Positions 1-64,000 of a stretch of 64,000 nucleotides of DNA are shown here, piece after piece. Below the pieces are notes generated by a model, which ran no database searches, was not told where the DNA came from, and was given only the letters and a program-made list of their open reading frames with translations. The first letter of the stretch is position 1, and each line of letters starts with the position of its first letter. Position numbers and translations under genes: made by a program. This stretch comes from Sarea resinae (lineage: Eukaryota), in NCBI GenBank assembly GCA_026026165.1, contig JAPEUD010000025.1, forward strand, positions 62,001-126,000. The letters run 5' to 3'.

Positions 1-1498
1 ACGTGCGGCGGATCGCTACTCTAGATGTTACGAAAAGAGTGGTGATTTCAGGCACTACTGACGTGCGCGACAGACTGGTCAAAAGGGCCGATCTTACTGT
101 CACTATTAGATGCAAGGCCAAGCACCTGGACTCCACCACTCTCTTAATATGAATCAGTTATGGGGCAATTGGTGGGATGAACGAGAAAAGAACGCCCCGC
201 TACTACATGTATCCAGTCTTCATGCGTGCGTGACGTGGGATTTATCACTGCTCTGATATCTTCATGTGATTGTTTTACAGAGCCCAGTCTCATAGCACCT
301 ACAGGTTCACTCTGTTTTATCCACAATTCTAGGTGATTATCTACAGTCCTTCTGAATGTAGCAGTATCATTTGGGTCATAACTGTCCAAGGGTTGAATGA
401 CAATTTTCGACTTTCTTGATTATCATATTTCATTATTTCGAACGAGGCATGAGCTCATCCATGGATCTCCCAACCTCTCTCGGGGGAGAGATGTAGTAAA
501 TTCCTACTTGAAAACCTCTATAGAGCGATTGAAGCGTTTGGCTGCCTTTTCATGCAATCAAGCCTATCTTTGCCAATCTTCATACCTCAACTACGTCCTT
601 CAGAGACTATATTCAAGAAATTGTATTCTATCCATTCCAAGCTTGATGTCTCTACGCCCAAGAAACTGGACCCCACATCATTCTTCTACGCTAGGCTGCA
701 TATTAGTCCCAAGGAGTTGGATATCAGCCTCCAACGTAATTCACACTCTTCACCTCAGACTGCTATTGTCAATATTGAAGAGAAAATTTCTTGATCAGAC
801 GACAACACGCCAACACTACCATAATATTGAATACTTTTTCCCGAACTTGAGTTTAATTATGTCAAGGTGAGCAGGTCTGTGTCATGGTACTCGATGGATT
901 TCCTGTCTTGGAAGCTCGGAATTAATATCTAAAGATTGTAGAATAATGGGAAATTGTAGAATGATGCTGGGTTTAGCTCTGATAGTATTGTGGCAGCGCC
1001 GAGCAGAGCCTTCAGAGTAGCTACCTGAAATCTATATCGTTCTTGAAATTTCTTGAAGCAATATCACCACGTTGATCGTCTTCAGAAGCAAAGATAATCT
1101 GTTCTCGAATTTAGTCTGACTTGCAGTGTTTCAAGGTGGGAAATGGAATCAATTCCTAGAAACACATGTAACCCTCGAAAACTTCCAGGTCATCAAAAGA
1201 CAAACTTGATCATTTGTAGAAGATCAACCCTGATTACCCATCTCGTAAACTATGAGATTCTATAGACACCTGAGGTTGCTGAAAGGAAAAGTTCAACCAG
1301 ATCCATCGTTGCGCTCAGTACTGCGGTAAAATAGGAGTTACCCTACTGCGTAGGTAGGTAGAAGTGACGCGTTTCGCGAATCAGTCAGCGCAAAATGCCA
1401 AGACATCGGATTGAGTCGAGACCACAGTTGCCTTTGCCGTGGACGTTCTCTACATATCAACTCCAGATCAACTGTTTCATCCGTTAGAGTTTGCCAAG

Positions 1499-2731
1499 AT
1501 GTCGAAGAAGACAGTGCATATTTCATCGCCGAAGCAATTCAACGACCTGTTGGCGTCGTCAACCATAGTTGTTGCAGACTGTGAGAGCTACTTGCCCCGC
1601 CCCCGCCCTCCCAACTAACCCAGACCGTATTGTCGTCGGCGACTTCGAATCTCTATACCTGGCTTTACTCGCTCTATGCCTCACGGAGTACTACTAATGA
1701 CTCTGTGTAGTCTTTGCAGAATGGTGTGGGCCATGCAAGCAAGTGGCGCCATATTATGAGAAGATGTCGGACAACCTCTCGCGGCCGCATAAGATCACTT
1801 TCTGCAAGGTCGATGTGGATCATCAGCAGCAAATCGCTGAGTCTTATGAAATCACGGCGTAAGTCCTGGATTGCAGCTTGCATCGCTTGGTCACATGTTG
1901 ATTTTGTGTGCTCTGTATAGAATGCCCACCTTCTTGATTTTCAAGAATGGCGCAACGGTCTCGACTATACGTGGCGTCGATCGTCAGAAGCTGGAGGAGA
2001 CCGTAAAGAAGCTTGCTGCTGAAGCAGAGTCTACTGGGTCATCCCGAGGGTTTGGAGATGCTAGTGGAAGTAGTGATGATTCCTGGATTGGAGCCAGTCT
2101 GCCCAAGGGATACAGGGACGTCACAGACCAAGTGGATGTCAGAAGCCTTGACTTGATGAACTCGGACAGCGAGTTCGGTGGTGCCAGAACATTGTTCAAT
2201 TTAACCAAGCCGTCGGGTGCGGCATCGGCGGAAGCGATAAAGGGCAAGGGCAAGGACAAGGCGTCAGGGGCCGAGGAAGAGAAACCGGACTGGGTTGAGA
2301 CTGATACGGACGAGCAGCTTATGCTCTTCATACCCTTTCAATCGATGGTCAAGGTCCACACCATACACATAACGTCCCTACCACCGAAGCCATCCGATGA
2401 CGACGACAGCGACGATCTGCCAATGCGACCAAAGACGATCCAGATCTACTCCAATCGCGCGCACATCTTGGGCTTTGAGGAAGCAGAAGACATCCCAGCT
2501 ACGCAGAGCATCACACTCGGACCGCGAGATTGGGATGAGAAAACCGGCACGGCGAAGATAGAGCTTCGATTCGTCAAGTTCCAGAACGTCACCTCGCTCG
2601 TCGTATTTATCGTGGACGGCGATGGCAGCAGCGAGCGGGTGCGGGTAGATAGGCTTCGCATCATTGGCGAGACGGGCGAGAAGAGAGAGCTGGGTAAGCT
2701 TGAGAAGATTGGTGATGAGCCCGGCGAGTGA
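1499..2731 (+). CDS. TXL1: Thioredoxin-like protein with C-terminal PITH domain (TXNL1/Txl1 family), 3 exons
   Basis: Exons 1499-1580, 1711-1858 and 1921-2731, joined by GT-AG introns. The spliced protein reads MSKKTVHISS...DFFAEWCGPCK (thioredoxin WCGPC site)...MPTFLIFKNG, then PITH motifs (ETDTDEQLMLFIPF, RFVKFQNVTSL). Confidence 0.93.
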
Positions 2732-5378
2732 TCTGATTTGGGTGTCATGTTCCTCTTGCTACTCTGAACTCGTTCACATCACATGTAACTGGCACCAGGA
2801 GGGCGTCGTAGGTAGATAGGAAAGGATACCAGCATCCAAATGATGCGTGATGAATGGTTTAGCCAATATTTGACCCTACGAATCTTTCAACGGACAGTAT
2901 ATAGCCCCACGAAACCATCGATTATCATCTCGAACGCCCACCTCTCTTCCGTTCCCCTCTTCACGTTCCCCCTCCCAGAGAAATGAAGTGATTTGTTCGA
3001 CCGGCGATTCCCCCGATCCCCGCCCACCAGAACGTGAATTCCAGAAGGGGGCCAGGAAACCGCTCTCAAAGCCGAGTATGCAATATATTCCTTCTGTGGC
3101 GCGACTGACACTTATAGGTCCCCATTAAGTGCAATGAAGCGGGAAAGACCAAGCAACACGGGAAATGTGAAATGTCGCGCCGCCGCACGAAGAAGAAGAA
3201 AAAAAAGATCAGAAGGCGGTCGGGCTGCGGCCGGTTTTATACGTAAGGTAGGTGGTGGGACTCGCTTGAGTCTTGGCATTTGCTGGTGCAAGCGAGAAAG
3301 TATTTTTACAATGGGATGGAGGCAAGTCCGAATGTCCTTCTCTCCCAACCATGGCTTATGATGAAGGGCATATCCCTTGCGGATGTGCTATTATTATAAT
3401 AGGAAGAGGATGATGCGGCTCCTTGCTGCGCTGATCTCAACTTGACAACTTTCTGAAGCCCGATCTCTTCGATGCTGCGCTTTTGGACGATATGTGCGTT
3501 CTGTGTTTCTCGCATTGCTTTGCTGGGCAGAGGACAGACGCTTTCTGCGAGTTGCGGCCGGTCGGATGACACATGTGGCTTGCGTATCTTCTCCTTCTCT
3601 TCGCCCGATGAGCTGAAATGCTCCTCCGTCTTGTCTGAGAGTTCGAAGACTGGTGTCACATACGACTGTGTCCGATAGAAATGTCCATCGAGAACTTGTT
3701 CGGCCCGGGAGAGCTAGACAGGTCCCAACCTTTCGAGCTTTACGCACCTTTGATCTGCTTGTAGCCTTCTTCTCCGCCTTACGTGCTGGCTTTGTTGTTC
3801 ACGGAGAGACAATGCGGCTGTTGCGACTATTTTGCTGCGTGCGCTGCGCTGTGTGCGGAATGTGGCTGGCTGGCTGGCTGGCCGGCCTCCACGCACTCTG
3901 GCTCAACTACAGTCTGGCTCAACTAGGTTCTCTTACAGGATCATGGAAGAGCGGAGAGCACCATCACATCATCCCAATCTCCCTTTCCCCATTCCTACCT
4001 TATTCACCTAATGGATCATCCATCCATACCCATCTCTGCAGGACACGATAATGACCCTTTGTGCTGTTCGAGTTCTCGGACTTTTATCGTCGAACGTCTC
4101 AGGCTTTGTTGACATCGGGTGGGTCCTTCCCCAAGTACGGTAGGTTGGTACCACTATCCTGTTGGATCGCGGCCAAAATTCATCATGTGCCTACTTGATG
4201 AGGTAGTTTGTCAATACCTGGGGTTGCCTTCGCGAGGCTAGGCGCTCGGCGGTGGAAAATTATAAGGTGAGGTAGGCATGCGGGGATCGAGTCGGGGTCT
4301 AAGGTATCTCATCGGATCCAAGGTATGCTGCCTCAAGTGCTGTTGGGGGGACGTGGTTTGCTGTCAAATGGAATGGATACTCATCGATGTTCCTACTCCG
4401 TCTTGTGCCACCTTATCCTGAGCCATTAACGTTGACCGTCGTTGTCGTCTGTCTCCGTCTCCTCTGGTTCTTTTAACGTACCAATTCACCTTGCTCGTTG
4501 GCTGTAGCTGCTGTGATAGGACTCCCTGGCAATGTAGGCCCGGTGAGGTAAGCAGCGGTGACCCGTCTATCTCATCCGCAGATGTCATCTTCGCCGTGTG
4601 ATTCCCCGCTGGCTTTCAGAGGCGCTGCTCATCCAGGGTGTCGACTGCCCGCACGCGGCGGCCGCTATTCGGGTCCGGTCTCTCGTCACGCGGTGTAGGA
4701 GAGCATAAGGAGAGGTGGAGTAGGGGGTGAAGCTCCAGATCGCTTCGGTCCTACCTACGTAGACGCCTGCCTGGTCTAGAGGTTTGGATGATGTTGTCGC
4801 GAGACGGAGCAGGCGTCTGTGATGTTATCGATACAATAGAGTGCGACATGGATCGGTGATAGATTCTCACTCAGCTTTGCCCATTGTTATATTCATCCTT
4901 CGCTAGTTTACAAGGTAGATGATCATGCCATTAGTTTCACAAGCAAGTTAAACTGGACTGTGGAGAGCAGCTTCTGATTGTTTTATATAGAGCCCAAAAA
5001 GAGGAGGAGTTAGTTCTGCTTTTTTCTGCTAGAGCAGGGGGCTATTCTTTCTTTTCTTTTTTTAATATAGCAAGTTGAGCTGGATTCGTTAGTCGTTGAG
5101 ATTGATAAGGGAAAAGAAGAGAAAGACAGTATGAAAGTGAATATTGAGAAAAGAGAGTGGAAAAGATACCGGAAAGGGTACTCGAAAGGAGGCTAGAAAA
5201 TGAGAGACCAAGGCGAAAGGGAGTAGGAAAAGACGATCCAATAAAAAGATAACCAGAAAAAGAGGGAATCAAAAATGAAAATCAAAAAGCAGGTAGACCC
5301 CAATAGACTAATCCCCAAAGAACAAGCTCAAAAGACGTGGAACCTTGCCAAAAAAAACCGAAAAAAAAACCTTCCTAC

Positions 5379-6392
5379 TTAGAACTTAGCGAATGGATTA
5401 AATCGCGAACTCGCGCGCCCCGGCTTTGGCAAAGCCGGCAATGGCTTGTTGGGATTAGCAACGGGATAGCGTTTGGTGGGTTGAGATGGGGGCGACAACC
5501 TAGGGTTGATGGTCGTCGTCGGCTGCTGTTTCTGGGAATACCGTCCCGCGGCCACCACGTGCGGCACAGGAGGTGGGATGTTATTGGCATCGTCCCGTGA
5601 GTTCTGAATACCTATACAACAGAAGCTCAAGTCCGAGTCAATGGAGTCTCGACGGCGGCTGGGGAATCGAACCTTGGACCTACCCTTGGGCGAATAGACT
5701 TTTGTTAGGGCCTTTTGCGCTTTAAGGGCATCCTTTTCGGCCTGTTGGTGCTGCTTGAGTATGGCAGTTTTGGTCTTGGCCTCTGCGCGCTGAGTATCCC
5801 GTGTGAGGCGCGACGAGTACTTCTTGTCTTGCGAAGTGCAGATCGCGGAACGCCCGTTGCTGCGGCCGTCAGGACGGTACTGACTGTAGACAGCAGGCGA
5901 CTGGGGAGGCCGATAAGTAGACGGTGGTGGCGGCGAAGGGGGGACGCGCTCGTCTTGATGGCGGGCTTCGCGGAGCGGTACGATCTCACCTACACTGTTG
6001 ATGATAAACATCATTGGGATACCATTCTTATCAGTAGCATACTTACCTCCATCGCAGGGGCGAGGATTGGCAGCAGCACGGGTGCGGAGCTTCGAAGGCT
6101 TGAAGGCCGAATCGATATCTGGTACGCGCCCGCCTGCGTTGTCGGAGATGTGGTAGAGGTGCTTGGCATCGCGCGGTGGAGAGATGTTCTTCTTCTGCAC
6201 CGGCTTGCTGCGTGAAGCGGTGGCGGCGGGCTTTTTGGCTTTCTGTTCCTTGTACATGGTCAGTAGGATGGCGGTGTCCGATGGAGGAAGGGCGTTGTAA
6301 CCTGCCAATGCGCGCTTCGCTGTGTATTTCACGCGCTGTAGTACTGAGGGTTGACAAGGAAGCGGTTCTAGTTTGGTGTGAATGTTTCGCAT
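5379..6392 (-). CDS. Hypothetical basic, Pro-rich protein (337 aa, intronless)
   Basis: 1014-nt ATG-initiated ORF with a TATATATAA-like stretch ~90 nt upstream on the minus strand. No recognisable domain; contains RRRDS, NKPLPALP and a terminal NPF. Confidence 0.6.
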   Translation of the reverse strand: MRNIHTKLEPLPCQPSVLQRVKYTAKRALAGYNALPPSDTAILLTMYKEQKAKKPAATASRSKPVQKKNISPPRDAKHLYHISDNAGGRVPDIDSAFKPSKLRTRAAANPRPCDGGKYATDKNGIPMMFIINSVGEIVPLREARHQDERVPPSPPPPSTYRPPQSPAVYSQYRPDGRSNGRSAICTSQDKKYSSRLTRDTQRAEAKTKTAILKQHQQAEKDALKAQKALTKVYSPKGRSKVRFPSRRRDSIDSDLSFCCIGIQNSRDDANNIPPPVPHVVAAGRYSQKQQPTTTINPRLSPPSQPTKRYPVANPNKPLPALPKPGRASSRFNPFAKF

Positions 6393-7545
6393 AGACCGGT
6401 CGAGGTATGCTATATAAGAGTAGTTTGGGGGACGGAAGGGAGAGAGTGGTGAAGCACTGTAGGGGAAGTGGATGGGTGAGCATTATATATATCGATTGAA
6501 AGAGGCTGGGATGAACAAGTCGATTGTGTTAGAGAAGACGAACAATTCCAGTGTCATGAACAAAGGCGAATAGCACCGTCTGTCGCATTGTTCGTTGTTC
6601 AGACGGTGCATAAACAACGTATCGCATTGCACGGATGCGTTTCTTTGTTAACGTCGCTAGACATGATTATTGAAAAGAAAAGAGGACTGAGGATCAAGGA
6701 ACAAAGCATTAGCATCAGTGCAGTTTACTCGAGAAATGTTGGTATGAACACCCAAGGTGTACAGTCCAGAGAAGGCAGAGATGCTGGAGTTGAGCTAATA
6801 TGATGTCAATTAGACCAAGGCTTTGAAGTCTGAATCCTTGAAGCAGGCATTTGTCTATCGAAAGAGCGTACACGACCGATAGAGACAGAATCTTGACCAA
6901 GGAAATGCATTAAAATTAAAAGATATGAAGGCTGAGGTTCAGACGGGGAGAGTTAGGCTTCGAGCATCTTTATGACAAACACCATGGGCTGAGGACTGGT
7001 ATCAGGTTCCTTCACCACGGCTCATGAAATGAAGCTCCATCGACTGAAGAACGGCAAGCAAGCCATAGCCGATGGAAGTATAGGTTGTGAACGTTGTCTT
7101 GACTACTCAGGTACCTATAGTACGATGCAAAGTGAAATCAGGTATGCTAATTCATGTACTAGTAGTTCATGAAGACAAAGAAGATGATGAATTCTCATCC
7201 ATACTCTCTTCTTGGCATCATCCCGGGACCAAGGCCTCTCCGTACGGCGTCGCAACACACAGTCGACGGCGGGAGCGCTACTCGGTGTGGCATCAGGCAT
7301 CTCAATTACATCGTGGTCCTTCAGAGATGATTCTCTCTTCAGACGGTGCATGTCTCCCATCTATCGACATTCGCCTCCCATCGCCGTCACTCAAGACGAC
7401 CCGACGAGAGGTAAACTTCCTATCCGGGACATTGTCTTCATCTCCAGAACCGCTGAGTCTCTTGTGACGGAGACTCATGGCAACTCAGCCCGCTGTGGAA
7501 GAAAAAGCGGTGGTCGTGGCTGGTTCTGTTAGCTTTTTGATAGGG

Positions 7546-7580
7546 AGAAAAGAAGAAAAGAAGAAAAGAAGAAAAGAAGA
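7546..7580. repeat. (AGAAAAGA)x4 purine-rich tandem repeat
   Basis: Directly visible 8-mer tandem repeat. Confidence 0.85.
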
Positions 7581-8132
7581 GGAGAAGAGCGAGAAACAAG
7601 GCTCGCTTTTGTCAGTGGGTGGAATTCGCGAAATCAGGTGACCTTTGCCGATTCACACCAGTACGCAACAAGGTAAGGTACCTTAGGTAAGTAAGTAGGT
7701 CACTGCTCAAGAGACCCCACCAGGCTGGACGCCTCCCCGCAGCAGTCACTACATGGTCGGCCGTCATCCATGGGCAGTCGGTGCACCTCTGATCGCTAAA
7801 GGGAAGTTCTCGCGACACCACGGCGAATAGTGAATAGTGAATACCTGAACGGCAGGAATGGACGATTCTCGGCCTTTTGCGCAAGCTATCGCCATCCTCA
7901 GAGGATACACCTGCACTTAGAGGTTTAGGACGCTTTTCGTCGTGGAAAACCCGCCACTGGTGTGTGTGTGACCGTACAGTAGTATAAGACCAGAGGGATC
8001 GCAGACCTTTTCCTGTCCCAGTGTCCGTATCTGCATCAGTGCACTTGTCCATCAGATAAACCAGTATTCTGTTTCTACCGCCCCTCATCCTCACTGTGAT
8101 CATCACCATTGCATATCATCATCATCATCAAC

Positions 8133-9750
8133 ATGCCTCCCATTGCAACCAACTCCCTGAATGGTGCCAATGGCAACACCCCTCTCAAAGCCACCGCCCC
8201 ATCCTTCCATCCTACGGGCACCCCAGACCCTTCACGATACCACGCAGCTTCCTCCGAGCAAGCCATCTCGGACGAACACAAATACGCGGCACACAACTAT
8301 CATCCCCTGCCAATCGTGTAAGAAGCACACACACCCTCTCCGGAGCCAGACGTTCCCTTGCAGTACTGACAGACGGCAGCTGCGCGAGAGCAAGCGGCTC
8401 GTCCGTGTGGGACCCCGAAGGCCGTCACTATCTCGACTTCCTCTCCGCATACAGCGCCGTCAACCAAGGCCACTGCCACCCGGAACTCGTCAAGGCCCTG
8501 ACCGAGCAAGCCTCGAGATTGACGCTGAGCAGTAGAGCTTTCTACAACGATGTCTTCCCCAGATTCGCCGAGACCGTCACCAAGACCTTTGGCTACGACA
8601 TGGTTCTGCCCATGAATACAGGCGCCGAGGCCGTCGAGACCGCCATCAAAGTTGCGAGAAAATGGGGATACAAAGTCAAGGGCATCCCAGAGAACGAGGC
8701 GCTGGTGTTCAGCGTGGCGGAGAACTTCCACGGACGGACGGTAATTTGGATCACATCTATATGCCGTCGCCTATCTGACAAGACGAATAGTTTGCTGCCA
8801 TTTCCATGTCCACGGACCCGGAATCCCGAGACAACTATGGCCCGTACCTACCAAACGTCGGCTGCGTCTGCCCCAAGACCAAGAAGGTCCTGCATTACAA
8901 CGACATCCCTGCGCTCCGCGAGATCCTCGAAGTCCACGGCGCAAACACGGCCGCATTTCTGGTCGAGCCCATCCAAGGCGAAGCAGGCATCGTCGTCCCT
9001 GACGAGAATTATCTCCGCGAAGCCAAGGCACTCTGCGAGAAGCACAATGTACTCCTGATATGCGACGAGATCCAGACCGGTATCGCGCGAACGGGCAGAC
9101 TGCTGTGCAGCGAATGGAGCGGCATCAAGCCCGATCTCGTGCTTCTGGGCAAAGCTATCAGCGGAGGTATGTATCCGGTATCCTGCGTGTTGGGCTCGAA
9201 GGAAGTGATGCTCACCGTCGAACCGGGCACTCACGGGTCGACGTACGGAGGCAATCCTCTCGGCTGCGCCGTCGCCATCCGAGCACTAGAGATCGTCAAG
9301 GAGGAAGGCATGGTCGAGCGGGCGGAGAAACTCGGCAACGTCTTCCGCCAGGGGCTCAAGAACCTGAACACGCCGGTCATCACGACGATCCGCGGCAAGG
9401 GCCTCCTCAACGCCATCGTCATCGACGAGTCCAAGACGCACGGCCACTCGGCCTGGGACCTGTGCATGCTCTTCAAGCAAAAGGGCTTATTGGTAGGCCG
9501 CGCCCTCAAGATCGCCCACGTCCGCGACGTGTCGGATGGCAAGTTTGCTGACGGAGAGTGCCAGGCCAAACCGACGCACCAGAACATCATCCGTCTGGCG
9601 CCGCCGCTCGTCATCACCGAGGCCGAGGTCCAGCAAGCGCTCGGCATCATCAAGGAGGCCATTGACGAGCTCCCGTCGCTGGCGGGCAAGAAGGAGGACG
9701 AGGTCGTGCCGCCGGCCGAGAAGAACGTCGTCATCGGTCTCGACGATTAG
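8133..9750 (+). CDS. CAR2: Ornithine aminotransferase (PLP-dependent class III), 4 exons
   Basis: Exons 8133-8317, 8380-8740, 8791-9492 and 9565-9750. Motifs [58 protein letters not shown] (PLP lysine), HGSTYGGNP and IIRLAPPL. Confidence 0.97.
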
Positions 9751-10140
9751 AACGAACGATCCTCTCATGCCATTTCTTCTGTTATCTACCTCAGCTCGGA
9801 TCTTAGAACGACGACAGATCCTCCGCCCCTTTTTTTCCTTGGGATGAATGATCAACGCTCCTCGCGCTCGAGCTAGTCGGCGCCCCATTCGTCGCGACTA
9901 GGAACTTAGTGGTTCAGATTTGGCCGAGTGGCAGCAATCCGGGTGGCACGTATGCGTTTTTCCTGTTCGGGACGCAATGATGCAAACCTAAGTGAACGGC
10001 GGGCTGGCTAAGGTATCTGGGCCGCAGATAGATAGAAGCTCTCATGGTTCCGATAGGGGATGAATGAGACTCTTCTGGTATTTCTGTCGGGCGCCTCTCT
10101 CGTTGTTCGCATCTAGCTGCGTTGGGCTCCTGGGTAGGTC

Positions 10141-10240
10141 TATGTTTTACTATGCTATATTATACTATACTAGGTATACTATTTTATACTATATCATACT
10201 ATCCTCTACTATGCTATAACATACCATACCACACCACAGA
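10141..10240. repeat. Degenerate AT-rich (TATAC/CATAC)-like pentamer tract
   Basis: Imperfect repetition of tatac/tatgc/catac units. Confidence 0.55.
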
Positions 10241-10799
10241 AGCACATCATAAACGTCCCAAAGTCCTGATTCCTACATAGTAGTCCCCAATCTCTAGTCG
10301 GGATGAATTGGTATTTCTTCATCTGCACGGCTGTAGTAGATGCATTGTCCAGTCAAGTCAAATGAATACTAACTCCAATTCTCAATGCCCAAGTTCACTC
10401 TTACCCACTTACCGACTCGTGTAGCGGAGGAATGCAGAAACGGTAGGACAATCGGTCTCGAATCGGGATTCTTGGAGGGAGGGTATTTTTCGTGTGAGGT
10501 CGATTATTGGAGACATTAAATATTATGTGATCGAACTAAGCCTCTACCCCTCTATCTACCTTATCTATCTATAAATCTATTCGCACGATCCGTATATCAA
10601 TCTATTCGAACGATCAGAACACAGACAAAGCAAACGATCCTTTGGAGCTGTGAGAGTTCAAACAAAACAACAAAAAGGGGATATCATATTTCTACAGAAA
10701 GCGAACCCTTGTCTGTGCGGCGAAGGAGAAAGAAAGAAAGGAAAACAGTCTTAGTATCCAGTCCAAAGGCCCGATTGCAATCAATCTCATACAGGCAGG

Positions 10800-11963
10800 T
10801 CAAAGAGCCTCCCACCCCTGCTCCAACGAGGAGCCATGACCACGACCACGACGGAGCGCGTGTCCTCGCTCGGTGTCGCTCGTCCAAATTTCCACTTCGT
10901 CGGACATGGTCACCGAGCCGCTGGTCGGCGTCTTCACGGAGACACTGTCGCTTTCGGTCGTGCAGTCCGTGAGACCGTCCCCGTCCCCGGCCCCGCCGCG
11001 GTCGTGGTGGTAGTCGTCGTACTCAGCCAGGTCTGGATGTTGGACGTCGACGTCGGCTCCTCCCAATCCCGAGTCAACCGCCACTTCCTGCTCCGGCTCG
11101 ATGGCCGAGATCCAGACTTTCTGCTTGCCGAGGGGATTCAATGGAAAGGCGATGTGTAGCAGGACAATAGGCACGACGTCGCCGCCCGCATTTGCCTTGC
11201 CCCAGCGCACACCTTGCAGGGCCTGGGCGTGGCGAGCCTGGCTCGTCGTCCAGGCATAGGGGTTGATATCGAAGGGAGATGCAGGACTGGGGGGTGGCAT
11301 GCGAAGCTGCCCCCTGCTGACGCGATACCGGTCGAGGTTCTGCACGAAACACGCACAGTAGTACATCGCATGACCGGCGACTTGAGCTGGCGGACACCGG
11401 CATGGGATTGTCGTCGAGGGCCGCGTCCTGATGATCTTGTTCAGGGAACAGAGCAATCCGAATCGAGTGTCCATCATCCCGAAGACGGAGCCCTGGAGGC
11501 CCGTCTTTAGGCGGATGCCCGTGTGCTCGCCGGCCATGATCCTGTTCTGGTAATCGGCCGATAGCCCCATCTGCTTCATCGTTCGCCGCCAGTGTCGTTC
11601 ATCGTTGGATATGAGGGTGTTTCCGGACACGCGGGTGATGTATTGCTTGGCCGAGAGAAGGATATCCGCGTGCTGTGGGAGGTGTATCAGATCATCGCAG
11701 TACATGTTCCAGATCTTTTGTGCGGTTGGGTTGTCTAGTTCGAGGAACTGTAACGTCTCGATACTATTCAGCTCATCCGGGATTATAACGTGAGCTGGCC
11801 GGCTGTAATCGATCGAACCCGGTGGCATGTAAGAGCTGTTCGAGATCATCCGGCTGCCATTTACAAGGCGAGCTTCGTCGCCTCGCGCTTGGAGTATGCG
11901 AATGGTGCTGGCCGAAAGAACCTTGCGACTGGCCGACGGAATTGAAGCATCGCAGTTTGTCAT
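10800..11963 (-). CDS. Hypothetical protein (~387 aa, intronless), possibly degenerating at the C-terminus
   Basis: Long ORF with first in-frame ATG at 11963. The N-half looks globular (IIPDELNSIETLQFLEL, WRRTMKQMGLS) and the tail is low-complexity and acidic. Confidence 0.6.
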   Translation of the reverse strand: MTNCDASIPSASRKVLSASTIRILQARGDEARLVNGSRMISNSSYMPPGSIDYSRPAHVIIPDELNSIETLQFLELDNPTAQKIWNMYCDDLIHLPQHADILLSAKQYITRVSGNTLISNDERHWRRTMKQMGLSADYQNRIMAGEHTGIRLKTGLQGSVFGMMDTRFGLLCSLNKIIRTRPSTTIPCRCPPAQVAGHAMYYCACFVQNLDRYRVSRGQLRMPPPSPASPFDINPYAWTTSQARHAQALQGVRWGKANAGGDVVPIVLLHIAFPLNPLGKQKVWISAIEPEQEVAVDSGLGGADVDVQHPDLAEYDDYHHDRGGAGDGDGLTDCTTESDSVSVKTPTSGSVTMSDEVEIWTSDTERGHALRRGRGHGSSLEQGWEAL

Positions 11964-12730
11964 GATGAACACGGATCTATAAAGATGACGTGCAAAAGCT
12001 GTGTGGATATGAGATGAGAATAAGCATCAGTATTCATATTCGTTAGACACGATGAGTCGAAGATGGGCAATATAATGAGCTGAGAGCATTGAATGAAGAC
12101 CGAAGATCTATGGTCAGCTTTGAGCCTGTGGCAGCAGCGATCGTCCGGCAAATATCAAAGGCCCAATGTGGTCAAGCATGAAGCACCGGTCAAGTCGCAA
12201 ATGTTCAAACCCAAACTTGGCAGAATAGACACAGGAAAATCGACAGAAACGATGACACGCAGCTGGATGTCAGTCACCGATCCAAGCCGGCAGCCCATGT
12301 CATTTTTCATCGCAGAGATGACACTTCGACGTCTGAATGCCATATGTGGAATATCATGTCCCAATCGGGTCAAGCATGAGGGTTGGCCGGTTTGCAAATG
12401 CAGACCTCCCGTAGCTGATTGTCCATCGTCTCGAGTGTCTCTCTTCAGAGGATCATGTGATCTTCTGATGGCAAGTGCGCCGTGAGACATCGCCGAAGAG
12501 ACGTCGAGCAATACGAAGGACGAAATTCGATGTGCAAGATGCTTGTCTTGCGGCGTTAGCAGTGGGCCATGTTCAACGACGCGAGCCAACGAGGTAAGTT
12601 GCATCGCGCTCCAAGAACCCCGAGGGCCGCCGTATCACTCAGAAGAATAAGCACGGCAGGATGAGATGGCCTTTGCCAACGTACGTTTACGACGTACGAA
12701 ATCACTCTCCCTCGTGTTGTTCCAGGCATG

Positions 12731-12810
12731 AGTATGGACGAGTATGGACGAGTATGGACGAGTATGGACGAGTATGGACGAGTATGGACGAGTATGGACG
12801 AGTATGGATG
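12731..12810. repeat. Minisatellite (AGTATGGACG)x7 plus one imperfect copy
   Basis: Seven perfect 10-mers at 12731-12800, followed by AGTATGGATG. Confidence 0.97.
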
Positions 12811-13732
12811 CGCAAGACTCTCGGCAGCATCTCACCGCCTTCGCATGGAGCCTTATCTGAATGCTTCGACGGAGGTACCTCTACCTGCTAGAGTAGAGTA
12901 TGGTACCTCATCCGCGATGCTCGAATAGGTGTCTCTTGCGAACCGGCGGGTCCAGGCATACTCGCCGTACTCGTCAACGAGGGTAGAGTAAGTGACGGGA
13001 GTGATCTGTCCATCCATGCATGCATTTCGTCCATATATCTCGTGCACGAGCGGGGATCATCATGCTCGATCGACGCAAGCCCCGCAGTCAACCGCAGTCG
13101 ACCGGTCCCGATAGCAGTACTCGCACTCTCCTTCTGCTTTGACGGCAGACATCTGGCCTTCTCCCAAGGGCGGACAGCTGTCATATTGATCAGGTACGAG
13201 GTACCTTACTACCTTAGGCAGTAGGTGATGACGAATGGAATCGACATTTCCAGTTCTCGGGCTGTCTTGACGTCTTGACGACCAGCATGGAAGGCACCAA
13301 ATGCACCAAGTGCACCAAGTGCACCAGACCAAAGACCAAAGTACCTTAGGTAGCCCGTCCTGCTCAACGCTCGGTTCAAGTCTACGGAGTACTATGTACT
13401 GTGTACACAGCACCTAGCTGCAGACAGTGGACTCTTAGGCGGGCAGATCTCCTCACAGTACTCCGTACATTCCGAGTACTATCAATGTACAATGACAACC
13501 TACCAACCGCAACAGGGCCAACGCTTTGTGGGAAGTCGACCACATGTACCGAGTACGTAGTCTTCAGGGACCGGCCTGCCTAATCGCCGAATCTCCGAGC
13601 CGTTTCTGCATGAGAGATATCCATGCACTCGCCTTATCGTTCTGTCCGATTGAATAAATACCACGAGTGGCCTGAAGAATAAAAAAATCATGCTCTCTGA
13701 CCTTCGCCACCAGTCGTTGACATCCGACCAAG

Positions 13733-16700
13733 ATGTCTGAACCCGGGGCCGAGAAGGAGTATCGATCCAACGACCAGATCGGCGCAGCCAACAGCACGAA
13801 CCACGCCGAATCCGTCGCCACCGAACCATTGCAGTTCGTGAGCACCGCCAGCGAGCCGTCGACGGTGGATGAGGAGAAGAAGCATGTCCAGGAGTCGGGC
13901 AGAGTGAGGACTGGCAGCTCTTCGGAGTCGAGTGAAGATGGAGCGTACAAAAATCCGGGCCAGAGAGAGGCGAAGAGCAAGAAAAAATGGTACCGGAGAC
14001 TGAATCCGCTCAAGAGAAGCAAGAAACCTCCCGTTCCAGAGGTGAGAACGGTCTCGAGGGAATACGGAGCGTCTTTCTGGAGCCTCCTTACCTTCCAATG
14101 GATGGCCCCGTTGATGAGCGTAGGTGCCTCGTCTCGATATATTTCTGGAAATAATTGACTGAAACCGGATCGTATAGGTCGGCTACCAGAGACCCTTGGA
14201 ACTCAACGACATATGGCTTGTCAATCCCGATCGAAGCGCAGAGGTCATGTCGACCAAGTTGAAGGCTTCATTCTATGACCGAGTGGCTCGTGGAGACAAG
14301 CGTCCGCTGATCGGGGCCATGTACGACACGTACAAGGTGGAGTTCTGGATCGGAGGAATCTCACAGCTGCTATCAAATATCCTCCAGGTCATGTCTCCGT
14401 TCACTTTGAGGTACCTGATATCATTTGCGACCGAGGCCTACATCGCCCAGAAGGAGCACAGGCCAGCGCCAGGCATTGGAAGGGGATTAGGTCTGGTATT
14501 TGGCATTACTGCCATGCAGGTACTGCAGAGCTTAGGTACAAATCACTTCCTGTATCGGGGCATGATGGTTGGTGGCCAGTCCAGGGCTGCTCTGATCTCA
14601 GTCATTTTCGAAAAGGCGATGAAAATCTCCGGAAGAGCGAAAGCTGGTGGAAAGTCGTTAAATTCAGAAGAGCAGGAGAAAGAACAGCAAGGCCAGCACG
14701 ATCAGGCCATGCTACGCAAGCGTCGCTGGTACGAAAAGATGATGCGGAAAGGTCCCTCGAAAAATTCCAATATTCCGCCAATGCCTGCCAATGGCGTGTC
14801 CGGAGATGGTGTAGGCTGGGGCAATGGTCGGATCGTCAACCTGATGTCGACGGACACTTATCGTTTGGATCAAGCATCAGGAATGTTCCACATCATTTGG
14901 ACAGCCCCTGTTGCCATCATCATCACTCTGGTAGTGCTGTTGGTCAATTTGACCTACAGTGCTTTAGCCGGTTTCGGGGTGCTCGTGATCGGAGTGCCAA
15001 TCCTAGCCAAGGCCGTCAAGAGTCTCTTTGTGCGCCGAAGAGCCATCAATAAAATCACCGATCAGCGGGTCAACTTGACGCAGGAGATTCTGGGAGCCGT
15101 GAGGTTCGTCAAATACTTTGGTTGGGAGAGCAGCTTCCTGGCTCGAATCGGTCAAATCCGAAACAAGGAGATCAGGTCAATTCAGATACTGCTCGCTACC
15201 CGCAATGCCATCAATGCCGTTTCCATGGTAAAAGCTTCCTTCTTTATGCAAAGATCTTGCTGACGATTGTCCAGTCACTACCTATATTTGCGTCCATGTT
15301 GTCATTTATCACCTACTCGCTCACCAGCCACGATCTCAATCCTGCTCACATCTTCTCGTCTCTGGCACTATTCAATTCGTTGCGTATGCCGCTTAATCTT
15401 CTTCCACTTGTTCTCGGCCAAGTGATCGATGCCTGGGCCTCGATTGGACGTATTCAGGATTTCCTTTTGGCCGAAGAGGTGACGGATGATTTTGAATGGG
15501 ATTCTGAATGCGAAGACGCCATTGTCATGGAACACGCCGATTTCACCTGGGAGCGAACAGCGACGCAGAACCTTGACAATCCCGTGGGAGGCAAATCGGA
15601 ATCATCAAAAAGCACACCCAGGGTAGTTAAAGGCACCGCTAAAGCTAGCTCTGATAAGGAGAAAGAACCTACCAGCCATGCAACTTCTGGCGAGTCAAGT
15701 GATAGCGAGAGTTCGGCTGCGGTAGCAAAGCCATTCCAACTTCATGGAATTGATCTCACCGTCGGTCGCAACGAGCTAGTTGCCGTCATTGGCAGTGTGG
15801 GCAGTGGTAAGAGCTCTTTGCTTGCAGCACTCGCGGGGGACATGCGAAGAACAGCTGGATCTGTGACCATGGGTGCCTCTCGCGCCTTTTGCCCGCAGTA
15901 TGCGTGGATCCAAAATGCGACCGTCAAGCATAACGTATTATTTGGCAAGGAATATGATCCTGAATGGTATGCCAAGGTCATCGAAGCCTGTGCTTTACAG
16001 CCCGACCTCGACATGCTGCCGAACGGAGACCAAACCGAAATAGGCGAACGAGGAATCACTGTCTCGGGAGGACAGAAGCAACGGTTGAACATTGCCAGGG
16101 CGATTTACTTTGATGCTGATATAATACTCATGGACGATCCTTTGAGCGCCGTAGATGCTCACGTTGGTCGGCATATCTTCGATAACGCAATATCTGGGCT
16201 TTTGAAGGGCAAATGTCGGGTATTGGCAACGCATCAATTGCATGTCCTCCACAGGTGCGATAGAATCATATGGTTGGAGGATGGCGCTATCAAAACAATT
16301 GATACGTTTGACAATCTCATGGCGACCGATCCCTCGTTTGTCGATCTAATGGCAACCACCAGCGTCGAGGAGAAGGTTGAGGAAGAGGACCACGTCAACG
16401 ACGATGAGGTAGAGGAGGAGAAGAAAGACACTACCAAAGTTACAGGCAGCCGTGGTGGAGCTCTCATGCAAGCCGAGGAACGAGCTGTGAAGAGTGTGTC
16501 ATGGACCATCTACAAAGCGTACATTCACGCTTCCGGGTCATTGTTCAACGGACCTCTCGTCCTTCTTTTGCTTATCCTGTCACAAGGTGCCAATATTTCC
16601 ACGAGCTTGTGGCTGTCTTGGTGGACATCGAACAAATGGGGATACTCAACGGGTGCATATATTGGCGTCTACGCAGCTTTAGGTGTTGTTCAGGCGTTGA

Positions 16701-18356
16701 TGATGTTTTTCTTTTCCTTCAGTCTCTCGGTCCTGGGCACTACAGCCAGTAAGGTTATGCTCAATCGCGCCATCACTCGGGTCCTTCGAGCTCCAATGTC
16801 TTTCTTCGATACTACACCACTAGGCCGTATCACGAACCGCTTTGCAAAGGACGTCGACACAATGGACAACAATTTGACGGATGCCATGAGGATGTTCTTC
16901 TTGACTGTCGGAAGTGAGTTCCCCCCTGAATTTCGAACCAGGTGGTCAGTCAAGGTGCTAAACTTCTTGAAGTGGTCACATCGGTCTTTGCCCTTATCAT
17001 TGCCTACTTCTACTATGTGAGTTCTTTGTCTTATCCAGGAGTGGCTACTCTAGCTGACCCAAGTAGTTCGCAATTGCTCTCGGGCCACTGTTGGTAGTGT
17101 TCGTCTTCGCTTCCAGCTATTTCCGTGCCTCTGCAAGAGAAGTGAAACGGCACGAAGCGGTTTTGCGATCATCGGTCTTTGCGCGTTTCTCCGAAGCCTT
17201 GTCAGGGACGCCATGCATCAGAGCCTATGGCCTCCAGGATGACTTTGTTCTGTCAGTCCGCGAAGCAATCGACAACATGAATAGCGCCTACTTTCTGACC
17301 TTTTCAAATCAACGCTGGCTGAGCCTGCGTTTGGACGTTATTGGGAACGCGCTCGTGTTTACTACTGGAATCCTTGTGGTCACTTCCCGCTTCAACGTTT
17401 CGCCTAGTATTTCCGGGCTCGTTTTATCTTATATCCTTTCCATCGTACAGATGTTGCAGTGGTCCGTGCGACAGCTGGCTGAGGTCGAAAACTCGATGAA
17501 TGCGACTGAGCGGATTCACTATTATGGATCGTCCCTGGAAGAGGAGCCACCACTCCACTTGGGCCAAGTCCCCGAATCTTGGCCGGAAAAGGGAGAGATC
17601 ATCTTTGACGATGTGAAGATGCGATACAGAGAGAATCTGCCGCTAGTGCTGAAAGGCTTATCTATGCATGTTCAAGGCGGAGAGCGAATTGGAATCGTCG
17701 GCCGAACGGGAGCTGGGAAGTCATCTATCATGTCAACGCTCTTCCGCCTCGTGGAAATCTCTGGCGGCTCAATTACGATTGATGGCGTCGACATCAGCAA
17801 GATTGGTCTGCACGACCTTCGCTCCCGACTTTCGATTATCCCTCAGGATCCTACTCTTTTCCGGGGGACCGTTCGCTCGAATCTCGATCCGTTCAATGAG
17901 CATAGTGACCTCGAACTGTGGTCGGCCCTTCGCCAGTCCGACTTGGTGACCGATGATTCAGCCCCGGACGATAAATCAAAGGGTCGCGTCCATCTTGATG
18001 GCATCGTCGAAGACGAGGGTCTCAATTTCTCTCTAGGACAACGACAACTCATGGCACTCGCTCGCGCGTTGGTACGCGGCTCGCAGATTATCGTATGCGA
18101 CGAAGCAACCAGCAGCGTCGACATGGAGACGGATCAGAAGATCCAGCACACAATCGCCACGGGTTTCCGGGGCAAAACGTTGCTGTGCATCGCTCACCGT
18201 TTGAAGACGATCATCAACTATGATAGGATATGTGTCATGGATCAGGGTCGCATCGCCGAGTTGGATACGCCGCTGGCGCTTTACGGCAGAGAAGATGGGA
18301 TTTTCCGAGGCATGTGCGACCGAAGTGGTATCAGAAGGGAGGATTTCACCGATTAA
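13733..18356 (+). CDS. YOR1: ABCC/MRP-family full-size ABC transporter (TMD-NBD)2, YOR1-like, 5 exons
   Basis: Exons 13733-14119, 14178-15227, 15275-16913, 16973-17016 and 17067-18356. NBD1 has GSVGSGKS, VSGGQKQR and LMDDPLSAVD; NBD2 has GRTGAGKS, FSLGQRQ and CDEATSSVD. The MRP motif FFDTTPLGRI is present and there is no TMD0. The gene symbol is by resemblance only. Confidence 0.93.
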
Positions 18357-19160
18357 TGACTTGAACGTGGCAAGTATCATCTTTATGGCATGAGACCGCG
18401 TTGAAAAGGAGGAAAGCATATATTTGGGGGGTCACTTTGTGCATACGAACAGATATCGGACGTTGTACTCGACGTCGTACATATGATATGACAGGCACGA
18501 CCCACGAGCAAGCGTATATATAATCATAGTCTATCCAGTTGCGGCACCTTGTCAGGGTTATCTGTATGTATCGAGATGCTCAATCCAGGTCGTGAGCCGT
18601 AATTGCGTTGCAAGCGAGCTCCATGGATTCATCATGCACGTTGCAGGAAGTACGAATGGCCTTACCATAGTAGATGTGGACTGAGAGAAAAGCCATGGGG
18701 CTTTATGCAATATCAGGTTATCTATGTGATCTATTCTGAGTGATCTGCACAGGACGAAAAGCGAATCCTTGCGGTCGCATGAATCGTCAACTTTCAAGAC
18801 ATTGTTGTCGTCGAGGGCTGAGAAAGATGTGGACGCGTCGAGGGGTGCCAGGCGAGGGTGCACATCATGCAGTGACAGCTGCGACGGGCCCTGAAGATCA
18901 TTTTAGTGGTTCATCCTTCCGCTCAGTCGTGTACCGTGGACCGGCCGGGACACATTACTTGGGCCGGGAGCACGGGTAGAGGAACAACGAACGATGGATC
19001 AATTGACATCCACGGATGACAGTGTCCCCATAGATGATTTGATTTGGCGGTCCCTTGCATCCATGGATTGGATACTTTCCCTTGGGCGCCATGGACGCCA
19101 CACACTTGGTAGAGGCTCCCTTGCGGTACACACGCGGTATTAATAGAGAAGAGAGTGAGC

Positions 19161-19196
19161 AATGAATGAATGAATGAATGAATGAATGAATGAATG
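19161..19196. repeat. (AATG)9 microsatellite (left arm of an inverted pair)
   Basis: Nine perfect AATG units. Confidence 0.95.
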
Positions 19197-19321
19197 ATAT
19201 TGGACGAGATTCGTCGATTCCGTTGAATGTGCCACCCTCCTTCCTTCCTTCTTCCTTCCTGCCGTTCTGCTGGCTCGTATCTTGGTCGACGTAGGCAAAC
19301 ATACTTACCTACCATCAATCC

Positions 19322-19357
19322 CGTTCATTCGTTCATTCATTCATTCATTCATTCATT
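19322..19357. repeat. (CRTT)9 microsatellite (right arm of an inverted pair)
   Basis: Seven CATT and two CGTT units; reverse complement of the (AATG)9 tract. Confidence 0.95.
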
Positions 19358-19460
19358 GAGCTTCTGCATCATTGTGGCTTGGCTTCTGGATTGTGAACTC
19401 TCTCCTTCATTGACCATCGAGCATTGAATTCTCCCTCTCCCAAAGAAGCCGAAATCAAAC

Positions 19461-20018
19461 ATGACTTTCACGCATGACAAGCACATCACCGGCCTCACCG
19501 AAATCCCACCATCATCCAAAGTCAGATCTGCTGGCCCTCGAGCACCGAAGACCTCTCACGGCTACTCACAGAGTGCGGCGATGGCGACGCACCACGATGG
19601 ACCCTCTACAACGACTCTCGTCGAACCCCCCGCTCGGAGCATCGCTGCCTCGGACGAGTACGATCCCAAGAGCGCCTTCTACTGCCATCCCACCACTCGA
19701 TACTCTTTTGAGCAGCAGAAGAGCGAGAGCAAGACGACGCTGGCCATGTACAACGAAGACCTGGAACGGGGCCCGTCGGCTTTTCGATCGACGGACAGAC
19801 TGGCAGAGCATAGCGTCTGGCCGACCATGCACGCGCTGAAGAGCAAGGCATCGCTTGAGAAGAAGAAGAGGGGGTGCGCGCCGTTGAGGAGGTTGGATTT
19901 CAAGCAGAAACTGGCCGTGAAGATCTTGATCGCCTTGGTCATAGTCGGGGGCGCGGTCGCCATTGGATTTGGTGTTTCGAAGGCCGTTGGGAACGGCAAC
20001 ATAAAAGGGGAGCAATGA
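19461..20018 (+). CDS. Hypothetical protein (185 aa) with a single C-terminal transmembrane helix
   Basis: Intronless ATG ORF in a good context (aaacATG). A hydrophobic segment ILIALVIVGGAVAIGFGV follows a basic patch near the C-terminus. Confidence 0.8.
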   Translation: MTFTHDKHITGLTEIPPSSKVRSAGPRAPKTSHGYSQSAAMATHHDGPSTTTLVEPPARSIAASDEYDPKSAFYCHPTTRYSFEQQKSESKTTLAMYNEDLERGPSAFRSTDRLAEHSVWPTMHALKSKASLEKKKRGCAPLRRLDFKQKLAVKILIALVIVGGAVAIGFGVSKAVGNGNIKGEQ

Positions 20019-20752
20019 CTCAGGTCGGAGAGGCAGTCTCTTTACATCGGTCCGTCTGAACCCATTGTTGCTGGCCCGATCTCATCTGACGAGGGGAGTG
20101 ATTTAGTAGGGATGCACTCAAGCGGACGCGTCTCCTTGAACAGGCCAACCTGCATCAGACCCCTTTCATCAATATCTGCATCCACCTGGCTTTCTGGCGA
20201 CTCAGCTCCACAACAGATGGAGCTGTCTTAGGAGAAACCTTGACTGCTAGACTTGCATCGCTCGAGTCGCGCTCCGGTCTGTAACAAGCCAGACCCGTTC
20301 ATCCAGCGTGATCTTCTGAGCGAGCTTTTCATGGCGTTTTGGAGCGATTGCTTGCGATGTCTGTCTGTCGACGATAGAGCAGACTATTGCTCACTTGTGG
20401 TCCCTTTATATTCTATCTCTTTACGGGCGAGCTGGAACGTAGGGTAGCTTTGCTTAGCTTTGTGCGCTGGTGGACGTTCATTTGGATCGCCTAGGGTTGT
20501 CATCTTATGGGACTGTCAGTAATGATAATGATAATAATTGTTCGAGCCTCTGAGGAGGTGGAAGTTGACACCTGAATGGATGGTGGACTCTAAATGCTCT
20601 ACTCGAGCCTAGTCTGTTCGCGCAGACTAGCCTCGAGTGTCTCTAGTATCGCTACTCTATTCAAGCTGGCCCAGAGCTACAGAAAGCGATGCGCCAAGCG
20701 CAGTCCCCCCCGTATCGCCCTTCAAAGTAAACAATGCTCTGCGCACCCAGCC

Positions 20753-23305
20753 ATGTCGCCATCGCCATCGAAGGGATTGCGAGGTGAAAGTGGAAGTCAC
20801 AGGGGCGAAGTTGGGAGTTCTCGACGAGAAAAGTCTCGCAATGCCGCAGCTGGTTCTGCCAAATCTTCCAATATCCTGCTGTTCCTGATCGCCTTTCGAG
20901 TGCTCAACGCCCTCACCATCCGCACCTTCTTCCAGCCCGACGAGTATTTCCAGTCGCTCGAGCCGGCATGGCAGATGGTGTTCGGTGCAGACAGCGGCGC
21001 ATGGATTACTTGGGTAACCGAAACCACTTTCTGAGCGCATCGACGATACTGATCTTTGCTAACGTGGGTTTTTGCGTCGTATCAGGAATGGCGAGAGCGG
21101 CTCCGCTCCTCGATCCACCCCGCCATCTTCGCCGCCGTCTATTACGCTTCATCTAGACTTGCCACTTCCTTGAGCCTCGCCCCGTCCGTTCGGGCTGAAC
21201 TACTTGTCGCGGCGCCGAAACTCACGCAGGCCGTGTTTGCCGCATTGGGCGATTACTATACCTGGAAGCTTGCGGAGAGGGTGTATGGGACGGGAAGTCG
21301 ACGGGCTTGGACAGCTGTATGTAGCTCTATGATAGCAAATATGCATACATCAAATCTGCAAGCAGGCCTTGATAATGGAAGGCTGACTTTGAGTGCTTGT
21401 CTGGCAGCTCCTTTTGACGGTCTGCAGTCCCTGGCAATGGTTTTGCTCGACCCGCACGCTGTCGAACTGTCTGGAGACGACATTGACGGTTACGGCGCTG
21501 GCTTTGTGGCCGTGGGGCTGGTCTGCCGGCGTTATCAGGCAGAAAGCGCAGTCCCCGAGACCAGAATCACGTCTGAGAGGTCCATCTTTGGAACAGCTAC
21601 GGCCGAGCAGCGATGACGATGAGGGAGCGAAGAGAGATCTTGGTGACCTTCGTAAAGCTCTTCTACTAGCAGCTCTAGCCTGCGTACTCCGGCCCACCAA
21701 TCTCCTGATCTGGCTTTGTGTTTCTTCGTTTGTCTTTTTCGGTCCTGGTTGGCGGATGAAGCTAATATCTCTACGGCCGCGGGCTCTCGTGAAATGGATA
21801 TCTACTTTGTCGACGAATCTCGTGCGGCAAGGAGAGTATCAATTCGTTCTTATACGAGAGGGTCTTCTCTGCGGGTACGTTGCGTTGCCCAAGACGTCTC
21901 CATTCCATCCTCTTTGCTTCCTCGCCGCCCTAAGAGAAGACGGATGAACATGAAGATCAACTAATTCTCCTTACGTACATATAGGACCCTCGTCCTTTTG
22001 CTCTCGGCCCTGACAGACAGATGGTACTACCAAACCTGGACTTTCCCGCCCCTGCGATTCCTCTACTTCAACCTCGCGCAATCCCTCGCCGTCTTCTACG
22101 GGCGCAACGTCTGGCATTATTATCTGACGCAGGGTCTACCGCTGCTCCTGACTACGGCGCTGCCGTTTGCGATCGTGGCGTTATGGGGTGCTTTAGCTCT
22201 TCGATGGCGAAAGAGTGCCAGTAATCGGGGCGGGCTTGGCGAAAGTGTGAGATTTCAGTTGAGTGTCACGGTGGTGGTGGTCACGGTGGCATTGTCGTTG
22301 ATCGCGCATAAGGAGGTGCGGTTTATCTATCCGCTTCTGCCGATGTTGCATGTGGTGTCCAGTGGGCCACTTGAGGAGTTTTTCTCGTCTTCGTCTTCGT
22401 CTTTGTCTCCATCTTCACCATCAGTCACCACCTCCTTCGCCGTCACCAGCACCACCAGCACCGAAAACAGTCCTAGCAGCAGCGTTACCTCCTCACGAAA
22501 CTCCGAATCTAGAATCAAGCCTAAACGCTTCCCCATCCTCGTGATTCTCCTCCTCATGAACACTCTCCTAAGCACCTATATCACACAAACGCACCAATCG
22601 GGCCCAATAACACTCATCAACTACCTACGCGCCCTACCCTTCGAACCAGCGTCCTCAACCTCCCCATGTTCTCGCTCGTCACCTTCCCCGTACCCTCCTC
22701 CACCGAACACCAACACCAACACCAACCCCGCGACGCCAGAAACCCTTCTCCGCCCGATCACAATCACACTGCTGATGCCATGCCACTCGACGCCGTGGCT
22801 CTCGCACCTCACGCACCCGCCCTCGGTCCTCGACATGCACGCCCTGGGCTGTGAACCACCCCTGCACACGCGGCCGCACTCGGCCGAGCGCGCGGCGTAC
22901 CGAGACGAAGCCGACCGTTTCTACGACGACATGGCGGGGTTTCTGAGACAGACGTACGTGCCCGTTGACGCCAATGGCCGGGATACATCAGGAGAAGTCC
23001 CCGAAACGAGCGAGGCGGTTGAGACCGAGAAGAAGGACTGGCCCGACTATCTCGTCTTCTTCGGCCAGGCGGAGCCGGCACTGACGGCCTTTTTGAACCC
23101 GTCGTTCGAGCCCAAGTCCAAGTCCACGGAAGACGAGGGAGAACAAGCGGAGAAGGAGGCGGAAAAGAAGAAGCGGACAGTCCAATACGAAGAACGGGCG
23201 CGGTTCAGCAACGGCCATTTCCACGACGATTGGCGCCGTCGCGGCGGCATCGTCGTCTGGCGCCGGCGGGATCCGTATTGCCGGGCTGGCGAGGCTGGAG
23301 ATTAG
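20753..23305 (+). CDS. GPI10: GPI mannosyltransferase 3 (PIG-B/Gpi10, Alg9-like GT22), 4 exons
   Basis: Exons 20753-21013, 21086-21316, 21408-21874 and 21985-23305. Motifs [20 protein letters not shown]...[41 protein letters not shown] and HDDWRRRG. Confidence 0.95.
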
Positions 23306-24362
23306 TTGGCTCATCTGGAACGATGACGGGACGGAGACGGGGGTGGGAGGGGGAGTTGTGGGCGTGGGGTTTGGGAGTGGGAGTGAGGATAGATGTTTAC
23401 GGCGATGGATGGGTCTGTCGGTGTTTGAAGCGGTGGATGGGATGGGATGATGCATGGGCCAATAAGATAGGCCAATAAGTTTGGCAAATGAGATGAGATG
23501 GGATGATACAGCAGGGGATACTAAAGGCCGGAACCCCGTACATCTGAGGTATAGCAAATACCATCCCAAACTCTTGAACTTTGTTCTCTGATTATCTATT
23601 CTCCGAGTACAGGGAGAGGGTGGGGGGGCCGGGGGCTGAATACTGGTCAAAGAGGGGACGGGATCTCTAGTCAGAATAGAGGGGTTAGTAGTACAACACC
23701 ACACAGGCGAGACACCCAAAAGTAATACCAAGCAAGTAAACTACTCATCTATCAAACCGACCCATGCATTTCATTCCAATTCCATTTCGTTCCGTGACAC
23801 TGATATGACGAGAAGAAGAAGAAGACGAAGAAGAAGAGAGCAAAAGAACAAGAAAGAAACACACATGAAAAGATAAGATGCGTCTAAATCGGAAACCCGC
23901 CCCAATGCCCCCCTGGCCCAGAGGACTACACCAGGCCCCCTAGAACCGGACTTTGATCTGCCTTACTGAATGTTCCCGGCCCGGTCCCGCTGGAGAGCGG
24001 TATGTCATAATATCCGTCGCCTTGCCCGATATCTGGTCTATGCTATCCAATAGAAAGGACTCAAGCACACACAGAGAGAGAGGAAGAGTGGGAGAGTAGA
24101 GGAGAGGAGAGGAGAAAAACATAAGTACTCATGCCAGACATATACCGTACCATCCCATCCCAGGCTTCCTCACACCTGCTAACTCCCTTTCTCTTCACTC
24201 GCTCACGTATGTTCCTCGGTAAAAATAACCAGATGCGATACCGTGCAACTCATCTGAAGCGTGCCCAGCCACCTCCCTCACTCTTTCACAGAGTAGACAC
24301 GCATATATCTACGTACAAGACCAGAGATGCATATTTTAAGATCATGATACGATTCCGCCTCA

Positions 24363-24787
24363 TCATCGCACATACCTCGCACTGAGACTTGCAAAGGCAT
24401 CAGGGGAATGGCGGCCAGCCATCTGTTGGCCCTGCGTGGACATCTGGTTGGCAAAGTCGACACTCTCCTGGCTGGCGTGTCGTTGACCCCCCTGCGGGAT
24501 CTGGCCCATTTGCTGGCCTTGCGAAGGCGCTTGACCAAAAGGGTTCCTACTCCCAGCCGCGGATTGTTGCTGAACACCGGGGTTGGAGGCGGACGTCACG
24601 GGCGTGGGACTCGAGACGCTGCGCTGGTATTGCTGTTGCTGTTGCTGCTGCTGCTGCTGCTGCTGTGGTTGTTGTTGCAGCTGCGTATGGTCTGGCGGCG
24701 CAGCAGGGGCGAGTTGAGGGTAGTTGTAGAGTGCTAGGATGGTGGATTTGTCGGCGCGGCCGGTGGCTTGAGGGAGAAGGGGTTGTG

Positions 24788-24821
<34 letters not shown>

Positions 24822-26593
24822 GAAGTAGGGATTGCTGTACGGATTTTGAGGCTGGTTGAAGGGATATGGTTGTTGTGGCTGCTGCTGCTGCTGCTGTTGT
24901 TGCTGCAGCGATTGTTGGGGTTGCTGAGTTTGCTGTAGTTGTTGCTGTTGTGGCTGTGCGAAAGAGTTATTCGTGGAGTATTGAACAGCGTATGGATTGG
25001 AAGGATTTTGATTCTGTTGAGGCTGCTGTTGTGGTTGCTGTGGCTGTTGAGGTTGTTGAGGTTGTTGATGTTGCTGGAATTGCTGCTGCGGCTGGAAGGG
25101 GTTGAAGTTTCCGTTTGCTTGTGAATTTTGCTGCTGCTGCTGCTGCTGCTGCTGAGGTGAAACGTTCGATGAAGCGAAATAACCATATTGCTGGGGTATC
25201 TGAGGAACTGGGGGCGTAAATGACTGTTGATAGGGTACAAATTGAGATTGTTGCTGCTGCCGACGAGGGAAGTCTCCCGTGACATTCGGGAATAACGGTT
25301 GTGGTTGTGTTGCGGCCACTTGGGATAACTGAAGATTCTGGAAAGACTGATCTAGCGGGACGGATGGGAAAGATTGTTGTTGTTGTGATGGTTGTTGTGG
25401 TTGTTGGTTTGGTGCGTCGAATGGATTATATGTTTTAGCGGATGGAGTATTTTGAGACTGCGGCGTCGTCATGTTCTCGAATGGATTCGTATTATTTGCT
25501 TGAGCGCCATTTGTAGGTTTATCAAACGAAATGCCGTTAGTGACTCGGGCAGAGGAAGATGCACGCGCGCGCGTCTGCTGCGCTCCACCCCCCTCCCCTA
25601 GCCTAACTAACGTCTCAATCGACTTGTCAAGGTTCCCATCCAATCCTTTCAATACGGTCGTATTTCGTTTCTCATTCGTAAAGCCCATATCCCGAAGAGC
25701 AGCCAACTTGGACTCAAAACTCTCTCCTGCGCCGAGTGAGGTTCCGAAGACTCTGGACGGTTTATTGACTCGGGGAGGGGGAGGCGAAGGGGGAGCTCCA
25801 AAATCTCTCCTTGTATCTCTGAACCCGTCCGGAGAGCCAGAATGCTTGTTCCGATCATGTCGTGAGAGGGGAAATGTGGATGACGAAGAACGGAGACCAA
25901 AAGCAAAGCGCTTGCCTGGCTTGGGTGGTAATGGAGGAGGTTGCTCTTCCGAGCTCGTGCTTCCAGTGTTGTGACGCATAGTGGTGGACCGTGGTTTGCC
26001 CCCCGAAAACGCTCTCTGTTCGTACTTTTGTCGAATGTATCTCTCCATCGCCGAGTCTACCTCGTCGATATCGATTGGCATCTGAGCTTTGGCATTTTGG
26101 GGGTTGAATTCGAGATTCGATCTGGCGTTGCCGATTCGTTTCATATTCTGAGCATTGTTAGCCTAGTCCTCGGGAGTCTTTTTCGACGACTGACATCGAC
26201 TTGGTCGTTGGTCCAGCTATCCATACTCAGAGACTTGACTCTCGATATGTGCGTCCCAAGCTTTCGATGCAGGGTGGCGCATCGCATGCAGAGAAAGATC
26301 CCCAGCTATTTCCAGGTAGTCAGCACTCTCCGCTGGGCGAGATGGATGGAGAAAATGACGCGAATCGATCGGTGGGAGGAAAATCTGTGAGGTTGACATT
26401 CGACTTACACTCCAGCTGGCCCATCCTGATTTTGCCGTTAGCTTCACACCCTCAGCATCTCTGGTCGACGGGTCCTACCTGGATTCCTGGCCTGGCAATC
26501 CGCGCACCTGTCATTGCCCGGGACCGATTTGATCAAATCCTGCAGCGCTCGCTCGTTGCGCGCCTGCTGGCGTTTACTGATTGTAGACGACAT
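24363..26593 (-). CDS. GTS1: ArfGAP zinc-finger + UBA protein with Gln-rich C-terminus (Gts1/Ucp3-like), 4 exons
   Basis: Exons 26593-26479, 26425-26409, 26305-26195 and 26147-24363. The spliced Zn finger is CADC-x16-CMRC-x4-R, followed by IRQKYE, a UBA-like LRDMGF segment, polyQ tracts and 4 NPF motifs. Confidence 0.9.
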
Positions 26594-28690
26594 GGTCTAG
26601 CCGCCGGTAAAGTGGTGTTTTGTGAGTTGTGGGATCGTCCCTTGTTCTTTGACGACAGCGGCGTGGAGGTAACCTTCCACGCGAGAGCAGGGAGTCTGGC
26701 AAAATCGGCGACTCAACCCAAGACTGTGACGGGTCTGAAAGCAGTCCAAAGAGGCATGATCGTGGGAGAAGAGCAGAGGGCGATGAGAATCTTCATCATG
26801 ATCGGGTCTGTCGGACTCTGGGGGGCGACAGGCACTACTCGAAGTACTACTGCCACCGTCACCATGCGGTTACCACCAGCACGAGTACTCTAGGTCCGTC
26901 TCGAGGGAGAGGGAAAGGAGAAGATCTCGGCCACATCGGACGGAAGATGAGCAAGCAAGAAGAGCAAGTCGCTGTACTTGGGCGCCCTACGAACACCAGG
27001 CTTACGTGTGGGTAGTGGGTACGTGCTACTCTCTCTGTACTGTACGGACCTCCCTACCCAGTCGGTACCTGAGCTGCCCACGAGAGATCCGATCATTCTC
27101 ATTCTCTGACAGGCCCAACACGTGGAGCCATCCAGCGCTCACCGAGATGAAGATGAAGACGAAGAGACTGCACATCTCTACGAACTATCCGCCTGCTCTG
27201 ATGCATTACCCGGTCACTGATATCGAGATGCTTGGACACGGCCGGTTGCCTGACAATATACGACATACGGAGTACGCGCTGATACCGCGGACACCACGGG
27301 CGCTCCACGGCGAGCCCGAGCTAAGCCCGACTTTCTACTGCGGCAAGGCCCCTACTGCGGTACTGGCTCATCCGCTCTCACCTCATCAACAGACGTCCCA
27401 GTATGTGTGGCACGCAGGTGACGTTCGATGCCATGGAACATGCAATAGATGCTCGGCATGAAAGCCTTAGAGCGCCTCGAAGAAATCGGTCTAGAACGGC
27501 AATATGACCGACCAGCCTATGATCCCGTCCGAAGACGGGACAGAATGGCGGTTGATTATGCGTTCACGGTTATGAAAAGTGTATATGGAGAGAAAAGAAG
27601 AAGAGAAGAAAGAGGAGGGAGGAGAACGAAAGGTCGAAAGAGTCGCTCGTTGGGCGGGATTAGTCAGCGTAATCTCCCACCCGTGGGCCTGCAGGTAGCG
27701 GGACCCGTCTGGTGAAGAAAACTTTTGCGACTCTTGGTTTCCTCCATCCTTCTTCACTTTGTTCACTCACCACTCTACGGTGCAGTATCTTCCACGCCCA
27801 ACATCCAGCAGCAACAAGTGAACTTCTTCATCTTGCACTGGCTGTACATAAATCAAATAGAATGCTCCTTCTCACCGTCCAGCGCTTCCTAGATCTCCTA
27901 TCACGCTTCGACAGTTTTCCTTGCTTTACAGCTTCACAGCTTCTCTACCATCGTCACCACGACTTTGCCTACCTCCTAACCTCTCACATGGTCTCGAGGC
28001 ATACTTTTATTTAGTCAGTGGGAGAGCAAAATAGGTTTCTAGCAGGACCGCGTCTTCTCCACCCTGCTGTTCATTGTCCCCGTGGAACAGCAGGACTATT
28101 TCAACAGACGAACATGTATTTTCTCTTTTTCTTGTGGCTGTCTGCGCTACCTACGGATTGGATGCGATGGCAATACGAAATAGTAGTATCGATGTAGTCG
28201 AGACGAAGATGTAGTGCTCGATTGTATCGACAGACGTTGGATGTGGATGCATCCATATGGATACCTACCACGTATGTGAGGTGGGCTTCCATCCGGATGA
28301 CATTATTGCTCTCCATATTACTGTTGTGTGCGTGGCTCCGACTTGCAGGTTCGGAACCGAACACTTCATCATTTGCCCCTCTCCAGTGCAATTGTACTAC
28401 GTACTATGTACTCCGGAGTATTCGTGGCTGTTGATCGATCCAAGCTACTACTAGAATGGCACTGAGCTGACCGGTTTCGTCGACGCCACGCCTTCGCCTT
28501 GGCCGTATCGGTACTTATACGTTAGTAGTAGAGTACCTCCAGGTTCGTACTTTGCTCCCCACCGTGGACCATCCTGATCCCCGTCTGTCCAGGCACCAAT
28601 GATAACCAGGGCACTGGGCAATGACGGCGGAACAAAGTGACCCGTACCTGCTCCGTAGTTTGACGTCAGAACAGGTTTCCAACTGCCCGC

Positions 28691-28735
28691 GATCGTGATG
28701 ATCGTGATGATCGTGATGATCGTGATGATCGCGAT
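28691..28735. repeat. (GATCGTGAT)x4 plus one variant copy
   Basis: Directly visible 9-mer tandem repeat ~160 nt upstream of the C2-protein ATG. Confidence 0.9.
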
Positions 28736-28891
28736 GTCGTCCTTAAAGCTCTGCTGTTGGATGACACCAGCATCCGCGTCGTTCCAGATACGAGTCATTG
28801 TTGCTCTTCCCATACATTCAATCCAGTACTTCTGACCATGTCCTTCCGCAAACTGTGCTTCTAGAATTATAGGCGCGAAATAGAACCAAAG

Positions 28892-31800
28892 ATGTCGGGG
28901 AACGACGACGTCGAAAATGAGTCCAGTCGTCGAACGAACAATGCTCCTTACACGGCAAGACATCCCATCCCCAATATCCAGCGTTATCAAGAGCAGCGGC
29001 AACAACGTAAAGACCAAGAGGTTGGCGGTGATGTATCAGGCCAGGTCGACGACGAGCAGAGCTACAGGCAACAGGCCACTCAATCGGTGAAGAACTACTG
29101 GTATTCAGGACCCCAAGATCAGGACGGTGTCAAAGGTCAGGATGGATCTCAGCAGCCCTATCAGCCGGAGAACCGCAATGACCCGGGCCCAAAGCCCAAT
29201 CGCGACGATGAGGATCGAGGGCAGGGTCAAGGTCAGGATCAAGAGCGACAAGATCAAGGCCAGGATCAAGAGCGACACGATCAAGAAGAGAATGACAAAG
29301 GCAATACACGACAGGCAAAGGACACCTCACAGGCCGTCTCGAGTGAAGTTGATCCCAAAAAGAAGCGCAAAGATTTGAAAGGCAGGAATAGGGACCGAGC
29401 AGAACGGGAAGTCACCGATCCGGTCACCCATCTCCAAGTCGTTATACATGACTCTACCAAGGCCGAACTGAAAAACGTACCGGAGAACCTCCCTCCTGCA
29501 GGCTCCCAACCCAACACTGCCACTGGCTCCAGCGGTAGTGAAAAGAGCCAGAAACAGCTAGACGAGGAAGGCCAGCAGCAGCAGGATGCCCATTCTGGTA
29601 TGGAAAAGTTATTTCCGACGCCAAACCTCGAGCAAGCCAAGGTAGAGCTCATCAGACTATACCGCTTTGCTTTCGGCTTGGGTCTTGGGCTTGTGGTGGC
29701 GGTGATTGTTGGCATACTTGGGATACAATATCTATTCGGCGGTTTCTGGAGATCCAACAACTCAAATTCAGGGTCTGTTTCTTGGGTACTAGGCTCAAGC
29801 GCACTTGCGATTGCATCAGGTCTTGTCGGTGGCATAGTAGTGATTAAGGGTATGCAAGGGTGGGTCGAGAATAAAGTTCAAAATATCTGGGACGATGAGG
29901 TCTGGGAAGGAAATCGACACGATTCAATAACCGACTCCGACGCACCCATTCCTGAATCGGTCCAATGGCTGAATTCCCTTGTGACTTCTATCTGGCCATT
30001 GGTCAATCCGGACTTGTTCACTGGCTTAGCCGATACATTGGAGGTAAGTTGGTATTTTCTATCGATTTCTTTGATCCGTTCAGGCCACGTTCGTAAGATA
30101 CTGGGTCAGCATGGCATAGCACGAAATATGCTGCTGCTTGCTTAAACCTCTGCTGAGACTTGCCTTAGGATGTAATGCAAGCTAGTTTGCCTAGGATGGT
30201 TCGTATGATCAGCGTCGAAGATCTTGGCCAAGGAAGCGAAGCCATTCGTATACTGGGCGTGCGTTGGCTACCGACAGCCGCGGCTTCGAAAGCTGTGTCG
30301 GCTCAAGGCAAACTCCAGTCAGGAAAAAACAAGGACAGTGATCGGAAGGTTGAAGGTGAAGGAGAGGTCGATCATTCCGATGGCGACGATGATAATCAAC
30401 AAATGTCAAGTCAAGACCAAGGCCAGGGTAAGCAGGATGGAGACGGCAAGGGAGGGGATGACCGAGATCAAAACGTTGCAGAAGGGATGGAAGCTGAAGA
30501 TGGAGATTTTGTCAACGTTGAGATTGCTTTTGCCTACAGGGCAAGATCAGCCGGCAGGAGTCTTCGGACGAAGGCAAAAAACGCTCACATATTCCTGGCC
30601 TTCTATCTACCAGGCAACCTCCGATTTCGTAAGTAGCAACTTAGCCACGGGCAAATCAATACGTTTCGAAGAGGTGAAATGCTAACTTCTCCAGCTATTT
30701 GGGTTGAGTTGCGAGGTATGGTCGGTACGATCAGACTACGATTGCAATTAACTCCTGATCCACCCTTTTTCGCACTCTGTACCATGACCTTCTTGGGACA
30801 GCCAAAAGTCGACCTATCTTGCGTTCCGCTGACCAAACATGGATTGAATATAATGGACGTTCCATTAATCTCTGGCTTTGTGCAGAGCTCGGTTGATGCT
30901 GCCATGGCCGAGTACGTGGCTCCTAAAAGCTTGACTTTGGATCTGAAAGACATGCTTGTTGGCGACGACTTCAAGAAAGACACCAACACGAGAGGAGTCA
31001 TAGTGGTGAGAATAATACGATCCTCGGCCTTCAAAGAAGGAGATCCTGGATTCGCGGGATTGAAGAAAGGCTCGTCCGACCCCTATGTCTCAGTCGGATG
31101 GGCTAAATTTGGCAAGCCTGTGTGGTCTACTAGGGTTATAGTGTCGGAAATGGAACCATCCTGGGATGAGACCTGTTTCGTCCTGGTTGGCCCCGAAGAA
31201 TTGAATGCAAAGGAGCGACTTCGACTGCAACTTTGGGATTCGGATCGGAGCACAGCCGATGATGACCTCGGCAGGATAGAAGTGGACCTCAAAGAGATCA
31301 TGACAAGCAAACACTCGAACGGGAGAATGTGGGCGAGGGAGGACGGCTTCCTGGCTCTAGAGGGCGATGAGACGATGCCCGGTACTCTGCACTGGGAGGT
31401 TGGGTATTACTCCAAAACAAGACTTCAACCATGCCAATTCGAGAAGCAAACTGAAGCTCCTGATATCAAGAATATGGATCAGCTCAAGAGTTTTGTTAGT
31501 AAGGAAGCAGAGACGAAGTTGCGCGAGGCAACCACGAAAGATGAATCATTCGAACTCGACCAGCAAAAGGCTCAAGGCCTCAAGGTAAGTCCGGCGTTAC
31601 TATCATGTCGTCAATTGCTTATCACATATTACAGGCACGAGAAGACAGGATGATCGTCACTTCGCCGCCGCCGGATGACTATCCTAGTGGCATATTTTCG
31701 ATCCAGATACATCAGATTACTGGTTTAGAATTCGAAAAGATCAAAAAGAACAAAGGAAAAGCCGATGATGATAACGATAACGACATTCCAAGTGACGGTG

Positions 31801-33334
31801 ATCTTCCAGATAGCTACTGCACTGTCATACTCAACCATCAAAAGATATTCAAGACAAGGACAAAGCCGAAGAACTCACAGCCTTTTGTAAGAACAACCTT
31901 CCCGGGATCAGCTATTGATGTCAGACCAAATCTAACAATATTACAGTTCAATGCGGGTACTGAACGCTTCGTTCGCGATTGGAAGTCGGCAGAGGTCATT
32001 CTAGCAGTCTCAGACTCTCGAGTGCATGAGGAAGATCCTCTACTCGGAGTCGTGACCATATCATTAGGACATGCCTTCAAAGAGCGATCTCAAGTCAATG
32101 ACTTCTTTCCCTTGGCAGGCGGAATTGGTAAATTTAGTCTCGGTCCTAGCATTTGGAAAGCCCCACTAATATCAACAGGCTATGGTCGTGCCCGTATCTC
32201 AATGGTCTGGCGCTCCGTCCAACTACAAGCTCCTAAGGAACTCCTTGGCTGGGACTACGGCACGATTGAAGTCACGGCACCGATCAAGGCTATAAAGCTC
32301 CCCGATAACCTGCAAGGCCTCCGTCTCAAGCTCCACACTCCCGCTGGGAAATGCAAAATGCACAGTTCAGATGAGGGCTGGACAGGGAAACACGGTCGCC
32401 CAGTTCGGCTCGCGGTTCGCAGACGCTATCGCGCATGTATAGTCTTCGAGTTCCGCCGCAATGCGCCGGGACCGGACACCACGCCCGCCTTTGCCATTTT
32501 CTGGCTCAAGGACATCCCTGACAACGAACAGCGAACCGTCACTTTGTCCGTCTGGAAGAAGAACTCCAATGTTCTAAAACGCGCAGAGACCAATTGCATC
32601 GCTGAAGAAGAATTCGGGGACACAGAAAAGCTGGGCGAGATCTCCGTGCCGCTGAAATTCTGGCCAGGACTGGGTGACTACCACAAACGTCTCGCTTCTC
32701 GCGATCAGAACATCAAGGATGTCTGGGAAGTCCTGGCCTGTGCCGACGGGCACGAAGACGACAACAACGGCGACGATGAGAGTGGATCTGAAGACGATGG
32801 CGATGATGATGACGACAGTGATGATTCTCATGACAACGAAAACGGAAAGAGAGATGGGGTGGACGGCGACGGTGGGGTCGGCAAGGGATCGAAGGCCAAT
32901 AATGACGGTGACGAAGACGTAAGCCGGAAGAGAGACAATTCTCTCTCGTCAAGCGGCCACAGGGGCGTGATTGACCAGATCAAGGATTACAGACAGCATC
33001 GCGAACAACTACATCGGCATCATAGGGGTGCTATGCAATGGCGTGTATGTTATTCCCCCTTTCCCTTTTTGTTCTATTATCTACCCGACCATATATCCTC
33101 CCTCCCCCCTCCCCGCCTGCATCCTCAACGCAGAATAATCCAGCACAAAAGGGAGATTTTCATCATCAATTTTCTCGGTGGGTGATCAGTAGGCTAACGT
33201 GAATTTCATCGTTCTCTCTATAGGGACCTCGAACCTTGCACTGGGCCAAAGTAAGAGCCGAACACATGGGAAATGCTGTATCGAGTAAATTCCGCCACCG
33301 CGAACGCGATCCAGGGATCGAGACTGAGATTTGA
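28892..33334 (+). CDS. Membrane-anchored SMP + C2-domain protein (tricalbin-related, Mug190-like), 7 exons
   Basis: Exons 28892-30043, 30169-30628, 30695-31584, 31635-31886, 31947-32127, 32179-33044 and 33224-33334. Two TM helices, an SMP-type start (ESVQWLNSL), C2 motifs (SSDPYVSV, LWDSDRSTADDDLGRIEV, PDSYCTVILNHQK) and a C-terminus PGIETEI. Confidence 0.88.
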
Positions 33335-34827
33335 TGGAGCGATGGAAGCCAACGGAAGTTGGTGTGATGACTGTTTTCTAAATTGCATTGGGGTGCGATG
33401 TTTCTGAACGATTGAGATGATAGAGAAGCGAGATTTGGATGGCTGGACGGATTATCCGTGTATGATGGCCGTGAGGCGGCTAGGTACAGGTACCTCGGGC
33501 TTTGGTTGTTCCATCGCTGCACAGATGAGACTGTCGAAGGCTCGCAGCTGGATGGGTGATGCCTCTCTCCGACTCAGGTGTTTCCATTGTATCATATTCC
33601 CGCTGGCTGAAGCGTATCTATCTACTCCTATCTTACTTACTACATAGACGTTGGCATGGAGCTGCAACTTTGTACCTGCATCACACATGAGCCTCGACTC
33701 CAAGCCGGTCCCTCCCTCTGCTCATGCATGGTGTGTACTCCGTACGTCAACAAAGTGATTCAGCACTGGCGGCCTTCGCCGTCGTGCTGAGTAAGGTCGT
33801 CGGCAGCCGATGATTCAGCCTCGGCCATCTAGAATCTGGGGTTCGCTGGCAGGTAGCGGTACCCCGTCGCACCGCCTTGATGGTCGTAGGGGCGTGGTAG
33901 CAGGTACATGGGCGATCATGGTCGCGCGGCTTCATTGGACCGAGTCATCCGAGCTATCCGCCCTTTGATTGGCGCAAAGGGGCCCGCTGCGGTGCCGATG
34001 ATGACCCGATTGAGTAAGAGGTTGCGGGTCTCCGGGCAGGGCATTTGGCTGCCGGCCGTGGGACTTCCTCCGCATTGATATTCCCAAAAAGCAAGTGAAT
34101 CCATTGAAACAAGCAGCGGCTGCGTCTTTCTGAGAACGACGAGAGGAAGACGGCCCTGGTGAAGAGACATTCTCTTCAATGCCATGAATGCCTGTCGCAT
34201 CCCCGATATGAGGCTACATAGTAAAAAAAGTACTCCGTATCGGAGACCTCGAGGCAGCAAGACAGCAAGACAGCAAGACAACGGGACTCCGCACTACTAC
34301 ATACCTGACTCTACTTGCGCGACAGGGTCCAATTGTGCCGAGATGCATGTGTCATGGAGGTCACCATCTGTCCGATCGTCGCTCCATCCATAGCCAACCC
34401 TGGATCTCCCCTCTCCCCTCTCATGCCTGGACCCCTCTTGGCCCTTGCCTTTCCGCTCCTCTCCTCTGCTCTCCTCTCCTCTCCTCCACTCCACTCCACG
34501 CTCCACGCCATTCCCTTGCCTTCCCTTCCTCCTCGCCGATCTGCCCGAGTAGACCCGTCCTTAGTAGTACGCGTAAAGAATACATATTGAGAGTAGACCG
34601 GAACACCATTGCCTGTGAGACGAAGCTTATTACACACCGTCTTACACACCTTCCGCTCCCCCTTACCATAGCTGATCCTTCTGGACCCTTCGACGACGAC
34701 CGGTGGACTCTTTTTGCTTTCTGTCATCGAGCTTTTGCCTCTTCATACATACAGACGTACATACATAAAGAAGACCTATCGCGTCCACTGACGCCTCAAT
34801 TGCCGTGAAAACCTGATATCGTTCGTC

Positions 34828-36081
34828 ATGGCTACTGCAGCTCGGACCTTCACCCGCAGCGCTCTGCGCTCAACGCCGGCAACTTCGGGCCTCAAGACCG
34901 CCGCCTGCCGCAATGCCCGTTTCGCCATTCCCCGCCAGGCCTTCCGATCATCTCGACGTGGCTACGCCGACGACGCCTCGCCCAAGTCCAGCAGCAACAC
35001 CGGCCTCTTCGTTGGGGTCGGTCTCGCCGCTGCCGCGGGTGCGGGCTATTACCTCTACACTACACAGGGCGTCAAGTCCTCGAGCGACGGCAAGGACGGT
35101 GGCGTCTTCGTGCCCAAGAAGGAAGACTACCAGGCCGTATACAACGAGGTGGCCAACAGGTTGGAGGAGAAGGACGACTATGACGACGGCAGCTACGGTC
35201 CCGTCCTCTTGAGACTGGCGTGGCATTGCAGCGGCACGTAAGTCATTCGCTCCTTTAACCGTACGTTCGTTGGATTGACAATGCTCTAGCTACGACAAGG
35301 AGACCGGCACTGGAGGCTCCAATGGTGCAACCATGCGCTTCGCCCCTGAAAGTGACCACGGCGCCAACGCTGGCCTCAAAGCCGCCCGGGACTTCCTCGA
35401 GCCTGTCAAAGGTACCGTCCTCATCTTTCTCTCTTGTGAAATCTTTTTCCTTCTGAAAACATCCGATTCTAACTGTACTGTCCTAATCCAGAAAAATTCC
35501 CCTGGATAACTTACTCTGATCTCTGGACGCTGGCGGGCGTCTGTGCGGTGCAAGAAATGCAAGGACCCGAGATCCCCTGGCGCCCAGGCCGCACCGACCG
35601 CGACGTGGCGGCGTGCACGCCCGACGGCCGGCTCCCGGACGGCGACAAGGAGCAGAACCATCTCCGCGCCATCTTCCACCGCATGGGCTTCGACGACCGC
35701 GAGATCGTGGCGCTGTCGGGCGCGCACGCGCTGGGCCGCTGCCACACGACGCGCTCGGGCTTCGACGGGCCGTGGACGTTCTCGCCCACGGTACTGACCA
35801 ACGACTACTACCGGCTGCTGCTGGAGGAGAAGTGGCACTGGCGCAAGTGGAACGGCCCCAAGCAGTACGAGGACAACGGCACCAAGTCGCTGATGATGCT
35901 GCCGACCGACATGGCCCTGGTCAAGGACAAGGAGTTCAAGAAGCACGTCCAGCGCTACGCCAAGGACAACGACGTCTTCTTCAACGAGTTCCGCGATGCC
36001 GTCGTCAAGCTGTTCGAGCTCGGCGTGCCCTTCACCTCGTCCGAGGACAGCCGCTTCACCTTCAAGCCTCTGTCAGAGTAA
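34828..36081 (+). CDS. CCP1: Mitochondrial cytochrome c peroxidase, 3 exons
   Basis: Exons 34828-35237, 35290-35411 and 35492-36081. Arg-rich presequence plus a hydrophobic sorting helix, distal RLAWH, proximal [13 protein letters not shown] and LMMLPTD. Confidence 0.97.
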
Positions 36082-36115
36082 AAAATCTTTTACAAGCGCC
36101 CGTGTCAGAGATTGC

Positions 36116-36121
<6 letters not shown>

Positions 36122-36154
<33 letters not shown>
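36122..36154. repeat. (AG)16 microsatellite in the CCP1 3' region
   Basis: Perfect dinucleotide run. Confidence 0.97.
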
Positions 36155-36158
<4 letters not shown>

Positions 36159-37059
36159 CAAAGAGGGCGGAGAGGAGAGGAGATGACAGGGCAAGGGGCA
36201 CGGCAGTTGCATGATTAGAGTTTTTTTCCCTCCATCCGTTCTGCTCTGGAATCGAGACCACAAGACCACAAGACAAGACCGCAAGACAAAGACCTAGATT
36301 TCCTTCCCTCTGATCCCCATTTCTTTTCTTTTCCTTTTTCTCTTTTTCTCTCCCGGCCATCTATCTTCCGATTATTCCAAAGGCGCGAGCGCGTCTTTTG
36401 CTTTTCGTGCCTCTCTTCTCCCTTTGCCCTCCTCCGCCTTCCCTTCCTCCCCTTTCTTTGCCCTTGGTTTTCCTTTCTCATGTACGTTACCATTTTCCTC
36501 CTGAAGTCTTCCTCTAGATATCTACCTACCTAGTCACTCGGTCTGGGGGTCTTTCCGGCATCCCTTTTCCAATCCAAGTCACGTTTTCTTGTTTCGCACG
36601 AGAGACCTAGACCTAGACATAGACAGTTCAGGTGTGTGGCATAACCAGTGAAGTACCGAGCTACAAAGACAGACAGAACCGACGATGAGAGGACAGATTC
36701 ACCATCTTGGACTCTTTGTTTTTTTTTGGGTGGGGGGGGGGGCGCGGTCAGGTACAGTAAATAGGCCAAGCCGATCCTACGTGCGCCATCCCACAAAGAC
36801 TACTATATTACAACCCGGCTTGTCCGGGTTATGCCTACTTAGTATTTGCCTACTATAATATAGCGTAGCGCTCCTCACATTTGGATGCTGTATACTTCTT
36901 GGAAGCTAGCTAGCTAGCTAGATCATCTCTGCAAGCTCTCGGTCTGATTGAGCGCGTTTTCTTTTTGGGTCGTTCGATTAGGATACAGATGGATATTTGA
37001 AGCAGAAAAGACAACAGACACCCCCATCTCACACCAGAGATTTCTTATGGGCTGTGTGA

Positions 37060-37118
37060 CCTGTAACCTGTAGCCCGTAACCCGTAACTGTAGCCCGTAG
37101 CCCGTAGCCCATAGCTGT
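37060..37118. repeat. Degenerate (YGTARCC)n heptamer-like tandem repeat
   Basis: Units such as ctgtaac, ctgtagc, ccgtaac and ccgtagc in tandem. Confidence 0.75.
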
Positions 37119-38522
37119 ATCCCACCATCCCATCTTAAGCTCAAGTATATCAACAATAGAAGACCACCTTTCGTGGCGCTTACCGCCCCAAAGTAGTTTG
37201 CCAGGCGCAGTAGCAAAATAAAGGTGTTTTCTTATGCCTTGGCCTGATAGCCGCTGCACCCCCCCACAATAGATGGTTTTACTACCGCCACCTCCTCCAT
37301 CCATATTGACCAAGCTGCACCATTTCCATCTACCATCTGGACCTCGACAATAAGGGCTTCGTAGGATGACATACTACCATTGGCGCGAATGATTGCCCCT
37401 CGGTCCCCTTTGGCCCAGATAGCGACTATGGTCGCCAAGAAAAAGCAGATCAGTATCCAGTGTGCTGAAGATGTCCGATCCAGTGTCATTGACACATGAC
37501 ATTCTGAAAGTGGTTCCATCACCACCTAATGAAGGCGAATATCGTACAAGCAATTTGCAGCCGAAGAAACAACAAGGAGCGCAAACGAGTTGAAAGATTA
37601 GGATCTTTGCCTCATGTGTTGTTCTCACAGGGCCTATCTATGCCAGGACCATATGTGCTCTCGGCTGAGAGTTGGGATACATGGTCCCCTACTAACATTT
37701 AAATGAAAAGCTTATTAGAACTTTTCTTCTTTCCCGAGGTAAGCAAGTTTGGAATATATGCTCGTGTGTTACCTCATCCCAGCCAGGAAAAGACAGTCGG
37801 TTGCCTTTCAGCGATTTCCTCATCTTGTGAGGTGAGGATTAGGAGCGCTGCGCTGCTATATAGTAGGCAAATACCTAGGCATAATCCGGATGAGCCACGT
37901 TATAGAGTAGTCCTTTTGTCGCGCACCTAGGAACAGGTTTGCCTATTATTGACTCCGTATTGGACCTGACACATGGATCTGCGACTAAATTTTCCCGTTT
38001 TGTATAAATACACGATAGATTTCGTCATAGCTTTCCTTTTCGTAGAATTCTATCGCGGTTTGAATATTGAAAGTGTTGCTGCACAGGCAAACACTCCAGG
38101 CGCCATGATAGAGGAAAATCAGTAGCTGTGGATGATGTTCAAATACGCAATGGTGGTGGTAATTCGTTGCATGTTTACGTTGAACGGCTGTCACACAAGA
38201 GAATTGAGTTTAACTTGATCGATTGATTCTAGCAGGGATGGATGAATGCATGATGATGATTCTACAAAGAGAGCAACGTTCCGACGTGGTTATATGCTCG
38301 TTAAGCGAGAGTCATGTGACCACATTTCCTCCCATACCGACTCGCTCACAACGTTTGGGGGGTATCACGTTTCATGATAAAGAGAGGACAAGGGAAGAGG
38401 GAAGAGGGAAAAGGGCACAAGCCTTTTCCATACTCGATCGTGATTCGTATCTCGTGGCTCATCTTGGCTAGCTCAGGAAGTACTTTGATTATCCGCCTTG
38501 ACGGCTGAGCCAGCCCACCACA

Positions 38523-41362
38523 CTACGCTTGCTGTGTCGGATCATCATCACCACCACCACCATCTTGGCGACCGGAGTCCAAATGAAGCCAACCGCTGCT
38601 GTCTAGATTGCTTGAGATCGCGCGCGGCTGAGTGATCGGACGATTTTGGCCGGCAGGATGGGTACTGGGGAAGAGCTGATCGAAAGCAGTCAATTGGCCA
38701 TCGTAGCGCTCGAGCCCGGCCGAGACAAGATCGTGATACAAGGCCGTCTCGCTCGGCATGAAGATGAACTTATCAGACCAAAAGAGCCCATCATGCTCAC
38801 GAAGAAAGTGCCGAATCAGATCCCCGAATGAGTGATCACGAATGGCGAATTTGGGTGGACGAACGTGGTCGCTGATCTTACAAATGCCACAGCGGACTTT
38901 GCTGAAAAGCTCGTGGTGTCCCCCGCGGACGAGGGCGACGGCGAGGTCGCTGATTTGGGCATACTGGACATCCGCTTTCTTGGATTCTTTGTATCTCTCG
39001 ACCCCGTATTTGAAGGCGACCTGTGAGATTTGCTCAGAGGACAAGCCGGTCTTTTCGAGAAGATTCGCAGCATAGAGGACGTTCTCAGTGAACTTGCTGC
39101 CCTCGGGCCCATTTTGGGTTGGTGTAGATACCGTTCGCCCCTCGAAAGCCGGTATCACCTGCTGCATTGCGGGGTCTGTGGTTGGAGCGCGAACATACGG
39201 AGTGACGTCGTCAGGGTCCCATCTTCCGTTACGATCGTGATGCTCTGCCAGGACGGGTAGGTGCTTCGGCCACTCGACTATGCACCAAGGCACGCGCTCT
39301 CCCGCACTGACGGTCTTAGTATGGAAAACCCGATAGTCAGTAAGATCCGGGGCATGTCTAGCAGAGATGTGTGCGAAAAGCTGTTCGAAACTGAACCGAA
39401 CGTGGACATCAGTCCTGGTGCAGCCCGGGCATTTGTAGCTTTTTGCGGCCCTCAGTCTGCTGCTGCTCATGAAGCCACTAATATGAGGACAGAGAATCTT
39501 GTCGTAGACCATCCTTGCATCATCGAGCAAGAGGCAATACGGTCCACTGGAGCCCTGTGCCCATGGCTTTTCAACGGCAGACAGGCCATAATACTTAGCC
39601 CGAACAGCCTGTAGGAAAAGAAGGCCATAATCTGCGTCATCTACCGGGTCGAGCAACCTGGCTGCAGCAAATTCGCTCAAAACATCCTTTGCAAGCTTAA
39701 GCACGAACTGTTGTTCAGTTGTCGTGCAGCCCTTTCTGGATTGTAAAATCTTCTGGTACTGTTCACGCTTATCTTGCAATTCTTTGAGTTGCGCGGGAGT
39801 TAAATTCGACCCACTCAACCACTCCGCCTCTGACCGCTTCTCGAGGAGCTTTGGAAGTAGAGCCCTCCAAGATCTATCATTTGGCGTTTTCGCAATTTCA
39901 ATCGCACGTTTGTAGGCCGGAATGAACGCCAGCGTAGCCTCATCCATAGGTGGCACGAGGGTCATTGCCTTTTGCTTGTAAAATTCGATACGCTGGTTTC
40001 TGCGCGCTAAAAGGGCCAATTTCCTCGACTGACTTTCTTCCTCAAGCCAATCTTCGATTTTCTCTGTGTGCTCCATCCGCTTCGTGGTTGCATCGGCTTT
40101 CGCGTCGATCCAGTTGCGCCTTTCCTCTTCGCTGCGGACCTGACCTTCTTCGGCACATTGCAAAAATCCTTCGAATTCTTTTACTATGGCAGTAACATCG
40201 GACTTGAGCCAGGCCTTCGAGCGTCCATGTCCAGGTTTCGATATCACGCGCGAAGTGTATCCAGCACCTTCGTAGTTACCCCAGGAGTCGAGGACTGCGT
40301 GAGGGATACATTCGAGAATCCTGCCGTCGATGCTGTTTTCGATTTCTTGCACAGCAGACTCCTGCAGTATTTTTTTTAGCAAGGGAAAACATTTGAAAAC
40401 ACCATTCTGATACCACATACCCGTATGATGTCCTTGGCGAAGCAGACTTTGCATAATCTCGTCAGAAAAGCCCAATGGCATTTTCTCGTCTTCTTATTCC
40501 CGCAGCCCATGCAACCCATGCCTTCAATCAAGTTCACGTACTCCCACTCCTTCAATCCTGGCAACGGACCTGGCATATCTTCGCCGTAGTTCTGGATTCG
40601 ATTCATCGTCCAGGCGGACTCGTAAGATAAAGCATCTTGAAATGACCGATTGATTCGTTGCGCGCGTCCTAGAAACGTAGGCGGACAGTAGGAGAGGACT
40701 AGCTGCCAGACATCCATAGGCACTGCGGCCACGACTTCGCGGCCCTTGCGAAGCTTAGTAGGCCCTTTCTGCTTCGAGCGTTTAGGAGTTGGATTCCTTG
40801 GGCGCCCGCCGCCCCCCTTCCGCTTCTTGCCGTGCGGTTGTGCGGTTGATCCTTGGTCTTCAGGTGCCTCCATTTTCACAGAGTCGTCTAGGGAGCTATT
40901 AGGACCTTGACTATCATGTGAGCTTAGGGCATGCTCCTCTGCTTCTCGGCCGTTGATAGTTAGCTGTCCGCCGATAGCTTCAGCAGATTCAATTTGGGTT
41001 TGGTCATGCGGACTGGCACAGAGTTCCGACAGAGAGGGCATGCGTGGTGGCAGCCTTTCGGGGACGAGGCCGTCTTTGACTGCTCCACGGGATACTTGAG
41101 ATGTAGAGGTGATCAAGGCGTTGCCTTCGGACTTGATCCCAGTCGGCCAAAGAGGAGCATATCTAATATCGTTGGGTTGAGACATCGTAGCCATGTCTTT
41201 CGGAGTCTCTCGCGATTTGGCCAGGATTAAATCGGAGCTATTCATCGCATCTGACGGGAGGCGAATTGTGCTGGTATGAGGGTTTGAAGTATGAGCCGCA
41301 GTGAATTTGTCGTGTTGCGAGGTCATAGCTGCGCTGGGTGAATCCGCTTGCTCGTCGACCAT
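38523..41362 (-). CDS. F-box protein with Cys/His zinc-binding motifs, 2 coding exons
   Basis: Exons 41362-40421 and 40361-38523, with a GTATGT...GCTAA...CAG intron at 40420-40362 joining IIR|ESAVQ in frame. F-box-like VPMDVWQLVLSYCPP...RINRSF, CMGC/CKVC pairs and two C2H2-like motifs. Confidence 0.82.
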
Positions 41363-41668
41363 GGCTGGTTCGGACTTGCTCGTGGGGCTCGAAAGAGGAT
41401 GAACTTGGACTGAAGATGAGAGACACTGATGACCGGTCAGTATCCGATAAAGCAATGGTGAAGAGAAGAGAGACGTTATCATCTTACCTGGTGGAACAGT
41501 GCCTGTGATGGTAGCACGCCCGAGATTCGGCTTAGTGGCGATCAGCCTGCTCTTTCATCCTGATGTGTGATTGAGGTGTGATTTCTTATTTGAAGGTGTT
41601 AGTCGGTGATGGAAAGGCGTCGGTCCGATCAAACAGAAGGTGTTGGGACGTAGATTGCCGATCAACGG

Positions 41669-41725
41669 GAAGAAGAAGAAGATGATGATGATGATGATGA
41701 AGAAGAAGAAGAAGAAGGAGAAGAA
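41669..41725. repeat. Compound (GAA)n/(GAT)n microsatellite
   Basis: A gaagaagaa-gatgatgat-gaagaagaa run. Confidence 0.85.
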
Positions 41726-42834
41726 GAGGAGAGATACGGTAAGGTGAGGCAGGTAGGTCCAGATGGTTTCCCTTTATGAAAGAGAAGAGAACAAAGTGAA
41801 TTTGGGTTTGGTTGAATATCGAAATGTCAAGGTAGCACTCCGTAGTAGGCAGGTAAGGTAAGGTAAGGTAAGGTACAGACGGTACGAAGTACCCGCAGGC
41901 AAGGTGTCGCACGGTGAGGTACGAACGATAATCGATATCGATAGCAGATTGATCAAGATGCGTCACTTCGCCTCGCTTGATCTCGCTACTGTACCATGTA
42001 CTAAGTAGGTAAGGTAAGGTAGGTACCTTAGGTACTGTAGGTAGTACTGCAGTAGGTCTCGCTAGAGCGGGCGCCACAGGCCGTTTTGGGCTGAGTTTGG
42101 CCGTGGAGGGCGTTGACCCCTCCAGAAGATTGTTCCGTATTCTGCTCGTTCCAGATTGATATTGATGGAGATTCATCCACGTGACTTCCGGTTGCAATGC
42201 TCTTGTCCCAGCGCAAAGCCCAAGACCTCATTGCACTCGGGCTTGATCCGATCCAATCATCATCACATCTCTTCATTACGGTACTGTTCCTTGGGTAAGG
42301 CAGGCTCAGGAACGAGGGACGAGGTATGACAGGGTCGGATTCGCCTAATAGGATCGGCTTGATGCCCTCTAAATCCCCGCCGAACAGGGGCTTTCTGCGT
42401 GTGGGGCGGACCATCTCCCCTCCCCGCTGGTGCTAGAGAAAAAGAAAACCGAAGGGAGAGGAGAGGGACTAGAGTAATCTTCCCCGCGTTCATCTGACAC
42501 CAAAACGTGCTGCCGTCCCACCAGACCCCCGGACCCGACACAGCAGCCAGGGTCCCGCTGTGTTACTTTTCTCCGATGTCGCATCCCGCCCATCCCCCCG
42601 GACCCCAGCCGCATGATGATTACCATCATTGCAATGGCGGAGAATAGAACTTCGGGGTTTCGGCCGCTTACAAAAAGCTGCACAGCGCCCGTGCCGCAGC
42701 TGGCTGTAGCTGGCTGCTTCTTGCAACATCACTGCTGACACCTCCACATCAAGCGTTGGATGTCTTCGAGTGCGGAGCTGTCCTCTAGAGTCTTTTCCTT
42801 CTAGGTGATTGAAGCATCGCGCGGCATCTCCATC

Positions 42835-44610
42835 ATGGCCATGGACGAGAGTATGTGTACTGCTGTACATGTTCTCGAGCACCTTTTGGCTGACGAGAGA
42901 CAGAGCAGATCGACTCGCCAGAGATATTCTTGGAGCAGGGCCAGACTGACTATCGCCAGCCTGGCATCGACCGCTCCGACCGCGAATATGACGACGACCT
43001 GCACGTTCCATGTCCGTCACATACCACGGAGCAGAAGTTGCTCGCTAAGATTGATTTGCGCGTGATGCCTTTCTTGTGTATTCTCTATCTACTTGCTTTC
43101 TTGGACCGGTAATCGTCTTCTTATGTGGAGCCCCTATGAAATGAGTCTAGACTCAAGATTACAGGGTCAACATCTCGAATGCGTCGATTTTCGGACTACA
43201 GAAAGACCTGAAGCTCAACGGAACCAAGTATAACACGGCTCTGACGATCTTTTTCGTACCTTACGTTATCTTTGAGATACCCTCAAACATATTACTCAAA
43301 AAATTAAAACCTCATGTTTGGTGTATGTCAGGATTCTACGTCTCCGGTGGGCACTACTGATGAGCAATAAAGTATCCGGTTGTATGTTCTTCTTTGGCCT
43401 GGTCTCCATTTGTCAAGGTCTAGTACACAATTATAGCGGGTTGCTCGCAACTCGATTCTTCTTAGGCCTCTGCGAGACAGGAATGTTTCCTGGATGTAGG
43501 TTGAACGGCCCTCAGCTTTCTGCCAATATACTGACAACTTTGTAGGCTTCTACCTCATTGGCATGTGGTACAAACGATCAGAAGCTCAACGACGATATTC
43601 ATTTTTCTTCAGCTCGACGACTCTAGCCGGCGCCTTTGGTGGGCTACTCGCTAGCGCTATAGGGAAGATGAACGGCAAACGCGGATACTTGGGATGGCGA
43701 TGGATATTTATTCTCGAAGGCTGCCTGACGTGTGTAGTCGCCATAGTCTTTTTCTTCTTCCTCCCCAGTTTTCCCGAGGAAGCCACTTGGTTAGCAGAAG
43801 ACGAGCGCGCCTATGTCAAAGCCCGACTCGAAAAGGATCAAGGCAAATCAGCGGCAGAGAGGCAGATTGGCGTCAAAGATGTGCTCAACGTCTTCAAGGA
43901 CTTCAAGGTCTTTGTAGGCGGATTCATGTACATGGGACTAATCGTGCCGGCTTATGGTGAGCCGTCTTTCATTGAAGCCTTGCTCATCCTACAGGCTAAC
44001 GTCGTGTAACGCAGGCTACGCGTTCTTCTCCCCCGGTATCATCAGATCCTACGGCTATTCGCAGATCCAAACCCAATTGCACTCCGTGCCTCCCTGGGCT
44101 GCCGCTTTTGGCTTTGCAATGCTCATCGCCTACCTTTCCGACAAATTCAAGCATCGGTTCATCTTCGCCCTGATCCCCATATGTGTCGCCATTGCCGGCT
44201 TCGCCATTCTCCTGACTGTCCACGACAACAAGCATCTCCAATATGGCGCTTGTTTCCTCGTGGCCATGGGCTCTTATGCCGCTATGCCCGTCATTGTATG
44301 CTGGTTCAACATGAACCTTGGCGGCCATCACCGTCGCAGCATTGGGTCTGCTTGGCAGGTTGGGTTTGGGAATATTGGGGGGATCATCGCTACGTATGCG
44401 TTTCTTGCCAAGGATGCTCCGAAGTACAAACCGGGTTATAGTATATGTATTTCATTCATTTGTTTGAGCGCGGTCAGTTGTCTCATTTACCTCATTTCTG
44501 TCTGGATGCAGAACAGGCGCCGAGAGAAGGCGGGTACGGATCTAAGTCTGACGGAATTCGAAAAGGCGGAGCTGGGCGATTTAAGCCCGGATTATCGGTA
44601 TTTACTTTGA
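42835..44610 (+). CDS. MFS transporter, DAL5/anion:cation symporter (allantoate/nicotinate permease-like) family, 6 exons
   Basis: Exons 42835-42850, 42904-43108, 43165-43322, 43373-43495, 43546-43956 and 44015-44610. Motifs KIDLRVMP, LAFLDRVNISNA, FEIPSN, RFFLGLCETG.FPG, WYKRSE, GWRWIFILEG and GNIGG. Confidence 0.94.
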
Positions 44611-45492
44611 CGATCCACTGTCAAAATCAAAGGAACCTTCATCTATTTCTCTGATGAGTGATGCCCAAATCACCTCGCTTGACCTAAATGGTGATATCAT
44701 AACATCTGTGACCCCAACCACAGGGGAAATCTCGCCGCATATTGAATTCTCTAAGACGTCGAGGAAGCCACATGTTTGTATTGGTCAGTATCAGAGTAGA
44801 ACGTCGCTCCTTCTCAACACGTAAATTTCTTGTAGTCTTCCAATTAACACGCGGATTGACACAAGCTCATTGATGGCACACTCACCATACCAAGGACAAT
44901 AAGGGTGCTGGCCTGTCTGTATGAAGCTGGAAAGTGGTTAATCTAGCAGACCTTCCTTTCTATTCTTTTCGTCTCAGTTGTAGTTTCTTGGTGATGGTTT
45001 GCGGAGTGCGTGTTATGACTTCTACCACATCGGGATATCCCATTTAAAGGAGGCACCTGCCAACACTTGCATCTGTCAACACTTGGAGACAGTTGTGTTA
45101 GGAGCATTGATAGACTGCTCCTACCACTTCAATGCCGTGGCTACGAGTGGTGCAAGCAAGTAATATTACTCCGCTTGCTTCACCATACATTCACTCCCAG
45201 CTCTCGCCTCCCAGGCGCCCATTGACTCATCCATTCGACCCGATTGGGAAGCAACGATGGATGAGGCAGATTTGAGTGAATGCAGTAGTCGCGTTTTTTC
45301 GCGTGGACTCGAGGATGAAGCATAAATATCCGTCGGGGAACGCGTCTCTTCGCCTTTTCACCTCCCATTCTCATCCTTCTCGTCAACAACTTCCTCTTCA
45401 CCGTCAACTTCACGACCACATCATTAACACTTTCATACTTCATCAAACGCCTTAACACTTTCATTGCCTACCCCACCTTCTATTCTCTCGTC

Positions 45493-45500
45493 TATATAAA
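45493..45500 (+). promoter_or_regulatory. TATA-like box (TATATAAA) followed by a pyrimidine-rich tract
   Basis: TATATAAA followed by ~160 nt of CT-rich sequence, the usual layout of a fungal Pol II core promoter, but with no downstream ORF. Confidence 0.35.
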
Positions 45501-45535
45501 GGCCTTCCTCCCCCCTCGTCCTCTTCTTCTTTTTT

Positions 45536-45606
45536 AACTTCTTCAACCTCTTCAACTTCTTCAACCTCTTCAACTTCTTCAACCTCTTCAACTTCTTCAA
45601 CCTCTT
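45536..45606. repeat. (AACTTCTTCAACCTCTTC)x~4 tandem repeat
   Basis: 18-mer (two related 9-mers) repeated about four times. Confidence 0.92.
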
Positions 45607-47200
45607 TCTTCTTACTCATCTTCTTTATCTTCTTCCCTTATCTTCTTCATCTTCCGCCACCTCGTTATCCCCCCCCCCGAAAGATTGAGTGTGAGGACTG
45701 CTTTTGCAGCTTCTCTTATTCCTTCTTTCGTCACTATATCCTTCCTGACTCGGTCTGCAGCAATGTGGACTTGAGAAAGAGTGATCTCGCAGCAGTGTGA
45801 GACACCAGCAAAGAGGGGCAGGGAACAGTGGGGTCGGGTTCCCTGCCATAGACCACCGTGAGCATATGCTCACTCAGCGCTTCAGCATCCCTTTGGATGC
45901 TCATTCCAGCGGTCTATACTCTTTCGCTGAGGCGAGTGACCAGCATTTATGCTAGACCCAGTGATTGCGACTGCTGCACAATGCCGGGATTACCGTGTTT
46001 CGGCGCCGTTCCCGGGTTGTGTCAGGAAAGGAGGGGCACGGGTGATTTCCCTGCTCGAGGCCACAGTGCGCACTATGCCTTTTCAGGCGCGTACTGAGTG
46101 ATCGTGCATCCAATGATGCACTTTCCATCGGTTCTGTCTTCTTCCCTTTTCCTCCTGGTTCTGTCGCACGCGTCTCGGCCATTGCAGTGTCTCCGTCTAG
46201 GCAGTGCCGAAACACTGTTCTTGGGGGCACTGTGCTGGGGAGCACGACTTTGCCGCTCAAGGAGTGATCAGTATGTTCCTTCAACTGATGGCACAATTTT
46301 CCTATGTCACTGCACAGAGAAAGTCAATAGCTTCGGTGCCTTCTTACGATAGGCACTAGCACAGACAAACTCAGAGTCAGCCGAATCGCGCTTGGTCTCC
46401 CAACATGGTGTCCTGCCGCAAGGCAGACATCTCAAGAGCCTTGCAAATGCCAATTTCCATAGATTTCTCTTTTTCTTGTGCATTTATATCATCCAGCTAG
46501 GAACGAAGTGTCCTGCAGTGCATACCTTCCAATTCCTCCGATGAATATGTGCTCAATGTGACAAAGATCGATGTCTAGGATGACCGTACAATCGTCGCTT
46601 GGGACTGATATCGTTGCCACACTACACCGAAAAGTTCATGAGTGCTGACACGCCGACCAAAGGCCAGGCTTTGCAAATCATTGAGAAACAGTAGGCTAGA
46701 AGCAATGAATATTTGTGATATCATATGAATCCTGTAGGAATGACACCTTTTCCATAGGTATCTCGGGGACCCTGGACGGACGAACTCGCGAAACCGTCTA
46801 TTCGGAGTAGGAATCGATGCTCAGGGTCAATCAGCAATTGAGAAAGGGCCGAATCCAGGACACCGTTAGCATTCGACTATTTGGAATATCTAGGATTGAA
46901 AACAACAACGGCTTGTTGGGACGAGGGGTCAGGTATGCTCGAACCGTGTTCATACTTTTTGTGAACTATTTCCTAGCTAGGGCTACCAGGGTAGAGAGAG
47001 GTGTGTGTTAACACCCAAGAATGTACATACGCACGTGGACCAACTTCCTCCGTCTCCGTAGTGAAATGGAATGAACTGGAATTTTGATCCCTCTCACCTA
47101 CCCTCTTCCTATATGTCTGCGCAAACCAAATGTTGGTCGAAGTGATACATTATAATCAGACAGGAGGAGGCCCTCCAATACGGGTTTTTTCAAAACTTGC

Positions 47201-50180
47201 TCATAGCTTCCCTTCGCCCTTGGCCAGATAGCCCTTCTCCTTCAACCAGGAAGCGACATCGTCCCGATCCTTCCTCAGCCAATTATCCTTGGCCTGGATA
47301 GCATCCAAGCTCTGCGCCAATCCTTGATTGAAGCCCTTGGTGCTTCTCTTGCTGAAGAAGTCCTCGATGTCCTTCTTGTGCTCTTCCTTAGTGAAGCTAG
47401 ACGTGCAGAGCTGGACTACAGTTCCGAGCATTGATAGACCCGGGGGGAGTTTCTTCTCAAGGGTGGCCCAGTTGTCCTTGGCCCATGCCCAGAGGGCCTC
47501 GATGCCCTCCTTGTGTGTTCGGAGACCACCGAGCGGTAGATAGATGTCTTGTTCCTTGACCTCCTTGCTGAGGGGAAGAGCGAGAGTTTGCTTGATAAGA
47601 TCAGGGTCACGGGCGCGGCCGATAGAGCGGAGGGCCGTGTTGCGCTCGTCGCTGTTCTTGGCCGTGCGATATTCGTTGAGGATGATATCGTACTAGGAGA
47701 GTTAGCAGAATGCTCAGTAAAGATTACCCAATTGTGCGTACTTCTTTCTTCCCGCCGTTTTGAAGCACGATACCATAGACGCTGCCGCGGATATTTGGAT
47801 GGAGTGCTTCGCGATCACCAGACGCAAACTTGTTGAATATGTCAAACGCAGCAGCAATGACTTTGGCGTCGCCAGAAAAGCCGGCACTGCCAAAGAGCAG
47901 GGCTTTGAATTGCTGTTGAATGTGGTCTTCGCCTTCATTGAACGCCCATCCAAGCTGGTGCGCCTTCTCGCTGACGATGGACCTTTGGAAGGCCTTAAGG
48001 CCGTTCTTTACCTGATCATCTTCAAAAATCCAGGCGTTCCGGATTGAAGCGATACGAGCTGTCATTTCATCCCACACGACAAACTCGGTTTCATCACTGA
48101 AGCCTTGCAGTAATGCTAGAATCCCTGATGTAGCTTGATACCCTGAAGCAGCCAACGCTCCGGCATCAGCAATCATGCCGGCACGATCCTCTATACTCAG
48201 CAGACCTTCCTTAGCAGCTTTCCCGAGCTTCTCGAGTCGTGCAGGAGAGTAAGAAGTCCTGTAGATACCAGAATGGTCGGCGTTGAGCTTGTAAAAGTCC
48301 AAGTCTTTCACCTTGAAGTCCAGGTCCCGACCGGAAAGAGTGAGCTCCTCGTTGACTCCATCCTTAGTCCGGAGGCCTAAGAAGACGGGGAACAGCGTCT
48401 TATCTTCTTCAGGCTTAACATCTGCCGTACGTAAGAAGCGGTTCTGCTTGACGTGGATTGAATTCGACTTTTCATCTTCTTCAACAGTAATAACTGGATA
48501 TCCAACGTTCTTGGTCCAGATATCCATCACTCTTTTGACATCCTTACCGCTGGCATCGCTCAACGCAGCCCAGAGATCACCAGTTTGAGTATTGCCGTAT
48601 GCGTGTTTCTTCAGGTATCTTCGGATGCCTTCTATGAAAGTCTTTTCTCCCAGATACTTAGAAATCATCCTGAGGACGCAGGACCCTTTAGAGTAGGAAA
48701 TTGCATCAAAAATTTGATTAATCTCATCAGCACGCTTGACGGGAACTTCAATAGGGTGACTGCTTCGCAAAGAGTCCAAGGCCAGAGCACCTTGTAGAGT
48801 GTCTGCGACGTAGCTCTGCCACACCTTCCACTCCGGGTAGAAAGCATTGCATGAGTACCAGGACATCCAGGTAGCGAATCCCTCGTTCAACCACAATCCA
48901 TCCCAGAAGTCCATGGTTACAAGGTTTCCAAACCACTGATGTGCTAATTCGTGCTGGACAACCTCGGCCACTCTCTGCTTGGTCGAGGCGCCACTTGTCT
49001 TCTCGTCGAAGAGCAGGTCCACAACTCGATACGTGACGAGACCCCAATTCTCCATAGCTCCAGCACTGAAATCAGGTATGGCAACCATATCCATCTTCGG
49101 CAGAGGAAACTTGCTGTCGAAGGTCTTCTCATAGAAGGCAAGAGTCCTAGCAGCCAGTTCTACAGAAAATTTGCCTTGAGAGATATCCTTGTCGGGGGTG
49201 GCAAAGACCCTGACTGGTACTCGAAAGTTGCTGGTCTCGATGCATTTCAACTCCCCAACAATGAAAGCAAGCAGGTACGTCGACATCAAGGGAGTCTTGT
49301 TGAATGTGACCGCCTTCTTCTTGGTCCCGCTTATTGCCGAGTCGACCTCCTTTTCACTGGCGACGTCCATATTGCTAAGGCATGTCAGGTGCTTATCTGC
49401 AATCAGAGTAATGGTAAAGGTCGCCTTAAGCGCCGGTTCGTCGAAGCTTGGGAATGCTCTTCGAGCATCAGTGGGCTCCATCTGCGTCGTTGCCATGTAC
49501 TTTGTGTTTCCTTCTTCATCTTTGTAAGACGATCTATAGAAGCCCGACATCTTGTCGTTGAGTTGGCCGGTAAAAGTATGCGTCAGCTTTGCTTTGGTGC
49601 CAGCTGGTATGGTCTTATCGAATGACACCGTCGTCGTCTGCGAATCTTCATTGTAGGCCAATTTTGGAGAGGAAGTGATCACGTCGGAGCCGGAGGAGAC
49701 CGTCGTCGAGTGGATATCAATCTCCAGTGTGTTCAAGGAAATCGAGTGCGTATCTTCAGCAACATCAAGGCTGGGGAGATGCAAATCAGCTGCGTTCAAA
49801 GAGCCTCTGAGAATTGACAGCACGCAAGAGGTGGCTTACTCGATGACGACGGTACCACTGTAAGTAAATTTTTCGAAGTCGGGCTCCAGGGTCAGATCGT
49901 AGTGCAATGGCTTCACATTAGCTGGCAGGACTTGTCGTCCCTTGGAGACGTCGACGCCGCCGCCGACGACATCAGCCATAGAGTGCGAATGACACATGGT
50001 CCGTTGATATGAGCAGTATCTCACGAGAGAAGGTCGATTCTGCTTCCGGGAGATCTGGAATGGACTTGGCTGATGGTGGAAGTTTCTTGACGAGAGTACT
50101 GCGGTCGATGCGGTCAGGAGAGGTCGCCTGCTTCCCGATGCGAAGGTGCGTTGTATGAACTTGGAACGAAGGCACTGCAT
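47201..50180 (-). CDS. APE2: M1-family zinc aminopeptidase (aminopeptidase 2), 3 exons, N-terminal presequence
   Basis: Exons 50180-49840, 49770-47742 and 47692-47201. Motifs [49 protein letters not shown] and YSKG. Confidence 0.96.
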
Positions 50181-51445
50181 CTGTACAGCAGAGGGGGGGA
50201 GAGGGAGGGGGAGTGGTGGGGGTGGACTTATGTCGTATACGTATGGGAGACGCAGGAGCTGCGGCCTAAATCGCAACTATTGGAGTAGTTCGGTTGCCGT
50301 TGTGAGCTCGGCTTTGGGATCGCCAAGAGTAGAAGGTCAAATGCACGAAATACGGTACGAACCAGCTTTACTACTGTCCCTGACGGATTTGGACTAGGAT
50401 GGGAAGGGGTTTCTCGAGCCTCTGGTTCATGGAATCGAATATCAAATATCAAATCTGTCACGGTAAATAGCCTGAGCCTGTGATTCTCGACTCTTGGCTG
50501 ATTGGAGCTATGTGAGGTTTCAATACAAGAAAGAAATGACTTTTTTTTCTATTGTCCGATCCTTCAGACCATCGAGCCTTTTCGATCGATGAAGCGCGGC
50601 AATAGCAGCATGCCTGACCTCGTCCACATCCACCTTGATCTCCGTCGCGACTGTGGAGAGTGCTCCACCCATTGCGAAAGATCGCCATGGCCGTTGCAGA
50701 GGCCAAGTATGCTCCCACTGAAACGCCTTTTTGCGGCGAATGCCCGTCTATGTCGCTAAGCAGCAAGAAATCGGATCCGGACCAATCGCAATTCAATCCA
50801 GATTTGATCTTTCGGGCCGCGAGGACCTTGATCGAAAGGTGACAACTTTTCGCTTTCGTGAAAGAAAAAGGAGAAAAAGAAATCGAGCAAGTACAAGGAA
50901 AGCGTGGTATCGGAAGCCGAAGAATTAGAGTTGTGGCCTATGTGAGAGTAGGAATACCCATTACCCCGGAGCTGAAGGAGAAGCCGTAACACTCGTGAAG
51001 CATCTCCCTCGAGATTCAAGCCGTCGTTTTAAAGATCCGCCCAGATGCAGAAACAGATCCTTCCGAAGGAAGTTCGCCCCCAAATCCTGGGCACATATGC
51101 TCAGGGATAAGAAGAGACAAATTTAGGGTAACAAGCAAAAATCAACGCTATCTATGGTAATGCCGGCCAGGGGTATGCTGTAACGGCCTGCACGAACACA
51201 GACGTAGCCACGTCTCCCATGTCCGCTCCCACGACTAATCTTCGTACCACGCAGAAAAAGACTCTGTCGAGATATCATGATGCAATTGAAAGCATATTGA
51301 ACAAATGAAAAGATTCGGAGCTTGAAGGTCGTTAGTTTGGAGCGCACTGAAAAGCACTCATAACTTGATCTTAATGCTCCATGGCGCCGTAAGTGGGTCT
51401 ATAAAGTCCGAAAAGGAATCCCCAGGGCGCCAATACACCGGGCGA

Positions 51446-53648
<2,203 letters not shown>

Positions 53649-54950
53649 GTTGCACTATGCTTGCGAGTTTTCTATCTTCTTGAGGATATTGTGAATGAAT
53701 AGCCTTAGATGATCTTCAACTGGGATGTGTTGGATGATAGCGGTCGATAAGCTGAAACGAATCGACAATCGATCTGAGAATCTGACTGTGAGGTGACGTG
53801 AAGTCGATGACTTTCGAACTGTAGGCCGAGAAACGAAAGAGACGAGATGTCAAAGTCGTAAGAGAACGAGAGCGGAAGATGAGTGAATGAGAAGTATGTG
53901 GAAGGTAAAATAAACTATCTTCCCTTGGGTCTCGAAGATCACTTTTCCGTGATAAAATCCTCACGGTCGTCTCGCCGAGGACGTCTAAGGAACGAAAGAT
54001 GTAACGAACACCTCTCGATAACGCACTAAAGGGTATGTTGTGAGGTTGAGGTGAAGAAAAAGCGGAAGAGAGGAGGGTGGATGATGGTTGGAAGAGTTGA
54101 GGTTGAGGAATCGTAAAGTAAATCAAGAAGTCCAGCGTAAGTCTGAGAGTAGGGCTGTGTGGCGGTAAAAAAGTGAAAATTACTGCGCTTATCCGGATTC
54201 GGCACTAGTCTCGGGCCTTTCTAGACGGTGCTCTCCGTTCCCTTCCACATATTTCCACCCACTGACTAAAAGGCAAGCCGTCACTGACTCAGCCGCTGGT
54301 CAACGCGTGAATGCACTGGAATCAGCTTCCAGAGTTTCCATTCGTGCCTACGCAGCAGCATTTACGCAGTTCTGTGTTCTTCAAGAACGCTCTATGTTGT
54401 GCTGTGGTTCTCGCGTGCACAAAGCAAGGTGGCCTCCACAGCTAGCTATTCGTAATGGACGGACATGGTTCCACCGCTCCAGGCAAATCATCGCGATCTG
54501 CTATCGCTCGGCTATCATTGGAGATCAGGTACGAGACGGCTGGCTACGCCTACAGACTATGTTCAACATCTCTCGTTTCAAGCTGCCGACCTATCCTCAT
54601 AGAGGCAAACGTGACTGGGGACCATTAACATGATCATATGAGATTGTAGTCTACTTCTCTCTTTTAATAGGGGAAGTCCTCGCGCGTGTGAAAAGAAACA
54701 TTGCCACCATGATAACAATCACACCGCCAAGTCCCAACTTTTGCATCGCCGTAAGTCCTAGGCCTTCAGCAATGGGGTTTTGAAAGTCGGAGCTATCAGG
54801 AATTGTCTTGGCCGCCCCATCAACACTCTGGTCTGAGGTAGAGGACCATTCATCCAGCTCTTCTACTGGAGCAGCTGAGCCCACGAGTTCTTGATACAGA
54901 GCAACCAATTATCAGCAACTCTAGAGCGAGATGACCTGGAGCAGGCTAGA

Positions 54951-55915
54951 CTAGAGTTCAACATGAATACCTTCTTCTGGTACTTCCAACTCGCCGCTCT
55001 TGACAATCTTAACAGTCTCGACCGGCGCGTCGCGAGACTTCTCGACGTTCTCGATCTTCTCGACGATATCATAGCCTTCCAGAACCTCTCCGAACACTAC
55101 GTGACGACCGTCGAGCCACCTAGAGAAGACAAGTTAACATTGCCCATGGACTCGGCAAACATAGAACAAAAGGACACTTACGAGGTGACGACGGTCGTAA
55201 TGAAAAATTGCGAGCCGTTGGTATCCTTTCCGGCATTCGCCATGCCTTTTCTCGATCAGCTCAAGCCTCAACCATTATCGATGAAGAAATCGACATACTC
55301 AGAGTACCAGGTTTGGTATGCTTCAGCTTAAAGTTCTCGTCGGGGAATTTAGCCCCATAGATAGACTTCCCACCGGTTCCTGTACCGCCATTAGGAGTCA
55401 TATCACTCTAGATTTCGGTTTCACGGAACTCACCATCTCCCTTGGTGAAGTCACCTCCTTGGATCATGAATTGTTTTATAACTCGGTGAAACTTCGAGCC
55501 TTCATATCCGAATCCCTTTTCACCAGTTGCCAATGCTCTTTTCTCGTTAGATCATTGCATTGCATCTGAAAGAGAAAAAGCAATACCTGAAGTTTTCCAC
55601 GGTCTAAAGGCATGTTAGTAAATGCAACATCAAGATAGCCAACAGAGGATCCTACCTTGGGAACGGTTTTCCCGTAGAGACCTATCACAATCCGACCCAA
55701 TGGCTTATCGCCATGCTCGATGTCAAAGTAGACCTATTTCTTTATGAGCACGCTGCCGTCAATGCACTATCAAAAGCCCGCAGGCGCGGGAAGCGAAGCC
55801 GTACCTTGTGGGTAATCTTCGGACCCTTTGCGGCTTCTGAGCATTGTGCAAAGAACAGGAAAGTGGCGGTGAGGATCAGCAGGACCGATATGAGGACTCT
55901 CTGTAGGGCCGCCAT
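54951..55915 (-). CDS. cypB: ER cyclophilin B (peptidyl-prolyl isomerase), 7 exons, HVEL-terminated isoform; an alternative TM exon extends to 54651
   Basis: Signal peptide [28 protein letters not shown]. Spliced motifs [53 protein letters not shown] and [10 protein letters not shown]; ends GIHVEL-stop. Confidence 0.95.
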
Positions 55916-56352
55916 GATGGAATGATATTCGCTGGTGGTTTTGGTACGGAAGATGAGCGAAGGCGGTTAAGAAACGGAGATGTGTCCGTTGCTCCAAACA
56001 GGTAACAAGCAAGACACCCTGTGGTTATCTACCTACCTTAGTATCCATGCTTGCAGCATTACTGCGCAGTATTTGTTGTAGGTACAGCCTGCAGTATCAC
56101 TACTCACGTTCGGCGTAGTTCTGATTCCAAGGACATCCCAAAGCGGCGATGATAGAAACACGTGACCACCTTGCTCAGGTACCTATGAAGTATGCAATAG
56201 CAATCGCGGGAAATGCCGCTAACATTTTCTGGAAGGTGTCGATGCTACTGATTAGGTACCTTACTGAAGTGCGCTCGAGATCATTGAACGTCCTCTACCT
56301 TACCATAGAGATCGCATGAGCTGCCGAGAAGCTGCAAAAGAGCCTCTTCGCC

Positions 56353-56928
56353 ATGGTATGTGGAAATAAAGATTGCTATCTCTGGTCCGCGTTAAACTTT
56401 ACCAGGTTTTCATCCTAGGCGTCAATTTCCCTGAGCAGCGGCTCGTAAAGGTGAAAACGATCTTCCGTCAGCTCAGCTGAACGACCACATCCCACATACT
56501 GGGCTTTCACTAACGGTCCAATTCTCCAGCGCTCTCTTGAGACTTTCTATGGTGTTGGCCCGTCGGTATCCCAACGACTAATGGCGCGCTTCCATGTCCA
56601 CCCCACGGCCCGAGTAGGAGACCTCGCAACGAAGCAGGTCACAGACCTAACGGCCGAGATGTCGAACATGACGCTCGAGAATGACCTTCGGAGGCGAGTA
56701 CGTGACAACATCAGAAGATTGAGAGAGATGGGGACGTACAGGGGAAGAAGGCATGGGCTGGGATTGCCCGTGCGTGGACAGAATACTCGGTCACAGGTAT
56801 GTTCCTCATCTGACAATCGATTCTGAGCTCGGCAGACGTAGGCCTGCCTTGAGAGAGAATATGCTGATATGGGTGGGACCCAGATCTCCACGGCACATAA
56901 ACTCAATAGAATCGAGAGGAAGGGCTGA
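56353..56928 (+). CDS. SWS2: Mitochondrial small-subunit ribosomal protein uS13m, 4 exons
   Basis: Exons 56353-56355 (ATG only), 56406-56450, 56530-56796 and 56884-56928. Motifs MVFILGVNF, FYGVGP and GTYRGRRHGLGLPVRGQNTR (S13 signature). Confidence 0.95.
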
Positions 56929-57669
56929 GCAAAGGCGCTGCTGACGGTTTCTGTATTATACTGGGAAATTTATTACATACAATCATTCATCATATCAATC
57001 GTACGAGACTATCTGACAGCTCGTACTTCTATATTCTTGGAACGGGTTACGGTATCTTAGATATCGTCCGAACCGGGTTTTCGATACCGTGATAACCGAG
57101 ACGTCAAACGGCCCTCGATACGTAGGAGACGTAGGAGAACCCTCTCGGAGTAACCACGTTTTACCCCATAATATGTCATATATCCAGTCTACTTTAGATC
57201 AGTTACATTCGCTGAATCAGATTGTATTTCTGAAATGGCTGCTTGCTCGGAGGATTGATCTCGTTAGCAGGCCAGTCAAGCCATGTGGATTGACATTTTC
57301 AGACGTTGCGAAAGCGACCGCATAGCGCGTTGGCCATTGTCCACTTGTCGCAAAGTCAGAGCTTCGACGAACTTTCTGGAACCCCTGTATGAGCATCTGT
57401 AGTCTCCAGAATGGTCTTGATATCAAAGGTGGTCGGTCGGTACAGCAAGCTAATATACCCATATTTGAGGATACCAAACACTTGTCTGCGATGCCGAAGC
57501 CAGTATGAGGAAAGAGTAGAATCATATTGTGTCCAAGACATCATAGCGCTCGTGGTAGAAGAAAGACAAAGGACGACTTTCGCTGAGGCATACAGTACAC
57601 AGCAGATGAAGAGACACCAAGCCCGAATACCTGACCCATTCCACGCTCAATGCCATAAGATCCCTATAA

Positions 57670-58403
57670 TCATTTCGAAACAACCTCCTTCACTTTCTGT
57701 ACTGCCTCCTCGCCCTTCGCCTTTACGGTGTCAAGACCCTCCTTTGCCTTCGTTTGCTCGATTCTCTCCCTCCCGCCGAAACTAGAAGCGCCCAGTCAGC
57801 ATGCGCAACTCTGGCAGGTTTATTCTATTGATCTCGAGACATACTTCCAGTATTGGAGATACCGGTATCCTTGCACCAGTTGAGCGTTGCAGTTCACGAA
57901 ATGGCAGGCGAATAGAAGATAGTTTCTCGGGGTCACCGCGAAAGCGTAACGCATAAAGACAGCGGAGTAGCCAGCTAGCGCGGCCGTCATTCGACCAGAG
58001 ATACTAAATCATGCACGAGTCCATCAGCCCTGTGAATTGATGAAAGTCCATCAAGAGAAAAAGCACAGTGGTCAAGAAGAAAGCGTCGACTGAGCTGTCC
58101 CTGCGAAGATTGATAAAAGCTCAGGGAGAATAGGACATACATTTCAGGGTCCTTTTGCGTGTCCATGACTGCAGCAATGGGAATGCCGAAATTCGAGGCA
58201 GGGCCCCAGAAATCTGATCGCACATGGCCATCACGTCAGTAGGCGACTCCAGTAGGTATGATGGAATCCGATAGGTACGGCCGCAGAACCTGAGGCTGCA
58301 GTTCGTCGGGGTCGATCGGAGAAGACTCACGAGTAGAGCACACATAGTCGAGGACCGGATTGGCTCGAATCTTCGTGTTGAGGGCCTTGATTGCGGCAGC
58401 CAT
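57670..58403 (-). CDS. MPC1: Mitochondrial pyruvate carrier subunit 1, 4 exons
   Basis: The spliced protein reads MAAAIKALN...[36 protein letters not shown]...[19 protein letters not shown]...VVSK-stop. Confidence 0.95.
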
Positions 58404-59104
58404 GGTGGTCGAAGTTGGTGGTGATGGTTGTTGTTGGTGGTGAGACCTCTGGGAGTGATGCAGCTTACCTTGCGGAGATCTACCCCGGCCTTTGTAGATG
58501 GACAATGTGCCGTGGTCCGTAATCCTACCTGCATAAAGGGTCGAGGTCCTCTCCCTCACTACGGAGTCCTGGCCCCGTACTTCCGTCTCCAGCGCTGTTC
58601 GTGTAGTACGAAGTTACCACGAAGTTACCTAGTACCGTACAGAAGACCCGATTGTGGAGATACGGAGCTAGCGAGCCGGACTTAGTTCGCAAGTCATGGC
58701 GTGTAGCCCACGTCCAGACAAGCATTGACCGGATAATAGGCATCTGGAAGCATTCCTCTTACCTACTCTGTACTACGTAGTACTACTCGTTTGGGTACAT
58801 CATCATAGCGAGGAGCGAACAGTGGGCCGAGGGGCCGAGGGCCACGGTCATGGCAGTGTGCTCTTGGAACCTCTAATCTTTTCTTGTCACTGGCTATAGT
58901 ACAGTAAGAGACCATTTTCTTTTGGTAAGAAACGACAACTAGATCCATCCCTGAACGCCTCGTGCAAAAAGATCAAGCAAAGTCAATCACTGTTGCTCTC
59001 GCCAACCATGACATGCGTAGCTGCTAGCCGGGACAATCACTGTATGTAGTGTTTGCTCTAAAGCTCAGCAGGCTTTGATGAACGACCAACATTTGCCAAC
59101 CACA

Positions 59105-60116
59105 TCATCGGCCGCCGAATCCCGGAGGAAAGCCTCGGCCGCCGCCAGGTGGAGGTTGAAATCCTGGAGGTCCTTGAAACCCGCCAGCTGTAATAGAAAA
59201 GTTCGTCAGCAGATATACACCAAACGAGACTTGATGACGGTCACTTACGAGGGCCTCCTGGAGCACCTGGGAAGCCTTGTGGTGGGAATCCAGCTGATAG
59301 CATAAATGTTAGTCTAACATCAACATGCATGATACAGTATCTCAGATACTTACGAGGAGGTCCACCTCTGCCAGGAAATCCTGGTGGTGCTGCGCCCGGA
59401 AAGCCACTTGGCGGGAATCCTCCTCCAAAGCCAGGAGCAGGTCCTCCAAAGCCAGGAGCAGGTCCTCCAACACCTGCAGCAGGTCCAGCGAGTCCACCCG
59501 GAAGGCCTCGACCCGCTGGCCTGCTAATACCAGGTCCAGCTGCCAGTGTGGGAGGTGCGGCCCCAGGGCCTCCGGGCACGCTCGTCCCTAGTCGCGCTGA
59601 AGGGTCTGCAGGTGGTGGGCCTTCGACGGTGAGAGAGACGATGTTTGTGCCACGAACAATAGCGAGGCCAAGGGTACGCTTCTCTTCAGACTCTACAAGA
59701 GCTGCTGGAGCGCTGCCTGGAGCGCCTTTCGTAGGCTTACGCTTGACCCGACGGAACTCCTCTGTATCTGCCAGAACCAAATTCATGTGCTATGCTTCGA
59801 TCAGTAGAGCTCTCGAGGAAACGTGTGGCATGATCCCTCACCTTGTCGAATGCCAGCATCTGCCCCTTCATCTGTCGCCCATCGTTGAGCGTCACATTCA
59901 TTCGGTAGTTGATCTGGTTCCGTTAGCTTTAGCCATGGCGAGAGCTTCACGCGGTGGCTTGAAGCAGCGGCGAAGAAAAGGCCTGTGAGGTACTCACAAG
60001 ATTTTGCTAAAAGACAAGATGTCAGTTGGATCTTACTAACCATGTGCTAAGCCCGCGAGTCGTAGTGCAAGGTGGGATGTAGAACTTACCATCTTTCCCT
60101 GCCTGTTGCCCGCCAT
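59105..60116 (-). CDS. SMB1: Small nuclear ribonucleoprotein SmB, 6 exons including a 9-nt microexon
   Basis: Exons 60116-60090, 60006-59998, 59913-59842, 59789-59354, 59293-59249 and 59187-59105. [49 protein letters not shown] (Sm1), [14 protein letters not shown] (Sm2) and a Pro/Gly-rich tail. Confidence 0.95.
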
Positions 60117-60644
60117 CTTGACTGAATCTGCACCTTTGTGCAGTTCTGTCCTTCAGATGGGTCCTCCAATGATTGAAAATACTGCGAGTCCCTTTGCGGC
60201 TGGTTCGTCGTCGGGGAGGCGCGAGTAAATCGAGCTTCAGAGATCGACGCGATTATTGAGGCCGGTGATGAGGCTCTCAATTCGCTTAGCCTCGAAGGGA
60301 TCTCAAGCTGGGTCAAGAGGTGAGTTGTGGTCAATTCGGGCTCTAGCAAATTGATAGATCGAACAATGATCGGTATATTCTACTCAGTAATACATCTATA
60401 GTGAATGAGTCGCTGTACTGATTGAATATGCCTTTGTCCTGTCGAATCAATCTGCTAACGTCTCGTGGTTGGCCATCGTGAGGAAGTCCGCTTAGTCATG
60501 AAGTAGGGTTAGCAAGCCTAAAATGCGGCTCTTCGCTAGCGGCTCGCACAATCGAATTGCCCTCCACACGAAAGTCGTCAAGTCCAATTGAACCTAACCA
60601 GCACCCACGACCTTCAACGACAACCATTCTCCCGGCACATCGAA

Positions 60645-61409
60645 ATGGTGCGTTGACTCCCACGGTTTTCTTCGAGCAATTCCTTGAGATTGCAAACGTT
60701 GTATCAAGAAAGCAGAGGTACTGACGATAGCTCGATAATATGCAGGCGGAATCCGGAAAAGACAAGAGCGCGAACCCCATGCGGGAGCTCCGCATCCAGA
60801 AACTGGTCCTCAACATCTCCGTCGGCGAGTCTGGCGACAGACTGACTCGTGCCGCTAAAGTTTTGGAGCAACTGAGCGGTCAAACCCCCGTCTACAGTAT
60901 GTTTGATCCTTGATGCCATCTCGAATCAATCGACAAAGCAAGGCGAATCCTAACAGTCACTTTCTCTACCCATAGGCAAGGCCCGATACACCGTCCGAAC
61001 ATTCGGCATCCGACGTAATGAGAAGATCGCCGTGCATGTGACGGTCCGTGGCCCCAAGGCCGAGGAGATTCTGGAGCGTGGTCTCAAGGTCAAGGAGTAC
61101 GAGCTCCGGAAGCGCAACTTCTCCGAGACTGGCAACTTCGGTTTCGGTATCAGCGAGCACATCGACTTGGGCATCAAGTACGACCCCGGTATCGGTATCT
61201 ACGGAATGGACTTCTACTGCTGCATGTGAGTTTTTACTCTTCAATCTTTTGCGTCTCATCGGAATGCTCATATTCTATACAGGACCCGCCCCGGTGAGCG
61301 CGTGGCCAAGCGCCGAAGATGCAAGTCTAAGATCGGCACCTCGCACAAGATCAACCAACAGGAGACGGTCAAGTGGTTCAAGAACCGCTTCGAGGGCATC
61401 GTGCGATAA
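60645..61409 (+). CDS. RPL11: 60S ribosomal protein L11 (uL5), 4 exons
   Basis: Exons 60645-60647, 60746-60896, 60976-61225 and 61283-61409. Motifs [48 protein letters not shown] and [11 protein letters not shown]. Confidence 0.98.
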
Positions 61410-62219
61410 ATGTAACGGCCCAAGAAGGGGGTGTGAGAACTCAGCAGGGGGGCAATGGATGGTGAACACGAGGGTCTGATTGGGAAATGCATGACGAGGA
61501 GCGCTCCGGCGTGATTTTGCCTGTGTCCTTTGTCTGTAGTTAGAAACAAGCTCGATCTTGCGCGGCCTATCAAATGGAGCTTCTTTCGTTCTTCCACACT
61601 CAGTCAAAATGGAGGCTTCACTTGGGTGATGGTCCGCTTCACCATTCATGACTGTAGACATGGCATCGAAAGCCATGGCATATTTCGTGTGTCGATCTAC
61701 TATTCGACGAGCGTAGGTAGGGTCTCCGTTGCAGTGATTGGAGATGCCGCATAACAGTGGAACAGATTCAGCCCAGTTATCACCCGAACCAAACCGTCAG
61801 TCATCTATTCCATATAGGAGATCACGGCACGCTTCAATTACAATATATTTGAATCCGAAGCAGCTCGGGACTGACAGACAGCTCTCTTAATGCATTGACA
61901 AGAAGAAATCGAAAGCACATGTTCTAGATTGGCTCCACCACATTGAGCTCCCCTTCTCGATGTTGGTCTTTTTATCTGTCTTTCGAGTTTTAAAGGCAAC
62001 GATTCAAACGCCTAAAGAAATGCACCAGTCCCGCCACCACAGCATCACTATCCTCTCAAACAAAGCATAAGCAGCACCTCTCTTGCACGCTACTCATGAA
62101 GTAGCGGCTTTCCCGTCCGTATGTCTTTCTAATCCATCATCGCTCTATCGCGTTCCCAAAACCGCCGACGGCCTCGCCTAATGGAACGAAGTCCAATACC
62201 ACAAACCATGCCCGATCAT

Positions 62220-62763
62220 TCACTTCCCGTCCTTGCCCTTTCTCTCGGTCTTATAGCTCATCTCGTTCCGGATACGATCGAAACTGCCCTCATTGGCCTG
62301 AATAGAAGGGCATCACTCGTCAGTGTCTTCCTCTCCCAAAATTGAAAATAGAAGAGGCCAATTCGATTATTGCTCCGTAGCAGATTACCCAAGATTCTCC
62401 AGTCCAGCAGGCTCAACAAGCCTCAACGCAAAAAGAAAAAAAGGAAATGAAGGTTTTATCACGAAGAAGATGATGAGAAGAACTCACGTCTTGATAGCCC
62501 TCCTCGTGTCCAGGCAACTTGATGCCCCCGGCACTGGTCTGATTTCCCTGGACCTTGTCCTTATACCCGGTCGGCGTCGCCGAACCAGGGGTATGGCCGT
62601 CGGATCCGCCACCCGAGGAAAAGCGTCCCTCGATATTCTGCACGCCGAACGTGCGAGGTGGGTAGCGTCCGAGAAGGTAGAAGATGCCGACTCCCGTGAA
62701 GCCAGCGAGTGATACCAAGAGGAAAGGTTTTGAGGGCCGGGATGGTGGCACGGGTGAGGACAT
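62220..62763 (-). CDS. Small hypothetical protein (~117 aa) with an N-terminal hydrophobic helix, 2 exons
   Basis: Exon 62763-62488 (MSSPVPP...FLLVSLAGFTGVGIFYLL...EGYQD), a GTGAGT...CTGAC...CAG intron at 62487-62298, and exon 62297-62220 (ANEGSFDRIRNEMSYKTERKGKDGK-stop). Confidence 0.7.
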
Positions 62764-63295
62764 ATTGGTTGCTCTTTTTTTTTTCGGAGGCGTGGGCGTG
62801 TTGGTTGAATAGTTATGAATTGGGGAGGTATGATCACAGGTCGAGGACAGCTGCGGAGAGGTTTTGTTGTTGATCGTTCAGGGATGGGTGGATGAAGTGG
62901 GAATGTCGAGATGGGATGAACTTGTAATACCGAGTGTACGGAAAGCTGTGATAGGTAGGAAAGATGCGGATATGGGAAGTATGAGGTCAGTCCAATTGAC
63001 TCTGTCGGGCATAGAGGCCAAGCAAGATATACCCTAGAAGAGGCTTCAGGACCAAAGGGGCCGGGGCAGCTAAGGTTAGGTGAGGTGAGGTCAGGCACGG
63101 TAAGGTAGTCATTTCGAGAATTGTTTTGGCCCAATGCCGTTCCTTCTCTGCAGCGGCTCTCGATCTCGTGCACTCATCATCGTTTTCCTATGGAAGCGGG
63201 TCGCTCGTACGTACAGATGTCAAGGACAGACAAGAGATAGCAATGATCTCCATCTTCTTCTGGTATTGCCAGAAGGGAGTAGCAGAACCGCGACT

Positions 63296-63329
63296 CATTC
63301 AATTCAATTCAATCCAATTCAATCCAATT
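63296..63329. repeat. (CAATT/CAATC)n pentamer repeat
   Basis: An attcaattcaattcaatccaattcaatccaatt run. Confidence 0.8.
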
Positions 63330-64000
63330 ACACGTCGAATCACCATCGCCCAGATTCACTTTCACTCCTCCTATCAACCCTCTTCTCCACTTCCCTGCCT
63401 ATTCCTTTCCTTTCCATCCCTATTTTCCAACATTCACAGGAATGCTACGGCGCATCCATACGGCAAAGCACCGATCCATACGCATGGAAGTGATTAAAGT
63501 GTAGAGTGCTGTGCTGTAGTGGTGGAGTCCCCTCGATCTTCATCCCTAGCTACCTACCTCCTAGCTGCTACTTCGAGAACGTCATCGTTCTTGAATCGGA
63601 CCAGATTAGCAGTACTCTAGGGCGGGCTGGGAGGCAGATGGAAGTCTAACCGGGATACGGTCGATCATCAGTACTGCTACATCAAGCGGGTACCGAGTAC
63701 TGCACGGTATACAAAGTCCCTCCTACTCCGGAGCCCGTACTATGTACGCTCGATGGATACCTACATACCTTAGGGAGGCACCTCAGGTATGGATGTTCAA
63801 TGATCCTCGGCCCTAGCTGAAGTCCGGAGGCCGAGACCCCAGTACGGTATGTGGGATACTGCGCGCTTGGGCCGCTTGAGAGACCGTAGGAGCTTGATCT
63901 CAACAAGGGAGCAGCTCGAAGTTGCCCACTGATTAATGATATGCGGAGCTGGAATTACCCCTCCCATTACGTGAACAGATTTGAGGATCGTTGTTCGGGA

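Follow-up and report, generated by a model that had tools for sequence, protein, structure and literature searches.

The locus is a spacer between two convergent fungal genes, an MFS transporter gene on its left and an M1 aminopeptidase gene on its right (Table 1). This spacer is single-copy, non-coding, and the most self-folding part of the window, by which we mean the whole 64-kb stretch of DNA that was analyzed. The identity of the flanks as the 3' ends of these genes, already recognized in the first-pass annotation, is supported by the agreement of ORF ends and Pfam scores. A related-strain RNA contig covers the MFS 3' end at 44359-44641 (metatranscriptome cover is 44090-44641 overall), and a 505-nt related-strain RNA contig covers the aminopeptidase 3' end at 46935-47442, with metatranscriptome cover also at 47602-47694. 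The metatranscriptome contigs, from one low-depth RNA run that is unable to show absence, placed 13 records over 44000-47700, with depth in 13 of 30 bins and none on 44744-45487 or 45612-46851. RNA-run matches on the microsatellite within the spacer were low-complexity only, mostly less than 90% alike. A metagenome scan with the aminopeptidase C terminus yielded one locus at 28% identity, and two DNA runs from other organisms in the same study matched only the microsatellite and aminopeptidase gene fragments.

Table 1. Features of the spacer and its flanks, in window coordinates (p, pairing probability; z, folding score against dinucleotide shuffles)
Feature	Position	Strand	Details
MFS transporter gene, last exon and stop codon	43942..44610	+	Left flank; ORF ends at 44610; Pfam MFS_1 35.9 bits (cut-off 33.4)
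Block A, structure-rich, upstream of TATA/CT tract	45000..45330	+	z -4.30 (+), -3.01 (-), 150 shuffles
Domain A1, multibranch, closed by GCGGAGT/ACTCCGC	45001..45174	+	Closing helix p 0.61; inner 8-bp hairpin 45099-45123 p 0.97
Domain A2, Y-shaped	45188..45282	+	9-bp closing helix p 0.99; nested 9-bp helix 45226-34/45257-65 p 0.98
Pyrimidine-rich unstructured tract, promoter-like on +	45340..45690	+	GC skew -0.6 to -0.7; MFE only -2 to -25 kcal per 200 nt
TATA box TATATAAA	45493..45500	+	About 70 nt upstream of densest CT tract; TATAWAW occurs 6 times on + in the 64 kb
Perfect 18-nt microsatellite, 3.9 copies	45536..45606	.	TRF 100% matches; repeat family D1
Block B, structure-rich body of candidate RNA	45690..46485	+ (weakly resolved)	z -5.15 (+), -3.74 (-), 45 shuffles, scored over 45690-46500
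Domain B2, five-helix junction	45806..45929	.	10-bp closer with one bulge; holds perfect 10-bp hairpin and 7-bp helix around two hairpins
Three hairpins	45974..46121	+	45977-46021 p 0.85-0.98; 46064-46096 p 0.90; 46104-46121 p 1.00
Domain B4, 98-nt irregular hairpin	46157..46254	+	Three main stems p 0.92-0.99; 9 G.U in 26 bp
Domain B5	46311..46482	+	13-bp closer 46311-23/46469-82 p 0.75-0.85; hairpins 46335-57 p 0.97, 46407-31 p 0.89-0.99
T-rich run and TTTATAT	46460..46495	.	Possible 3'-end element if read on +; read on -, a TATA box (TATAAAT) directed into block B; role putative
M1 aminopeptidase gene, last exon 47201-47692 and ~266 nt of 3' UTR	46935..47692	-	Right flank; stop at 47201; ERAP1_C 127.8 bits

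The first-pass annotation had read the interval as one RNA of about 1.6 kb, tiled by helices. Our folding data divide it into three parts instead: block A, a promoter-like tract, and block B. The significance of folding was expressed as a z-score against dinucleotide shuffles on both strands, with 150 shuffles for block A, 45 for block B, and 200 for single domains. Both blocks fell below the shuffled controls on both strands; by this measure the excess of self-complementarity noticed earlier is real, but it is patchy rather than tiled, being confined to two blocks with an unstructured tract between them (Table 1). Windows over 44700-45099 had z-scores of +0.1 to +1.8, and no excess structure was found at 44860-45000 (z above 0 for 200-nt windows against shuffles). 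The folding of 200-nt windows places the onset of structure at ~45000 and its end at ~46500.

As a background, we used 638 contiguous 200-nt windows of the same 64 kb, in which the mean z was -0.04 (sd 1.16), with 12 windows at or below -3 and 4 at or below -4. When 800-nt running means were taken, the five most negative on the plus strand all lay within 45001-46600, as did the top two on the minus strand; the 800-nt means in the other window register were -2.06 (plus) and -1.87 (minus). The most negative 200-nt window of all is located in the aminopeptidase exon, and since coding sequence also contains isolated windows with z at or below -4, an RNA gene is not established by a low z on its own. 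Inverted 7-mer pairs number 18 in block A versus 5.1 expected and 48 in block B versus 27.5, counts that none of 300 shuffles reached for either block, while direct repeats in the blocks, by the same k-mer counting, are at chance level. Eight of the 60 perfect hairpins in the 64 kb (stem of at least 7 bp, loop of 3-20) fall in 45099-46444.

Two short motifs of the region may be recorded here. CAGTG/CACTG is enriched (9 occurrences where 1.24 would be expected; p 6e-6, uncorrected for 364 tests), partly from the helices themselves. GAGTGAYC, considered as a signal, occurs in four copies on the plus strand at 155-166-nt spacing, in units that are unalignable beyond the motif; it was rejected because 95 of 2000 shuffles and 27 of 78 real tiles contain a triple 8-mer.

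All 13 complementary segment pairs that we checked lie where the first-pass annotation had placed them, 10 as perfect complements; 44884-96/44985-98 is present with a bulge needed for pairing, 46064-71/46089-96 is present with one G.U, and the supposed closing pair 44862-73/46432-43 has poor complementarity. We folded the plus strand of 44860-46500 and of 45690-46500 and scored 16 helices. Eleven had a mean pair probability of at least 0.6: 45001/45168, 45099/45116, 45188/45274, and 45226/45257 in block A, and 45806-15/45919-29, 45817/45838, 45848/45911, 45858/45868, 45884/45895, 46064/46089, and 46104/46115 in block B. One more, 46414/46422, depended on the fold (0.05 in one, 0.99 in the other). 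The remaining four, all long-range closers (44884/44985, 45176/45316, 45742/46021, and 44862/46432), stood at 0.01 or less.

In block A, confident pairs (p at least 0.8) number 83 on the plus strand versus 49 on the minus strand, and the region of domain A2 (45185-45285) has a z of -3.56 on plus, with 0 of 200 shuffles as good, and of -2.20 on minus (6 of 200). A small CT-rich stretch at 44953-44977 lies just upstream of this block, and a 16-nt tandem duplication, imperfect (88%) and not G-rich, is found at 45053-45085. In block B, all 16 overlapping 200-nt plus-strand windows starting at 45550-46300 have z-scores between -1.4 and -4.3, with a mean of about -2.6 versus about -1.1 on the minus strand. 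The helices of domain B2 all have p 0.90-1.00 and contain no G.U; its region (45803-45932) has a z of -4.89 on plus (0 of 200 shuffles as good) and of -6.20 on minus and is strand-symmetric, as the z is strong on both strands. The only clearly plus-specific element is domain B4, whose region (46150-46262) has a z of -3.06 on plus (0 of 200 shuffles as good) and of +0.10 on minus (106 of 200).

Taken over the whole locus, the strand is weakly resolved. The mean z of the block B windows, the folding of the B4 hairpin on plus alone, and the confident pairs of block A speak for the plus strand; the minus-strand z of block B (Table 1), its confident pairs (158 on minus, 151 on plus), the better folding of B2 on minus, and an inward-facing minus-strand TATA match at 46482 speak against this assignment. 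The two arguments for the plus strand in the first-pass annotation did not hold up. Mismatches said to be repeatedly G.U on plus show no such bias in a strand-neutral count, with G.T:A.C ratios of 5:6 in block A and 11:14 in block B, and the argument from a GNRA loop rests on one loop among five tetraloop hairpins (special tetraloops 1 versus 0 of 5, with no plus bias).

Between the blocks, C+T reaches at least 85% over 45565-45681, one of only three such plus-strand tracts in the 64 kb. Of the four other CT tracts that the window contains, two lie just upstream of ORF starts, in matching orientation. A TATA box with a CT box is a fungal core-promoter layout, according to the accessible text of PMC4624585 and PMC6591348. 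Judged by its sequence, TATATAAA at 45493, followed by the CT tract up to 45681, looks like a correctly oriented fungal core promoter. The inward-facing TATAWAW match at 46482 is one of 8 on the minus strand in the 64 kb.

The absence of a credible ORF from the region, asserted in the first-pass annotation, is confirmed by concordant ORF, Pfam, homology, splicing, and codon tests. The longest ATG ORF is 94 aa, and no ORF was lengthened by up to three canonical introns in any combination, none of the spliced ORFs exceeding 94 aa. Pfam returned none of 41 ORFs (at least 45 aa) at cut-off and 6 of 41 weakly at E 0.03-0.2, and in no frame did it detect a transposase or viral domain. Against 5.8 billion proteins, three ORF searches gave no match, phmmer gave only repeat-protein noise, and the codon scores of the region's ORFs are unremarkable and not coding-like. 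We also considered and rejected a mitovirus-type reading with TGA as Trp, under which the longest frame is 247 aa (270 aa including the MFS exon frame from the left) and carries no RdRp domain, and a pheromone precursor, for which only two tiny CaaX ORFs were found, at 47071-47150, outside both blocks.

The region likewise matches no catalogued RNA family, whether RNase P/MRP, SRP, snRNA, snoRNA, ribozyme, intron, or riboswitch, in line with the first-pass annotation, which had seen no clear RNase P/MRP, SRP, snRNA, or hammerhead core: nothing in the window reached a gathering score of Rfam 15, and at E up to 10 over 43500-48000 there were only three matches, of 13.9-15.9 bits versus thresholds of 40-50. 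No tRNA or tmRNA was found. A snoRNA cluster was rejected: Rfam gave no snoRNA match, and inspection by eye revealed no convincing arrangement of C/D or H/ACA boxes.

In a DNA run that may be the source sample, k-mer depth stays level at 320-355 over the region and both flanks (354.7, 319.5, and 349.5), and DNA contigs cross the region without branching, except at the microsatellite and one adapter chimera. No copies exist elsewhere in the 64-kb window, and the region is single-copy. Inverted pairs of 14 nt or more number just two in 44600-47200 (one of 24 nt at 71%, the other of 20 nt at 80%), and neither bounds the blocks.

We tentatively favor, as the best reading of these data, an unannotated plus-strand non-coding transcript covering block B. 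It has to be weighed against the possibility, somewhat doubtful in our view, that there is no functional RNA here and that the short inverted repeats are a DNA-level by-product, left in a long neutral convergent-gene spacer by template switching or by a decayed palindromic insertion. Template-switch mutation creates perfect hairpins. The excess is largely strand-symmetric, with z at or below -3 on both strands, and visible in a purely sequence-based inverted k-mer count; the best domain is purely Watson-Crick and better on the minus strand, G.T has no bias over A.C, and other windows at or below -4 lie in coding DNA, all of which would suit such an origin. What it explains poorly is that the helices are nested in compact multibranch domains with 4-11-nt loops and not in simple long palindromes, that a 98-nt hairpin with nine G.U pairs folds on one strand only, that the blocks adjoin a TATA/CT-box tract, and that nowhere else in the window does an 800-nt stretch approach these values. 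Nesting in multibranch form, with short loops, is the appearance expected of RNA domains and not of long terminal inverted repeats. A single continuous plus-strand RNA of ~1.5-1.6 kb (~44860/45000 to 46450/46500), with the blocks as its 5' and 3' domains and the CU-rich tract as a linker, would agree with the better folding of both blocks on plus, the CT-rich stretch just upstream of block A, and the span of structure from ~45000 to ~46500. We consider it improbable, given that the four long-range helices that should tie it together have p of at most 0.01, that 44860-45000 has z above 0, and that its middle contains a TATA box matching the consensus as well as a perfect microsatellite; the single closed molecule drawn in the first-pass annotation resolves into two blocks split by the unstructured TATA/CT tract, its closers having p near 0. 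Translation of a small protein, from a plus-strand ORF of 66 aa (45897-46097) or 79 aa (46113-46352) with the structure in leader or trailer, is a little less probable again. Both ORFs lie downstream of the TATA/CT tract, and the 79-aa ORF has a hydrophobic N terminus and five Cys, resembling a signal peptide with a Cys-containing tail. Neither ORF has a credible homolog or Pfam family (the hits of the 66-aa ORF are summed repeat matches to long repetitive proteins), upstream AUGs at 45764 and 45865 precede the first ORF and more precede the second, the leader would exceed 200-400 nt, and the codon scores are not coding-like.

Slightly below this in our estimation, and so very unlikely, is convergent transcription, in which the inward TATA boxes at 45493 (plus) and 46482 (minus) drive overlapping RNAs over block B that act via double-stranded or small RNAs. 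Neurospora has loci with convergent transcription, by analogy; two TATAWAW matches, scarce in the 64 kb (6 on plus, 8 on minus), bracket block B, and both of its strands fold well, but this is a post-hoc reading of two short motifs, and no CT box follows the minus-strand TATA. Inverted-repeat richness is what a MITE-like, other non-autonomous mobile, or endogenised element would share with the locus. The flat k-mer depth and the lack of copies in the window refute a multicopy MITE-like element, one of the options left in the first-pass annotation, and largely refute a recent one; with terminal inverted repeats lacking, transposase and viral domains absent from every frame, and the mitochondrial code opening no long ORF, we regard this entire class as highly improbable. 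Least credible of all, to the point of being nearly negligible, is a telomerase RNA with a canonical or non-canonical template, for which only the length and the branched layout speak. In N. crassa the telomerase RNA measures 2049 nt, with the template 3'-AAUCCCAAU-5', and the telomerase core comprises a template-pseudoknot and a three-way junction with a 4-bp P6.1 stem and a 5-nt NUNGN loop, according to the accessible part of PMC3592445. At our locus, 0 of the 6 cyclic permutations of CCCTAA and no TTAGGG or GGGTTA occur in 44600-46700; the permutations account for both strands, so that this repeat is missing from either one, which confirms the earlier statement that a TAACCC/CCCTAA template is missing. 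The 16-nt duplication at 45053-45085 might conceivably pass for a terminally redundant template, but it is imperfect and not G-rich. No Sm-like A-U(4-6)-G run was seen on reading the sequence, Rfam 15, which may lack a Pezizomycotina model, gave no telomerase match at E up to 10 over 43500-48000, and the candidate RNA would be interrupted by the TATA box and the microsatellite. The missing template hexamer and Sm-like run leave the assignment to telomerase RNA unsupported and nearly refuted.

Returning to a plus-strand transcript of block B, we infer its transcription, strand, and ends, and any function it may have, in the following model. RNA polymerase II would start in or just after the CT box and would yield an unannotated non-coding plus-strand transcript of roughly 0.8-0.95 kb with about five independent domains. 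This transcript would end near the T-rich/UAUAU element at ~46460-46500, leaving ~450 nt to the point where the converging aminopeptidase mRNA ends (~46935). It might function as a folded scaffold or regulatory RNA, or as a buffer or antisense partner between the convergent genes. Block A, upstream of the proposed promoter, is left unexplained by this model; it may be an element of its own, such as a divergent transcript, or else a piece of long MFS read-through. The hypothesis of an unclassified large ncRNA, raised in the first-pass annotation, would survive as a hypothesis on thermodynamic grounds, while the telomerase-RNA and single-1.6-kb-RNA readings are corrected.

A bolder form of this proposal is that block B, perhaps together with block A, is the gene for an undescribed multi-domain structured ncRNA of a wood-associated ascomycete-like fungus, with its own TATA/CT promoter and outside the catalogued families; we consider this rather unlikely. 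If true, it would add a new large fungal structured RNA to a size class otherwise made up of telomerase RNA and a few others. Large multi-domain structured RNAs are rare, and almost all known ones serve core cellular jobs. A new filamentous-fungal one with its own promoter and no Rfam relative would merit characterising. At present, the locus is an anomaly of folding, statistically robust but seen in a single genome, and its value is mainly that of a precise and cheap target for RNA and comparative work.

Among known systems, hairpins left by template switching or decayed palindromes share with this non-coding spacer a strand-symmetric surplus of inverted repeats, which are short and often perfect, although a template-switch origin predicts neither nested multibranch domains, nor a one-strand G.U hairpin, nor an adjoining promoter-like tract. 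Pezizomycotina telomerase RNA resembles our candidate in being long, non-coding, and branched, without an ORF, in a filamentous-fungus-like genome; it differs in that the locus here has no template, Rfam match, or Sm-like site and is split by a TATA box and a microsatellite. To our knowledge, a folding z-score near -5 over 0.8 kb is not a known trait of typical lncRNAs. A likeness is also offered by the Pezizomycotina intergenic structural ncRNAs of Gao, Jones and Rivas 2021 (PMC8216456), which are stand-alone structured candidates with no known function. In the accessible text of that study, three of the four are single hairpins with H-box features and all four are defined by covariation across genomes, whereas our locus spans 0.3 + 0.8 kb, has several domains, and is supported by thermodynamics only, in one genome. 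Fungal pol II lncRNA genes differ from our locus in that block B has a folding z near -5 over 0.8 kb and its transcript is a candidate, but they share with it the lack of an ORF, the location between genes for proteins, and a CT-rich tract after a TATA box, the promoter layout described in the accessible text of PMC4624585 and PMC6591348.

Our analysis partly confirmed the observation made in the first-pass annotation: the spacer between the convergent genes for an MFS transporter and an M1-family aminopeptidase (2.59 kb from stop to stop, in a filamentous-fungus-like genome with few introns) contains a genuine folding anomaly, the strongest of the window, in non-coding, single-copy DNA. Structure had been described throughout 44860-46450; above-chance self-folding is confined to two blocks, A (45000-45330) and B (45690-46485, folded as 45690-46500). 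Against dinucleotide-preserving shuffles, z, the folding score, was below the controls on both strands in block A (-4.30 on +, -3.01 on -; 150 shuffles) and block B (-5.15 and -3.74; 45 shuffles), whereas 44700-45099 has no excess structure, z being positive on both strands, and the folding energy of 45340-45690 is close to nil. A second set of folds agreed, with z values of -4.10 and -4.62 for 45700-46450 (20 shuffles) and just -1.86 and -1.52 for 44860-45330.

For a genomic background we divided the same 64 kb into 638 contiguous windows of 200 nt and scored each (mean z, -0.04; SD, 1.16); 12 lie at or below -3 and 4 at or below -4. The stretch 45001-46600 contains the five lowest 800-nt running means of the + strand and the lowest two of the - strand. 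A count that needs no energy model agrees: inverted 7-mer pairs number 48 in block B (27.5 expected) and 18 in block A (5.1 expected), a level reached by 0 of 300 shuffles in either case, and direct repeats stay at chance level. Perfect hairpins (stem of at least 7 bp, loop of 3 to 20) occur 60 times in 64 kb, 8 of them within 45099-46444.

With respect to the flanking genes, a related-strain RNA contig spans 46935-47442, and the aminopeptidase 3' UTR therefore extends to about 46935. Contigs from a low-depth wood-decay metatranscriptome match both 3' ends (44090-44641 and 46935-47694) at 96-99% identity; in the 3' UTR of the aminopeptidase gene they differ by a 3-nt deletion at 47162. The Sarea resinae fungus thus had a close relative active in that sample. 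A single metagenome scan yielded no usable match. The lowest of the 638 background windows is 47201-47400 on the - strand (z, -5.17), the sense strand of the final ~200 coding bases of the aminopeptidase gene, and further isolated strong windows lie at 52601-52800 (+, -4.82), 3201-3400 (+, -4.06), and 28601-28800 (-, -3.93).

The interpretation of the region as an unclassified structured RNA was partly supported. All 13 complementary segment pairs listed with coordinates are present in the sequence. When 44860-46500 was folded on the + strand with pair probabilities, and 45690-46500 again with a span limit of 200 nt, 11 of the 16 helices tested were well supported (p at least 0.6, mostly above 0.9) and one was ambiguous (p of 0.05 in one fold versus 0.99 in the other). 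The remaining four, the long-range helices proposed to close the 5', second, and 3' domains and the entire molecule, were unsupported (p of 0.01 or less). In the 45690-46500 fold, helices 45806-15/45919-29 and 45848-54/45911-17 reached p values of 0.90-0.96.

Features of the spacer, its flanking genes, and CT tracts of the window
Feature	Position	Strand	Remarks
MFS transporter gene, last exon	stop at 44610	+	Pfam MFS_1
Block A multibranch, 174 nt	45001-45174	+	predicted fold
Block A Y-shaped domain, 95 nt	45188-45282	+	perfect 9-bp closing helix, perfect 9-bp helix nested inside; z -3.56 (+), -2.20 (-)
TATA box TATATAAA	45493	+	middle tract sequence
Perfect 18-nt microsatellite	45536-45606		middle tract
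Block B small hairpins	45693-45805	+	predicted fold
Block B five-helix junction	45806-45929		all Watson-Crick; z -4.9 (+), -6.2 (-)
Block B hairpins	45977-46021, 46064-46096, 46104-46121	+	predicted fold
Block B irregular hairpin, 98 nt	46157-46254		9 G.U pairs; z -3.06 (+), +0.10 (-)
Block B domain closed by 13-bp helix	46311-23/46469-82	+	predicted fold
M1-family aminopeptidase gene, last exon	47201-47692	-	Peptidase_M1 293.6 bits, ERAP1_C
CT tract	34403-34542		ORF start 34828 downstream
CT tract	41657-41757		precedes ORF 40379-41554 (-)

Several short motifs recur within the blocks. The + strand carries four copies of GAGTGAYC (45779, 45934, 46096, and 46262; spacing, 155-166 nt), each directly 3' of a closed domain and with a small hairpin after it. 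We rejected it as a signal, a triple 8-mer being at chance level (95 of 2,000 shuffles; 27 of 78 real tiles); the units do not align past the motif. CAGTG/CACTG occurs 9 times in 45790-46310 (1.24 expected; p 6e-6, uncorrected for 364 tests), including one CACAGTG (46062) and one CACTGTG (46228); helices account for part of this excess. Block A also contains an imperfect 16-nt tandem duplication at 45053-45085 (2.1 copies, 88%).

The absence of a credible coding ORF held up. The longest ATG ORF in 44600-47200 has 94 aa, none of 41 stop-to-stop ORFs (45 aa or longer) reached the Pfam cut-off (six weak matches, E 0.03-0.2), and searches of 5.8 billion proteins with three ORFs returned no match. 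For a 66-aa ORF, a full phmmer search returned just five long repetitive proteins, whose scores sum weak repeat matches. Reading TGA as Trp opened no long frame, up to three canonical introns combined in any way lengthened no ORF, and codon scores were unremarkable.

Searches for known RNAs were negative: no Rfam family reached threshold anywhere in the window, only three junk matches appeared near the region at E of 10 or less, and no tRNA or tmRNA was found. Telomerase RNA, one of the suggested identities, is very unlikely. In PMC3592445, the Neurospora crassa template is 3'-AAUCCCAAU-5' and the conserved core comprises the template-pseudoknot and the P6/P6.1 junction. The region is not classed as telomerase RNA because 44600-46700 contains no telomeric-hexamer permutation on either strand, in agreement with the reported lack of TAACCC/CCCTAA; the 45053-45085 duplication is too imperfect and insufficiently G-rich to resemble a telomerase template. 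A MITE-like element is effectively excluded. In a DNA run that may be the source of this sequence, contigs 44000-45172, 45143-45565, and 45577-47700, covering region and flanks, have k-mer depths of 354.7, 319.5, and 349.5 and break just at an adapter chimera and the microsatellite, and BLASTN against the rest of the window found only 15-17-nt chance matches. A recent multicopy element was rejected on these even depths and the lack of copies elsewhere in the window.

The assignment to the + strand is real but weak. It is favored by mean z over 16 overlapping windows starting at 45550-46300 (about -2.6 on + versus -1.1 on -), the one-strand hairpin at 46157-46254, the + z-scores of both blocks, confident pairs in block A (83 versus 49), and TATA/CT tract orientation. 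Against it stand the 800-nt means in another window register (-2.06 and -1.87), confident pairs in block B (151 on + versus 158 on -), and, at 46482 on the - strand, a TATA-like box that likewise faces into block B. Two signs originally adduced for + also count against it: a strand-neutral count of wobble-type positions shows no G.U bias (G.T:A.C, 5:6 for block A and 11:14 for block B), and GNRA/UNCG tetraloops number 1 versus 0 among 5. The best single reading, held tentatively, is an unclassified structured RNA, a candidate + strand transcript of ~0.8-0.95 kb over block B. Nearly as likely, though itself rather improbable, is that the folding anomaly originated at the DNA level, with no RNA function.

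For the candidate transcript over block B, the tract between the blocks, at least 85% pyrimidine on the + strand, may provide a promoter. Long CT tracts are scarce in the window (3 on +, 2 on -), and two of the other four are closely followed by the start of an ORF in matching orientation; no obvious ORF accompanies the pair at 36.1-36.5 kb. There, at 36107-36503, microsatellite tracts of GA and CT adjoin the downstream side of a gene resembling that for cytochrome c peroxidase (ORFs 34828-35241 and 35557-36081). A + strand transcription start predicted in or after 45500-45690 is backed, albeit unproven, by the TATA/CT layout, which corresponds to the core promoter of fungal genes as outlined in PMC4624585 and PMC6591348, wherein a TATA box is combined with a CT-rich motif directly upstream of the transcription start.
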